Source: Setoptus koraiensis (lineage: Eukaryota > Animalia > Arthropoda). Taken from it: a stretch of DNA of 64,000 bases. Below are positions 1 through 64,000 of the stretch, piece after piece; the stretch's first letter is position 1; each line of letters opens with the position of its first letter. The stretch lies in contig CM106585.1 in assembly GCA_048013815.1 (NCBI GenBank), positions 14,074,001-14,138,000 on the forward strand. The letters are read 5' to 3'. The translations under genes and the position numbers were made by a program. The notes below the pieces were generated by a model, which was not told where the DNA came from, searched no databases, and was given only the letters and a program-made list of their open reading frames with translations.

Positions 1-3000
1 GTAACTGACTGGCTGGTTGAGCAACGTATTGTGTGACCATTGGACGGCCCACAGCTCTGATTGTCGTTGCCGCTTTGAGTGTCAGTTGATTCATTATTTG
101 GGGCACCTTCTAAGTGCACCAAAAACTGTTGATGTGAGTGGTGACAAATTCAAATTGAAATTGATTTGAATTCACAATTGACGCCAGCAAATGCAAACGG
201 TACAATTGGCGGTCTCTGGGCCCCAGAGGCCGGGACGCAGTTCTGGCAGTGTGTTATGGTAGAAAGGCATCCCATTGAAAAGGCCGAAGCCCAAATGTAT
301 TTGCTGCCCAAAACAGTGTGTGGCGAATGTACCATTTGAAACATTAGGCGCCGTTAGAGTTAAGTCAGTCAAATTGAGCGCGTTGTTACGGCAAAACTAT
401 TACGTGCAATTGGCACCATAGCCAAGCAGTTCTGGCATGGTGTCGACAGGTAACACTTTGCTGCGAATGTGTCAGAAAACGCATTTTGTGAGGCATCTTT
501 CGCTCGGCGTCACTCGACTTAACTGGGCAAACGGGGCAAAAATAGCAGACATGCTTGCAGCAGTTTTAAGTAAATTGCATCTGGCAAGTATTAACTCGAA
601 CTGACTTGGGGCGCTTGAAGTGCAACCATCATGGCCACGAACAACAAATGGCGCAACGTCAAATAGTGAACTGATCGGACTACAAATGGATAACAAAACA
701 CAACCAGACAGACGAGACGATTTGAAACGATAGCGGGACGTACAACGTGTGTTGTTAGATATGGTGATGGCGATATCTCACATGAGCCAAAAGAATAAAT
801 CATTGCTAGCTGAGGCCAGTAGTTAAGCTTCCACTGGTAGTAATGGCATCCATAAATAGCTGAGATGGCGAAAGATGGATGCAAATTAGATGGCGAGAGA
901 GCTGCTGGTGCCCATTGTGCTCTTATGATAAGAGTCTTATCGCCCATATTAAATATTGAGGCGCGTTGCAAAATTGAATCAATTTGATGCGATGCTCTCT
1001 CTCTGGTCAGTGGACCCATTTGATGCAACGGCCCCTCTCAGAGCCTTCGTGCCAATTTCACGTGATGCACCCAAGCCGGGCGGGTATCAGAAACAACGTT
1101 GGTGTGCCAAGTGTTGTTGTGGTCAAACAGGCAACACTTTATCAAGTTTAAACACTCTATTTGCATTGCAGTATGCAGATTATGTACTGCACAAACTGTC
1201 TAAATCTGTATCTAGTGAAAGGAGAGATTATAAAGATTACAAACTGTTTTATCAACTGTCTGCGTGTCTATTGTGGCCAGTTGTAAAGCATAAAGTGTTA
1301 GCGGGACTGCACATTGTACATCCGAAGCTGTGCCGGGGTATTACCTGGGGTCAAGATTACTGGCTTTTTGTGTATTGATATAAATTGATAAATCCAGGTG
1401 AGTGAGAGCTGTGAGAGCAACAATTCAGACAGTTGAGCCAAGTCTGTTGCAAACTGCACAACTGGCGCCACCATTAAGCAAGCGAGGAATTAAGCAGATA
1501 CAGGCGATAGTGTGGATTGGATAGTGTGAATATATATTTGAAGCGGGTTCCGTCGAGTCGGCTTTGTCGGCTTGTGTGGCCTTCCGGACTGGTGAAGCTG
1601 GAGTTAAAGCAATCGAGGGCTTGATCATTTATATCATTTCATCAAGTTGCTGCTGGCAATTTCTTGCTTTACTTCACTTGAGCAGTTGTTGTGTGGGCCG
1701 AGTGCGATGAGTGAAATGAGGCGAGTTCCGACGAGTCCGATGAAAGCGCCACTAACCTTGATAGTGTGTTATGTCGGCAATAAGGAAATAAAGTATAGAT
1801 AAGTGAAGCCAGCACCACTCAACGGTACCCTCGACAATACCCTCAATGCTACCGGGCCCAAGAGGACCAATGCGACAATAACAGCCGCACCAGCGACAAC
1901 AATCGACAGTTTGTGATAGATCTAGGTAAAATGGCAAGATAGTGCCAGACAGCGAGCGAGACAGAGAACTGTCGAGAGGCGTGTGCATAAAGGAGGAGGA
2001 GGAGAGAAGGGGTCTCTTAATAGTGGTTGTAGTGTTCAAGTTGAATTGCAAGTTACGTAATGGTGTCTAATAGTTGATAGTGGCATCAGTGGTAATGATA
2101 AAGGCATCGGAAAGGGGCCAAACTCACGTTCGCGCCCAACAGCCAAATAGCATCCACTGTCTGGGGCCCATCAGCAGGGGCACCAGCGTTGGCTGGCTGG
2201 CTGGCAGTCGGTTCAGCTGTGCCTCACAATATCCAGTGACGATCGTGTAAGTTTTTGCGCTAGCTTTCACTCTCGATCTGGCTCAACGCTCGCCGCGCTT
2301 GCAGGCCAGATCGAGAGGCCGCTTGGCATTCACTGCTAACTGAATAGTTGTTAGCTGAATGGTAATGGTAGCTACTAGACGAGGTGCCAGCGAAAATAGT
2401 CAGTGCAAAATAGTAGTAAGGCGGGGGGGGGGCGACTACTGTCGCTGCCGCCATCCACCAAAAATACCAACAACGGTGCGGGCCCCATTGTGTGTACTTA
2501 TACGCGTATCTGTATTTATGCTGGCCCGTGATGCTTGTTCCCCTGATATGTGTGTGTGCTGCGGCCCAAACAGGATGACAGGGTATAAATACTGACAATA
2601 CAAACACGCGGATATGTCGTGTTGTGTCGTGTGGCGATATAAGCGAACTAAACGGTGCGCGCCGGGCTCTAGCTCGCCCAAAACGGATCGCTTATATCTG
2701 GCGACATTATGAGGCGGCCGAGACTTAGCTCGACTTACTCTATTTATTATTATTACTACTATCAGTGGCATTAGAATTGAACAAGCAGCGCCGCGGCTGG
2801 ATTATTTGGGGCCCCCAGCCTGTGGGCTGCCGACAGCTAGGCGTTACATAAATACCGCTAGTCGCACTCATTTGTTAGAGACAAAGTGAAATGAAATGCA
2901 CTGTCGTTGTCGTTGTCGTCGTCGCCAGCGCCTAAGTCGCCCGATTGTCGGCCGGCTCACCGCCCGCGATTCGCGGGCGATCTTTTCTTTTCTGGGCGCT

Positions 3001-3085
3001 ATCTCGGCGCTGCCTGGCCGCCGTCTTCCTGTGGCCAAGCGGGCCTCTGACCGGCGCAACGTGAACTTGACCATCTCCCGGCTAG

Positions 3086-3176
3086 CGGCCAACAGCGCTG
3101 CCCGAAACGACCTGCCGAGGTCCCGGCCAACGGCGCTGCCCGAAACGACCTGGCGGGGCCGCTGGCTAACGGCGCT
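3086..3176. repeat. GC-rich 38-bp tandem repeat, ~2.5 copies
   Basis: cggccaac(a/g)gcgctgcccgaaacgacctg starts at 3086 and 3124, followed by a partial degenerate third copy. Confidence 0.8.
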
Positions 3177-5428
3177 GGCAAAAGCTACATCTATCATATT
3201 TGTTACCATCATCGCCAATCGTAATAGCTATGGCAATAGTACTTAAATTGCCATCAATAGCGGGCGCCCCCAACATTAAATAAGGGCACGCGAAGGGGTC
3301 ATTGCGCACACAATAGACAGGAGCAAAGATTCCTGCCATTTGGCCGACATTCGCCCGGTTCGGGCGCTTCTTATTACCGCTCGCTCGCTCGCTTTGCCCG
3401 TCTCACTGGCTGGCTGACTGGCTGGCTGGCTGGCAATTCCTTCTTTTTCGCCGCGTCGCCATTCTTTCCATTCTTCTTCATATTCTTTGACGTGTTTGTG
3501 TATACGTGTGCTCGTGGGGCCCACGTTGTTGGCAGCCGAGCAACCAACAAACAAATGGCCAGTAGACAGCCGACACGATTTGCCGCCACCGAGGCACAAT
3601 ATAATCAGCCGGCGGGCGCCCACCCCCTTTGCCGAGCGCCCGAGCGCCCCAGTCGCCCGAACCGAAACGAAACGGGCGCCCAAGTGAGCCGATGCAAGCC
3701 GATGCGAACCAATGTGAACCGAATTGGGCCCAACTGGGGCCCAATCCGGCCCACATTGGCCGATTGGGGCCCATTGCGCGCTGCGGCTCTCAAGTCTCGC
3801 TCGTGCGCTCGTGTCCAATGCTAGGCTGTTGCTTATGCAACAAACAAACATAACAACGTGATGTCGCTGCTGCTGTTAGGCCGTGTCACCATTACGTAAC
3901 TTTGAGGCTCCGTTGTGGGGCCCTCGGTATTGTGCATTTCGGCACAGTGTTGTGAGCTAGTGAAAGCCAATTGTGTGCGTACTTCATGCCAGTTGTTTGC
4001 TGCTCGGCGCAGCGCAATTACAGGCACAAGCACGCACCACTGGCACAAGCACACACACACGCACACAGTCAGTGGGTCTGGCACGAATCGGGGGAGGCCA
4101 GCCAGCCAGCCAGCAGCGCTGATTGGGGCACCGCAACTTTTGGCCCCTCGCTGCTGCTGCTGCTGCACCATCGCTCCCGCGAGCACCACATTTGCTTGCA
4201 CCGCCATTCCTTGCTTCACCATAACACACTGCTGCCATTTCACTGGTGCATGCAGCAGCACTGTTACGAGGCCCCTGTATTGCGCGCCGCGCACCAGTGT
4301 TATAAGCGGCAACCAACGGCACCAAATGGAGCCGCTGCACCAACGCACCATTGAATCGGAGGCATTGGCCGCGGCTGCTGCTCCGGCGCTCTGGCGGACG
4401 TTATTCATAGCTCACATTGTCAGCTAATCTCTTTTTGGGCAGCGCACAAAAACGTTACATAAAAGCCTGGCGCCTCATGTGCGCCCTCTTTACCTATCCA
4501 ACTATATCACACAAACACACATACACACACACACTCACAAATAGTGGAATAAATTTATTATTATTACCATTATTTCATACACAGTACACACAATATATCA
4601 CACACTTAGTCAGTAATCAATTATATGAATTGATGATATAATATCAATACTAAATACAACAGCAACAACAAATATTTATTGCATCTCATCACGTATAGAT
4701 CCCTCTATTCACCGGCGGATCTATTGCACGAGCAAGAGCGCATACAAACACGCACGCACACACACATTTGGGGGCCCCATTTGATTTATACAGTTGGACA
4801 ATTGCAGTTTGAAGCTTGCAGCAACCGTCGTGCATTTACATTTACACCAACAACGGCATTCAATCTCTTTAAATCATCATGATCTACAACTAACCAACTG
4901 TGTTTGTGCTGCCATCCTGTGCCCGCCAGGTTGTTTTGGGCCCCAATTCTAAACGACACCAATAACAACCGATATTCACACAAGCAGCACAAGTCAGTAT
5001 TGGGCCAAATTTATCTCTGGATTCATTGAGTTATTGCTAGCACACAAGCACGCACATACACAGGATGCCACTATCTGGCAATTGGCTCTGAATAATAATA
5101 ATATTCAAGACAAGAGAATTACTACTTGCATTATTATTCATTCATTGGAATAATTGCTCAAATTACGCCTGGCACAACGGAGCAACAATATTATCATTAT
5201 TGTTCAACAACATTCACGACATCGGTCTGGTCCTCTCGCGAACAACAAACTTCCAGCTCACACTTTGGTCTAGATACGACACACACACACACACATTGTA
5301 ATTATGACCACATCCATGTGTCTACTTATTGGGGATCATTTAGTTATAATTAATCCAGTCTAATCGTACACTGTCGTACTTGTCTTCCTGACGCCTGTCC
5401 CGCTCAGGAGGCTAAGGTTCGGCCGGCC

Positions 5429-6854
5429 ATGTTTTGGCTCAGTTGCAAATGGAACAACTCAAGCCCACAACACCAGTCTGTTGTCAGCAAATGGAGCAGT
5501 AGTAGAAAACAATTCACATTTATTATTTGCAGTTTTTTGATTATTTTACTAAATATGATTTACATCAGGCCTGTCGAAGCGGACACCAACAAGCTTTGTA
5601 AGTATCTCATAAATATCCAACTGTTTTGCGAAACACTCATACCCAACCTGCAATAACTAACTCCTTGTACAATTTCGCTGAAACTATCTCTCTATAACAG
5701 TTCACATAGCAACCCTATGCACGGGCAAGTCCATTTTTCCAGTGTTTAAGAAGATCGAGGGCGCCGTTTTGACATCGGATGCCGAATCCAATATCAACTG
5801 CACAATCACCTTTCAAACAGACACCGTGGTACAACACTTCATGCTCAGATTTGAGAATCTTAGATTAGGCTGCGGAGATCACCTGTACATTTATGATGGC
5901 GCTCATGATTATGGTCGCAACGACAATTTCCAAGATATGTCGTGCAGAAATAATCTTGCCAATGCTAAAATTATTACAACAAGAGGCAACTATGTAACGT
6001 TGAGATATTCGGCAGATAAAATTAGCAATCTCGGTGATGGTTTCAGGGTTGTTATAACGGCAGTGAAAAGTTACCACGAATGCCCATCCGATGCCAGGTG
6101 CCTAAATCAATTGTGCATTTCACAAGATCTATTGTGCGATGGTATTGATCATTGCGGGGACAATAGCGATGAAACAAGCCACTCAAATTGTGTAAATCCA
6201 GATGACCTTCAGACTATATTTTCATTCAATCATTTTACAACACAAACTTATTTATATCTATTATTAGCCACAATATTTTTAATTTTTCTAATCTGTGTTA
6301 TAGTGATAGCTATACACTTATTTAGGCGCGAAAATCATTATGCCAATTATCAGCATCATCTACAAAGAATGGTACCTCTACAGACCTCGTCGTCATTGAT
6401 GCTGAATCAACATCAGATATTACAAACATCGTCCCCATATATTTCAGCCAATTGTACACCGCAGCATATACCTCGTGAACATTATAGTACTTTGCCTATT
6501 CACTTTGACAGGTTTCGGCAACAGCAGCAACATCAACAACAACAACTATTACAACAGCAATCGCCGGAGAGGCGATTATTTAATGGGAATAATGCAACGT
6601 CACATTTCACTATTGGTGCGCCTATTGGAACAGCCAATCAAATAGGCACTCCATTGCATGCAACCAGTAATTATCCAGTTGTTAGCAGTGGCGGAGATCA
6701 ATCAGGTGGTGATCAGACTGTTAAGCAGCCCCCACCATATAATCTAGTTTTTATTGGTCCATCTCCAGCACCAATTCATCAACATCAAACAGTACTTACA
6801 GATGCTAGTGGAGGCAGTCATCTGCTGCTTACAACACCAGGCGCTCCCATTTGA
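5429..6854 (+). CDS. CUB + LDL-receptor class A domain single-pass membrane protein (Culd/MIG-13-like architecture), 440 aa
   Basis: Exons 5429-5597 and 5701-6854; intron GTAAGT...AACAG keeps the frame (KLF|HIATLC). Contains a hydrophobic signal segment, a CUB-like region (CTITF...FMLRFENLRLGCGDHLYIYDG...GNYVTLRY...GFRVVITA), LDLa (CPSDARCLNQLCISQDLLCDGIDHCGDNSDE), a TM helix and a Q/P-rich tail with PPPY. Confidence 0.85.
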
Positions 6855-9136
6855 TGTTGATGCAAATATATCATCGTCGTTCGAATCGTCCATATTTACC
6901 CATAAGATACTGCTCTCTGGAAATAGGAGTTGCTTATTTTTGTTGTTTATTTTTGTTGTTTACTGATGTATTCTGTTTCTGTTGTTATTGTTGTTAAATT
7001 ATCACTGTGTTAAACATTCTGATGAGTATACTATCTAATATCTAGCATACTATCAACTCTAACTAGACTTGTCACAAAACAGCAATTATGATAGCACTCA
7101 CGTCACATACACACACACAGTTACAAATACATACGTATGCCCTCCTAAGACAATTTTTTCTACACTCAATTCCATTATTTATTTACTACAAAGATATTAA
7201 AGATTGACTTGAACAATATAAAGACTATTCGTGCCATAATAGACATCTCTAAACCCTTACTTGTTATTGTTTGTTTATGCTCACTATCCGACCAAAAAGA
7301 TGTTATCAAACATGAGATTGATTGCGTGATTAGAATCGAACGTTTCTTGAGTGAATCAATTTCTAAAGATGCTCAGATAATAAGATACAAGTGTTAGGCC
7401 CTCGCCGCCCGCAGGGCTCGAAACATGCTAGCAACAATGGCTGAACGACCACACGGTACTTTTCGTAACCACAAGAGGACTTTGGTGTCCATGTTGAAAT
7501 CATGTGTCATGGTGAAAGGTGGCGCCTAGACGGAAATGACCACAAGGTACCTGAGTGTACCCGCAAACAATTCTACCGTGAAACAATTATTTTACGGCCT
7601 TCTATCTTGCACTTGGTTCGGTCGAGTAACCTAATCAGCGTTGGGGACACTTTCCAAAGAGTTTCGACTTCTTCCGGCTTTACCCACAAGTTGTTATGGC
7701 TGTAGCCTTGTAAGGTAGCCTCTCAGCAAGTGAACTCTCTCTAGTTATCCATGTCTCACGCCAGGCGTAAGTAGGGGGCACTGAATTAGTAGGTTGTTTC
7801 GCAAGATATGAGATTGAGTATTTTCTGGCGCACGATTTCTTGAAAATTCACAAGCGAAATGTAGTCTGTGCTGGGACTTTTGTTCGATCTCTCTGTCACT
7901 TCTTTTCTATCCGAAATTCAATTGAAAGAGGGTGAAAAAGAGTATCGAAGTTGCATAAAATACCCATTTTAAAAAGGCAAAACAACAACAGAAATGGTAT
8001 AAGAACTGATAAATACTTGTGGAAGCGATGAATCAAAAGCAACGGTGAATACCTTGTAAAGAGCCAAATTTCGTTTGAATCGAAGATATCAAGAAAATCT
8101 CATTACTTACGCAACACCCTAATATGAAAGCCGCATGTTACTTTGAAATATATATTATAATATATTCAATTACGCCCGATAAAGAACGCCCGGGTGTCGC
8201 AAGAAAACGTTTTATTGGACACAATTTAGAGCATTATTATTCACTATAGTTTCTCTTTGTTTTCGATCTACTAATTTATATTAAATAGAATGATTTGCTT
8301 ATGTAACGATTGCCAATACATAATGGCGGCCTTTGCAATATAGAGCAGTATAGTTGCAATAGAGATGAGAGCGGAATTAAACCAATCTTGCTACTACGCT
8401 AGTCACATAGTATAGAGGCGTTTGTGTGACACAATCATCTAGATCAAAACAAGCAGATAAGAGTGAGTTATATATTGAGAGCAAGGAAACAGATTTTGAA
8501 AATCCTTGAGGCTCAGTAACTCTCTCTTTCACTTTTATTTAGTCTTCAATATGCCGATTAGATCATTTGATGACTATTGCTGCTGCTCTTGAAAGTCTTG
8601 AGGCGAATAGTAAATGCTTCTTTGCTGCTACGATTAGCTCATATCGCACCTATATTTTTTCTTGTTTTGTTTTTGTCTGTCTCTGTTTTTATTTATTATT
8701 ATTGTTATTGTAGATTAACAGAGAAAAAATAACGATCTAATTGCGTAGAACAGATTGCAATGAGTCGCTAGTTGAAAGCCAGTAGTATATAGAATTGCAC
8801 CACATTTTCACAAGCGACATAGCAACTCCCACAACAAATTTATTGCTACATAGATCTATTTGCAATATGCTAACAACAAAAACATGTGATACAGCAGTGC
8901 ACTAGCGACACATTTGATTTCATAGTGATAACATTATTCGTCTGCTGTAATATTATTATATCCATTTGTCTGTTTATTTGTATGTCTGTTTATTATTTGT
9001 CTGCTAAAAACGTCATTATCTGTTTTAGATAAAAAGATATACAGATAGGAAACATCATTTAGTATCGTGGTATGTATGTGACCGTCGTATATAACCATTT
9101 TTTCAATATCAAATAAGCAATCACTCGTCAAAAACT

Positions 9137-10219
9137 ATGGAGCCCGAACAAATATTAAAGAGCCTCCAGCAGCAGCTGAATAATGCCGGTACTACGTGCA
9201 TCGAGTATGTTTGGATCGACGGCACCACTGAGAGGCTCCGTTCGAAAACAAAAATTATCGACAAAGTTGTATCAAACGTCAAGGATGTACCCGAATGGAA
9301 TTTCGATGGATCATCAACGGGGCAAGCCCTAGAGGGAAACACAGATGTCTATCTGAAGCCAGTCGCACTTTACAGGGACCCCTTCAGAGGACCACTTGAT
9401 AGATTAGTTCTGTGTGAGACAATGCTTTTTGATCGTCAGCCTATTCCATCAAATACGAGACATAGCTGCATGGAAGCCGTTAAGCAGGCCGCCGATCAGG
9501 AGCCATGGTTTGGCATAGAGCAGGAATATTCATTGATGGATCTGGCCACCACAAGGCCATTGGGATGGCCACCCGGAGAGGGATCACCGGGAGCGCAAGG
9601 TCCGTTTTATTGTGGCGCTGAACCAGGCAAAGTATTCGGTCGTCGAGTTGTTGAGGCTCACCAGATGGCTTGCCGGCTAGCTGGGGTTAAAATATGTGGT
9701 ATCAATGCCGAGGTGATGCCTTCTCAATGGGAGTATCAAGTAGGCCCGTGCGAGGGAATCCGAATCGCTGACGATATGTGGGTATCAAGATACATTTTGT
9801 ATCGTGTTGCGGAAATTTTCCATGTCGGCGTCTCATTCGACCCAAAGATCATACCTGGAGACTGGAACGGAGCTGGAGCGCACACAAATATCTCTACGAA
9901 AGCCACCAGAAACAAAGAAAATGGTCTCAAGGCAATCCAGGAAGCGATCGAAAAGATGTCTAAGAAACATCCGGAGCACATAGCTGCATATGACCCCAAA
10001 GGGGGCGTTGACAACGCCAGACGTCTCACTGGACGTCATGAAACTGCTGATATCGACACTTTTTCGTCTGGCGTGGCCAAGAGAAATGTTAGCATTCGAA
10101 TACCTGCACAAGTCAATGTGGATGGTTATGGATATTTCGAGGATAGAAGGCCAGCTTCCAATTGCGACCCGTATACGGTTGTAGAGCGCATCGTGCGGAC
10201 AGTCTGCTTAAACCAATAG
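9137..10219 (+). CDS. GLUL: Glutamine synthetase (eukaryotic GSII), intronless, 360 aa
   Basis: Motifs EYVWIDG, PEWNFDGSST, PWFGIEQEY, NAEVMPSQWEYQVGP, DWNGAGAHTN, LTGRHET, YFEDRRPASNCDPY. Confidence 0.97.
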   Translation: MEPEQILKSLQQQLNNAGTTCIEYVWIDGTTERLRSKTKIIDKVVSNVKDVPEWNFDGSSTGQALEGNTDVYLKPVALYRDPFRGPLDRLVLCETMLFDRQPIPSNTRHSCMEAVKQAADQEPWFGIEQEYSLMDLATTRPLGWPPGEGSPGAQGPFYCGAEPGKVFGRRVVEAHQMACRLAGVKICGINAEVMPSQWEYQVGPCEGIRIADDMWVSRYILYRVAEIFHVGVSFDPKIIPGDWNGAGAHTNISTKATRNKENGLKAIQEAIEKMSKKHPEHIAAYDPKGGVDNARRLTGRHETADIDTFSSGVAKRNVSIRIPAQVNVDGYGYFEDRRPASNCDPYTVVERIVRTVCLNQ

Positions 10220-10338
10220 TTACAATAATAAGTATAATACATTGGCTCCTTAGAGATTGTAGAAGTCACCAATAAACTAATCACTGCAAATCTTATTGAT
10301 CTAGATAAATTTTTAATTACACGACTATTCAGTATATA

Positions 10339-11172
10339 TTAGGCAAATCTAGATTTTAATTGTTCTTGCATCAGGCGCTTTCGCCTTTCTGACCGTCTCA
10401 AATCTACAATGCTCTTCTCATGCTCCGACATGTCTTTCCAAATTTCGTATTGATCATCTTCTGGGATATGCTTTCTGTATGATTCCATTGTATCGTATTT
10501 CAATTTATCATGGAAACCTTTCTTAGGGTCACGGTACTTCTTGTACATATACTCAGGAATATCCTCCATTTTCTCTATTCCCTTAAAATCGTATCTTTCC
10601 CATTTGTAACCCCATGGACGAGGCTTCATTTTGACCAGCAATTTGTTAACAGGCACTTCTTTGTCGTCTTCGTGAGGAACTGCAGCCATGTTCTCTGGCA
10701 CGGTGGAGTATTCTGGTAGGGCGTCCCTCAAATAAAGAAGATGATTGTCTAGTCTTTTTTCCAATTTAAGCACCTCTATATTCCTCAATGTTGGATTATA
10801 CAAATCATATCGTATTTCAACTCCATGGCCTTCGATTACGTTGCGGAGAGCAAATGTAGCCCTCAAGCCTTGGCCCTCACGCTGTATACAAATACCGGTA
10901 AATCTGCTCACTTTTCCACTAGCATAGGGATCCGAAACTTCAACTCTTAATATAGATCCTACGTAGAACTCAGGTATCTCTATAACTGATCTTCTTTTGA
11001 GCATATCTCTTCGCTCCAGTTTCTCTCTCAACTTATTCCTGTATTTCAAGTCGCCATCGATGGAGGGTAGGAACTCTGGATATTTGAAGCGCATTTTCTG
11101 CCAATCGGGTGGTAATACTGACGTTCTATAGGATTCCCTCTTGAACATTAGGCGTCTAACTGTGGTAAACAT
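10339..11172 (-). CDS. mRpL19: Mitochondrial ribosomal protein L19, intronless CDS, 277 aa
   Basis: YPEFLP...[25 protein letters not shown]...[37 protein letters not shown]...[20 protein letters not shown] is the metazoan MRPL19 signature. Confidence 0.95.
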
Positions 11173-11266
11173 GATTGCTCGACAATTGTTAATATCGATC
11201 TAACAATGAGATCCCAAAAGTTTTAATTAGAATAAGAAGCCGGACCACATGATTCTCACGCGAGAG

Positions 11267-12158
11267 CCTCTCGATCATTCAGCACATGAGCATGCGTTTC
11301 TGTTTATTTACAGTTCGTCTTTTTAAGCAGACTAAGCCGTTGTAGTTCCTGAACTGCTCGCAAAAAGGCGCTGATTTTCCTCAATTGATCAGACCACAGG
11401 TCATCTGTGGCAGCTAACTACTCACCTCGGAGAAATTAGCTCCCCCTCTTGATCCTTTAAGCAACTAATTATAACTTGATTTGGCTTCAAAAAAGACACG
11501 CCGTATTTTTTAGCCCATCATGTGATTTTTTATTTTGCGTTAATATTTAAATGACGAAACCTCTCTGAACCGCTATATTCATGTTTGAGAGATCTAGTAA
11601 AATGTATTAATTTCACACACGATGATATTTTGACATTCAATGTTTCAAATATGATGAAGAAAAAGAAAGAGAATACTTACATTCCACCACCCAGGAGTGG
11701 AGCCTACGCCATATTGGTTGCATTGTACAAAGCCGAGACAAACGAACATTTATCCCATTTAAATAAGCAACAACTTCAGGATTATGCTCAAAATTATTGT
11801 AGCTCGTCTATGACGAAATGTAAACCTAACTCTTTTTACACCGCATGGTCCTCTATTAAGACGCTCATAGACAAAGGACTTGTTGATAGACAAATTTCAA
11901 AAAATTCTGTTTATTCTCTGACGCATCAAGGGAGAGATTTGGCAAAGAAACTTGTCGAATTCCAGGAGGGTCCCTCTAATGAAGCCAACAAAGCCAAGCC
12001 AGCATGCTCCTCAGACAATAGACAGACTGAATCTTGTGATCCTTCATCATCAAATTCGCGATATGGTTACCTCGATCAAATGTACAGGCAACGAGCCAAT
12101 TTGCCTGTTGAAGACGACAGCAGTGACGCTGCTTATATCTCCGAAAGCTCACATCCAC
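11267..12158 (+). other. Duplicate copy of the MUS81 promoter and 5' CDS (ATG 11651), truncated by the N gap; probable assembly overlap artefact
   Basis: Matches 17323-18215 except for one T indel seen in a T-run (gcgtttc vs gcgttttc). Ends exactly at the gap. Confidence 0.85.
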
Positions 12159-12658
12159 NNNNNNNNNNNNNNNNNNNNNNNNNNNNNNNNNNNNNNNNNN
12201 NNNNNNNNNNNNNNNNNNNNNNNNNNNNNNNNNNNNNNNNNNNNNNNNNNNNNNNNNNNNNNNNNNNNNNNNNNNNNNNNNNNNNNNNNNNNNNNNNNNN
12301 NNNNNNNNNNNNNNNNNNNNNNNNNNNNNNNNNNNNNNNNNNNNNNNNNNNNNNNNNNNNNNNNNNNNNNNNNNNNNNNNNNNNNNNNNNNNNNNNNNNN
12401 NNNNNNNNNNNNNNNNNNNNNNNNNNNNNNNNNNNNNNNNNNNNNNNNNNNNNNNNNNNNNNNNNNNNNNNNNNNNNNNNNNNNNNNNNNNNNNNNNNNN
12501 NNNNNNNNNNNNNNNNNNNNNNNNNNNNNNNNNNNNNNNNNNNNNNNNNNNNNNNNNNNNNNNNNNNNNNNNNNNNNNNNNNNNNNNNNNNNNNNNNNNN
12601 NNNNNNNNNNNNNNNNNNNNNNNNNNNNNNNNNNNNNNNNNNNNNNNNNNNNNNNNNN
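12159..12658. other. Scaffold gap, 500 N
   Basis: Run of exactly 500 N. Confidence 0.99.
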
Positions 12659-17326
<4,668 letters not shown>

Positions 17327-17707
17327 TCGATCATTCAGCACATGAGCATGCGTTTTCTGTTTATTTACAGTTCGTCTTTTTAAGCAGACTAAGCCGTTGT
17401 AGTTCCTGAACTGCTCGCAAAAAGGCGCTGATTTTCCTCAATTGATCAGACCACAGGTCATCTGTGGCAGCTAACTACTCACCTCGGAGAAATTAGCTCC
17501 CCCTCTTGATCCTTTAAGCAACTAATTATAACTTGATTTGGCTTCAAAAAAGACACGCCGTATTTTTTAGCCCATCATGTGATTTTTTATTTTGCGTTAA
17601 TATTTAAATGACGAAACCTCTCTGAACCGCTATATTCATGTTTGAGAGATCTAGTAAAATGTATTAATTTCACACACGATGATATTTTGACATTCAATGT
17701 TTCAAAT

Positions 17708-19165
17708 ATGATGAAGAAAAAGAAAGAGAATACTTACATTCCACCACCCAGGAGTGGAGCCTACGCCATATTGGTTGCATTGTACAAAGCCGAGACAAAC
17801 GAACATTTATCCCATTTAAATAAGCAACAACTTCAGGATTATGCTCAAAATTATTGTAGCTCGTCTATGACGAAATGTAAACCTAACTCTTTTTACACCG
17901 CATGGTCCTCTATTAAGACGCTCATAGACAAAGGACTTGTTGATAGACAAATTTCAAAAAATTCTGTTTATTCTCTGACGCATCAAGGGAGAGATTTGGC
18001 AAAGAAACTTGTCGAATTCCAGGAGGGTCCCTCTAATGAAGCCAACAAAGCCAAGCCAGCATGCTCCTCAGACAATAGACAGACTGAATCTTGTGATCCT
18101 TCATCATCAAATTCGCGATATGGTTACCTCGATCAAATGTACAGGCAACGAGCCAATTTGCCTGTTGAAGACGACAGCAGTGACGCTGCTTATATCTCCG
18201 AAAGCTCACATCCACCCCCTACAAGGACTGATGGTAATGAGATATTTTTTAGCATTGACGATGATGATGATGCGAGTAACACTGCCAGCAACTATTCCAG
18301 CATCAACTCAGCAAACGGCAGTTCATCATTCACTCTCAAAGCCGGTAGCTATGATATATTTCTGATTATTGATCAGAGAGAAAAGATGGAAATATTCAAA
18401 AAAGAGGGCATCAAAGTGGATAAACGTGTTCTGGCATGCGGCGATTACCTTTGGGTTGCTCGTCCTAAGAATGCGGTGTCTCACAATCGTACCAGAGATC
18501 TAGTTTTAGATCTTGTTGTGGAGAGGAAACGTCTAGATGATTTGGCTAGCAGTATCAAGGATGGCAGGTTCGAAGAACAAAAGCATCGTCTTAAAACATG
18601 CGGCATTAGACGGCCTATGTATCTCATAGAGGACTATGGTAGACCGAAGAATTGCCGATTGAACCCATCCGCTTTGGCTCAAGCCACAACCAATATTGAA
18701 ATTATAGACAACTTAGACGTTGAATATTGTAAGAGTGCTGATGCTGTAACTGATTACTTCATTAGAATGACAAAAACTTTAGAGGAATTTCACAAGTATG
18801 ATGATCTGCACAGTTGCAACCCTCAGCATATCCAGTCTGGTGTGGCAAAATACAATGAATTCATGACATTTGCCAACTTTCAAGCCAACGGCGCAAAAAT
18901 GCACAATTGGACGATAAAAGAAATGTTTGCTAAGCATTTGATGCAAATCAGAGGCATGTCAGCTCAAAAAGTTGCCGAAATTGTAACCCACTACCCCACC
19001 TTACCAGATTTGTTGGATGCCTATGAGATTTGTGATACGGAAAAAGAGAAAGAAGAGATGTTAGCGTATTTGAAAACAGATACAGGGAGAAACTTTGGCA
19101 CGGCCTTGAGCAAAAAGGTTTACACATGTTATTCCAAGAGAAGAGCACTGGAATGTGCGATCTAG
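17708..19165 (+). CDS. MUS81: Crossover junction endonuclease MUS81, intronless, 485 aa from first ATG
   Basis: Winged-helix (YIPPPRSGAYAILVAL...YTAWSSIKTLIDKGLV), ERCC4 nuclease (IIDQRE...GDYLWV...VVERKRLDDLASSIKDGRFEEQKHRL) and C-terminal HhH (LMQIRGMSAQKV...GTALSKKVY). The ORF track starts at an upstream TTG (17642). Confidence 0.93.
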   Translation: MMKKKKENTYIPPPRSGAYAILVALYKAETNEHLSHLNKQQLQDYAQNYCSSSMTKCKPNSFYTAWSSIKTLIDKGLVDRQISKNSVYSLTHQGRDLAKKLVEFQEGPSNEANKAKPACSSDNRQTESCDPSSSNSRYGYLDQMYRQRANLPVEDDSSDAAYISESSHPPPTRTDGNEIFFSIDDDDDASNTASNYSSINSANGSSSFTLKAGSYDIFLIIDQREKMEIFKKEGIKVDKRVLACGDYLWVARPKNAVSHNRTRDLVLDLVVERKRLDDLASSIKDGRFEEQKHRLKTCGIRRPMYLIEDYGRPKNCRLNPSALAQATTNIEIIDNLDVEYCKSADAVTDYFIRMTKTLEEFHKYDDLHSCNPQHIQSGVAKYNEFMTFANFQANGAKMHNWTIKEMFAKHLMQIRGMSAQKVAEIVTHYPTLPDLLDAYEICDTEKEKEEMLAYLKTDTGRNFGTALSKKVYTCYSKRRALECAI

Positions 19166-19706
19166 TCACTTAGGCGCAACAAAATTACTTTATATTGTAT
19201 AACAAAGAAAGAATGACCAAATAAAAAGAAAAATGAAAACAAAATTCTACTATTTTGCACAAAATCATTTCACGATAAACATCTATTTTCATATTGACAG
19301 TCGTCTGCTTATCTTTTTGTGTGATGATAAGCAAGAAATAAGTTTCGATAGTTTGACTGTAGTTTGTCCCTTGCAGTGTCTTTCAAAAAGTACGATATTG
19401 ATTGGATATCATTTATATTCAACTGGGAGCGTGAACTGTGTGTCTATCTAACAAACACACCCTAATATTGTTGCTTGTTTATGCCAATAGAGATGCTAGT
19501 TAGATAGATAAATAGATACTAGACTAGTATAGATGGCTGGATGATTTTTTGTTTTATCGCCAATCATTCGTCCGACTGACAAGGTCTAAAAAGTATATAA
19601 ACAGCAATCATTTGTTAGATGATAAATTCATCAAAGAGATACCAGAATTGAATGAGGGACAAAAGACTTGCTTGGTGTTGGAATCTAAGATATTTGACAA
19701 ACAAAT

Positions 19707-21041
19707 ATGAGGTCCTCAATGTGTTTTAACAATGCCATCGTTGCCTTAATTCTATTGGCATCGTTATTGGCTATATACGCGGAGTCGAACAGTTTCAAGT
19801 TGAGTAATCGTGATTACAAGCGATTGCAGATAAATAAACGAAACTCGGTCAATCAACAAAACAACGAGAAAGATGAGTTAATCAAGCGACCCAAGTTGGC
19901 AAGAATTCCTCTTAAGAAAGTACCAACTGTTCGAGGTGAATTGTACGATATGAATTCGAACCTAACATCACTTCCACCTTACACTATACGCAACAAATAC
20001 ATGGGATCAAACAATGAAAGAGACACAACACCAGAGATCTTATCAAACTATTTGGATACGCAATACTATGGGGAGATAGGCATTGGAACACCGCCTCAAG
20101 TGTTTAAGGTTGTTTTCGACACAGGCTCCTCCAATTTGTGGGTGCCATCCAAGAAATGTTACAGTCCGGCTTGCTGGATTCATAAGACCTACAAAAGCGG
20201 AAGCTCTAGCACCTACAAAGCGAATGGAACCAAACTAGAGATACAATATGGGTCTGGCAGTATGGAAGGATTCCTTAGCACCGATGTAGTGACAATCGCC
20301 GGCTTGCAAATAGTTGATCAAACTTTTGGTGAGGCCGTCAAAGAGCCTGGTCTGGCTTTTGTAGCGGCCAAATTCGACGGTCTATTGGGCATGGGTTTCC
20401 AAACAATATCCGCAGACGGTGTTACAATTCCCTTCGAGAACATGCTCAGACAAAAGCTCGTTTCAGAGCCTGTCTTCTCATTCTATCTCTGTAGAGATCC
20501 TAAAAACACGCCAGGCGGTGAGCTTATCTTTGGTGGTATAGATGATGAACATTATGAAGGATCTATTGTTTATACGCCTGTCACTAGAGCGGCATATTGG
20601 CAATTCAAGGTGGACGGCGTTAAACTGTCTGGCGGTTCCCTGGAGCAGACATTGTCTGACATACCTGCTTGCAATGGCGGATGCCAAGCAATTGCTGACA
20701 CCGGAACCTCGCTGATTGCGGGCCCATCGAAAGAGGTGGAGTTCATCAATGAACAGATTGGCGGCATTAAATTGCCCGGTGGTCAATATATGTTACCCAA
20801 TTGTTCGTCTGATACAATGCCATCTATAATTTTCACTATCAACGGTGTCGATTTTCCGCTGACACCCGAGCAGTATGTCATGAAGATTAGCATGTTCGGT
20901 AGGGACACTTGTATATCGGGATTCTTTGGTATGGACATTCCCAACAACCCGTTGTGGATCTTGGGCGATGTATTCATTGGACCATACTACACAGTTTTCG
21001 ATTATGGACAGAAACGGGTTGGATTCGCCAAGTCGAAATAG
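19707..21041 (+). CDS. CTSD: Cathepsin D-like lysosomal aspartic protease, intronless, 444 aa
   Basis: Signal peptide, propeptide, YLDTQYYGEIGIGTPPQ.F.VVFDTGSSNLWVPS, second catalytic AIADTGTSLIAGP, WILGDVFIGPYYTVFD. Confidence 0.95.
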   Translation: MRSSMCFNNAIVALILLASLLAIYAESNSFKLSNRDYKRLQINKRNSVNQQNNEKDELIKRPKLARIPLKKVPTVRGELYDMNSNLTSLPPYTIRNKYMGSNNERDTTPEILSNYLDTQYYGEIGIGTPPQVFKVVFDTGSSNLWVPSKKCYSPACWIHKTYKSGSSSTYKANGTKLEIQYGSGSMEGFLSTDVVTIAGLQIVDQTFGEAVKEPGLAFVAAKFDGLLGMGFQTISADGVTIPFENMLRQKLVSEPVFSFYLCRDPKNTPGGELIFGGIDDEHYEGSIVYTPVTRAAYWQFKVDGVKLSGGSLEQTLSDIPACNGGCQAIADTGTSLIAGPSKEVEFINEQIGGIKLPGGQYMLPNCSSDTMPSIIFTINGVDFPLTPEQYVMKISMFGRDTCISGFFGMDIPNNPLWILGDVFIGPYYTVFDYGQKRVGFAKSK

Positions 21042-21533
21042 AGACGACACTATTTGCGTGATTTCAATCAATTGAAATAACAATAAACAAGAAAGATACA
21101 TTGTTCAGTATCTTTCTAGACAAAATAAAACTTTGCGGCGAAACAGTTTTCTGGGGCAACCTGTTCCAAATCTGATCCTGTCTAGCCAACACGAGACAGT
21201 TGTGTCTAGACGATTAATTAATCATCCGCCGGTGAAGAGGAAATTATTTCGTATCGGTCCCACTTTTGGATACGCTTTCTGTTTGTTTTTCCATGGTATC
21301 GTGTGCTCATAAGATATCCAAACAGGATGTTATGAGTCAAAAACACAACATGCTGCAGAAATTTATTTATTGAATTATATATTTGCTATCATACAGTAAT
21401 TTACAGTTACAATATTCTACACATTAGTAATATTCTTTGAACAACATCAACAACAATAATTACAATTTCACACAATCATGGCATTTAAAAAAATCTAAAT
21501 TACATTACAGCTAAACAGTGTCAACAACAAGTG

Positions 21534-24500
21534 TCACTGATGATTGCCTGTCTGCTGGGCTCTCTTATTCACCCTAAGCGGAGCTAATCTAACCATCTCT
21601 GGCTGGCTTTTAAATTGATTTTGGTGTTGCACAATTTGCTGCTTCTGTTTGTTTGTTTGTTGATTGTCATGCACAATTAATGAACTTTTTAGATTGACAT
21701 ATTGAGAGTGCAAATGCTGTTGCTGTCGTTGTTGCTGTTTTTGTTGTCTACTTATGTAATCGACAATGGAATTCAATTGTTTCTTATTGATCAACGATGC
21801 CGCCTGAGCTGGCTCCATGGTTGTAGGAGCAGTCAAATTGATTGAGCCATCAATTGAGTTCAACGATGATTCATCTTTGGTCGCTGACCTTTGATTGTGA
21901 TTGTCATTATGATTATAATGTGTCTGCCTCCAATATTGTCCACTAATATTGTTACCAGTCTCAGTTGATCTCTGATTTCCGGAAACGGTATTCGTATAAA
22001 CATTGCTGTTTGATTGTTGTTTAACGCCATGCTTCCGTTTATGTTTGATGCGCTTGTTGCTTGTATTGTTGTTGCTGTTATTATTGTCTAACGTTGTCTG
22101 TCTGACTCTATGTGGAACAAACAATGATTTTGTTGCGACCAGTGACGATGACCTAACGCCCGTATGCGATTGACGGTGCCGCTTGAGATTTGTTCTCGAA
22201 CTGCTGCTGCCGCCAACGTTGTTCATAGTTGCACCGTGACCCGTTCTAGTGTCAGCTTGCATATTTGAGCCGCCTCCATTTGATTGCTGTGTTGTGAGCA
22301 CTTGACTACTGCTGACCAGTTGAGATTTTGAATTTAAAGGGCCAGATGATATGCCATATTGGGCGCCGCCATTGTCTATCACAGTGCTGGGCATATTGGC
22401 CAATTGCTGATCTTCGTCATTGGCCTCAAAGGCCGTATAGCTCAACGAGAATCCCTTGGCATTGACAGAATCGTCCGTACGGAAGGCCAACAATAGAGAC
22501 TCACCTGTCGACACAAACTCTGGTGGTAACTATAGCGATTATATACACAGTGCACCAACAAATGCAATTAGAGAGCGTGGTTAGGTATTTAACTAGCGAG
22601 CGAATGGAGCCTTTGAGCGCAAGGATAGTCTTGTTTGCGATTACAACATTTGAACAGTTGAAATCGTTTAACATTCAACATATTCCTTCACAATCCAACA
22701 CATGATTTGACCACGATTCAGATGAAGGCTCATGCAAACAATTATCACAACTATCATCTTACCTTGTTGCCGCATAAACGCGCCAATTGGGGCACCGAAT
22801 CGTCGGGTCCGTCGTAGATCTCGAGCGAGTCACAGTTGCAATCAATCGCGTGCTCTAATTCAAAGAACTTGAATTTTATTTTTATCCTATGATTCTCGGG
22901 AGCCTCTATCAGCCATTCACAATCCTCGTTTTTGTCGTAGGGACGCTCAAGCTCGGCATGCGAATATATCGAATCGTTTTGGCCTACCAACGCTGGCAAT
23001 CTACCGCCACAAACTAATTGGTGCATCGGATGGACACGGTGACAAAGATGGCACAGATGACCAATTAATTAGACCAATTTTCGATGATTTTTTTTTATAC
23101 AATTTCAACTATCAAGAACTATAAAAATTGTATAAAGTGGGAGCTTACCTGTGGAATGGGTGGCGTTGAAGCCGCGTCTCTCGTTTGTGGCATCCGACCG
23201 GAATAGTAGATAAATTTTGTCGAACGACGACACAAGTGTCAGTGGTTTTCTTGAGCCGCAAAATCGGCCCAACGTTGAATCTTCGACGCTCAATCCATCG
23301 TAAACGGCAACGTGATCATAGGCGCATTCCTGATGATTTTCCAGATCGAATTGATCAAATATTAACTTGATCCGATGACCGGCTGTCGTAGAGAATATCC
23401 AAGCGCATTCTTTGTTTGGTGGATAGGGCGCCGGAAAATTGGGCGAGGAGAAGGTGCCTGTTTAGCGCGTATGATTCGCGTGTTTGGAACAAATCAAAAA
23501 TAGGTATGGTTACAATCAAACATACGAGCACTGATTGGCAAGCTAACAATTTATACCAGAACTACTGGCCACTCAACTCACCTGATGGCGCTGTAATGGA
23601 ATTTGTGCAATGGCCCTCGACACAATTGTGGCCATTCTCGTGCAGGATAAATCCGTTGTGACAGGAACACTGATAAGATCCGATTGTGTTGCGGCAGATA
23701 TGCTGGCAGCCTCCGTTATTTGAGGCGCATTCGTCTTTGTCTTAAAAGTACAGGACACAAAGTAAGGGAATTCGACAAGTTGAATTAAGTTGGCGAATGA
23801 AAGTTGATACGTTGACTGTCCAGTCACCTAACTGAGATCAGTCAGTTACCCGAAAGCTGGAGCTTACCTGTAAAATATTGCGCCACAAAGCCGCTCTTCT
23901 GGACAGAGTTGTCCGAATTGAATTCAATTCCTGCATTGTCGTCGGGGCGACAGATAGTGAACAACGACAAGATTGGCGTTAGCAAACAAATCTATCAATT
24001 TAAGTTCATTAAATTTATTAATGGGCTTGCTCCACATCACTTACTCATTGAGTTGGCTACTGATGTCACCAAAAACGGCTGATTGCGCTGTCCACAATAG
24101 ACGCCGTTCTTCTGATACTTGCCGTCCTCTAATTTGCTCCTAATATCGACATAATCATAATCACAATCTTGATCTTTGCCCTCCAGTTCGAAATGGGTGA
24201 AATTGATGGTTATCTTGTATTTCAGGGGAGCCACAATCTCCCAAACGCACTTGGTGCTCGCCGGATACCTGTCGCAGTTGCGGAATAGTCGGTCAGATAT
24301 CAGTTGGTTACCTGTATCAGTTATAGCCGCGAGAGCAGCAGCAGTCGGATAATTGTCGGAAATTATAATCATAATTGACGGTTGGTACTTACAGATCCGG
24401 AAACGACGGACTATTCAGGGAGCCCATTGAGTCATTTTTGAAGCCGCCGCATGTAGGCTCGCAATTTTTTCCATCGGCCGCCAATTCGTAGCCTATGGGA

Positions 24501-27500
24501 CATTCGCATTTGTAGGGCGACACCTGATTGGAGCATTTGTAGCTACAGCCGTGACTTCCGCTTTGGCATTCGTTAAGTTCGCGCTCAAAAGTTGCGCTAA
24601 AACCTGCCCTATTGACGTCCGAATCGGAGACAAATCTCACCAATAGTTTGTCGGCCGTGGACACAATTTGTTCGGGAACTTTCATGCCGCAATACTTGCC
24701 CAATAGATTGCTAGACAAGCTGTGTCCGTCGCGCACTAAAACATGAAGCGATTATATTGATAGGATTTTATAGTTAAGCCAACGATTGGGGGTCAATTCC
24801 GATGAAAAGTCAATCAGTGAACTTATTATTAGAATAGAATAGCTATGTGTTTTTATGTGTAAACAATGTATATATAGTTGACAACTAACTTACCCTCTAC
24901 GTAGTCGTAGGCGCAGTTGTCGTGACTCTCGAGGTCGAACGAGTCGAATTTAAGCGAAACCTGATACTGTTCGTCCACCTTGATACGCCAAATACATTCC
25001 TTGTTGGCGCGATAATTCTCAGGCCAATTGGGGCTCTGAATGACATTTGTGTTGGCGCCGATTGGGGGCACCTCGTGACGCAAATCGGCGCCATTCTGCT
25101 GCTGACCGTTGGCTACGTTGGTGCCGTTGCCATCTAAGCCAGAGTTAACATTTAAATTAGCATTATCTGGATTAGTTGTTGGTGTAAACGTTGTTGTTGT
25201 TGTCGCTGCTGCTGCTGATGTTGCGCCAGTTGACGTACTGTTTTGACCCGTATTGTGGATGATTATATTATTGGGTGCTGGTGACACTTGCATTTCGGTT
25301 GGTGTGCCCCTGTAGTAGATGTAGCCGCCGCAAATTGTCTCATGGTGGGCGTGAAATCCGCGCTTACCCGCACTCGCCGGGCTAGTCTTGTATGTCACCA
25401 GCATACGATTTCCGCTAGATATAATTGGCTTATCTGGTGCATTATGTCCGCAAATTCTCGCCAACAGTGCCGATTTGTGCCAGTAGCCGTCTCTTATTTC
25501 AAGGTAATCCGTCTGACACAAATGATTGCTTGCAATGGCACTGTTGTTGTTGGGCGCTTGATCTGGTGCCAATGGCACCGTTTGCGCTATTTCCAAGTCA
25601 TTGTTGGTGACGGGCAACTTTGATTGCTCCAGTTTGTTGTTTATTTCCGCTGTCTCAATCGCTATGTCCAAGTCCGTTATCACCAGCTTGATGCGTTCGC
25701 CCAAACTGGCGCTCAATCGCCACTCGCACGTCTCATCTTTCGGCATGTGCTCATGATTTGCTGGCGAAATGTCCAGCGCTGGCTGCACGATTGTCGGCTG
25801 ATTGTTAGTCGATTGATTGACTGGTGATTGATCGGTTGGTGGTTGCAAATTGTCGAGAGCGGATGTGTTTTTGGCGAGCGGCAACAAAGAGGCCGGCGGC
25901 TCGGACGACGACGATTCGTTTCGAGACAAATTGACAATTGTGTCATTGGCCGAGCTGGCGTGAGTTTGAGTGACGTTGTTGGGGCTTTGCTGTTGCTCGT
26001 CTCTTTGCTGCTTGTTGGCTCGCTCGACAAATAATTTGTTGTTGTCAATTAGCGATTTTTGCGACCCGTCTAGGCCGTTGACAGGTGACACTGTCGAGGT
26101 GGACTGTTGTTTGAGGTCGCCAACAGCGCTGCTCACCGCAGCCGGTTGCGCTATAGCTACCGGGCGCGCACTTGTCATAGCTTGTTTGGCTTGTTGTTGT
26201 TGCTGTTGTTGGTGCTGTTGTTGCTGTAGTTGCTGTTGTTGTTGCTGCTCCGTTAGCTTGACATAATTTGCACTGTGAAACGTGCCGTTGGCCTGCTGGA
26301 TGGTTCGGCCGCATTTGGGACATTTGTACAGCATGTTGGTTTGAGCAATGTCGCCCAACGACAAGCGGACCCGCTGACCTATTTCCGGTCGCGTCTTGAC
26401 CAGCATGGGCGGGCTAGCGGTGGTTGGCGCCGATCGGGACACTCTTTGCTGGGTGCCGGTTAGGGGCGTTATCATGGAGTCGAGCTCGTTTGGTACCACC
26501 ATTATGTCGCCATCGACAATCATGATGGCCGGCCCGTGATACGGGCCGGTGCGTGATTTGGTGTTTTGATTGGTCAAGGTTTTGTGAGCAGCGTCAGATT
26601 GCATCATTGATTGCAGTTGCAAATGCATCAGTTGCAATTGGCCGCTATTAGCCCCTGTCTGATTATGATCTTGCTTGGATATGTTAAATTGTTGTTGTTG
26701 TTGTTGTTGCTGCTGCTGCTGCAACAACAATAACTGTTTCAAACGTTGCTGCTGCTGCTCCAATGTCTCCTCTGTATTCAATGGAGCGTGCAAAGGCAAT
26801 ATAGTGTCCAGATAGGTGCTCTTGGCAAAAGTGTTTGTTGCGTAATGCATTATGCTGTCATAATCGTAGGCCAGGCCCAACGAATTCACCTCTTCGCTAG
26901 TTAATTTATTGAAATTATACTCTTGGCCGGCCATGATGTTCTTGTTGATTATTTGTACGTGTTGGTCACGATCTGGCCTAGTGTGCTCGTGCCAAAAGCC
27001 AACAACGTGACCCAGCTCGTGCACGACAATGCCAAATTTGTCGCAATGCTTGCCAATGCTGATGGCCTGGGGACCGTTGCCACGTTTGCCCACAAACGAA
27101 CAACAACCGCACGTTCTCTCTGTGAACACTATGTAGTTGAAATGTTCCTCCGTTCGCTCGATGAATTTAATACAGGTGAAATTTTCCCAATGTCGCATTG
27201 CCTGCTTGAACAGAGCCTTCCTGTCACCGCTAAAACTTGAATCAATTTCATACGGTATGATTGCGTTGTCCCATAGACGCTCTAAGCGGGCTGTGGCCGC
27301 TCTTTTAAGTCGCTGGGGCGACACGGGCCCCGATTTGACTGTCGATGATGCACCTGTGTTGCCCGCGACAACAACAACAACACTAATAGGAGACAACACT
27401 AACAATAGAAAATTTAATAATAATATGACAGCGCTGGCCAATAACACCGGCGACCGCCAACACAGTTGCTTGCGTTCACTGTTCACCTTGACACATTTGA

Positions 27501-27579
27501 ATGATGTTGTTGTTGTTGCTGCTGGCGCTTGCTTGTCACTTGCTGGCAATCTGACACATCTCGGCGTTGCTGTTGACAT
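21534..27579 (-). CDS. tld: Tolloid/BMP1-family astacin metalloprotease (protease-CUB-CUB-EGF-CUB-EGF-CUB-CUB), ~1676 aa
   Basis: Exons 27579-24894, 24735-24393, 24268-24045, 23930-23868, 23740-23582, 23457-23149, 23013-22763, 22529-21534; all GT-AG with compatible phases. RLKR|[10 protein letters not shown] furin site, [19 protein letters not shown] zinc motif, SIMHY Met-turn, five CUB and two Ca-EGF modules. Exact orthology (tld vs tolkin) is not resolved. Confidence 0.93.
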
Positions 27580-27795
27580 TATAACCCCCTGACGATGGCG
27601 CGAAGAAAGAGCTGGTCACTAATTGGTTCAGGCATTAATTAATCAGTCAATCGTTGATTGTTGTTGACGAGCTAGCATCGAATCAACTGTGGCAACGTGG
27701 TCGTAGTTACGCAACCAACTGGCCCACGCACTCAGTCAGCTTCTGCCGCTGATCTGATCACTGGCGAGTCTGATCTGACCTGTTCGCAAACTTAC

Positions 27796-27970
27796 CTTTT
27801 TTGTGCCGGATGTGAATGTTTGTTGTGTGTCGAGATTTGTCGTCGCGGGTTTTCGTCGTGTTGCAGGCGGCGGGTCGCCTTGGCGCGCCGATATTCACTG
27901 GCGAATATTGGTTCACTGGTGGATAGTGGCTCAGTGGCGAGCGGTGGTTCGCTGGCGAGCGGTGGTTCAC
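27796..27970 (-). other. Probable 5' UTR exon of the tolloid gene (5' boundary uncertain)
   Basis: Donor AAAG|GTAAGT at 27796/27795 and acceptor ...CGTCAG|GGGG at 27589/27588, 9 nt before the ATG. The frame contiguous with the ATG has an upstream TGA and no ATG. Confidence 0.55.
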
Positions 27971-28650
27971 TGGTGAATAGTGGTTCAGAGGAGAAGAGTT
28001 GATGGTGTCGCTATTGTGTCAACTTGTGCACTGGCATGGATATCGGTGGAGCTTGATGGCGTCGGCGGTGGTGGTTTGGCGCTCACAAGTTTATGCAAGT
28101 GTTGACAATGTTGTGATCGACCGCTATCAAACGAGACTGACCAGTCATATAGAGATGTCTATTGCGCCGACGACAGCTTGCCGCCAATGGAGCGGTCAGT
28201 GAGTGGTCAGTTTGCGCGAGCAGTGGCAGTAAGTTGTTTGCGCGTGCTCAGGTGAGAGAATGCACAACCGAGCAACAACTACACACACACAAACATATAT
28301 ATAAATGTGTGTGTGTGTCGGGCCAACCACTACAACTGGCACAACTAGAAAGGAATGTTTGCTCAGACATTCCAATGGAACATTCCTTGTGGAATGTTTA
28401 TTTATGTAGATTGATCGCTGTGTGTCTCATGACAACTTGTGCCCCGTACCTGAGACGAGTCGTCTGGCCTCGCTTGTTGGCAGACTGCGCTGCGCATTTT
28501 GTGTATGCCACAGAATGCACAGACCATAGAAGCCGCGCTCCGTTTAGGCTAAGTTAGCTATAGCTACAAGCTCTGGCTTAATTTGGCTAAATTTGGCTGA
28601 ATTGCTATCGCTGCCGGCCTATTAGTTATTGACAGCGGCATCCAACAACA

Positions 28651-28710
28651 GTGGCCAACAACATACAACAGTGGCCAACAACATACAACAGTGGCCAACA
28701 ACATACAGCA
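28651..28710. repeat. 20-bp minisatellite x3
   Basis: gtggccaacaacatacaaca repeated three times (last copy has one change). Confidence 0.9.
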
Positions 28711-29603
28711 GGTGGTATGAGGAGACCGACCGACCAAGAAGCGTTCGAGACGAGCAAAAGGTATTATTATTAGGAATGTGACTCACAGTTTCATCTCTAT
28801 TTCGCTGCGCACCACTTACCGACTTATCGTGGCGCTCGCCTTGCAAATAATTTATTTCCATCCATTTCTGCTACGTGTGCATTATGTCGTCGCTGTTGTG
28901 GCCGCCAACAACTGTTAACAACACACTGACTAGCAGCGCCTAAATCAAGCGTTTGCGTGGGAGTATGCGTCCGTTACACACTGCACTGTTTGCTTAGCTA
29001 CTGTATTTGCCCGCCGCCGCCGCCGCTGTGTGTGCCGTATGCGCCCTGCAGCCACACAGATAATTAGCCCGATTTGGTGTTTGTATTTGACCAATATACA
29101 CTGGTTATGATGACCATTCAATCACAAATGCGCCACTGGCCAACAATGTCGGCCTGAGTGTGTGTGTGTGTCGGCCCAACGGTGACTCGGGCCCGCCAGT
29201 TGAGCGCCGAAAGCCAGAGCGCACCATGACTCAGATATAAATATCTGAGTGTGTGTGCACTTTTTTGCTCGCCCTGCGTCCAGTGACCAACAAAACTAAA
29301 TCATCATCACTGGTGCCGTAATATGCAATGGGCAATTGCCAGCAACTGGTCCATTGTCGCCCGCAATATAATATAATAATATGTTGCATTGAGCTGCTCG
29401 CTGGCCCCAAAATCGCCCAAAGCAAACACAACCAACGGCGCACAAATCAGCCGTCAGCTTGCGCCCGGCTGAGCCGCGCAAAAAGTCGCCGCTGAGGGCC
29501 CCAACGGCGGCCCACGGTGAGCGCTTGAGGCAAAACGGAACATAGGGTCGCTGAGGTCGCGAATGTCAGCCGCTCGTGCTGCCATTAGTTGCCGCCATTA
29601 GTT

Positions 29604-29681
29604 GCTGTTATTGGTCGCTGTTATTGGTCGCTGTTGTTGGTCGCTGTTATTGGTTGCTGTTATTGGTTGCTGTTATTAGTT
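29604..29681. repeat. 13-bp minisatellite x6
   Basis: gctgtt(a/g)tt(g/a)gt(c/t) repeated six times. Confidence 0.9.
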
Positions 29682-31275
29682 GCTGGTTGACGCACGAGCA
29701 TGCTTGCCTTGGTATCGGCCCGACAACCACCAGCCTCACCAGCCAGAACTCAGGCCATTTTTTCCCATTTATACTTCGTACCTGTATATTTACCTGTATG
29801 ACTGTGTACTTTATGCAAAAAATACTGCTGTGTCATATGCTGGCCAGTTCTGAACTGGCATCATGTTAATCTATAGGCAAAGTTTATTATAAACAAACAA
29901 AGTTGACATTCCGATCGAATGTGTGCACCCATTTGTTGCCAACATTGTTTCTTCGTCTTATTATTTTTATTTGCGAGACTCAACTAGCACCATTGTGTCC
30001 CCTGTCACACAATATTTGCAATCAATATTTCGACATAGGCAACTATGTCACTGACTGTATCATTCTGACACATTCTTGCACGCATTTGCATTATTAACGC
30101 GTTATTCGCGACAGCCAATTGTGATTGGTTGTTGGTAGCAGACGCTAGCAGCAAATTAAGATAAATTCCTCGGCTGTTGGCCCCAAACTCATGCTGATCA
30201 GTGACCAAAGAGTGACCAATGAGCGACCAATGAGTGCCAGCTCACGAAGCTTAACAAGCTTCAGTTGGCGATAAATGAGCCTGTTGCCACCTGTTGAAAG
30301 ACAGTTAACTCGGATGATTTGTCCGCGATAAAGATGCGTCGTGGTGTTTGCCACAGTTAATTGCGGTTGCGCAACGAAAGGGTCATAGCTAGTGAATCCA
30401 AAGTAGTGTGTCCCAAATAAATGTGCACTTTCTGTACCATCGCCATAGCCATCGCCATTCGCCTTCCGTGCCTTGGAGACAAAATCTTATCTAACGGAAC
30501 GGTTGTGTGCCGTTGCGTCGAGTTATCTGTCAATTGTGAAAGAGGAATTGTATGAATTATCGATATCATACAAACTGGAGAGAAAGATGGAAAGGAGAAG
30601 AATGGTATACTTTGTTGTTAGAGCTCACATTTATAGAGGCATTATTATGTCTTAGAAGCATGATTAGATGCATTGTGCTGGCCGACTGGTGCTTCTTTGT
30701 TTGCAAAACTGATAGAAACATAGATAGCGAGAGGCGGCAATGTTTGCTGACCAATTATAGGCTAGCTAATAAAGAGACAGACTCTTTTCAAGTGAGATGT
30801 ATGAGTCCAATTACATACAGACACATAGAAGAGTAAACATTGTATGTCGCCGTATGAAACCCAAATGATTTCTAAATCATACAACGTCATGGAAGCATAT
30901 AGCACTCTCTACTCTGCTATATTAGCTAGAAGTATTGCATCGCTTTAACAAACATGACAAAACACAGACAATATTATCGCGATAGGTGATAGATCGATTG
31001 ATGCATCCAGATCTAGGCTAGTTATCTAGATCGAGCGAGAGTCAACCTAAAAGGCCGCTCGTCTCAAATATCTGGTGACAAGGCTAAATAGGTCGACATA
31101 ACCGCACACAAGATAAGTTGACTACTGAGTAATCGTCTCGAAGCAATCGGCCAATGATTCAAAAGCCGAGCACAAATCCACACTTTCGGAGCACCAATCA
31201 ACAATTTCACTTTCTCCAAGTTTTTGAGCCTAACTCTACTATCTGGAAGCACAATTAGTCCCAATTGCCCACACC

Positions 31276-32435
31276 ATGCCCCCACAGGACCCCATCGTCA
31301 CATTGTCCTCTAGTGAATTCAAAGCATTTTCGTCCCCATCGGCGTTGAATACACAATATATTGTACTCAACGATGATAATCGCATACCCGTGATGGGTCT
31401 GGGTACATGGGGCGCCCAGGGACAAGAGGTCAAAAACGCTGTGAAGGCGGCCATTTATTATGGCTATCGTCACATTGATACAGCTACCAACTACAAGAAT
31501 GAAGAATTAGTTGGCGAGGCAATAGAGGAATGCATTCAAGAGAATGTCATCAAAAGAGAAGAGTTGTTTATAACAACAAAACTATGGAACAACAGTCATA
31601 GTGATTCGGCAGTGCCAAAAGCCATTAAGGCATCACTACGAGCGCTCAAATTAGATTATTTGGATTTGTACTTAATCCATTGGCCCACAGGTTACAAGGA
31701 GGGTACGGTATTGAGTCCCACAAACGATAAGGGTCAGATAATAGAGAGTGACATAGACTATATAGAAACTTGGAGGGCCATGGAGGAATGCCGTTATAAT
31801 GGCCTCACAAGATCTATAGGTGTCAGCAATTTCAATCATGAACAAATGGAGCGAATCATATCGAATTGTCACATAGTGCCAGCCATCAACCAGGTAACTA
31901 ATGACATCACACTACAAATAGATATTGTACCATCGGTTGTGATAACTCTCGACATAACTATCACATATAAATAACAGACTGTACTAACTCTATGCTAACG
32001 TTGCTCTTATATAACTTGCATCTAAATTTAAATATTCAGATTGAGTGCCATCCTTACTTGTCACAAAATAAGCTAATTCGCTATTGTCATAGTAAATCTG
32101 TACACGTCACGGCCTATAGTCCGCTAGGATCGCCAGGTAATCGCAATGCGACAAAAAACGAACCAATTCTGTTGGAGGATCCAATTGTGAAATCTATAGC
32201 CAAAGCTCATGGAAGATCGCCGGCACAAGTATTGTTGAGATATCAAATACAGCGACAAGTGACAGTTATCCCAAAAGCAGTGACTCTGAAGCATATCAAA
32301 TCTAATCTGGAGGCATTTGAGTTTGAGTTGACAAAAGAAGATATGGTCAAGTTAGACGGTCTAGATCGCAATTTACGTTTTTTGAAATTTGAACGATGTT
32401 ATACCCATCCTCATTACCCATTCAATGTTTGCTAA
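31276..32435 (+). CDS. Aldo-keto reductase family 1 (aldose reductase-like), 337 aa
   Basis: Exons 31276-31893 and 32040-32435 (NQ|IECHPY). GLGTW, catalytic tetrad IDTA/Y/TTKLW/LIHWP, RSIGVSNFN, AYSPLGSP, QVLLRYQIQR.VIPK. Confidence 0.95.
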
Positions 32436-32659
32436 TTGATGTTTATATGACAGTGGCACTTTATGAAACACATTCTAGGCAACCCTTGATAGCGTTCTAG
32501 TCACGAGCCTCACTGTTCTTTCTTTTTTCCATCCTACATCCAATAACATTTCACGATATCCATATTATTAGAGCGGGCATAATTTACTCGCAGTCATTTG
32601 AGGCTGTCATCGTGGTTGAGTTAGAATATTGCATCATACTGATCAATATGATGCAATAT

Positions 32660-32872
32660 TCAGCATGAAGTAGCATTTTTTGTGCAAGAGTCCGTCTTCT
32701 TCACAATAGCTAGACCGCACATTCTGTATTCAACATGATAACGGATATCGACCATGTTTGTGAGCTTTGATTCGATCGACTCTAAAGTGAAATCCTTTAT
32801 GATATAATTGCCATTAATGATGGAACAAATCAACAAATAAACCGATAAAACAAGAGACATTACATAAGACAT
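32660..32872 (-). CDS. Possible small secreted protein, 70 aa
   Basis: MSYVMSLVLSVYLLICSIING is signal-peptide-like, and the ORF is divergent from the DnaJ gene. No family recognised. Confidence 0.25.
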   Translation of the reverse strand: MSYVMSLVLSVYLLICSIINGNYIIKDFTLESIESKLTNMVDIRYHVEYRMCGLAIVKKTDSCTKNATSC

Positions 32873-33016
32873 GAGGCGTAGCGATAATGATGCACTCAAT
32901 TCGAAACTCGTGCTTTCTTTTTGTTAACAGCTGACATTCGTCATTGGATGCAGTAAACATTTTATTTTCCATGATACACGACTTGTTGGGTTTAAATCAT
33001 AGACAAACCAGCTGAC

Positions 33017-34063
33017 ATGAATACTAAGGCAAGAGAACTATTTATTATTAAATCAAGAGATTTATCTTGTTTCAATATATTATCGCTCGAATTCCTCCAT
33101 CCCAAGTGCTCAAACAAATACCCGTTCTCTGTGAGGTCTTGTTCACAAGAACACGGCAACCATGAGAGCTCGTCGCAACGATTTGGAGAGGATCCTAAAA
33201 ACCAACAAGCATCCTACAGGCACCAAGAGAACCACAGGCGAAGCTATGAAGAGAAGAAACGTAGATCGCACATGAACTCTGACAAAGATAATGGTAGTAA
33301 CGAAGTAAATACTATTCTAGGTTCCGCAACACATTATAGTAGATTGAGTGTAGATAAAAACGCTAGTTTAGAGAATATCAAATCAGCATACTATGGATTG
33401 TCTAAGATACACCATCCTGATATTGCTGGAAATTCAGAGGAGGCTGCAGAAAAATTTCGTCTTTTGACCGAATCCTATGATATATTGTCCGATCCAAGAG
33501 CCAGATCCGATTATGATGAATCATTAAAAGTGAGCCATCCGCATAGGGATATCATGCGGACTCCATCCGGACGATACAACGATGAATTTCATTTGCATGT
33601 AAGAAAGTCACACGAAGACTTGATCAATATTTTGAAAAATAGATCAGCTCTGGATCTAGAGAGGGAAAAAAATCCTAGAAAGTTCCAAGCTGGACACTTT
33701 GATAGAACCGATGGAAGAAGTAATAACGATGGAGATGATTTACGTGGTCAAGTCAGGAACCTTCGAGCTTCTAAGAGAATTCAGGAAGCTAGACATTACT
33801 ACAATGCGACCAATGATTCGCGACATGATTCTTTCTATTCTAGGCATTTTTGGGCTTATCAGGACAAGAGATTAACAGGCAATTATGGACGAGCAAATTT
33901 TGAGAGTACTCGAGACCCTGAAAGTGATGTCGGAGTGGGCATGATGATGAGCTTTGCCTTGTTGGCCTCAGCTATCGGTTTACTGTCACTTTTCTTGAGA
34001 GACGTTGGCAATTTTGTAGACAAAAAGATGAAGCTGAATTCACAGAAGACAACCGACACATGA
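33017..34063 (+). CDS. DnaJ (J-domain) protein with C-terminal TM helix, DNAJC30-like, 348 aa
   Basis: HYSRLSV...IKSAYYGLSKIHHPD...KFRLLTESYDILSDP..RSDYD J-domain; hydrophobic GMMMSFALLASAIGLLSLFL near the C-terminus. Confidence 0.85.
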   Translation: MNTKARELFIIKSRDLSCFNILSLEFLHPKCSNKYPFSVRSCSQEHGNHESSSQRFGEDPKNQQASYRHQENHRRSYEEKKRRSHMNSDKDNGSNEVNTILGSATHYSRLSVDKNASLENIKSAYYGLSKIHHPDIAGNSEEAAEKFRLLTESYDILSDPRARSDYDESLKVSHPHRDIMRTPSGRYNDEFHLHVRKSHEDLINILKNRSALDLEREKNPRKFQAGHFDRTDGRSNNDGDDLRGQVRNLRASKRIQEARHYYNATNDSRHDSFYSRHFWAYQDKRLTGNYGRANFESTRDPESDVGVGMMMSFALLASAIGLLSLFLRDVGNFVDKKMKLNSQKTTDT

Positions 34064-34212
34064 TTTGGAAACGTTTTCACCAAAGGATTCGTGAGGGCAC
34101 CATCATCTCAATCAAGGTTTGTTAATACTGAAGTTATGTGCTTATATTATTGATTGTTAATTGTTAGTTGACCTATGTTATTGCCGTTTTATTGATGTAA
34201 GATACAGTTTTT

Positions 34213-35507
34213 GCCTCACTATAAATCATAAATTACAATTCAGCTATTTATTAGTTGGTATATATGGTGTTGAAATAAAGCCGAGTGTTGTGAGATATCA
34301 CGACACGTATCTTCGAAAAACCATCGAGTTACAAGTATTTATGCATATAAAGAATAAATGGTGAAATTTCAGAGAATACTTCACCGAGGCTGTTCAGCAA
34401 ACTTGTATTCTATTGAATAATCTCGACCCCAACTAGAGTCAAACATTGCGCCACTTCTTTTCCCTACTATCCACGAAGAATCGTATGAAGTTTGCACGAT
34501 TAAGATGGGGGTAGAATTTGTGGTTACTGCGTTGATCTAACAGACACAACTGACTGTTTACTTTACAACAACAATAATGTTTACAACTAGCAGCATTATC
34601 TGATACATGTGATTCAGCAGAATTTCCAATCAAATTTATCCACTGAGGATATTCCTCATGAAATTCTCATCAATACCTAAGCTTTTTTTATTTTTTCAAC
34701 CACTCAAACAACATCTTCTATGTTTGTTGAATTATTGACCCAATCTAAGATTCATAATTGAAGCATTCCTCACTCAAGTATTTAGTCAAAATTGCCATCA
34801 GTCATGGAGATATACGCGTTTAATTACATTGGATTTGTTGTTATCTCTTACCTGATACTCCTTTATTATATAATTAGATTTGTTCTACGATACAAGCACG
34901 ATGTAGAATCGAATAAGCTAATCACCACAATTACCATAATTTGCTTGTCAGTGGTACTCTTTGGAGCTGCCCTCTTACCCGTAGACATATTTATGGCTTC
35001 GTACGTCAAAGAACCAGATGGTTCGTTCAAGTCTTGGGTTACCAATGAGACGCTGACTAATATAGACAATACAATATATGGGACATACTACAGTAAGTAG
35101 AGACACACTATCGATTAGAATCATCTCATGTTAATACGTTCCTTTAGAACTCGATTAGTAATAACCATTTTCTGCTTTCTGTTTCTATAATCTTATACCA
35201 TCTCTTGATGCTTAGAACTGTACGCGGTCATATTCGCCTTGATATTTTTGGTTCTACCATTCATACATTTCTATTATGATACGGACTCCGATTCGATGGT
35301 CCCTTCTAATCGATTTACTACAGCGTTCATATACACAATCTGTTTTGTTATTGTGGCTGGTATCCTTCTACTAATTGGTTCATTTCTACCATTTAGTCCG
35401 CATCCAACTGGAGATTCGATTTGGGACAAAATCCAGAGCATATTCGCTAGAAACAAATGGAAGGATGCTCTAAATCTTCTATTGACTATTCTCACCACCA
35501 TGGGCCT
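34213..35507 (+). repeat. Left arm of a ~1.3 kb near-identical inverted repeat
   Basis: Reverse complement of 38051-39345 with only scattered SNPs. Contains the LMBRD1 promoter, exon 1, intron 1 and part of exon 2. Confidence 0.92.
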
Positions 35508-36672
35508 AATCAATGTTGCTTGCTACACTGCTGCAGGAATATTTTCTTGGCCTATCGGTCTGATCCGTGGAACTGATAGCATAGCTAAATATGCAGACGA
35601 GCTGGGAGATCGTGAAATGATTCTCAGGATGCGTGTAAATCGACTGACAGAGAAATCCAGACTGTTATCACTCAATCCACGTGAAAGGAATCAATTGAGC
35701 CAGGCGGAAAACGAATTAAGAACACTGGCTCGCGAAGAAATAGCCGTTAACGAATATAGTAACAGTCTCACATACAAACTTCGTAAAATTGTCAGACCAA
35801 CACAAGTCACTATCGGCATTGTAGTTTTGCTTTTATCATGCTTAATTGTCACTACATTACTCATTAACAACATAGATCGAATGATGCATGGACAAGGTCC
35901 TAGAGGGGGTTATATACTGGATAAGCCACATTTCATCAATCCGATGGACTACTTGTTTGTCAAGATACAAAGTTTAGCCATAATCGGACCATTACCTATT
36001 CTTATGATAACTTTGTTCCTTATAGTGGCTACTATTTCCGGCATGCGGAATCTTGGTTTATGGTTACTTTGCTTTAAGGTAAGAAACTAACGGATATCTT
36101 GAATTAATAAATCAATAATCAAAGAGTCTCTTCAATACTAATGTATCCCTTCGATTCACTACCAACAGGTTCACAAGATAAAGGTCCACAAAACGTCACC
36201 CCATGGACTCATCTTCTTTTGTATATCAATGATTTTAACCGTTCTGGCTTACAATGTTTTATTGTATTCTTTGATTCCTCAATTTGTCACCTACGGAGAT
36301 CAAACATACGTTCACAATGAAACAGTAAATAATACTACCCAAACAACGATCAGGCCTTGCGCGTTGGACCAGAATATTGATGTTTGCATTATGACAAGGA
36401 CATCTGTTTTACTTATACGTTTCATGACTCAACTCTGGATATTTGGTGCAGCTTTCTATTGGTTATCTTGGGTCTTTGTAGCGGTGAGTTGAATAAGAAT
36501 AAGCAAAAAAAAAAACAAAAGAAAAGGTACAGATAGGAAATGATTTTTAATTGATATCTCTCCCTCTCTTTTACTTCAGGTCTCAGCTATGACACTGCTT
36601 GTCAAATTTTTCCAATCCAGACGGTCAGCAGTGCACGGTCTCGTATCACAAGAAGAAGAGTTTGAGGAGTAA
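34804..36672 (+). CDS. LMBRD1: Lysosomal cobalamin transporter LMBD1, 519 aa
   Basis: Exons 34804-35092, 35216-36078, 36169-36483, 36580-36672 (GT-AG, phases fit). LLPVDIFMASY, LPFIHFYY, YTAAGIFSWPIGLI, GYIL..P...NPMD, C-terminal WIFGAAFYW; multiple TM helices. Confidence 0.9.
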
Positions 36673-37038
36673 TTCCAGGAAGATTTCAACTTGTTTTAGT
36701 TTACTAAGCATTGTAGATTTAATTAGCATAGATGAATCCAAGTCAATATAGTCAGGATCTAATCATACAATGAATGTGCACGAAATCAGTCCAACTTGTA
36801 TATACTATGTATTCGAATAAAGACCCAATTAAATCAAAAAAGAAAGGGATCTGACCCAAACTGTCAAGTCGCACTGAGCCTATTAGATTGACTCTATCGA
36901 CAGTTCTAGTACGATCAGTAAAATAGGAAAGCCACACATATACATTTTCAGAGTAAATCATGGTTTTTAAGCCAGTTAATTAACAGTTTGCACCGTTTAT
37001 TTGTATACACAAGTTTAGTTATGGTACCTATAGCTGAA

Positions 37039-38754
37039 TCACGCTGAACGTTTTAGAAAACTTTGATGCCGCTCAACCAACTTGTCAACTATGATTGATT
37101 CAATTTCGAGGCCATCCTTCAAGTATACATCTTCTCGACTGTTTCGATCTATGAATAAAACGTGCATTGCTCTAGTTTTCAGTTCGTTGGCTATCACAAG
37201 TTTATGGCCATATCGATCAAGGGCTTTCCGAGACTTGCTCTCAAGAAGTAAATTGTCTGTTTCCAATTTAAACGATACTACGTATGCATCTGGTGCCCAA
37301 AATTTGACCAATGGTTTAAGGAATTTAGGAACTAATTGCAGAGTAAGCCTTAGTGGCTCATCTGAAGGAATTTTATGATGTTTTAGGTCATTTGAGGGTA
37401 TATAAAAATCTGATACGGCAGCAGCTAGATAGAGGATAGACTTTGGAGCTCTCCGATTGAGAACGATCGATAATTCATGTAAATAGTGCATATACTCAGA
37501 TAAATGTACGAATGGAACTTTCAGCAGCCTATTTTGCGTCTTAGAATATTCCAGTAGTGCTGACTGAATATTGGAATCAAGATCAAGACTTGATAGCCCA
37601 GTGTTATTGCTGTCATGACGGAGAGATGAGCACTTAGAGGCCATGTCATCAAACCAAGCATGGTGATCGAAATGACGATGGAAAGGCTCCAATGTTTTCT
37701 TTCTGTATAGAAATATAACTGCATACCCTTTTTTAAGGAAATATTCAGCACTTGCAGCCCCTCTAGTTCCAGCAGAGAAATTGTCAATGAATCGGACAGT
37801 GTTGACTTCAAGGGGTACACTAGTTCCGCCTGAAGTTACGAGAACAAACTTATGTTGCCTTCGTTCTTCATCCAACCTAGAGAAGAACGACTCGACTCTT
37901 TCTTTAACCGCATCAAGATCATCAGGAGCTAATGTTTTCAATTCGTTTTCCGCTTGGCTCAACTGATTGCCTTCACGGGAAGTGGACGAAGTCGGCTTCG
38001 ATTCCTCTCGTAATCGATTTACACCTATTCTCAGTAACATTTCATATATAAGGCCCATGGTAGCGAGAATAGTCAATAGAAGATTTAGAGCATCCTTCCA
38101 TTTGTTTCTGGCGAATATGCTCTGGATTTTGTCCCAAATCGAATCTCTAGTCGGATGCGGACTAAATGGTAGAAATGAACCAATTAGTAGAAGGATACCA
38201 GCCACAATAACAAAACAGATTGTGTATATGAACGCTGTAGTAAATCGATTAGAAGGGACCATCGAATCGGAGTCCGTATCATAATAGAAATGTATGAATG
38301 GTAGAACCAAAAATATCAAGGCGAATATGACCGCGTACAGTTCTAAGCATCAAGAGATGGTATAAGATTATAGAAACAGAAAGCAGAAAATGGTTATTAC
38401 TAATCGAGTTCTAAAGGAACGTATTAACATGAGATGATTCTAATCGATAGTGTGTCTCTACTTACTGTAGTATGTCCCATATATTGTATTGTCTATATTA
38501 GTCAGCGTCTCATTGGTAACCCAAGACTTGAACGAACCATCTGGTTCTTTGACGTACGAAGCCATAAATATGTCTACGGGTAAGAGGGCAGCTCCAAAGA
38601 GTACCACTGACAAGCAAATTATGGTAATTGTGGTGATTAGCTTATTCGATTCTACATCGTGCTTGTATCGTAGAACAAATCTAATTATATAATAAAGGAG
38701 TATCAGGTAAGAGATAACAACAAATCCAATGTAATTAAACGCGTATATCTCCAT
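37039..38754 (-). CDS. PPCS: Chimeric LMBRD1(N-terminal TM1-5 + coiled-coil linker)-phosphopantothenate-cysteine ligase, 530 aa
   Basis: Exons 38754-38466 and 38342-37039. Exon 2 is one open frame running from LMBRD1-derived sequence into the PPCS domain (FVLVTSGGTSVPLEVNTVRFIDNFSAGTRGAASAEYFL, LYLAAAVSDFYIP, HKIPS, VPKFLKPLV..WAPDAYVVSFKLETD, VIANEL). PPCS identity is high confidence; the full-length fusion transcript is inferred. Confidence 0.8.
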
Positions 38755-39345
38755 GACTGATGGCAATTTTGACTAAATACTTGAGTGAGGAATGCTTCAA
38801 TTATGAATCTTAGATTGGGTCAATAATTCAACAAACATAGAAGATGTTGTTTGAGTGGTTGAAAAAATAAAAAAAGCTTAGGTATTGATGAGAATTTCAT
38901 GAGGAATATCCTCAGTGGATAAATTTGATTGGAAATTCTGCTGAATCACATGTATCAGATAATGCTGCTAGTTGTAAACATTATTGTTGTTGTAAAGTAA
39001 ACAGTCAGTTGTGTCTGTTAGATCAACGCAGTAACCACAAATTCTACCCCCATCTTAATCGTGCAAACTTCATACGATTCTTCGTGGATAGTAGGAAAAA
39101 GAAGTGGCGCAATGTTTGACTCTAGTTGGGGTCGAGATTATTCAATAGAATACAAGTTTGCTGAACAGCCTCGGTGAAGTATTCTCTGAAATTTAACCAT
39201 TTATTCTTTATATGCATAAATACTTGTAACTCGATGGTTTTTCGAAGATACGTGTTGTGATATCTCGCAACACTCGGCTTTATTTCAACACCATATATAC
39301 CAACTAATAAATAGCTGAATTGTAATTTATGATTTATAGTGAGGC
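38051..39345 (-). repeat. Right arm of the ~1.3 kb inverted repeat
   Basis: Reverse complement of 34213-35507; the ORF track shows identical or near-identical translations on opposite strands. Confidence 0.92.
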
Positions 39346-40191
39346 CGAAGCTGTTCTCCAGATTGCTTGCTGTTGGACTAAAGCATCTCAGATCAGTTAG
39401 ACAGCAATAACATAGGTCAGCTAACAATTAACAGTCATCAAAATGAGCACATATCGTCCAGAATTGGCAAATCTTGACTGCGATCATGACATTTTCTGAG
39501 ACGGCATTCAGACGACATGCCGGGTTTTTCGTCTGTTGTCTTCCATTAATCGGCTCTACTTCCTTCTTTCACCGATATAAGACACTTTTCAGAAAGTTGA
39601 GAGATTAGGTTTCCGGCCTCATCACAATGATGAATCACACAATCTCGCTGGACAATGCACAGTGAGCTAATTCAATAGACTGCCGCATTGTCGGTGAGCA
39701 GCCCACAACATGTTTCTTCTTCTTTTTTCTTCGAAGATGACTGCAGCAAGCGGCGAACATCAGCTGTTCACAAAATGGAAGCACGAGTCTCCATTGAACG
39801 ATTGCACCTTGCTTTTCACTCTTTTTGCACTTCAATGATATTCGCACTCGTCACTTGACATTTGTGTTAATTTCATCTCTGACTCAATCAACTTTATATT
39901 TAACTGGATGATATTTACTCCGACATAAATCACGATCATCCCGATTCTACAAATATTTTAGCTTCAAAACAATCATAATATTATATGATTTATTTTTAAA
40001 ATAATAGGCATACAATATTACTTAATACAAAGGACGGCTGCGGATTCCCCTCACGCTCGGCTCCGATTCACTATTGTCTTATTGACACCACTAGTTATCA
40101 GATCAACCTATTAGTCCTCAGCACTACTGCAATCAACTCCTACTTAACAACTCTACTTTTGCACTCTGTCGCACCAACAACTACCAATAGA

Positions 40192-41441
40192 ATGGATATA
40201 TTCAGTGAACAAGTCATTTCAAATCGGGTTGACCTTTGGTGTCACTTCAAGAGACACCCATCATTCGGTAACTCATCTAAGAAGCCACACCGACGAGTAG
40301 CCAAATTCACTTCATCACCATACCATTATCATACATTCTTCTACATACTAATTTTTAGCTTCATTTTGTATCAACAGCAACAAATAGTTCGATCACAGTA
40401 TGCTCAAAACGCTCAGAATATCCATGATCTTATTCATAAGCGTGAGCACTCATTAGTCAAGCCTTATCAAGGTTCCGGTATGGTAAGTCCTAGGACCGTA
40501 TGAAAAAAACAAGAACGAAAAGATTTGATTATCATTATTATTTGTGTATTAACTTGCATCTTCACCTTGTGTTGACTTTTTACCCACTATCATTATAGAC
40601 AGTGCCTAATTGGGAATTTTTTGGCTCAACAGTTGTTACCAGCAACTATATCCGACTGACACAAGATATGCAAAGTCGTCAGGGCGGACTCTGGAACACC
40701 CAATACTATAAATCAAAATACTGGCAAGTAGAGGTTGCCTTCAGGGTATCTGGACACGGCACTGATTTATTTGGTGACGGATTTGCTCTATGGTATGTCC
40801 GCGATCCACCTCAAGCCGGACCCATATTTGGTAATAAAGACTACTTCGTTGGCCTTGCTGTTTTTCTTGACACATACGCCAACCAGAACGGAGCCCACTC
40901 TCACGGGCACCCGTATATATCAGCCATGGTCAACAATGGAACATTACATTACGATCACGATCTTGATGGCACTCATTCTCAATTAGCCGGATGTGAGTGC
41001 AAGTTTAGAGGTCTAGATCATGAAGCCAGAGTTCTAGTAAGATATCTCAACGACAAAATATATGTTAAAACCGATATCGATAACAGAGGAGAATGGCAAG
41101 ATTGCTTCGAAGTGAATGATGTCTATTTACCCACCAATTATTATTTTGGTATAACAGCAGCCACTGGTGATCTTAGTGATAATCATGATATACTTTCCGT
41201 CAAAATGTCAGAGCTGTCGCCTGCCTTGAATGAGATAAGACAAGTGAAGAATGATGACCTTCCCCGAGCCGAACATCAGGCACCTCATCGTGACAGGGTA
41301 GACGACATTCCAAGCGGCATGCCAGCGTTGAGGAAGTTTTTCATTATAGTCTGTGTCATTGTGGCAGCGTTGGCCGTTGCCGGCACTGGATACTTCGTTT
41401 ACACGAGCCGTCAACAAAATTCAAGGAAACGATTCTATTAA
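40192..41441 (+). CDS. LMAN2L: VIP36/VIPL L-type lectin (LMAN2/LMAN2L), 377 aa
   Basis: Exons 40192-40482 and 40599-41441. KREHSLVKPYQG, PNWEFFGST.VTSNYIRLT, GDGFALWY, DTYANQNG, HPYISAMVNNGTLHYDHD.DGT, TM helix and C-terminal RKRFY. Confidence 0.92.
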
Positions 41442-41785
41442 ATATAACCAATTATAGTTTTGTTTGTGTCAATCAGTCTTTTTATTTGAGTTTTGTAATC
41501 AACTCTGTAAGGTGATAAACATCAAGTGAACATCTTATATGCATTTTTGAAGCTGCACAGTACTGTAGGTGATTGACTACATTGACAGAATTCTGAGTCA
41601 CTCTTAACGGCAGAAAGATTAGTGTCATTTATTGTTGTTGTTGACTTTGTGTAACCATGCAATAGAGTTGATCAGGTGTCGATTCGAATTGTTTCTGAAT
41701 TTGAAGCCAACAAAACGGACAATCTTGACATGGCTACCAACAATAGTTGTTTGCTAAAAAATCGATTTATACATTATATATCTGA

Positions 41786-42605
41786 CTAATTTCTTCTAGA
41801 AGTTCTCTCATAGATGTCACGATTTCTCGCTCTTAGCTCGTCGTAAGTAAGCGTAGTGGGCTGAGGCTGCTGATGAATGGGCGATGGTCGATTGGGATCT
41901 AACATGGCATCATCTGGTGCAAATTCACTTGCGACAGGGTCAGCCCAATTAGACAGGGTTGTCTCACCGCTTTTATTTAGATCATCGTTAACATCGGGGC
42001 TAGTATAACTAGTATAACTAGTCGTATAGCCTAGTCGTTCTGCGTTTCTCAGCTTGTTTACGAAAGCCGAATTTGATGGAGATTCCATAAGCCGACGTTG
42101 GCATTCCTTCAAGTAAGAGAATTTACCCGCTATGTAAGCAGCAAATATTATACCACCATATTTGAAGAAGCTGTGGGGTCGCTTCCTTTGTTCATTGTAA
42201 TAATAGTAGCAGGCAGAGCTGATCACAGCAAAAGGAATACCTATAAAGATGAAAGTTTAACGAACAGATAGTGAAGAATAATAAATTAGTAACATGTGAT
42301 ATTAACAGTAGACGTCAGAGCTAAACCCTGCGCTGCCACTCACATCTGTAAAAGAATGATTCCCTATTGAGTGTTTTCATCATCATTCTATCCTCTAGAC
42401 TTGGAGTTATAAATGCCACTTCCCTCTTGCCTTGAATGGGGGCATTTTGTTTATTCTGACGGCCATCGAATTGGCCTCCGTAATGATTGCTTTCTAGAGC
42501 AGGGGATCTGTTGTCGTCAAACTGAGGCGGTCGCTGATAATTGTTGTCTCCGTATTTGTCTCCGGACAACAGTTCATCCGTGCTTCGATTTCTAGCATTG
42601 TCCAT
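41786..42605 (-). CDS. OCIAD1: OCIA domain-containing protein 1 (asrij), 238 aa
   Basis: Exons 42605-42344 and 42240-41786. NRESFFYR|CIP, KYGGIIFAAYIAGKFSYLKECQRRL, and C-terminal TYDELRARNR typical of OCIAD1. Confidence 0.85.
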
Positions 42606-44478
42606 GCCGTTCGATTCGTTATGTCAACACGTTATCTGTCGTTTGTGGGAAGCCCAGACAGTAGAAACGTGAATTTGTGCCTTGTTTGTTGTTGAAAATG
42701 CACTATGAAGTCTATAATGACAGATACAGTTGAATCTGAAACAATATCTTCTCGACGAAAGAATATATCTCAAAAAGGTTCACGCGGACGCATGTTAGAG
42801 ATACGACAATAACAACAGGGAACGACAACAAGGTTGAAGGATCTTTAGCCAGCATTTGTGTGCGGAAAAATCCTGATCCTGTTATAAGGGCACAGAATGA
42901 GATGCTTCGGCTGCGCGGCGCACTGAAAATGAGAGTATGAAATTTTGTCGAAAAGCGCTCGATTCAACAAAGTTTCAATTGAAAGTTTCTGAAGTTTAAA
43001 ATATCCGATCACTAAAGTACAAGAATAAATTCGACATCCTTTAATTCTTACAATTACGATTCTGGGCATGCGCAAGGCCCAGAAAAGACCAGAATATTCC
43101 AGAAACGAAAAATAAAACGGGTAAATGGTTACCCGGGTTCGACTCAACTCGTCGAGATCTTCAAGAATAGACCCATTAGAAAAAAATCCGGGCGTTAAAG
43201 TCACCTAGGCTACCGTGTTAGGCAATTGGTATATTGAAATCGCATTTCACTTGCGGTCACCATATTTTTTCACAGCCATGTCTTGAGTAACAGGCGTCTT
43301 GCCCAATCGCCGCCATCTTGGTATGTTAATTGTTGGATATTTTCACTCACTCAGTAAAAGTGTTAAACGGAGAAGAGTCTATACTCAATCTGATAAGTAG
43401 ATCAGTGTCATGGATTTCAATTAGATAGAAAGTTGTCTCAGAGTAAGACGCGAAATTCGAGTCGCGAATGGTATCAGAGAAAAAGTTTGTATCATAACTG
43501 AGATAAGACAATGCTCGCTCACAAGTATTCCCAAGCGCGCCAAAACTATCCTAGTAACATGAACGCAGACAACCTCTTGGCAGAGAAGTAAACTAGGACC
43601 GATCTTTCTTGTGTTGGATATCCGATTTAAGATCATTTCAGACATGCTTACTATTATGACTGTTGCCAATTTTCAACCGGTGCCCGAGTACTCCATCAAA
43701 TATAACTCGCTATGACACCAAATAGTAACAATATTTACAACTGTATTGTAAATATATACCTAGTAGTTGTTCTGTCGAATCATGGCGCCATGTGGTTATT
43801 ACATCGACGAAGAACCACTGTACATCCGGGCTACAACAATGTAGTGATTGATATAATTCTTATTTCTTTATTTGGTCGATAATGTACGCGCTAGAATAGT
43901 TTCTTGGGTATTATCTTATCTATCGGTATCTTTTTTGTGCTATATTCCTTACATGATACACTAGTTACTTTCTCTTGTTGGTACCTAAAAGCATTTGGAA
44001 ATTCTTGACACAAAATCAATTCAGTGATGGTATGAAAACTAGAATCAAGCTTACAGATAGTGTTCCCACAAATAACTAAACCATACAAGTTCGCAAATGT
44101 CTCAAGTTTCAAGATCAAATAACTAATGATGAATGTTCTGAGCATAGAAAATTAGATAGTTGTGACGAAACCCGACAATCGCTATTAATCAACCCCATTT
44201 TTATTTCACTTGAGCTAATAAGAGTTTCATTCGTTAAATAGGCCAACAATCTAGTTAGTTACAATAGCTGTCACTCGACTAGATTTTTAGGAGTTTCTTT
44301 TTTATTAGGGATTATTACATCGGTGGTCATAATCGATTGGTTTGCTTTTGTTCATATTTGATATACGGTCGATAACAGTTGTCTCAAGATGATAACAGGT
44401 TCAAAATATCATCAATTATTATTTGATTAGTCGGATTTTCATAGTTTACAATCGATAAAAAAAATGGGCGAAAACAAT

Positions 44479-47400
44479 TTATACTGTCGTTGATGTAGGA
44501 TTAACCAAAGGCTTATTTATCTTCCCACTGATCATAACTTCATGCTCATCCGTATCGTTGATGTCGAGGTTAACATCCACATCAGAACTCTTTCTCAGTT
44601 GATCGCTAGATTGCTTCGTTCGATCAAAGTTATTTGTTATGGGGGCGTCATTTTCTAACTTTCTCTTGAATGATTTGTTGTTGATTGGATTTGAGTGGAA
44701 CCCATTTTTCGGGGCTGACTTATTGTTAGGTTCGTACTCTTTCTTGTAGGATGTAAAACAGAATCTGAGATAATGTTTCTTGAATAATAATATCAGTAAA
44801 GATAATATAAGTAGCACAGACACTATTATGATAATTAGTACAATCCAGAAATTATCACCATCGGAACCCTTGAGATCGTCAAATACATCTTTGAATAAAT
44901 TAGAGCCATTTTCAGATTTTTCGGATAGACCGTCCCTTGAACCAAATTTGTAACATTTCGCTGTTGTCAAGTCAAAATGATCAGCAAGACACATGCATAA
45001 ATTATCTTGACAGATGTGGAATTCAGATTCACACTCGTTGGAGTTAAGGCATTTCTTGGGTAGGCATTGACCACTAGAATCGGCGTATCCATTAGCACAT
45101 AAGCAACCGAATCTATCCATGGAACAGTATGCGTTTGCCGGACATTGGACATCGACACTACAAGTTTCATTAAGTTTTTCTGGTAATAAGAATTAGATTA
45201 AATTAAATGGGGATTCGATTAGTTCAGGTACTATTATTATCGCTGTGGTTCTATGATTTGCATAAGTATTTGTTTATGATGCAGTCGAGTCAGGCCGATT
45301 GTGGCCAGTGTTAATCGATTATAATCCATTCGGTCTCTTCGGGGATATTTTTGCATCTAACTGGGATTATCAATCATTGGCGAATGTCCCATCTTGGAAG
45401 ACTAGTACTTACTTCTTTCATGGCAATAATCAATGCGTGCGGAGGGATTAAAAACTTTTATTCCATCACCACAAGAACATAGGCCCTCCAGGCATAAAGA
45501 TTGAGCAAGACATTGTTCGGTTATGGAGCAAGTTTCTCCAATATTTTTGACTGTTTGGTTGTGGTGGTAGTCATGAGTTAGTAGATCAGGGAGTCAAGAC
45601 AGTTTAGTTGATCGTTAGACCATAAATGGTGTCGATAGCCGCAAGCATCGGTAGTTAAATGTGTTGATGGTGGTTGTAGAATGAACATGATAATATAAGT
45701 GTTAATTTAATGGGACACACAGACCACCATCGTATTAGATCAGGTAATTTAGTTGCACAAGCATATATAAATTTTCCGATGGAGCAGCCAATGAGGTGAA
45801 AAATTTCATAGGTCGGTCAAATATGTCAGAGAGCATCAATAAAATAGCATGATGTAAGTTTGATGAAACAAGGCGCAACAAAAAGGTTGGCGGTAATAGA
45901 TTTCGGTCAAGTCGGTCGTTTGAGTATTTAATTTGATGGCGATAAGCGTTAATTTTTGTTCAAACCAAATTATACGTCCGTGTTTCCCAGGTAAGGTAGA
46001 TTATTTCAATTGTTTCGTGGGCGTACACGATATTGTTTTAATGAGAGAATCAATTCGATATTGGTGTTAGTTAATATGAACCATTATTTAAAAAGAGTGT
46101 TGTTTTTCAATAGATAAGTAAGATTAGAAAAGGTGATATGAGATTCAGTCAAAGATGAGCTCCTAATAAAAAGATCAAACAAATTGTGAATTTATTAATT
46201 AAGTTAGACGGAGCATGTCGTTTTACCGAGAATCAAGTTTCATAACGATCATTACACAACAAGTCTCATGATTTCAACTCGCGGAATCATCAAAGTTGTA
46301 GTGCTAGTCGAGGTCATTCTGCCGCAATGATAAAAACCTGTCACATCATCTAATGAAGTAGTAGATTTCAAGATAAATTTGATCAATTCTATCCTCGTTC
46401 ATGACACTCGAAATGAAGTAGCATAAATTAATAAACTACCAAGTAAGCTTTGGCGCTCATGATGAACCCTGCAAGAATAATGATCTACTTGAAACGGTAA
46501 GAGTCTAGATATTCGAATGTTGGAATAGATTTGGGGTTACACTGAAAAGTGTTGCCTCGTCTCTAAACCTGATGATCGTGATGACTCAGCCAGTTGATTA
46601 TCAACTAATCAGCGGCATTTGTTTTGTCGCCTGCTTCTATTCTCACTTACTGTTGTTACTTATAAAGTCTATGCATGGGAACTTTACTGACACGACGACA
46701 AAGATGCTCTCAATCAAATCTTGGAGCCATACTAGTGTCTAATAAGTATGGTATATGTCATAAACCGATAACAACAATACGCTAAAGACTGTCTCATGTA
46801 GTTAGCTCGTCAGCTTGAAGGGCAACAACCGGTCAAATGAGTCGTGATATATTAAAGTGCTCTTGCTTTGTTTCGCTCGACAAGATCTCTCGATCTATCA
46901 TTCTTGCACCGGCTACTCGAATCTGCTGCTTGATAAAGCAATGAGCCCGACAAAATAGAACGCACTCAATCTTCTAGATAAGTAACTAATTTGACGACGA
47001 CAGCAAACTGACAGTCAACAAACGACCGCATCAAAGCGAGCAGCTTCAAGGCGCCGGTGTATTCATTGAAAATCGATTAAAGGGCATCATGTTACAATAG
47101 GAATCTAGCTTATCCATGATGCTTATCTAAACATAAAGAGGATGGGTGTAGGAATCGATTTTGCTTTACTTACCTCCAAGGCACTTGTTATTGACTGTAT
47201 CCTCTACTGGCTTATCTCTTTTGCAGATGCATTTTTCCTGATGACAGATCTTGTCTGGATCTCCACAATCTGAACTGGAACTACATTCTAGAGCATCTGC
47301 AGTTTGTTTTATTTTTTAATTTACGGTTGTTTGTATTTGAGTGTCGGCGTTCGAATTTCGATATCAATCATCATCATTGTTGAAGGGAAATTTTGAAAGA

Positions 47401-48380
47401 TAATAAATTTGTTAGTTCTGAATATAGGGAGAGCATAAAATAAACACACAAGAAAGCAATTGTTGAAACAACATGGTAAGGTCCCAACTGATATTTCTTG
47501 CAATTTTACTGTTTATTCAAGCATAATACGATAATAATGCTAATTTAGACTCATGAGCCATATATCACCTAGGCAGTTTAGGGTTTATGGCGGCGGTCTG
47601 GTCAAGCAGACATGTCATTAATAGCTGTCTACAGTATCACGGACTGTATCTAAGTCGAGGCTATTTACAAAAGAGAGTAATAATAATAGACAGCATCAGC
47701 AATCAATTTTGCCGATGGTTGTTTATGTTTAAGTTTCCACCCTTCTAATGGAGCTTTTAGGAACGAATCTACAAACTAGCCTAGCTAGATGAATGTATAC
47801 CTAAACTCTTGTTTGTCTTGTTTGGCCTGGAACAGTCTAATTGTTGATGGTTAAGCCTATTGTTATCATAATACTATCAATACTTACTTGAGCCAAATCT
47901 TGCGCTGACTTGTAAGGCGCGCACGGTTGGCCAGTCACTAATGCCGATGATGGATATTAAGAATATTGAGAATATCACTAAGGGAGTCGTGTTGAACCAA
48001 CACCTAGATTTGTTCATTACCATCTTGGTTGTATGTTGATTTTGTACATGTGTTTTTGTGTTAATAGCTGGCGCGTAAGTTCTACTGTTGATTAATGTTG
48101 AACATTGTTCTGTTGTCATGTCATGCATTGTTTGATGATGTTGTTGCTGACGCAATAGTTTTGAGATTTCTTGTGTATTCGGATGAGTTGTGGGTGTCTG
48201 GTAAGGATGTGTTTGTTTTTTGTCTTTCGTTTCGTTTAGTGTGACGAGAGTCTTCAATAGAAGCTTCTCATACATTTCTCTTTTATGGTGTCTTGGTAGT
48301 TGATGATCTGGTGAAAACTGCGAACTAGGAACGTAAAATTGATTTTTTTCACTTAATACAAACGGATCAGATGAACTCAT
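44479..48380 (-). CDS. Cysteine-rich EB-module/EGF-like single-pass membrane protein, ~484 aa
   Basis: Exons 48380-47888, 47296-47174, 45550-45413, 45179-44479; all junctions are phase 1 and the total length is divisible by 3. Four Cys modules (ECSSSSDC...CHQEKCIC; GETCSITEQCLAQSLCLEGLCSC; NETCSVDVQCPANAYC...CLC; CLNSNEC..EFHICQDNLCMC) and TM FWIVLIIIIVSVLLILSLLILLF. Confidence 0.8.
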
Positions 48381-51300
48381 GATAAAATAGGCGAATAGTG
48401 TTGTAATAAAACGCGTGAGTGATTGGTAAATGTCATGAATTCGAGTGATACCGTGTAGCTGTAAATGTAAGGCGTTGAGGGGGCAGTTTTAACAGTGATT
48501 TATAGCAGGCACTTGTCAACAATAATAATTAGTTAATTAGTTGTGCAGTTGGCCAACCATTTGCATCATTTGTCGCATATATTTTTTTTCGTTCCTTTCG
48601 TTTGCCTTTTCCGTTTCGTCACGTCTCGTCTAGTTTTGCTGACAAATGGATTGATGATGGGTAAACTAGCTATGAAATGGGTCCTAACACGTTTGGCGTG
48701 TGCGACGTACTGTACGTTGACGAGTGGTGTGTGTGTGTGTGTCGTAAGCAGTGACACAGTAAACAGAAGATAAGATGGTGATTGATTGAATTGTGTCGGA
48801 TACAATACTAATTAATAGGTGCAACAATTGATTAAAATGAACAAATGTGTAACAAACGTAAACTAGTGGATGTGATATAATATAATAATATTATATATGA
48901 TAGTAGTAACGTGCACATAAATGGTATTCTTCAAGGTTGTGGTGGATGTTGTTGTTGTTGTTGTCGTTGTCGTGGTAATCATGCGTGTGTTCGGCGCACG
49001 TATAGCTAATGCACTGGCGCTGGCACAAGAACGATAATCTACTGGCGGCTCAACTGGCGCATCGGCTCGTGATGCTCAGTATACGGCGAATTGTGTGCGT
49101 TGTGAGTCGTAGAATATTTGCGCATACACAAGATGAAGAATATAGAAGGATCGAATCGAATCGAATTTTATCGAACTACTAGGCTGCAGTGTGTTATTGG
49201 ATGGTATCGCAAAACCAAATTGGATTGCGTTCGTCCAGAAAACCACCATCTACTTACACCATGTATCCCCACACACACTTTTATTCTACTGCGCATAAGG
49301 AACTCAGATCGGGCAAAACATGGTTTGCGGCGAGCATTGGAACGCTTTCCATGCCACCAGTAGTGAGTGCTCACATTATATTCTATGGCAGAACAGGCAG
49401 AACTGGCAGAATAATTCCACCATTATGCACTCAAGGCACAGGCTGCAACTTGCAACTGTCTGAACTGTGGTATGTCCCTGACTCGGCCCCCTTTTCCATC
49501 CCCGAATGTTCAAGGTGGCCCCCTTGTTAGTGGTGTGTGCAACGACAACAACAAGAGCGGCACATTGTGAGCGCAAACACACACACGGCTTACCATGAAT
49601 AAAGGCGCCAGCGCCGACTTAGAGCAGCGTGACTCATTCTAAAGTCGCGTCTTTAGCCGTTCCACAGTTACGACTGGCTGTCGGCCGACTCAACCACGGC
49701 ACATGCATAATACATGATGGCGCTTCCAGTGGTGCAAGCACATTTGTAGTAGAGGTCGCTTCTGAGATGGCGCGGCAACGCGCATCCCAGCTAAGCACAA
49801 CATAACATCCCGATGGGTCGTTAAGTGAAATCAGACCACATGCATATTTAAGAATATTTTGCTCGACACACTGCTGCGCTCACTTGCCGAATCGCAGCGC
49901 CCCAAGCGTGGACCGACTGAAGTGCAGCACAAGTTTAAAAGAAAGTGTCACAGTGAGACGCCAGAACAGACTCAATGGGCAACTCTCTTTATCAGCTCAA
50001 CTTTATCACCCAGTTAGTCAGACCGCTGCGCTCATAATCTGTAAACGCCTTCTTTTGTGTTCTCTGCCTACTTGTTCGATTCTCTGACTCAACTGGTATC
50101 GTGTGGTGTGTGCGCTGCAATTTCCACGAACGCCAACATCAGCATCACGCCGATGGCATCGCGGCCATTTGATGGCAATATAAATTATATATTAAATATA
50201 AGTTTTCGAATAGATTTAATCTATAGACTCCTCAGTATAGAGAGAGAGAGAGAGAGGGAAAATGATGATACGATTCCTGAGTCGCCAGCGAACGCCGCAG
50301 CGAAACAGCTAGTGAGAGTGAACGTGCCACAACAACGTTGCCACACAACACAACCGGCCGGCCGGCACGAACGGAACACGAAGCAAGCCAAGTTACGAGG
50401 ACCAAAGAACTAACGAACGAGCAAATAGAGACAGATAGAGATAAGAGCGAAAAGTTTATTTTATCACTATTATTATTATTGCTTTTACCTGCTTCCATAG
50501 GCATCCTTTGATGGCGCGCTCACCTGGCCAAGTAAACAAACGCACAATTGTGGTTACAGATGCTCGTCGGCATCGCCATCACCACACGGCTGGATATACG
50601 CGTCGTCGTTGCAACAAGCGTGCCGATCTCTTGAAATATAGCTACAGCTAGACGCGAGTAACTAAATATAAAAGTGATACTGAACGGCCTCCATTCAATT
50701 TTCAATTGGTTCCAGTTCTGATTGGTATTGTCTATCGCTGAAAATCGCTTCGCCAGGCCGTACAGTATGTGGCGAGATGGGACCTACATATATCATGATT
50801 ATGTTGCCAACTGCTGCAAGAGCCAACTAGCGAGCGGCCAATGTGTCTCGTCGTCGTCGTCGAGGCTATTCGCCAATACATCGCCGCATCCAACAAACAC
50901 ACCGCAGCAAACAACACCGACAACAACATCAGCCAAGCTAGACGCGGCGTACAGGAGTAATCTAGTGATAATCTACTGCAGATAGTGGGCTGCAGATGTT
51001 ATTGTTTGACGTACGTGGGCACATTGATAATTAAATCCAGTTGTACTCAGTAAGCTGCTGTTGCAGTATAATCGGAGTGAATATTCTGCTGATTACTACT
51101 GACAGTGATAATAATAACAACAACAGCGATTATTATTTGTAATAATATAGTGGGTGGAGTGTTAGTTTTGAGGCACAAGAGACGGAATGCGCAACTCGTG
51201 GTTCATCATCATTGTTGTTGTTTGTAATTATCAGCCATCAGCCTATTTGGCTCATTATCGGGCAGCAATTAAACTTGTTTGTATACTTGTGTACAAGCTT

Positions 51301-54124
51301 GCGTGCCAATTTCTCGACCGGCTTCTTCTCACACGAGTCACTCTATACTGTGGCTGGCTCTAAAACAAAACTCGTGAGAGTTGCTCTAATTGAAACCTTC
51401 TGGCCCTATCTGCTCTCAATAAACTCAATAGACGCTAACGAGCCAGAGAGCTAACCATCAGCCGTCATTATCGTCATCAGCAATAGGCAAGCAGCAAAGG
51501 GAGAGAGTCCTTTGTCGGCATCGTCGATAAACTAATTATACCCGTAGTGACTATTCCATTAGCGCATACTTTATATCATCATATGATGTTTTTATTTATT
51601 ATATTCACGAACACCGACACACAATGTTGGTGTATAGAAGAGTGACATTACAATGTTCAATCTTGTCAGCTCGGCGCACTAACATAGCCCAGATCTTGAT
51701 TGTCTCACATCTCACACAACTTTCGCTCCCAACTTTGTCAAATTAAAATCATTATCGCTACACTCTTATCGCCTTTAAAACTGCCGTTGCCGCCACACCG
51801 ATCATAGCAACAACAGCAGCAACAACGGCGGCAACAGCAGCAACGACAGCAACAACAACAGCGGCATCAGCAGCATCATCTGTCAGCGTCGGTGGAGATA
51901 AGAAAGGCGGAGGCGTATCAATAATTCATTCACTTGACAAAACAGACGTTTACAAGGCTAGCCTGGCAGCGGCGACAACACTGTCAGACATCAAATATAC
52001 GAAACAGCCACCAGCAATACTATGATAATGCGATAATACTCGGCTGATGTGTGGATATATGGATACATGGGCGCCGTATGAATATGTGGATATGCCATAT
52101 GATACGACGCCACAACAGCGACAACAACACTGTTGCTACTCCACTTATGAACCATGCCAAATGGTACACGTTACTATTGTTGTTGTTATTATTACTATTA
52201 CTATTTAAATAATTCCAACCGTATCAAAGTTGTACCATCAGGCAACACAGTAAACAATAGATTTACTTGAGCTCGGGCTCACGATTGTGATTGTGACTGC
52301 GAGATCTCCATTTGCAAGCTACCAACGAGCGTTAGTGTGTCGCCGAGTCGGTCTAAATAGTCAGAGCACTGACACACATGGGCAAAGCTCCGTTATTATT
52401 AGCACCGATTCCGAGCTGACTCGCCATTGTTGTCCAATGTGTACTATCGTGTGTGTTTGCATCGTGTTGTTACGCAATGGTTGGCCTGTAGCAACACGAT
52501 TGCAATGAATTAAAGTTGCTGTCATTATTGCATTGTTAGCGCAGGCAAAATAGATAGACAGTTGAGCTCTCAATCCATCAAAACACTCACCTTGTTTGCT
52601 GTTGGACATAGGCCACTCAGTTGGAGATGGATGGCTCGCACAATCGGACGTCGGATTTCGACGAGAGAAACGAGCAAACGAGGCAAGCGAACAAGTGTCC
52701 GACAAGACAGATATGTATCACATAATGGGCATTACATTGTTGCTGTTTTGGCTGTTTGCTTGTTGGCAGCGGTGGTCAATTTAACATGGGCCAAACATTC
52801 GAGGCGAATCATCCAAGCGAATCAAAGCGATCGATGCGGCCACCACCGCTTGACTGGAATGGTCAGCTTGGGCCACTTCCTTGCAACAGAATTGTAGTTT
52901 GTATTTGGCACGAAGTTGCTCTGAAACACTCTCTCTCCAAATACAAACCAGGCTCTTGCAGGTTAATGGCATGAGCAATTTGCATAAACATGTAACATGG
53001 TATTGTGTTTGCATGTCGTGTTTGAACACCCACCAGGATGAACAACAACAACAACGACAACAACAACAACGACAACAATATCGGCCGCGCTAGAGTAGTA
53101 GTTAAAAGTCAATAGCGGTTGTGTGCAAGGTTATGGTCGAAGCCCTTCTGTCCCTAATTGAGTTTGCATGATTGACTGTTGCCTGGTGCCAGCAGAGAAG
53201 GAGGAGAAGAAAAAAGTCGCTTTCTCTGTTGTTGTATGTTCGCAAACAAACAGAAAGAGAAACGGAAAACGCAGTTCGCACAAGCTCGCTACGCCGACAC
53301 ATTTAGCCGACATTTTTTTGGCTTGCGTATTTATATTTAACAAATCTGCTAGCACTTTCTAGCGAGTAAGCGACCAAGCGAAAAATACAAAAATATTAAA
53401 ATGTAGATATTAGTGATATATTAATAGTGTAAAGTGGTTAACATTAATAGCAAATTACAGTGAAGAGAAAGAAAGAAAGAACGAACGAACGAACGAAAAA
53501 GGAACATATCTCAATCATGATGATGATAATCGCGCGCTACAGCCAAGTTTACATGTCAGTGTTTGCTCAAGTCTGCCGGGGATAATTCATTCACTCACGT
53601 TGAGCTTGTGGTGTGAGTCAAGTGCTGCCATAGTTAGTCATTGAAAATAGTTGCTGCCTGTAATAGCAACTGCTGGCTTGCACTTAAGTGTTACATAACA
53701 TGATGATGTTCTCATCATCAGTCAGTCATCATCAGTGTTATAACCTCTAACTCTCTCTCTCTCTCTAACTCACTCATTCTATCTTTTATTTAATGTAGCT
53801 AGATGGTTGGTTCACAGCAGCAGCGGCAGCAGCAACTGTGGCCAGACGCAGCAATAGCAACTTTCCCAGAATGAGTCAAACAACTAGACAGAATCTATTT
53901 GATCATGATTGTCAATTGCACACACACACACACCAATGACTCCAGTCGTTGGAGCGGCTCACAGGCGAGCGCGAACTCGAAACGAATGACTTAATGATAG
54001 ATGGATAGATAGACAGACAGACGGACGGATATTATTGTAGAGATGATATGTTATCATCGCCAGAATCAAAATAAAAGGCTACTATTTATCTAGGCGAGGT
54101 GCAGTGGCAGTTGTCGTTGTCAGT

Positions 54125-54139
54125 CACACACGCACACAC

Positions 54140-54186
<47 letters not shown>
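54125..54186. repeat. (CA)n microsatellite
   Basis: ~30 CA units with two CG interruptions. Confidence 0.95.
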
Positions 54187-54187
<1 letters not shown>

Positions 54188-56174
54188 GGTAACGTAGGTC
54201 GTTTGTTCTTTTCTTTCTCCAATTGCAAGTCAATTCACCTTGGAAAAGGACGCACTTACTGGAGCATGGCCGGCGCGGCCTCTATATTGCCCTGGCCGCA
54301 GCCGGCGCTGTCAGTTGCGTGCCAGCGCCCATTATCATGCAACACCACTCATTGCATCATTTAGCTTGCCAGCTTGCTGAGTGAATTATATCAACAGCGG
54401 CAACAACAACAACAACAGCAACGACAACATTGCGCATGTTGGGCCCGCTTGGTCAGCCATGTTGTGCCAGCGAATTGAGCCACATAATTGCCCATGGCCG
54501 AGCAACAATTACAAGTACTGGATTGTTTTTTGTGTTGCGTTGTGTTTGTGTTTACGGGCTGCATGTCGGCCTGTCAGTTGCCCAACTGACAGTTATGGAT
54601 GGTTGTTTCCTCTGGCCGTTTGTTTTAGTTAGTTGCGCAACGGCAAGCATTGTTGGCAGTGTGCAAGGCGGCGAAATGTTGCCGCCAGCACGCGCCCTAT
54701 CAAACAAATTCACTCACCAACACTAATGCGCTCACCTGAACTGTGCCGAAAATTGTGTAGCCCAGAGACGAGTGGACACAATTAATAGATTTGAATGAAC
54801 GCACTAGCTACAAGATTAACGCCGGCCAACTAACGAGTTGCGTTGGCGTCGGCCCGTCGGCTCGTCGGCTCGTCGGCCCGTCACCATAGCCGGCCGACTG
54901 GCCGTGCACTGGCCGGCTTACACCTGTCCGCCAACAGCGTTACGTCCGCTAATGCCGCCATTTGGTTTGCCCGCACCGGTGGCGCCTGTTTGCTGCGTTA
55001 TAAGTTATTGCATCATACGGCGTCTAGTAAAAAAAAAAAGTTGCACACACCTTGCAAACATGTACCGCCAACATGTATCATACGTAAACGATCACAGGTA
55101 ACGGCGAGCGCAACCTGTGCCTGTGTGCGTTACGTAACTCGGGTAACGCAAGCGACCGGAATGCCGGTGTCGTGTTGCAAGCCGTTTGGGCGCCGATGGG
55201 CCGAACAGCCGGCAGCAGTTTGTCATGCTGGCACATGCCTGACACACGGCAGCAACCGCAACAAGCCGGCGCCAAACTGTCGCCGGACTCGGCCGATAGG
55301 TTGACATTCTGAGCGCCCAACCGGCAACCTGTAAACTCGTCCAGCGTCCGGCGTCCGGCGAGAGGGCGCGAACAAGCGGCCCAATGTGTGACAGTAATGA
55401 AAGGCTCGCTGATTGGGACAGCGGTTGCGTCATCGCTAGTGGCAACTGGCCAGCCATTGTCGCGCCAATTGGCCGATTGTGCGAGCGAGGGGTTCAAAGT
55501 CAGCTGACCAAAGCCATTACAGCGTCCAGATCGCAGCATGTGGTCCTGTTGCTATTGACCGATTGGCGAGCCAGCCGACGACAGACAGAAGGAGAGCATG
55601 TGATGAGAGCGGCGTATTGTTGTTGCTTCTCTCGCTCTATCGGAACTCGCAACTCGTTTCTCTGCTCTCTATTATTCGGCCAGCCAAACACTTGCGAGTT
55701 TTGAGTTGTGAGGGGCAAACAGGCGCACAATTCTCACAGAATGCGCCACTTTGCTGGCCTGTCCCGGTGTGCACTTGAGCGTGAGTCCAATCAATTCCAG
55801 CCACCAAACACAAAATTTACAATTTGCAAGCCAATTGAAATTGTCCAATTGTAACAACCCCTGACGCAACTGGCCACTTGTCGGCCTGGCCGGCTCAAGC
55901 AGCGCACCTTGCGCCACATAATTACATCACCGAGCGCCACCTATTGGGTCGCTCTTATCGGTGTGTTTATATATTAGTGGCGCCAAGTAACAACAGCAAC
56001 CACAACTGTTGTGGCACAACAACCGCTCCACTGCCAGCTCGTCGCCTAACAGCGCCAGTGGCCGTTGTGGCGGACTAAAGGAGACCATCAAACTCATGTA
56101 AAGTCAGCCGGCTCGGCTAATTCATGCCAATTCGCAGATTAAAACAAACAACACCATTTTTTGCGCCAGTGGCT

Positions 56175-56248
56175 GTCGTTGTTGTCGTTGTTGCTGTTGC
56201 CGTTGTTGCTGTTGCCGTTGTTGCCGTTGTTGCCGTGGTCGTTGCCGG
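56175..56248. repeat. (GTT/GCC/GCT)n compound trinucleotide repeat
   Basis: gttgttgtcgttgttgctgttgccgttgttgctgttgccg... array. Confidence 0.8.
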
Positions 56249-59200
56249 CTGCTGGCGACCATTGCATCTTGTTATGAGATGTTGTTAGTTTGTGTTGTGT
56301 GTTCTCATGCAATTATTTATTATTAGATCTGCACACATTTCGGCCTGCTCTGGCGAGAAGAGAGAAGAGGCATCATTAGCTCACTGCAGCGCATCCTTCT
56401 CGGCTAGTCAATTTGGGGCGCGCAATCACAAGATTACATCACTGACGATGCTTCCATTGCATAACAACAACAGCGACGACAACAACAACAACAAGTCACA
56501 GTGTACATCTAATGAAGCGACAAATCCCTGGCTCGCTTGCAACGCAACTGGCGCTTCAAACTGGACGCATGATAACAACAACAACAACAGCAAGATTAAT
56601 TGGTTGGCGGACGCCGCCGCCGCCGCCAAAACAACTATCCGCTGCTTCGTTGCAAGTTAATGCGGCCCGGATAATGCCAGCGAACTGTGTGTATGCAAGC
56701 GCAAGTTGTAAGCCCATGCGAAAGCCGACGGCTCATGGGCCCCGTCCACGTTGGCACCATTAGGCAAGGAATGCGCCAGCAATGCAAACATTGGCAACAT
56801 TTCTTCAACTGTCTATAGTTGGCATAACATTGACAGCTAACAAGTCGATGCAATGTAACCCCGCTGCTCGGCCCGCTGACCAATTGACCAGATCACTGCC
56901 GACTGGTCAATCCAACGACGACACAGCCGACGACACGGCCAACGACACAGCCAATGATATGGCCGATGGTGCGCCCGACGATATTGGCAATGATATGACA
57001 GCGGGCCAGACAAGTTGATTAGTGTTGCTGGTGGCGATGATTAATTTCATCATGAGAGCATCAGAGAGAAACAGAACGGCGAATAGCGAACAGTCTCCGC
57101 GGCTGGCTCACACAAGCTCAGCAAATTTGAGTTGGGCGAAACAAGCGGAACTAAGTCAACAACTTGGCTTAATTAACTTGTTATTATGTTTGTGGCCGAT
57201 GTTGGCACACAAAAATAATCGCTTGGGTGCCGCATGGTGCTCGCTGTTGTCATTTGTTCGTCTCGAGCAGCTCACCGGCTGACTTTTTGCTAAGCTCGCA
57301 AGCGCGAGGGAGCCCTCCCATGGTTCGGCGTGGCGCTTTAAGCCGGCCGAGCTGGCATCATTTGGCCAAAAGTAATGAGATTGCCTGCGATGGCCAACAG
57401 AATATTTGCCAACAGCTTGCTGGATATTATTAAATTCAATCTCTTGTTGCGATTGCGTCTTGTTCGTTTTGCGCTGCGTCGCGTCGTCGTAACCTGTTTA
57501 TTGGCGCTGTCGCTATAACTGTTGTTAAAAGTGTTGCCCAAATGGGCTAGACACAATCGGCGAGTCAGATCGCTCGGCCTGTCGGGCTAGCAACTCGCGA
57601 GCTGGCAACACTCAAGTGGCTCCAATGGCTCCAATGGCCGAAATGGCCGAAATGGCCGAAATGGCTCAAATTGGCAACTCTCGGTAGGGCGACTGCAAAA
57701 TGGGCATCGTGCGCTGGCGATTGTGCGATTGTGCGCCGGGCGAGCTGGCCACGGCCGCCAACAACAGGCCGGCCGGTTGATCCAGATTAACGATGCGACG
57801 ATTCAGTAATTCGCTCAGTCAATTAAGATTAACTAGCTGACATTTGAGCTCGGCCGTCTCGTCAATCATCGTCCATCAGTTGGCGACGATCGGCGGCCAC
57901 TTGTTGCTGTTGTCGCTGGTTGCTGTCGTTGTTCGAGAGTGCCGTCCGTTTGTCCGTTTGTCGGTTGCACTGTCTGTGTGTCGCCTATTCGCCTAGTCAC
58001 AAATTGTGAGCGTCACAATTGTTATTATTATCACTATTACATTATTCGCGCTTGTTAGCCGGCCCGGCCGACGGCAAGCCGGGCACCCTGACCAAAGGGC
58101 CGACTCACGAAACAATGCCGGCGTTGGCCACGTGAGACGGCGCCGGCCGCTCGGCTGCTATTTTTAATTTGATTTATGTCGACCAACCGCAAAAGGGACG
58201 CTATAAATCAGCCAGATAAAGAGGGGCTCGCTCAGGCCGATTCACATCGGACGGCCGCTTCGGTTTGAGCGATTCGCTCCGAGAGAAAAACACAAGCTAA
58301 AAAGTGTTTGCAATTCTCTCCGACTGACCGACTGTCCGGCTGTCCGGCTGTCATAAACTTAGTAAAGTTTGAATTCCTGCGCGTCATTGTTTTACCTCTT
58401 GTGCTTCTGTTCTTCTCGTCCTCTCCCCTAGCCTCGGCTCGGCCTCTCCGTCGGTCTCTCGCCTTGGTCGCCGTCGGGCCGGCCGACACCTCGGACATCG
58501 TTCGATGCGCACAAGCCGCATAATTGGCATTAATGTTGCCTTCTACGGTGCACTTGCCAACCACTGGCCAAGCTAAATTTAGCCATTACGTAATCCAACG
58601 AAATCATATTTATGTATCGTTTATCCTTGACTTGGCAGCTAAACTTGGCGTGTGAGTGCACAAACAATGGCCGCCGAGTCGCAGCTTGGCCACAGACGGA
58701 TTAGGCGCTGATTGAACGTCCGGCAACGACGTTCAGCTACATCTAAAGCAACAACATCGTTGCCAACAACATAATATAAAATATATAACCGACAACAAGC
58801 AGCGCCCCCTCGTTGCCGTGCTCGGCTGACACTTATCGGTGATCGGTGATTGGCCATCCATAATTAGCTCTGCTGCTCTCTATCAATCTGTGCCATGGAT
58901 TCTATGCTGGCCGCATTGGGCGGCTGCGATAGCTTGACCCTACAAATAATGTTGGTGTTGTTACTTTTTTCTTTATTTATTACTGGTTATTTTGTGTTTG
59001 CTCAGCATCCATGGAGCAGTGCATGTTGTCAGTTTTTCGGGTCTATTGAAACCGCTCACTTGTGAGATTAATAATGGTCGATCGCATGCTAGCCAGTCGC
59101 AAATCAACACCGGCCACTTGGCGCCCAGCAAACAAGACGCTCGCCCAAACTCGAGGTGGTCTCACCGGCAGCAACAACACCAACAGCAAAATCGACGACA

Positions 59201-61709
59201 GCAGCAACAACAACAGAACCGACGACAGCAACAACTGGTCGCCATTGAAGCGAGTCAATTGAAGCGAGCCTATGCAAACAAGTGCGAACTGTCGGAATGC
59301 AGCCAGTGGGCCGCGAAGCCGAGTTGCTGTTGGACCGGACTGCAACTCTCAGAGCTGGCCGCACTGGCCGGGCTTGTCGGACTTGTGCGACTGTCGGACA
59401 GACTGCAACTGGAAAGGAATGTTTGCCAGCGTTTGTGGCCGTCGTCGGTTCGTGACGACGAGACTCGGGCAAGAAATATGTCGGTCAACACAGCACAATT
59501 GTTTGCCAATGGGCCAATAAACAATGTTTGTCAACTATTTGTCACCGTGTCTCGCAAACAAGCGCCACCTGACGCCCATTTCAGGCTGTGTCCGCAAGGC
59601 GAATAGCGGCCCACAAATTGGCGCCAGTTGGCACTTACACCTCCAAATTGGAGGCTCCAATGCATCACGATAGATACGTGGATATATCAAACATGGATAT
59701 GTCATGACATAAATTCGTATAAACGTATATTCTTGTCTCGTCAAGCGGCAGTCAGTCAGTGGATTCAGTGAATACAGCGAATGACATGGTGAATTTGCAA
59801 ACCGAAACTGAAACTGATGCCAGCCGAGCATTGGTCATAGCCAGTTATATCGAGAGCACAACATCATTTGCATATTAACATATGTATGCTAATGCGCAAG
59901 TCGAGCGAGCGCTTGTTTTGGTCTTGGCGGCTTGGCGTTGTCCACTCTAACAATTGACCCTAGTGGCCAGTGTCAGTGCGACCGGGGCTAACAAGTGTCG
60001 GCGGGGCCATCGTTGTCGGTCATCTGCCAGATTCGATAATAATACTGTTAATATCATATCGAATGTCGGCCTGCATTGGTGTGACACTGCACGCAATGCA
60101 GCCACACAATAACGGTCAACGGGACAGGTTACACAACAGTTGACTATTAACCATACGCCAATACGTTAACAGGTGCACAAAGAGTATTTTACATTATTGC
60201 AATATTCACAACATTGTCAGTTGCGAAATTGAAATTTCTTGAGATTTTTACAGTTTTTTTCTTCGTGTTTCTTTGCGTTCAATTTGATATTGTGAGCGTT
60301 CGCTCGTTTGCTCTCTCACAATGTCAAATATGTAGTGTCTGTGGTCCAGTTGGGCGAGCGAACGGTAGCCGCCAGGTTAGCGGATTATTAATGTGTGTGA
60401 GTCATGGATGTGGCCAGTTTGTCCGACACCCAGTCCATTAATATCTAGACAAAATATCTGGTCTAAATATCAAGTTTGTATCTGATTTATGTGCGCTGGC
60501 GCCCTCTAGAGCGGCCCGTTATTCATTATGTTGTGTTCACACGTGGTTATTGTCCCAACGGACAGCTCCTTTCAAGACAGCGAGGGTCAAGCGATGCAAA
60601 GCGACAGTGTTTACATTATAATCTGACACACTATCTAATGGCCTGGCACACACATAATTTCATAATGATATTCATGATCTGTAATATTCTGACAATTTTG
60701 AGATCGATCGCCTGTCGGGCAGTCAGCGGGCTGTCAGTGAGCTTGTTTGGCCCTGTCGGACCTGTTTTGTTTGTCACGCAACAAGCCGATACAGGCCGAT
60801 GCAGGCTGATACAGGCTGACGTAATCCAGTCGGCCGGCCATGCACTGCAAATGGCTTGTATTTATGTGTGAATATAATCGTCTGGCAGAGGCGATAAAAG
60901 ACTCGATGGTGCGAGGCCTACGCACTTTCGACGGCGACACTAGCAATATCTGACAACGTTGTGAGTGTGGCAAAAACAAGAAAGAAAAAAACTAGACAGC
61001 CAAAACTTTGCATTGCTTGGTAAGTAGAATGCATTAGCCAGTGAGATAATAGTTGTTATGTATTGGCAACTGACAACTAATTGATTGTTTCCCATTTAAC
61101 CATTTGAGCCCCCGTGTTCGCTAATAGCCTTGCAGCGCATAATGTTCGCCATTCATCATTGCTGATTGTTCGCCCCCGACTGGCTGACATTTGATTACAG
61201 TGTTTAGCGATGTTGAATTGTCTCGCTCGTTTATTGCCCGCATGCCAGCACATAAATGCCAGTACATAAATGGGTAGACGGATAAATGGATAAATGGATA
61301 AATGGATGATGATATAAACAAAACAAGACAATGCTGACAAGTTGATCGTAGTGAGATCACAACAGCGACTTGCAGAGTTCACCCGACCCTGTATGCATAG
61401 GCCGTATATTGGGCTGCTATTGCCATTCGATGCATGATTTAATAGATGATATACAACAATAATAATGGCATAATCCGTGCCAATGAGCCATACACACACA
61501 ACTAATGCATACATAATCGCAAGCAATCAGAGCTTGCGTCTCTCCAGTTGCCGATGGTGCCGTTGGCATCATCACGAGGGGCCAAGATGGAGCCGATGCA
61601 AGCTGAGGCCTCGCTGCGAAACTTGTCGCCTAAGTTGTCGCCCGGCCTCTTATGTAAGTGATTGCTTTTTGTGGCCAATACTTGTTGTTGCGGTGTCTTG
61701 TTTGCTCGA

Positions 61710-61760
61710 CGACAACAACTCGCTAAAGATGCCGCTCGCATCTTTAGCGAGTTGTTGTCG
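61710..61760. other. Perfect 23-bp inverted repeat (hairpin, 5-nt loop)
   Basis: cgacaacaactcgctaaagatgc-cgctc-gcatctttagcgagttgttgtcg. Confidence 0.9.
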
Positions 61761-62221
61761 GCATGGTCGGCAAGATGGAATAAATGAGAAAAGTTGCAGC
61801 CGCAGCTAGTCAAACAATTTGGGCGTGAATGCCTCGGCACATAATGTGTCGGTTCAATTTGCAATTATGCGACCTCTCTATTATGCCATCATGACAGGGG
61901 TCGCATAGTTTTCATATTATACGCACTGTTACGTAACAACTCTTTGCCATTGTCGATCGGCATGCAACTTGTGATATTAAGGCGCGTCCAGCGCCAACAT
62001 ACAACATACAACACAAAACAAACAATGTTGTACTGTCGCAATATCATGGCCAATGTGAGCTTGGTGGGGCGCATAGGCGACTAGGCGTAGTCTTGCAATT
62101 GTTGTTGCGTATAAAATCGATACTTGATACTTGATACTTGTTACACTCGCCTCGAGACTTGCCTCGAAACTTGCCACTTGGGCGTCACTGGCCATTGTTT
62201 ATCGATGACCATCACGCCGGG

Positions 62222-62279
62222 CTGACAATGGAATTGACGCCGGCCAGCTCGCTGCAAACAGCGTCAATTCCATTGTCAG
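62222..62279. other. Perfect 19-bp inverted repeat (hairpin, 20-nt loop)
   Basis: ctgacaatggaattgacgc-N20-gcgtcaattccattgtcag. Confidence 0.9.
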
Positions 62280-64000
62280 ATTGCATGTTGTGATACGCTG
62301 ACGATTGCAATGCCACTGGCCAGCAATATTGAAATATTGCGATTTATCAATATATCGATATATCGATATATCGATGTTTCGATACCGATATCGATGGTTC
62401 GGGATGCCCGAAGAATGAGCCTGTCGGACTCCGACGCTCGGAGAGCCTTGCCGCAACCAGCTGATATTGCGGCCGACGAGAGGCATCAATATCGAGCGGT
62501 ATCGTGGCCACTTGAAGAGGGCAATATCGTGACCAATATTCACCTGTTATTATCGCCTCTTGTTTCGACTCTCGTTTCGACTGCCATTGCTGGCCGGTGC
62601 AAAATGCGAGCCGGCCCGACAAACAGCCATCAGCTGCATGCAATCGATACAGCCCGCCGTTTTGATTGGCTTTTCGCGCTCGCTCTTGAAGAGTCCTTAT
62701 GCCCGTCTAGCCCGGCCGCCCGACCCGCTACCCGATAGACGATTTCGCAAACGAGCCCGCAACAGGAAGAACACATAAATGCAATAATCGATTGGTTCGG
62801 CGTTCGCGCTCGAACACACTCCAATGGCATGATCAACTAATGAATTTCGTCCAATGTGATCTTGTTTTTGGTGAGAATTACTTTCGTTGTGGCGCTACTT
62901 TCGCTATTCACTATTCAAGCAATTAGTTGCAATGTGTTAGCCAACAACGAAAAGAGTGCTCAACAGCAAACACGACAATCCCAGCAACGAAATCTTTATC
63001 TGCCTGCCATGTATAACTTACTTCTCTAACGACCACTCACTTGTGAATCATCTGCCCATTCCGCCATAGGATCATTAACAGTAGAAACAATCCATCAAGT
63101 GGCGCCATCTAGTCCAGCCAGTTGTTCGAAGCGAACAGGTAAACCGTTAGCGTAACATCTCAAACTCAAACGCAAACCAATAATATATCAAATTGGAAAT
63201 CTAGTCCATTCGTCCAGTTCAGTAGTGGGCCTGCCAATCACTTGCCAGTGGCCACCATTAGATCCGAGCCCGAATCCAATGCCATGCTGTATGCATGTGT
63301 CAACTGACAACCGTTGTGAGAGCTACTTCCACTTATAACTTTTAAAGAATATTTACAGAGAGTAACTAATTTAAATTCATCAATCTAAGTCAACCACTGG
63401 CAACAACCAGATTCGCTTGCAATGTATCAATCACTGGCCAGTCATCACGCCGGAGCAAATGAAGTTGATTAGCCTAAATTGATGACGCCACTAATACAGT
63501 ATTAATATAGTGTGTGTGTGTGTCCTCTACGTAATAGTCGTTATTACACTAAAACAAATGTAAGAGAAAGTTTTAATGGATGACTAGCTTGATCAGCTGC
63601 AAGAAGTAATAAAATCGACAAGTTCATTTCGATTCATTTGGCTCGATCAAGATTGCATCGATCGCCCGAACGCATCGAATTGATTGCATCACTAGCCGCA
63701 ACATGCCAAGTTCATTTCAAGTTGAGCCAGCTTGTTCTTTTTGTCACCTATTGCAAGGGCAATCTAGTTTTGTCTAGATCTTTGTTGCAATACGAACGTT
63801 GTTTATTTTGTTCATTCTACTGTGATGATAAATTTCCACATAAATAGACGCCAATAATTAATAATAGTAATAATGATGGCGACCACCATTCGCGACCACT
63901 ATATCGAGATCAGATTTAGTTCAATCTGGCTCAATTTGATTCATCTTACTTGTTAGAAATCTTACTATTTCTGCTCTAGCTGCACCCATTTGTAGCATGC

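What the first reader, a model, noticed from the sequence alone, without database searches (positions are those of the whole stretch)
37039..38754. In-frame LMBRD1-PPCS chimera: candidate membrane-anchored CoA-biosynthesis enzyme
Seen: a duplicated, inverted copy of the LMBRD1 promoter, exon 1, intron 1 and 5' exon 2 runs in one frame, through a net 33-codon deletion and a diverged LMBRD1 coiled-coil linker, into a complete PPCS domain. The domain starts near 37926 (APDDLDAVKERVESFF...FVLVTSGG) and has no native PPCS start Met. Intact LMBRD1 sits head-on 0.4 kb away. Known: LMBD1 is a 9-TM lysosomal protein whose large post-TM5 loop is cytosolic, and PPCS is normally a soluble dimer joining cysteine to 4'-phosphopantothenate. 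Inference: the fusion tethers PPCS to the cytosolic face of lysosomes/endosomes, a possible cysteine source, and puts it under the LMBRD1 promoter. I know of no such fusion.
Basis: partly seen in the sequence, partly recalled or inferred. Interest (0 to 1): 0.92.

Follow-up and report, generated by a model that had tools for sequence, protein, structure and literature searches.

The report
LMBRD1–PPCS chimeric gene in a mite
In this eriophyoid-type mite, the gene for the second enzyme of coenzyme A synthesis (PPCS) has lost its own start and promoter and now begins with an old inverted partial copy of the neighbouring membrane-protein gene LMBRD1, so its most likely product is a membrane-anchored PPCS, though no expression data could be checked.

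Summary
A 1312-nt inverted repeat (34204-35515 and 38043-39354, 15 differences) copies the LMBRD1 upstream region, exon 1, intron 1 and the 5' part of exon 2. After an in-frame 99-nt deletion and a diverged 126-nt LMBRD1 linker, the copy runs into a complete PPCS domain. The spliced ORF is 530 codons.

The repeat is not a recent duplication or a mis-assembly. A 943-nt core without differences is flanked on both sides by collinear homology of only 72% and 81%, and linker dS is about 1. That pattern fits an old duplication kept uniform by gene conversion.

The PPCS domain keeps every residue invariant in 18 arthropod PPCS, and its branch is not longer than those of related mites. Relatives have unfused PPCS with their own ATG, and no LMBR1+DFP protein turned up in two very large protein searches.

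Most likely product: five transmembrane helices, a flexible linker and a cytosolic PPCS, under an LMBRD1-type promoter. The lysosome and cysteine idea is not supported. The site aligned with the human lysosome-sorting motif is deleted, and the ABCD4-binding loop has degenerated.

Transcription, use of the first AUG and the absence of a second PPCS gene remain untested. Interest is moderate: a new domain architecture produced by a known kind of gene birth.

The parts
39385..39458 (-). Outer, diverged flank of the right arm. It is homologous to 34130-34203 at 81% identity and separated from the arm by a 30-nt indel.
   Evidence: 14 differences in 74 nt; Fisher p 2e-11 against the core
38043..39354 (-). 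Right arm of the inverted repeat: a near-identical copy of the LMBRD1 upstream region, exon 1, intron 1 and the 5' part of exon 2.
   Evidence: 15 differences in 1312 nt; none in the central 943 nt
38755..39354 (-). Copied LMBRD1 upstream region, the presumed promoter of the chimera.
   Evidence: The copy covers nearly the whole 740-nt DnaJ-LMBRD1 intergenic region. Promoter activity is inferred, not shown.
38466..38754 (-). Chimera exon 1 (ATG 38754-38752), encoding TM1, TM2 and a lumenal loop with one NET sequon. It is identical to LMBRD1 exon 1.
   Evidence: weak Pfam LMBR1 hit
38343..38465 (-). Chimera intron 1 (GTAAGT...TTAG), identical to LMBRD1 intron 1.
   Evidence: The junction was validated in the intact gene by gapless alignment with an unspliced relative, P0122.
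38045..38342 (-). 5' part of chimera exon 2, encoding TM3, TM4 and the shortened TM5 (LNLLLTILATMGLIYEMLL). The site of the 99-nt (33-codon) deletion relative to LMBRD1 lies at about 38045-38050.
   Evidence: Kyte-Doolittle 1.84 against 1.82 for the native TM5; helix at ORF residues 73-105
37927..38044 (-). Diverged LMBRD1-derived linker, from the coiled-coil/cytosolic-helix region. It is 72% nt identical to 35613-35738 and contains the in-frame Met198.
   Evidence: dS 1.06, dN 0.23; disordered SKPTSSTS stretch followed by a helix
37042..37926 (-). Complete PPCS catalytic domain (DFP, PF04127), starting at PDDLDAV.
37039..37041 (-). Stop codon of the chimera.
36996..37001 (-). AATAAA polyadenylation-type signal about 40 nt after the chimera's stop.
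34804..36672 (+). Intact LMBRD1 gene. Exons are 34804-35092, 35216-36078, 36169-36483 and 36580-36672. The product is 519 aa with 9 hydrophobic segments.
   Evidence: end-to-end alignment with P0122; human LMBD1 24vc, E 4e-40
34204..35515 (+). Left arm of the inverted repeat, inside and upstream of the intact LMBRD1 gene.
35516..35612 (+). Segment of intact LMBRD1 that is missing from the chimera. It encodes the C-terminal half of TM5 and the KYADEL site, which aligns with human 233-YERL.
33017..34063 (+). DnaJ-domain membrane protein gene, the conserved neighbour of LMBRD1. It is used here as the orientation marker.

Best explanation
An old partial inverted duplication of LMBRD1 replaced the native 5' end of this mite's PPCS gene.

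- What was copied: the LMBRD1 upstream region, exon 1, intron 1 and exon 2 up to the first cytosolic helices.
- What was lost: the PPCS promoter, start codon and roughly the first 5-25 codons.
- The locus now encodes a 530-aa protein. It has five LMBRD1 transmembrane helices (N terminus lumenal), then a linker of about 40 aa with a Ser/Thr-rich hinge, then a complete PPCS domain facing the cytosol.
- Recurrent gene conversion from or with the intact LMBRD1 gene 2.5 kb away keeps the promoter and the TM1-TM5 module nearly identical to LMBRD1. The chimera should therefore be transcribed like LMBRD1.
- In the spliced mRNA the first AUG is the LMBRD1 AUG. It has a purine at -3 and a G at +4, and is followed by nine more AUGs before Met192. 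Ribosome scanning should therefore give the full fusion.
- The LMBRD1 module appears reduced to a membrane anchor plus spacer. The sorting-motif position is deleted, the ABCD4-binding loop has degenerated, and TM6-9 are absent.

Shown: the genomic structure, its age, the gene conversion, the intact PPCS domain and the absence of the fusion in sampled relatives.
Inferred: transcription from the copied promoter, use of AUG1, membrane insertion, cytosolic orientation and enzyme activity.
For: Structure and frame.

Old duplication plus gene conversion:
- The core has 15 differences in 1312 nt, with a 943-nt stretch free of differences.
- The collinear flanks are 72% and 81% identical (Fisher p 7e-28 and 2e-11).
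- Both tract ends coincide with indels, and linker dS is 1.06.

The linker is native LMBRD1 sequence, conserved in the relatives P0121 and P0122.

PPCS domain:
- It is complete and matches human PPCS 1p9o/7edz at E 9e-64.
- Every residue invariant among 18 arthropod PPCS is retained.
- Its branch from the node shared with other eriophyoids is 0.92, against about 1.2-1.5 for the others, so it is not accelerated.

The native PPCS start is absent. Relatives start 5-25 residues upstream of the P-x-DLD motif, each with its own ATG and intergenic region.

Membrane anchor and linker:
- Five hydrophobic segments remain, including a TM5 of unchanged hydropathy.
- The AlphaFold model shows a continuous TM5-to-linker helix, a disordered hinge and a confident PPCS core.

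Translation: ten AUGs precede Met192, and AUG1 lies in the context GTCATGG.

Retention: the 1.4-kb arm has been kept in a lineage known for extreme genome streamlining (PMC7738191).
Against: - No transcript, read or proteomic data could be consulted.
- Because gene conversion keeps the N-terminal module intact whether or not it is translated, its open frame is weak evidence. Only the in-frame 99-nt deletion counts independently, and that has a 1 in 3 chance of happening anyway.
- Met192 lies in the context ACCATGG. A protein started at Met198 would be 333 aa, the normal length of PPCS in relatives (324-343 aa), so a soluble product from an internal transcription start is possible.
- Whether a second, canonical PPCS exists elsewhere in the genome could not be tested.
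- The assembly has gross artefacts 20 kb away (a 500-N gap and 4.7 kb of poly-C).
- The N-terminal module of the AlphaFold model has low confidence.
Confidence: 0.6

Rival explanations
1. The locus makes a soluble PPCS of normal length. Transcription starts inside the copied LMBRD1 sequence (intron 1 or exon 2) and translation starts at Met192 or Met198. Only the last 38-45 residues of LMBRD1-derived sequence then form the N terminus of the enzyme. The upstream copy is untranslated, and gene conversion alone keeps it intact.
For: A product started at Met198 would be 333 aa, against 324-343 aa in relatives. Met192 lies in the context ACCATGG. The native PPCS N terminus is variable and poorly conserved, so any short leader may do. 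Gene conversion explains the open frame upstream without translation.
Against: The complete LMBRD1 upstream region is present and nearly identical, so it should drive transcription from the normal start. Ten AUGs then precede Met192. An internal promoter would sit in sequence identical to the intact LMBRD1 gene, and nothing indicates one. A dispensable 1.4-kb arm would be expected to be lost in a streamlined genome over the time implied by a dS near 1 (PMC7738191). The 99-nt deletion is in frame and leaves a TM-length hydrophobic segment.
Confidence: 0.2
2. The chimera is a redundant or decaying extra copy. A canonical PPCS elsewhere in the genome does the housekeeping work, and this locus is silent, neutral or newly specialised. 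This would be a jingwei-type young gene or a relic.
For: Only 64 kb of the genome could be searched, and it holds one PPCS. PPCS is not next to LMBRD1 in any relative examined, so it moved here at some point, possibly as a copy.
Against: The PPCS domain has no stop or frameshift. It retains all invariant residues and its branch is not longer than those of orthologues, which is unexpected for a redundant or dead copy of this age. It sits in the tree exactly where the species' orthologue should, as sister to the other eriophyoid PPCS. A polyadenylation-type signal follows the stop.
Confidence: 0.12
3. Assembly artefact: the right arm is a mis-joined haplotype or a fold-back read artefact, and the real PPCS has a different 5' end.
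For: The assembly contains a 500-N scaffold gap followed by 4.67 kb of about 96% C at 12159-17324. An inverted repeat at 99% identity is a classic warning sign.
Against: The arms are separated by 2.5 kb of unique sequence rather than forming a hairpin. Identity falls gradually from 100% through about 93-97% to 72-81%, across collinear flanks on both sides. A mis-join or a missed-adapter read cannot produce that pattern. The 72% linker, which no allele could explain (dS about 1), is physically continuous with PPCS, so at least the linker-PPCS fusion is real whatever the status of the arm.
Confidence: 0.05

Closest known systems
Eukaryotic phosphopantothenoylcysteine synthetase (PPCS / yeast Cab2; Pfam DFP PF04127; PDB 1p9o, 7edz, 6ai8)
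   Same: The catalytic domain is full length, collinear with human PPCS residues 25-307, and keeps all residues invariant in arthropod PPCS. In the tree it is placed as the orthologue for a deep-branching eriophyoid.
   Different: Known PPCS are soluble proteins of about 310-370 aa with their own start. Here the first 5-25 residues and the promoter are replaced by 236 residues of LMBRD1 origin with five predicted transmembrane helices. No other LMBR1+DFP protein was found.
LMBD1 / LMBRD1 (lysosomal cobalamin transport escort protein; Pfam LMBR1 PF04791; PDB 24vc)
   Same: The promoter, exon 1, intron 1 and TM1-TM5 are nearly identical to the mite's own LMBRD1. The linker is homologous to the cytosolic helix region that follows TM5.
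   Different: The chimera has only 5 of the 9 TMs. The C-terminal half of TM5 and the position of the human AP-2/lysosome-sorting motif are deleted. The loop aligned with the human ABCD4-binding loop has degenerated (PMC13434180). It should not be expected to act as LMBD1.
Chimeric genes born from a partial gene duplicate that donates promoter and 5' exons to another coding sequence (for example Drosophila jingwei; from my own knowledge, not checked here)
   Same: A duplicate of gene A's 5' part supplies the promoter, start codon and N-terminal module to the enzyme domain of gene B, while the parent gene A stays intact nearby.
   Different: Here the donor copy is inverted, lies 2.5 kb from its parent and evolves in concert with it. 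The recipient appears to be the species' orthologous housekeeping enzyme rather than an extra retrocopy, though that is not proven. No poly(A) remnant or other mark of retroposition was seen.
Inversions with inverted duplications at their breakpoints (staggered-break model described for Drosophila; from my own knowledge) and flip-flop inversion between inverted repeats
   Same: Inverted arms flank a unique segment. The intact LMBRD1 is inverted relative to its conserved neighbour DnaJ when compared with a related mite, while the partial copy keeps the orientation seen in that relative.
   Different: The order of events cannot be reconstructed from one genome, and no remnant of the PPCS 5' end was detectable.

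Membership tests
PPCS (DFP domain, PF04127) | Pfam DFP hit above the curated cut-off | tested here: met
   65.1 bits against a 22-bit cut-off
PPCS (DFP domain, PF04127) | Full-length collinear match to a solved eukaryotic PPCS | tested here: met
   Human 7edz/1p9o residues 25-307 (7edz, 311 aa) and 26-309 (1p9o, 313 aa), E 9e-64; yeast Cab2 6ai8, E 1e-55
PPCS (DFP domain, PF04127) | Conservation of residues invariant across arthropod PPCS (TSGGT, VRFIDNFS-G-RG, AAAVSDF, HK, FKLET, ANEL blocks) | tested here: met
   All invariant columns of the 19-sequence alignment include the window protein
PPCS (DFP domain, PF04127) | Own start codon and a soluble single-domain architecture of about 310-345 aa | tested here: not met
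   No Met between spliced residue 198 and the inside of the domain. The ORF continues upstream into LMBRD1 sequence.
PPCS (DFP domain, PF04127) | Ligase activity on 4'-phosphopantothenate and cysteine | not testable with these tools
   Needs an enzyme assay or complementation of a cab2/PPCS mutant
LMBD1 / LMBR1 family (PF04791) | Pfam LMBR1 hit above the curated cut-off | tested here: not met
   The chimera's pieces score 20.3 and 22.4 bits against a 31.9-bit cut-off. The exon 2 ORF of the intact gene scores 38.4.
LMBD1 / LMBR1 family (PF04791) | Nine transmembrane helices with a cytosolic helix bundle after TM5 | tested here: not met
   The chimera has 5 hydrophobic segments and the intact gene has 9. 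Only part of the helix region is kept.
LMBD1 / LMBR1 family (PF04791) | Sorting-motif position (human 233-YERL) and ABCD4-binding loop (human R259-K270) | tested here: not met
   The aligned KYADEL site lies in the deleted 33 codons. The aligned loop LSLNPRERNQLS has become TSSTSREGNQLS (PMC13434180). The test is by homology only.
Chimeric gene formed from a partial duplicate (jingwei type) | The parent gene is retained and the partial copy supplies promoter, 5' exon(s) and start codon in frame with a foreign domain | tested here: met
Chimeric gene formed from a partial duplicate (jingwei type) | The recipient part is a retroposed extra copy | tested here: inconclusive
   PPCS has no introns in relatives either. 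No poly(A) tract follows the stop. A second copy could not be searched for.
Chimeric gene formed from a partial duplicate (jingwei type) | A chimeric mRNA and protein are made | not testable with these tools
   No RNA or protein data were available
Concerted evolution (gene conversion) between inverted paralogous segments | A near-identical tract bounded by collinear, much more diverged homology | tested here: met
   Identity is 99% in the arms (1312 nt, with a 943-nt stretch free of differences), against 72% and 81% in the flanks. The tract ends fall at a 99-nt and a 30-nt indel.

The most novel reading that the evidence does not exclude
The chimera is this mite's only PPCS. An essential, normally soluble step of coenzyme A synthesis would then be carried out by an integral membrane protein. 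Its promoter and five-helix anchor are kept in lock-step with LMBRD1 by gene conversion. The inverted-repeat locus can also flip without breaking either gene.
Probability: 0.4. Interest if true: 0.65.

Novelty: new variant of a known kind. Interest (0 to 1): 0.5.

Why it matters
If the fusion is expressed and is the sole PPCS, it is a natural experiment in moving an essential cytosolic enzyme onto a membrane. It would bear on how far CoA synthesis depends on where its enzymes sit.

It is also a clean, datable example of gene birth in an extremely compact animal genome. One rearrangement gave an enzyme a new promoter and N terminus, and concerted evolution has since tied two unrelated genes to one regulatory and N-terminal module.

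On the practical side, annotation pipelines are likely to mislabel the locus as LMBRD1-like, or to split it and report PPCS as missing or truncated.

Tried and rejected
- Word-based homologue search restricted to the LMBRD1-derived residues 1-140 found nothing, so that search was wasted. The exhaustive HMMER search on the intact exon 2 then gave the LMBRD1 relatives.
- Odd-length LMBRD1 hits were checked for a DFP domain. None had one; one (P0164) has a histone deacetylase domain (Pfam) plus an LMBRD1-like stretch matched.
- The bacterial-type promoter/terminator scan is irrelevant for a eukaryote and is not used.
- tRNA and Rfam scans of the window found nothing.
- I searched for remnants of a native PPCS 5' end, or of relatives' PPCS neighbours (TMEM120, GDT1, aldolase, SUZ12), around the arms. 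Nothing significant appeared, so the order of rearrangements stays open.
- A combined PPCS+LMBRD1 alignment intended for structure prediction misaligned the LMBRD1 pieces and was dropped. The model was built from the PPCS alignment only, so its N-terminal part has low confidence.
- Literature searches for LMBRD1 with PPCS, or for a transmembrane PPCS fusion, returned nothing relevant.
- A recent duplication with fast linker evolution is rejected. Synonymous and non-coding flank divergence is far too high next to a core without differences.
- A fold-back read artefact is rejected because of the 2.5-kb unique spacer and the diverged flanks.
- The source species was not identified. A deep-branching eriophyoid such as a phytoptid would fit the tree and the 500-N scaffolding gaps, but this is a guess.
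Full report
**1. What is in the sequence**

The minus-strand ORF 38319..37039 encodes 426 aa. Pfam gives a weak LMBR1 hit on residues 2-139 and a clear DFP/PPCS hit (65 bits against a 22-bit cut-off).

Upstream on the same strand lies a 96-codon ORF starting at ATG 38754, also LMBR1-like. It ends at a GTAAGT donor.

Repeat finding shows inverted arms at 34204-35515 and 38043-39354: 1312 nt, 99% complementary. Next to them are two weaker collinear pairs, 35613-35738 with 37919-38044 (72%) and 34130-34203 with 39385-39458 (81%).

A base-by-base alignment shows what the right arm contains: the region upstream of LMBRD1, exon 1, intron 1 and the first 300 nt of exon 2. A 99-nt gap follows, then the diverged linker, and homology ends at ...TLA / PDDLD, about 37926.

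Splicing exon 1 (38754-38466) to exon 2 (38342-37039) gives a 530-codon ORF.

The intact LMBRD1 gene on the plus strand has four exons spanning 34804-36672 and encodes 519 aa. It aligns end to end, without gaps at the exon junctions, with an unspliced 515-aa relative, and it matches human LMBD1 (PDB 24vc, E 4e-40). The intron shared with the chimera is therefore real.

The two genes converge. Their stops are 366 nt apart, and each is followed by an AATAAA signal.

**2. Not recent and not an artefact**

The 15 differences between the arms lie only in the outer 260 nt (7) and the inner 110 nt (8). The central 943 nt have none.

Beyond the arm ends, homology continues in register but at only 81% (14 differences in 74 nt, non-coding) and 72% (35 in 126 nt, coding). 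Fisher tests against the core give p = 2e-11 and 7e-28. Each arm end coincides with an indel, of 30 nt and 99 nt.

In the linker, dS is 1.06 and dN is 0.23 over 41 codons.

No single recent duplication, allelic mis-join or fold-back read artefact produces a core without differences that grades into strongly diverged collinear flanks. The standard explanation is an old duplication whose middle is repeatedly homogenised by gene conversion, with the tracts stopping at heterologies.

The linker-PPCS junction lies in the old, unconverted part, so the fusion itself is old.

The assembly is not flawless. It has a 500-N gap followed by 4.67 kb of about 96% C at 12159-17324. I still put the artefact explanation at about 5%.

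**3. Which way the sequence moved**

The linker (LR..VNRL...NQLSQAENEL.TLA) is native LMBRD1 sequence. The same coiled segment follows TM5 in the LMBRD1 of related mites (P0121, P0122) and of more distant animals. It aligns with the cytosolic helix region of human LMBD1 (PMC13434180).

The chimera's linker is 68% identical to the window's own LMBRD1 but only about 32% identical to P0121. It also shares derived residues with the window's LMBRD1. These identities are my own count on the alignments.

The duplication, or the last conversion of the linker, therefore happened after this lineage split from the sampled relatives.

**4. The PPCS part**

It matches human PPCS (7edz/1p9o) over residues 25-307 of 311 (E 9e-64). 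It retains every column invariant among 18 mite, spider, tick and insect PPCS.

In a maximum-likelihood tree it is sister to all 41 eriophyoid-type PPCS, including that of Aceria tosichella (SH-aLRT 99). Its branch from the shared node is 0.92, against roughly 1.2-1.5 for the others.

The domain is therefore under normal purifying selection and behaves like the species' orthologue, not like a decaying or fast-evolving extra copy.

Relatives' PPCS are 324-343 aa. They start 5-25 residues upstream of the conserved P-x-DLD motif, each with its own ATG.

In four relatives the PPCS neighbours are TMEM120, GDT1 or aldolase, never LMBRD1.

No protein combining LMBR1 and DFP appeared among the best hits in the 5.8-billion-protein collection. 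None appeared among 150 LMBRD1 representatives from 1.84 billion proteins either. As far as the data reach, the fusion is specific to this lineage.

**5. What the product should look like**

Hydropathy gives five segments with Kyte-Doolittle values of at least 1.8 in the chimera and nine in LMBRD1. The shortened TM5 (LNLLLTILATMGLIYEMLL) scores 1.84, against 1.82 for the native one.

By homology with the solved human LMBD1 topology, the N terminus is lumenal and the helix bundle after TM5 is cytosolic (PMC13434180). An odd number of helices therefore places PPCS in the cytosol, where its substrates are.

The AlphaFold model was built from PPCS homologues only (mean pLDDT 71). In ORF numbering it shows:
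- a continuous helix over residues 73-105 (TM5 into the linker);
- a low-confidence hinge at 106-113 (SKPTSSTS);
- a helix at 114-129;
- the PPCS N-terminal helix at 135-151;
- much of the PPCS core at pLDDT 80-94, with a few low-confidence loops.

**6. Is the fused frame used?**

This could not be tested directly.

For it:
- The whole LMBRD1 upstream region is present and essentially identical (about 600 nt in the arm plus 74 nt of flank, out of a 740-nt intergenic region). It should therefore fire.
- The intron is identical.
- AUG1 lies in the context GTCATGG and is followed by nine more AUGs, seven of them out of frame, before Met192. Scanning ribosomes would make the fusion.
- The native PPCS promoter and start are gone.
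- The 99-nt deletion is in frame.
- A 1.4-kb arm has persisted in a lineage noted for genome streamlining (PMC7738191).

Against it:
- Conversion would keep the upstream frame open even if it were untranslated.
- Met192 lies in the context ACCATGG.
- A product started at Met198 would be 333 aa, the usual PPCS length.

I put the full fusion at 0.6 and the soluble, internally started PPCS at 0.2. A redundant copy with a canonical PPCS elsewhere gets 0.12 and an artefact 0.05.

**7. The lysosome and cysteine interpretation**

[quoted passage not shown] That position aligns with KYADEL in the mite LMBRD1, which lies inside the 33 codons deleted from the chimera.

The human loop that binds the ABCD4 nucleotide-binding domain (R259-K270; PMC13434180) aligns with LSLNPRERNQLS in the mite LMBRD1. 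In the chimera this loop reads TSSTSREGNQLS.

Most amino-acid changes in the linker fall on the chimera's branch when polarised with P0121 and P0122.

TM6-9 are missing, including the beta-strand region that contacts ABCD4.

The LMBRD1 module therefore looks reduced to an anchor plus spacer. Which membrane it reaches cannot be predicted, and nothing supports a link to lysosomal cysteine.

**8. Origin**

In a related mite (Logan contig L003) the order is SUZ12, LMBRD1 (+), DnaJ (-), with LMBRD1 and DnaJ convergent.

The window's DnaJ gene (33017-34063) is the full-length orthologue of that gene (31% identity over 347 aa, E 7e-35). Here, however, the intact LMBRD1 follows it in tandem, while the partial copy in the chimera has the orientation seen in the relative.

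Two models fit this. One is an inversion with a staggered break across the 5' half of LMBRD1, which would create the inverted duplicate and the fusion in a single step. The other is a later flip of the 2.5-kb spacer by crossover between the arms, which leaves both genes intact. Both models are inference, and no remnant of the PPCS 5' end was detectable.

**9. Novelty and verdict**

The mechanism of birth is known: a partial duplicate donates a promoter and 5' exons. The architecture LMBR1(TM1-5)+DFP, a membrane-anchored PPCS and the long-term concerted evolution of the shared module with its parent gene were not found in the databases or the literature searched.

I class it as a new variant of a known kind, with interest 0.5.

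Noticed in passing
window 12159-17324: A 500-N scaffold gap (12159-12658) is followed by 4.67 kb of about 96% C with scattered A (12659-17324). This is clearly an assembly or sequencing artefact. It cuts a gene whose ORF runs up to 12158 and creates spurious 1700-1900-aa ORFs in five frames.
   Followed up: partly
window 33017-39458 compared with L003 1813-4592: LMBRD1 and a DnaJ-domain membrane protein are neighbours in both species, but the intact LMBRD1 is inverted relative to DnaJ in the window. The inverted arms would also allow flip-flop inversion of the 2.5-kb spacer without breaking either gene, so the locus may be polymorphic in orientation.
   Followed up: partly
window 35516-35612 and 37975-38010: The 33 codons missing from the chimera include the site aligned with the human LMBD1 AP-2/lysosome-sorting motif (YERL). 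The loop aligned with the human ABCD4-binding loop has become Ser/Thr-rich in the chimera.
   Followed up: yes
window 36673-37038: The two convergent genes have stops 366 nt apart, with AATAAA signals at 36816-36821 (+) and 36996-37001 (-). The 3' UTRs are therefore short and probably do not overlap. The 69-aa ORF at 36752-36961 (-) is probably spurious.
   Followed up: partly
window 40192-41441 (+): An L-type (legume-like) lectin gene of the ERGIC-53/VIP36 kind (PF03388, E 5e-82) diverges from the chimera. It apparently has one short intron near 40490-40600. About 730 nt of unassigned sequence separate it from the right arm.
   Followed up: no
protein P0164 (652 aa): A protein in the representative library combines a histone deacetylase domain with an LMBRD1-like piece. 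It is probably a merged gene model in some other organism.
   Followed up: no
window 26195-26247, 51806-51875, 56177-56244, 59175-59235: Short CAA/CAG-type (or complementary) tandem repeats, probably coding poly-Gln or similar tracts.
   Followed up: no
L002 8549-11071 and the P0001 contig: In two related mites PPCS is divergently paired with TMEM120. This micro-synteny is absent from the window and from the two other relatives (L001: GDT1; L007: aldolase), so the PPCS neighbourhood is rearranged often in this group.
   Followed up: partly
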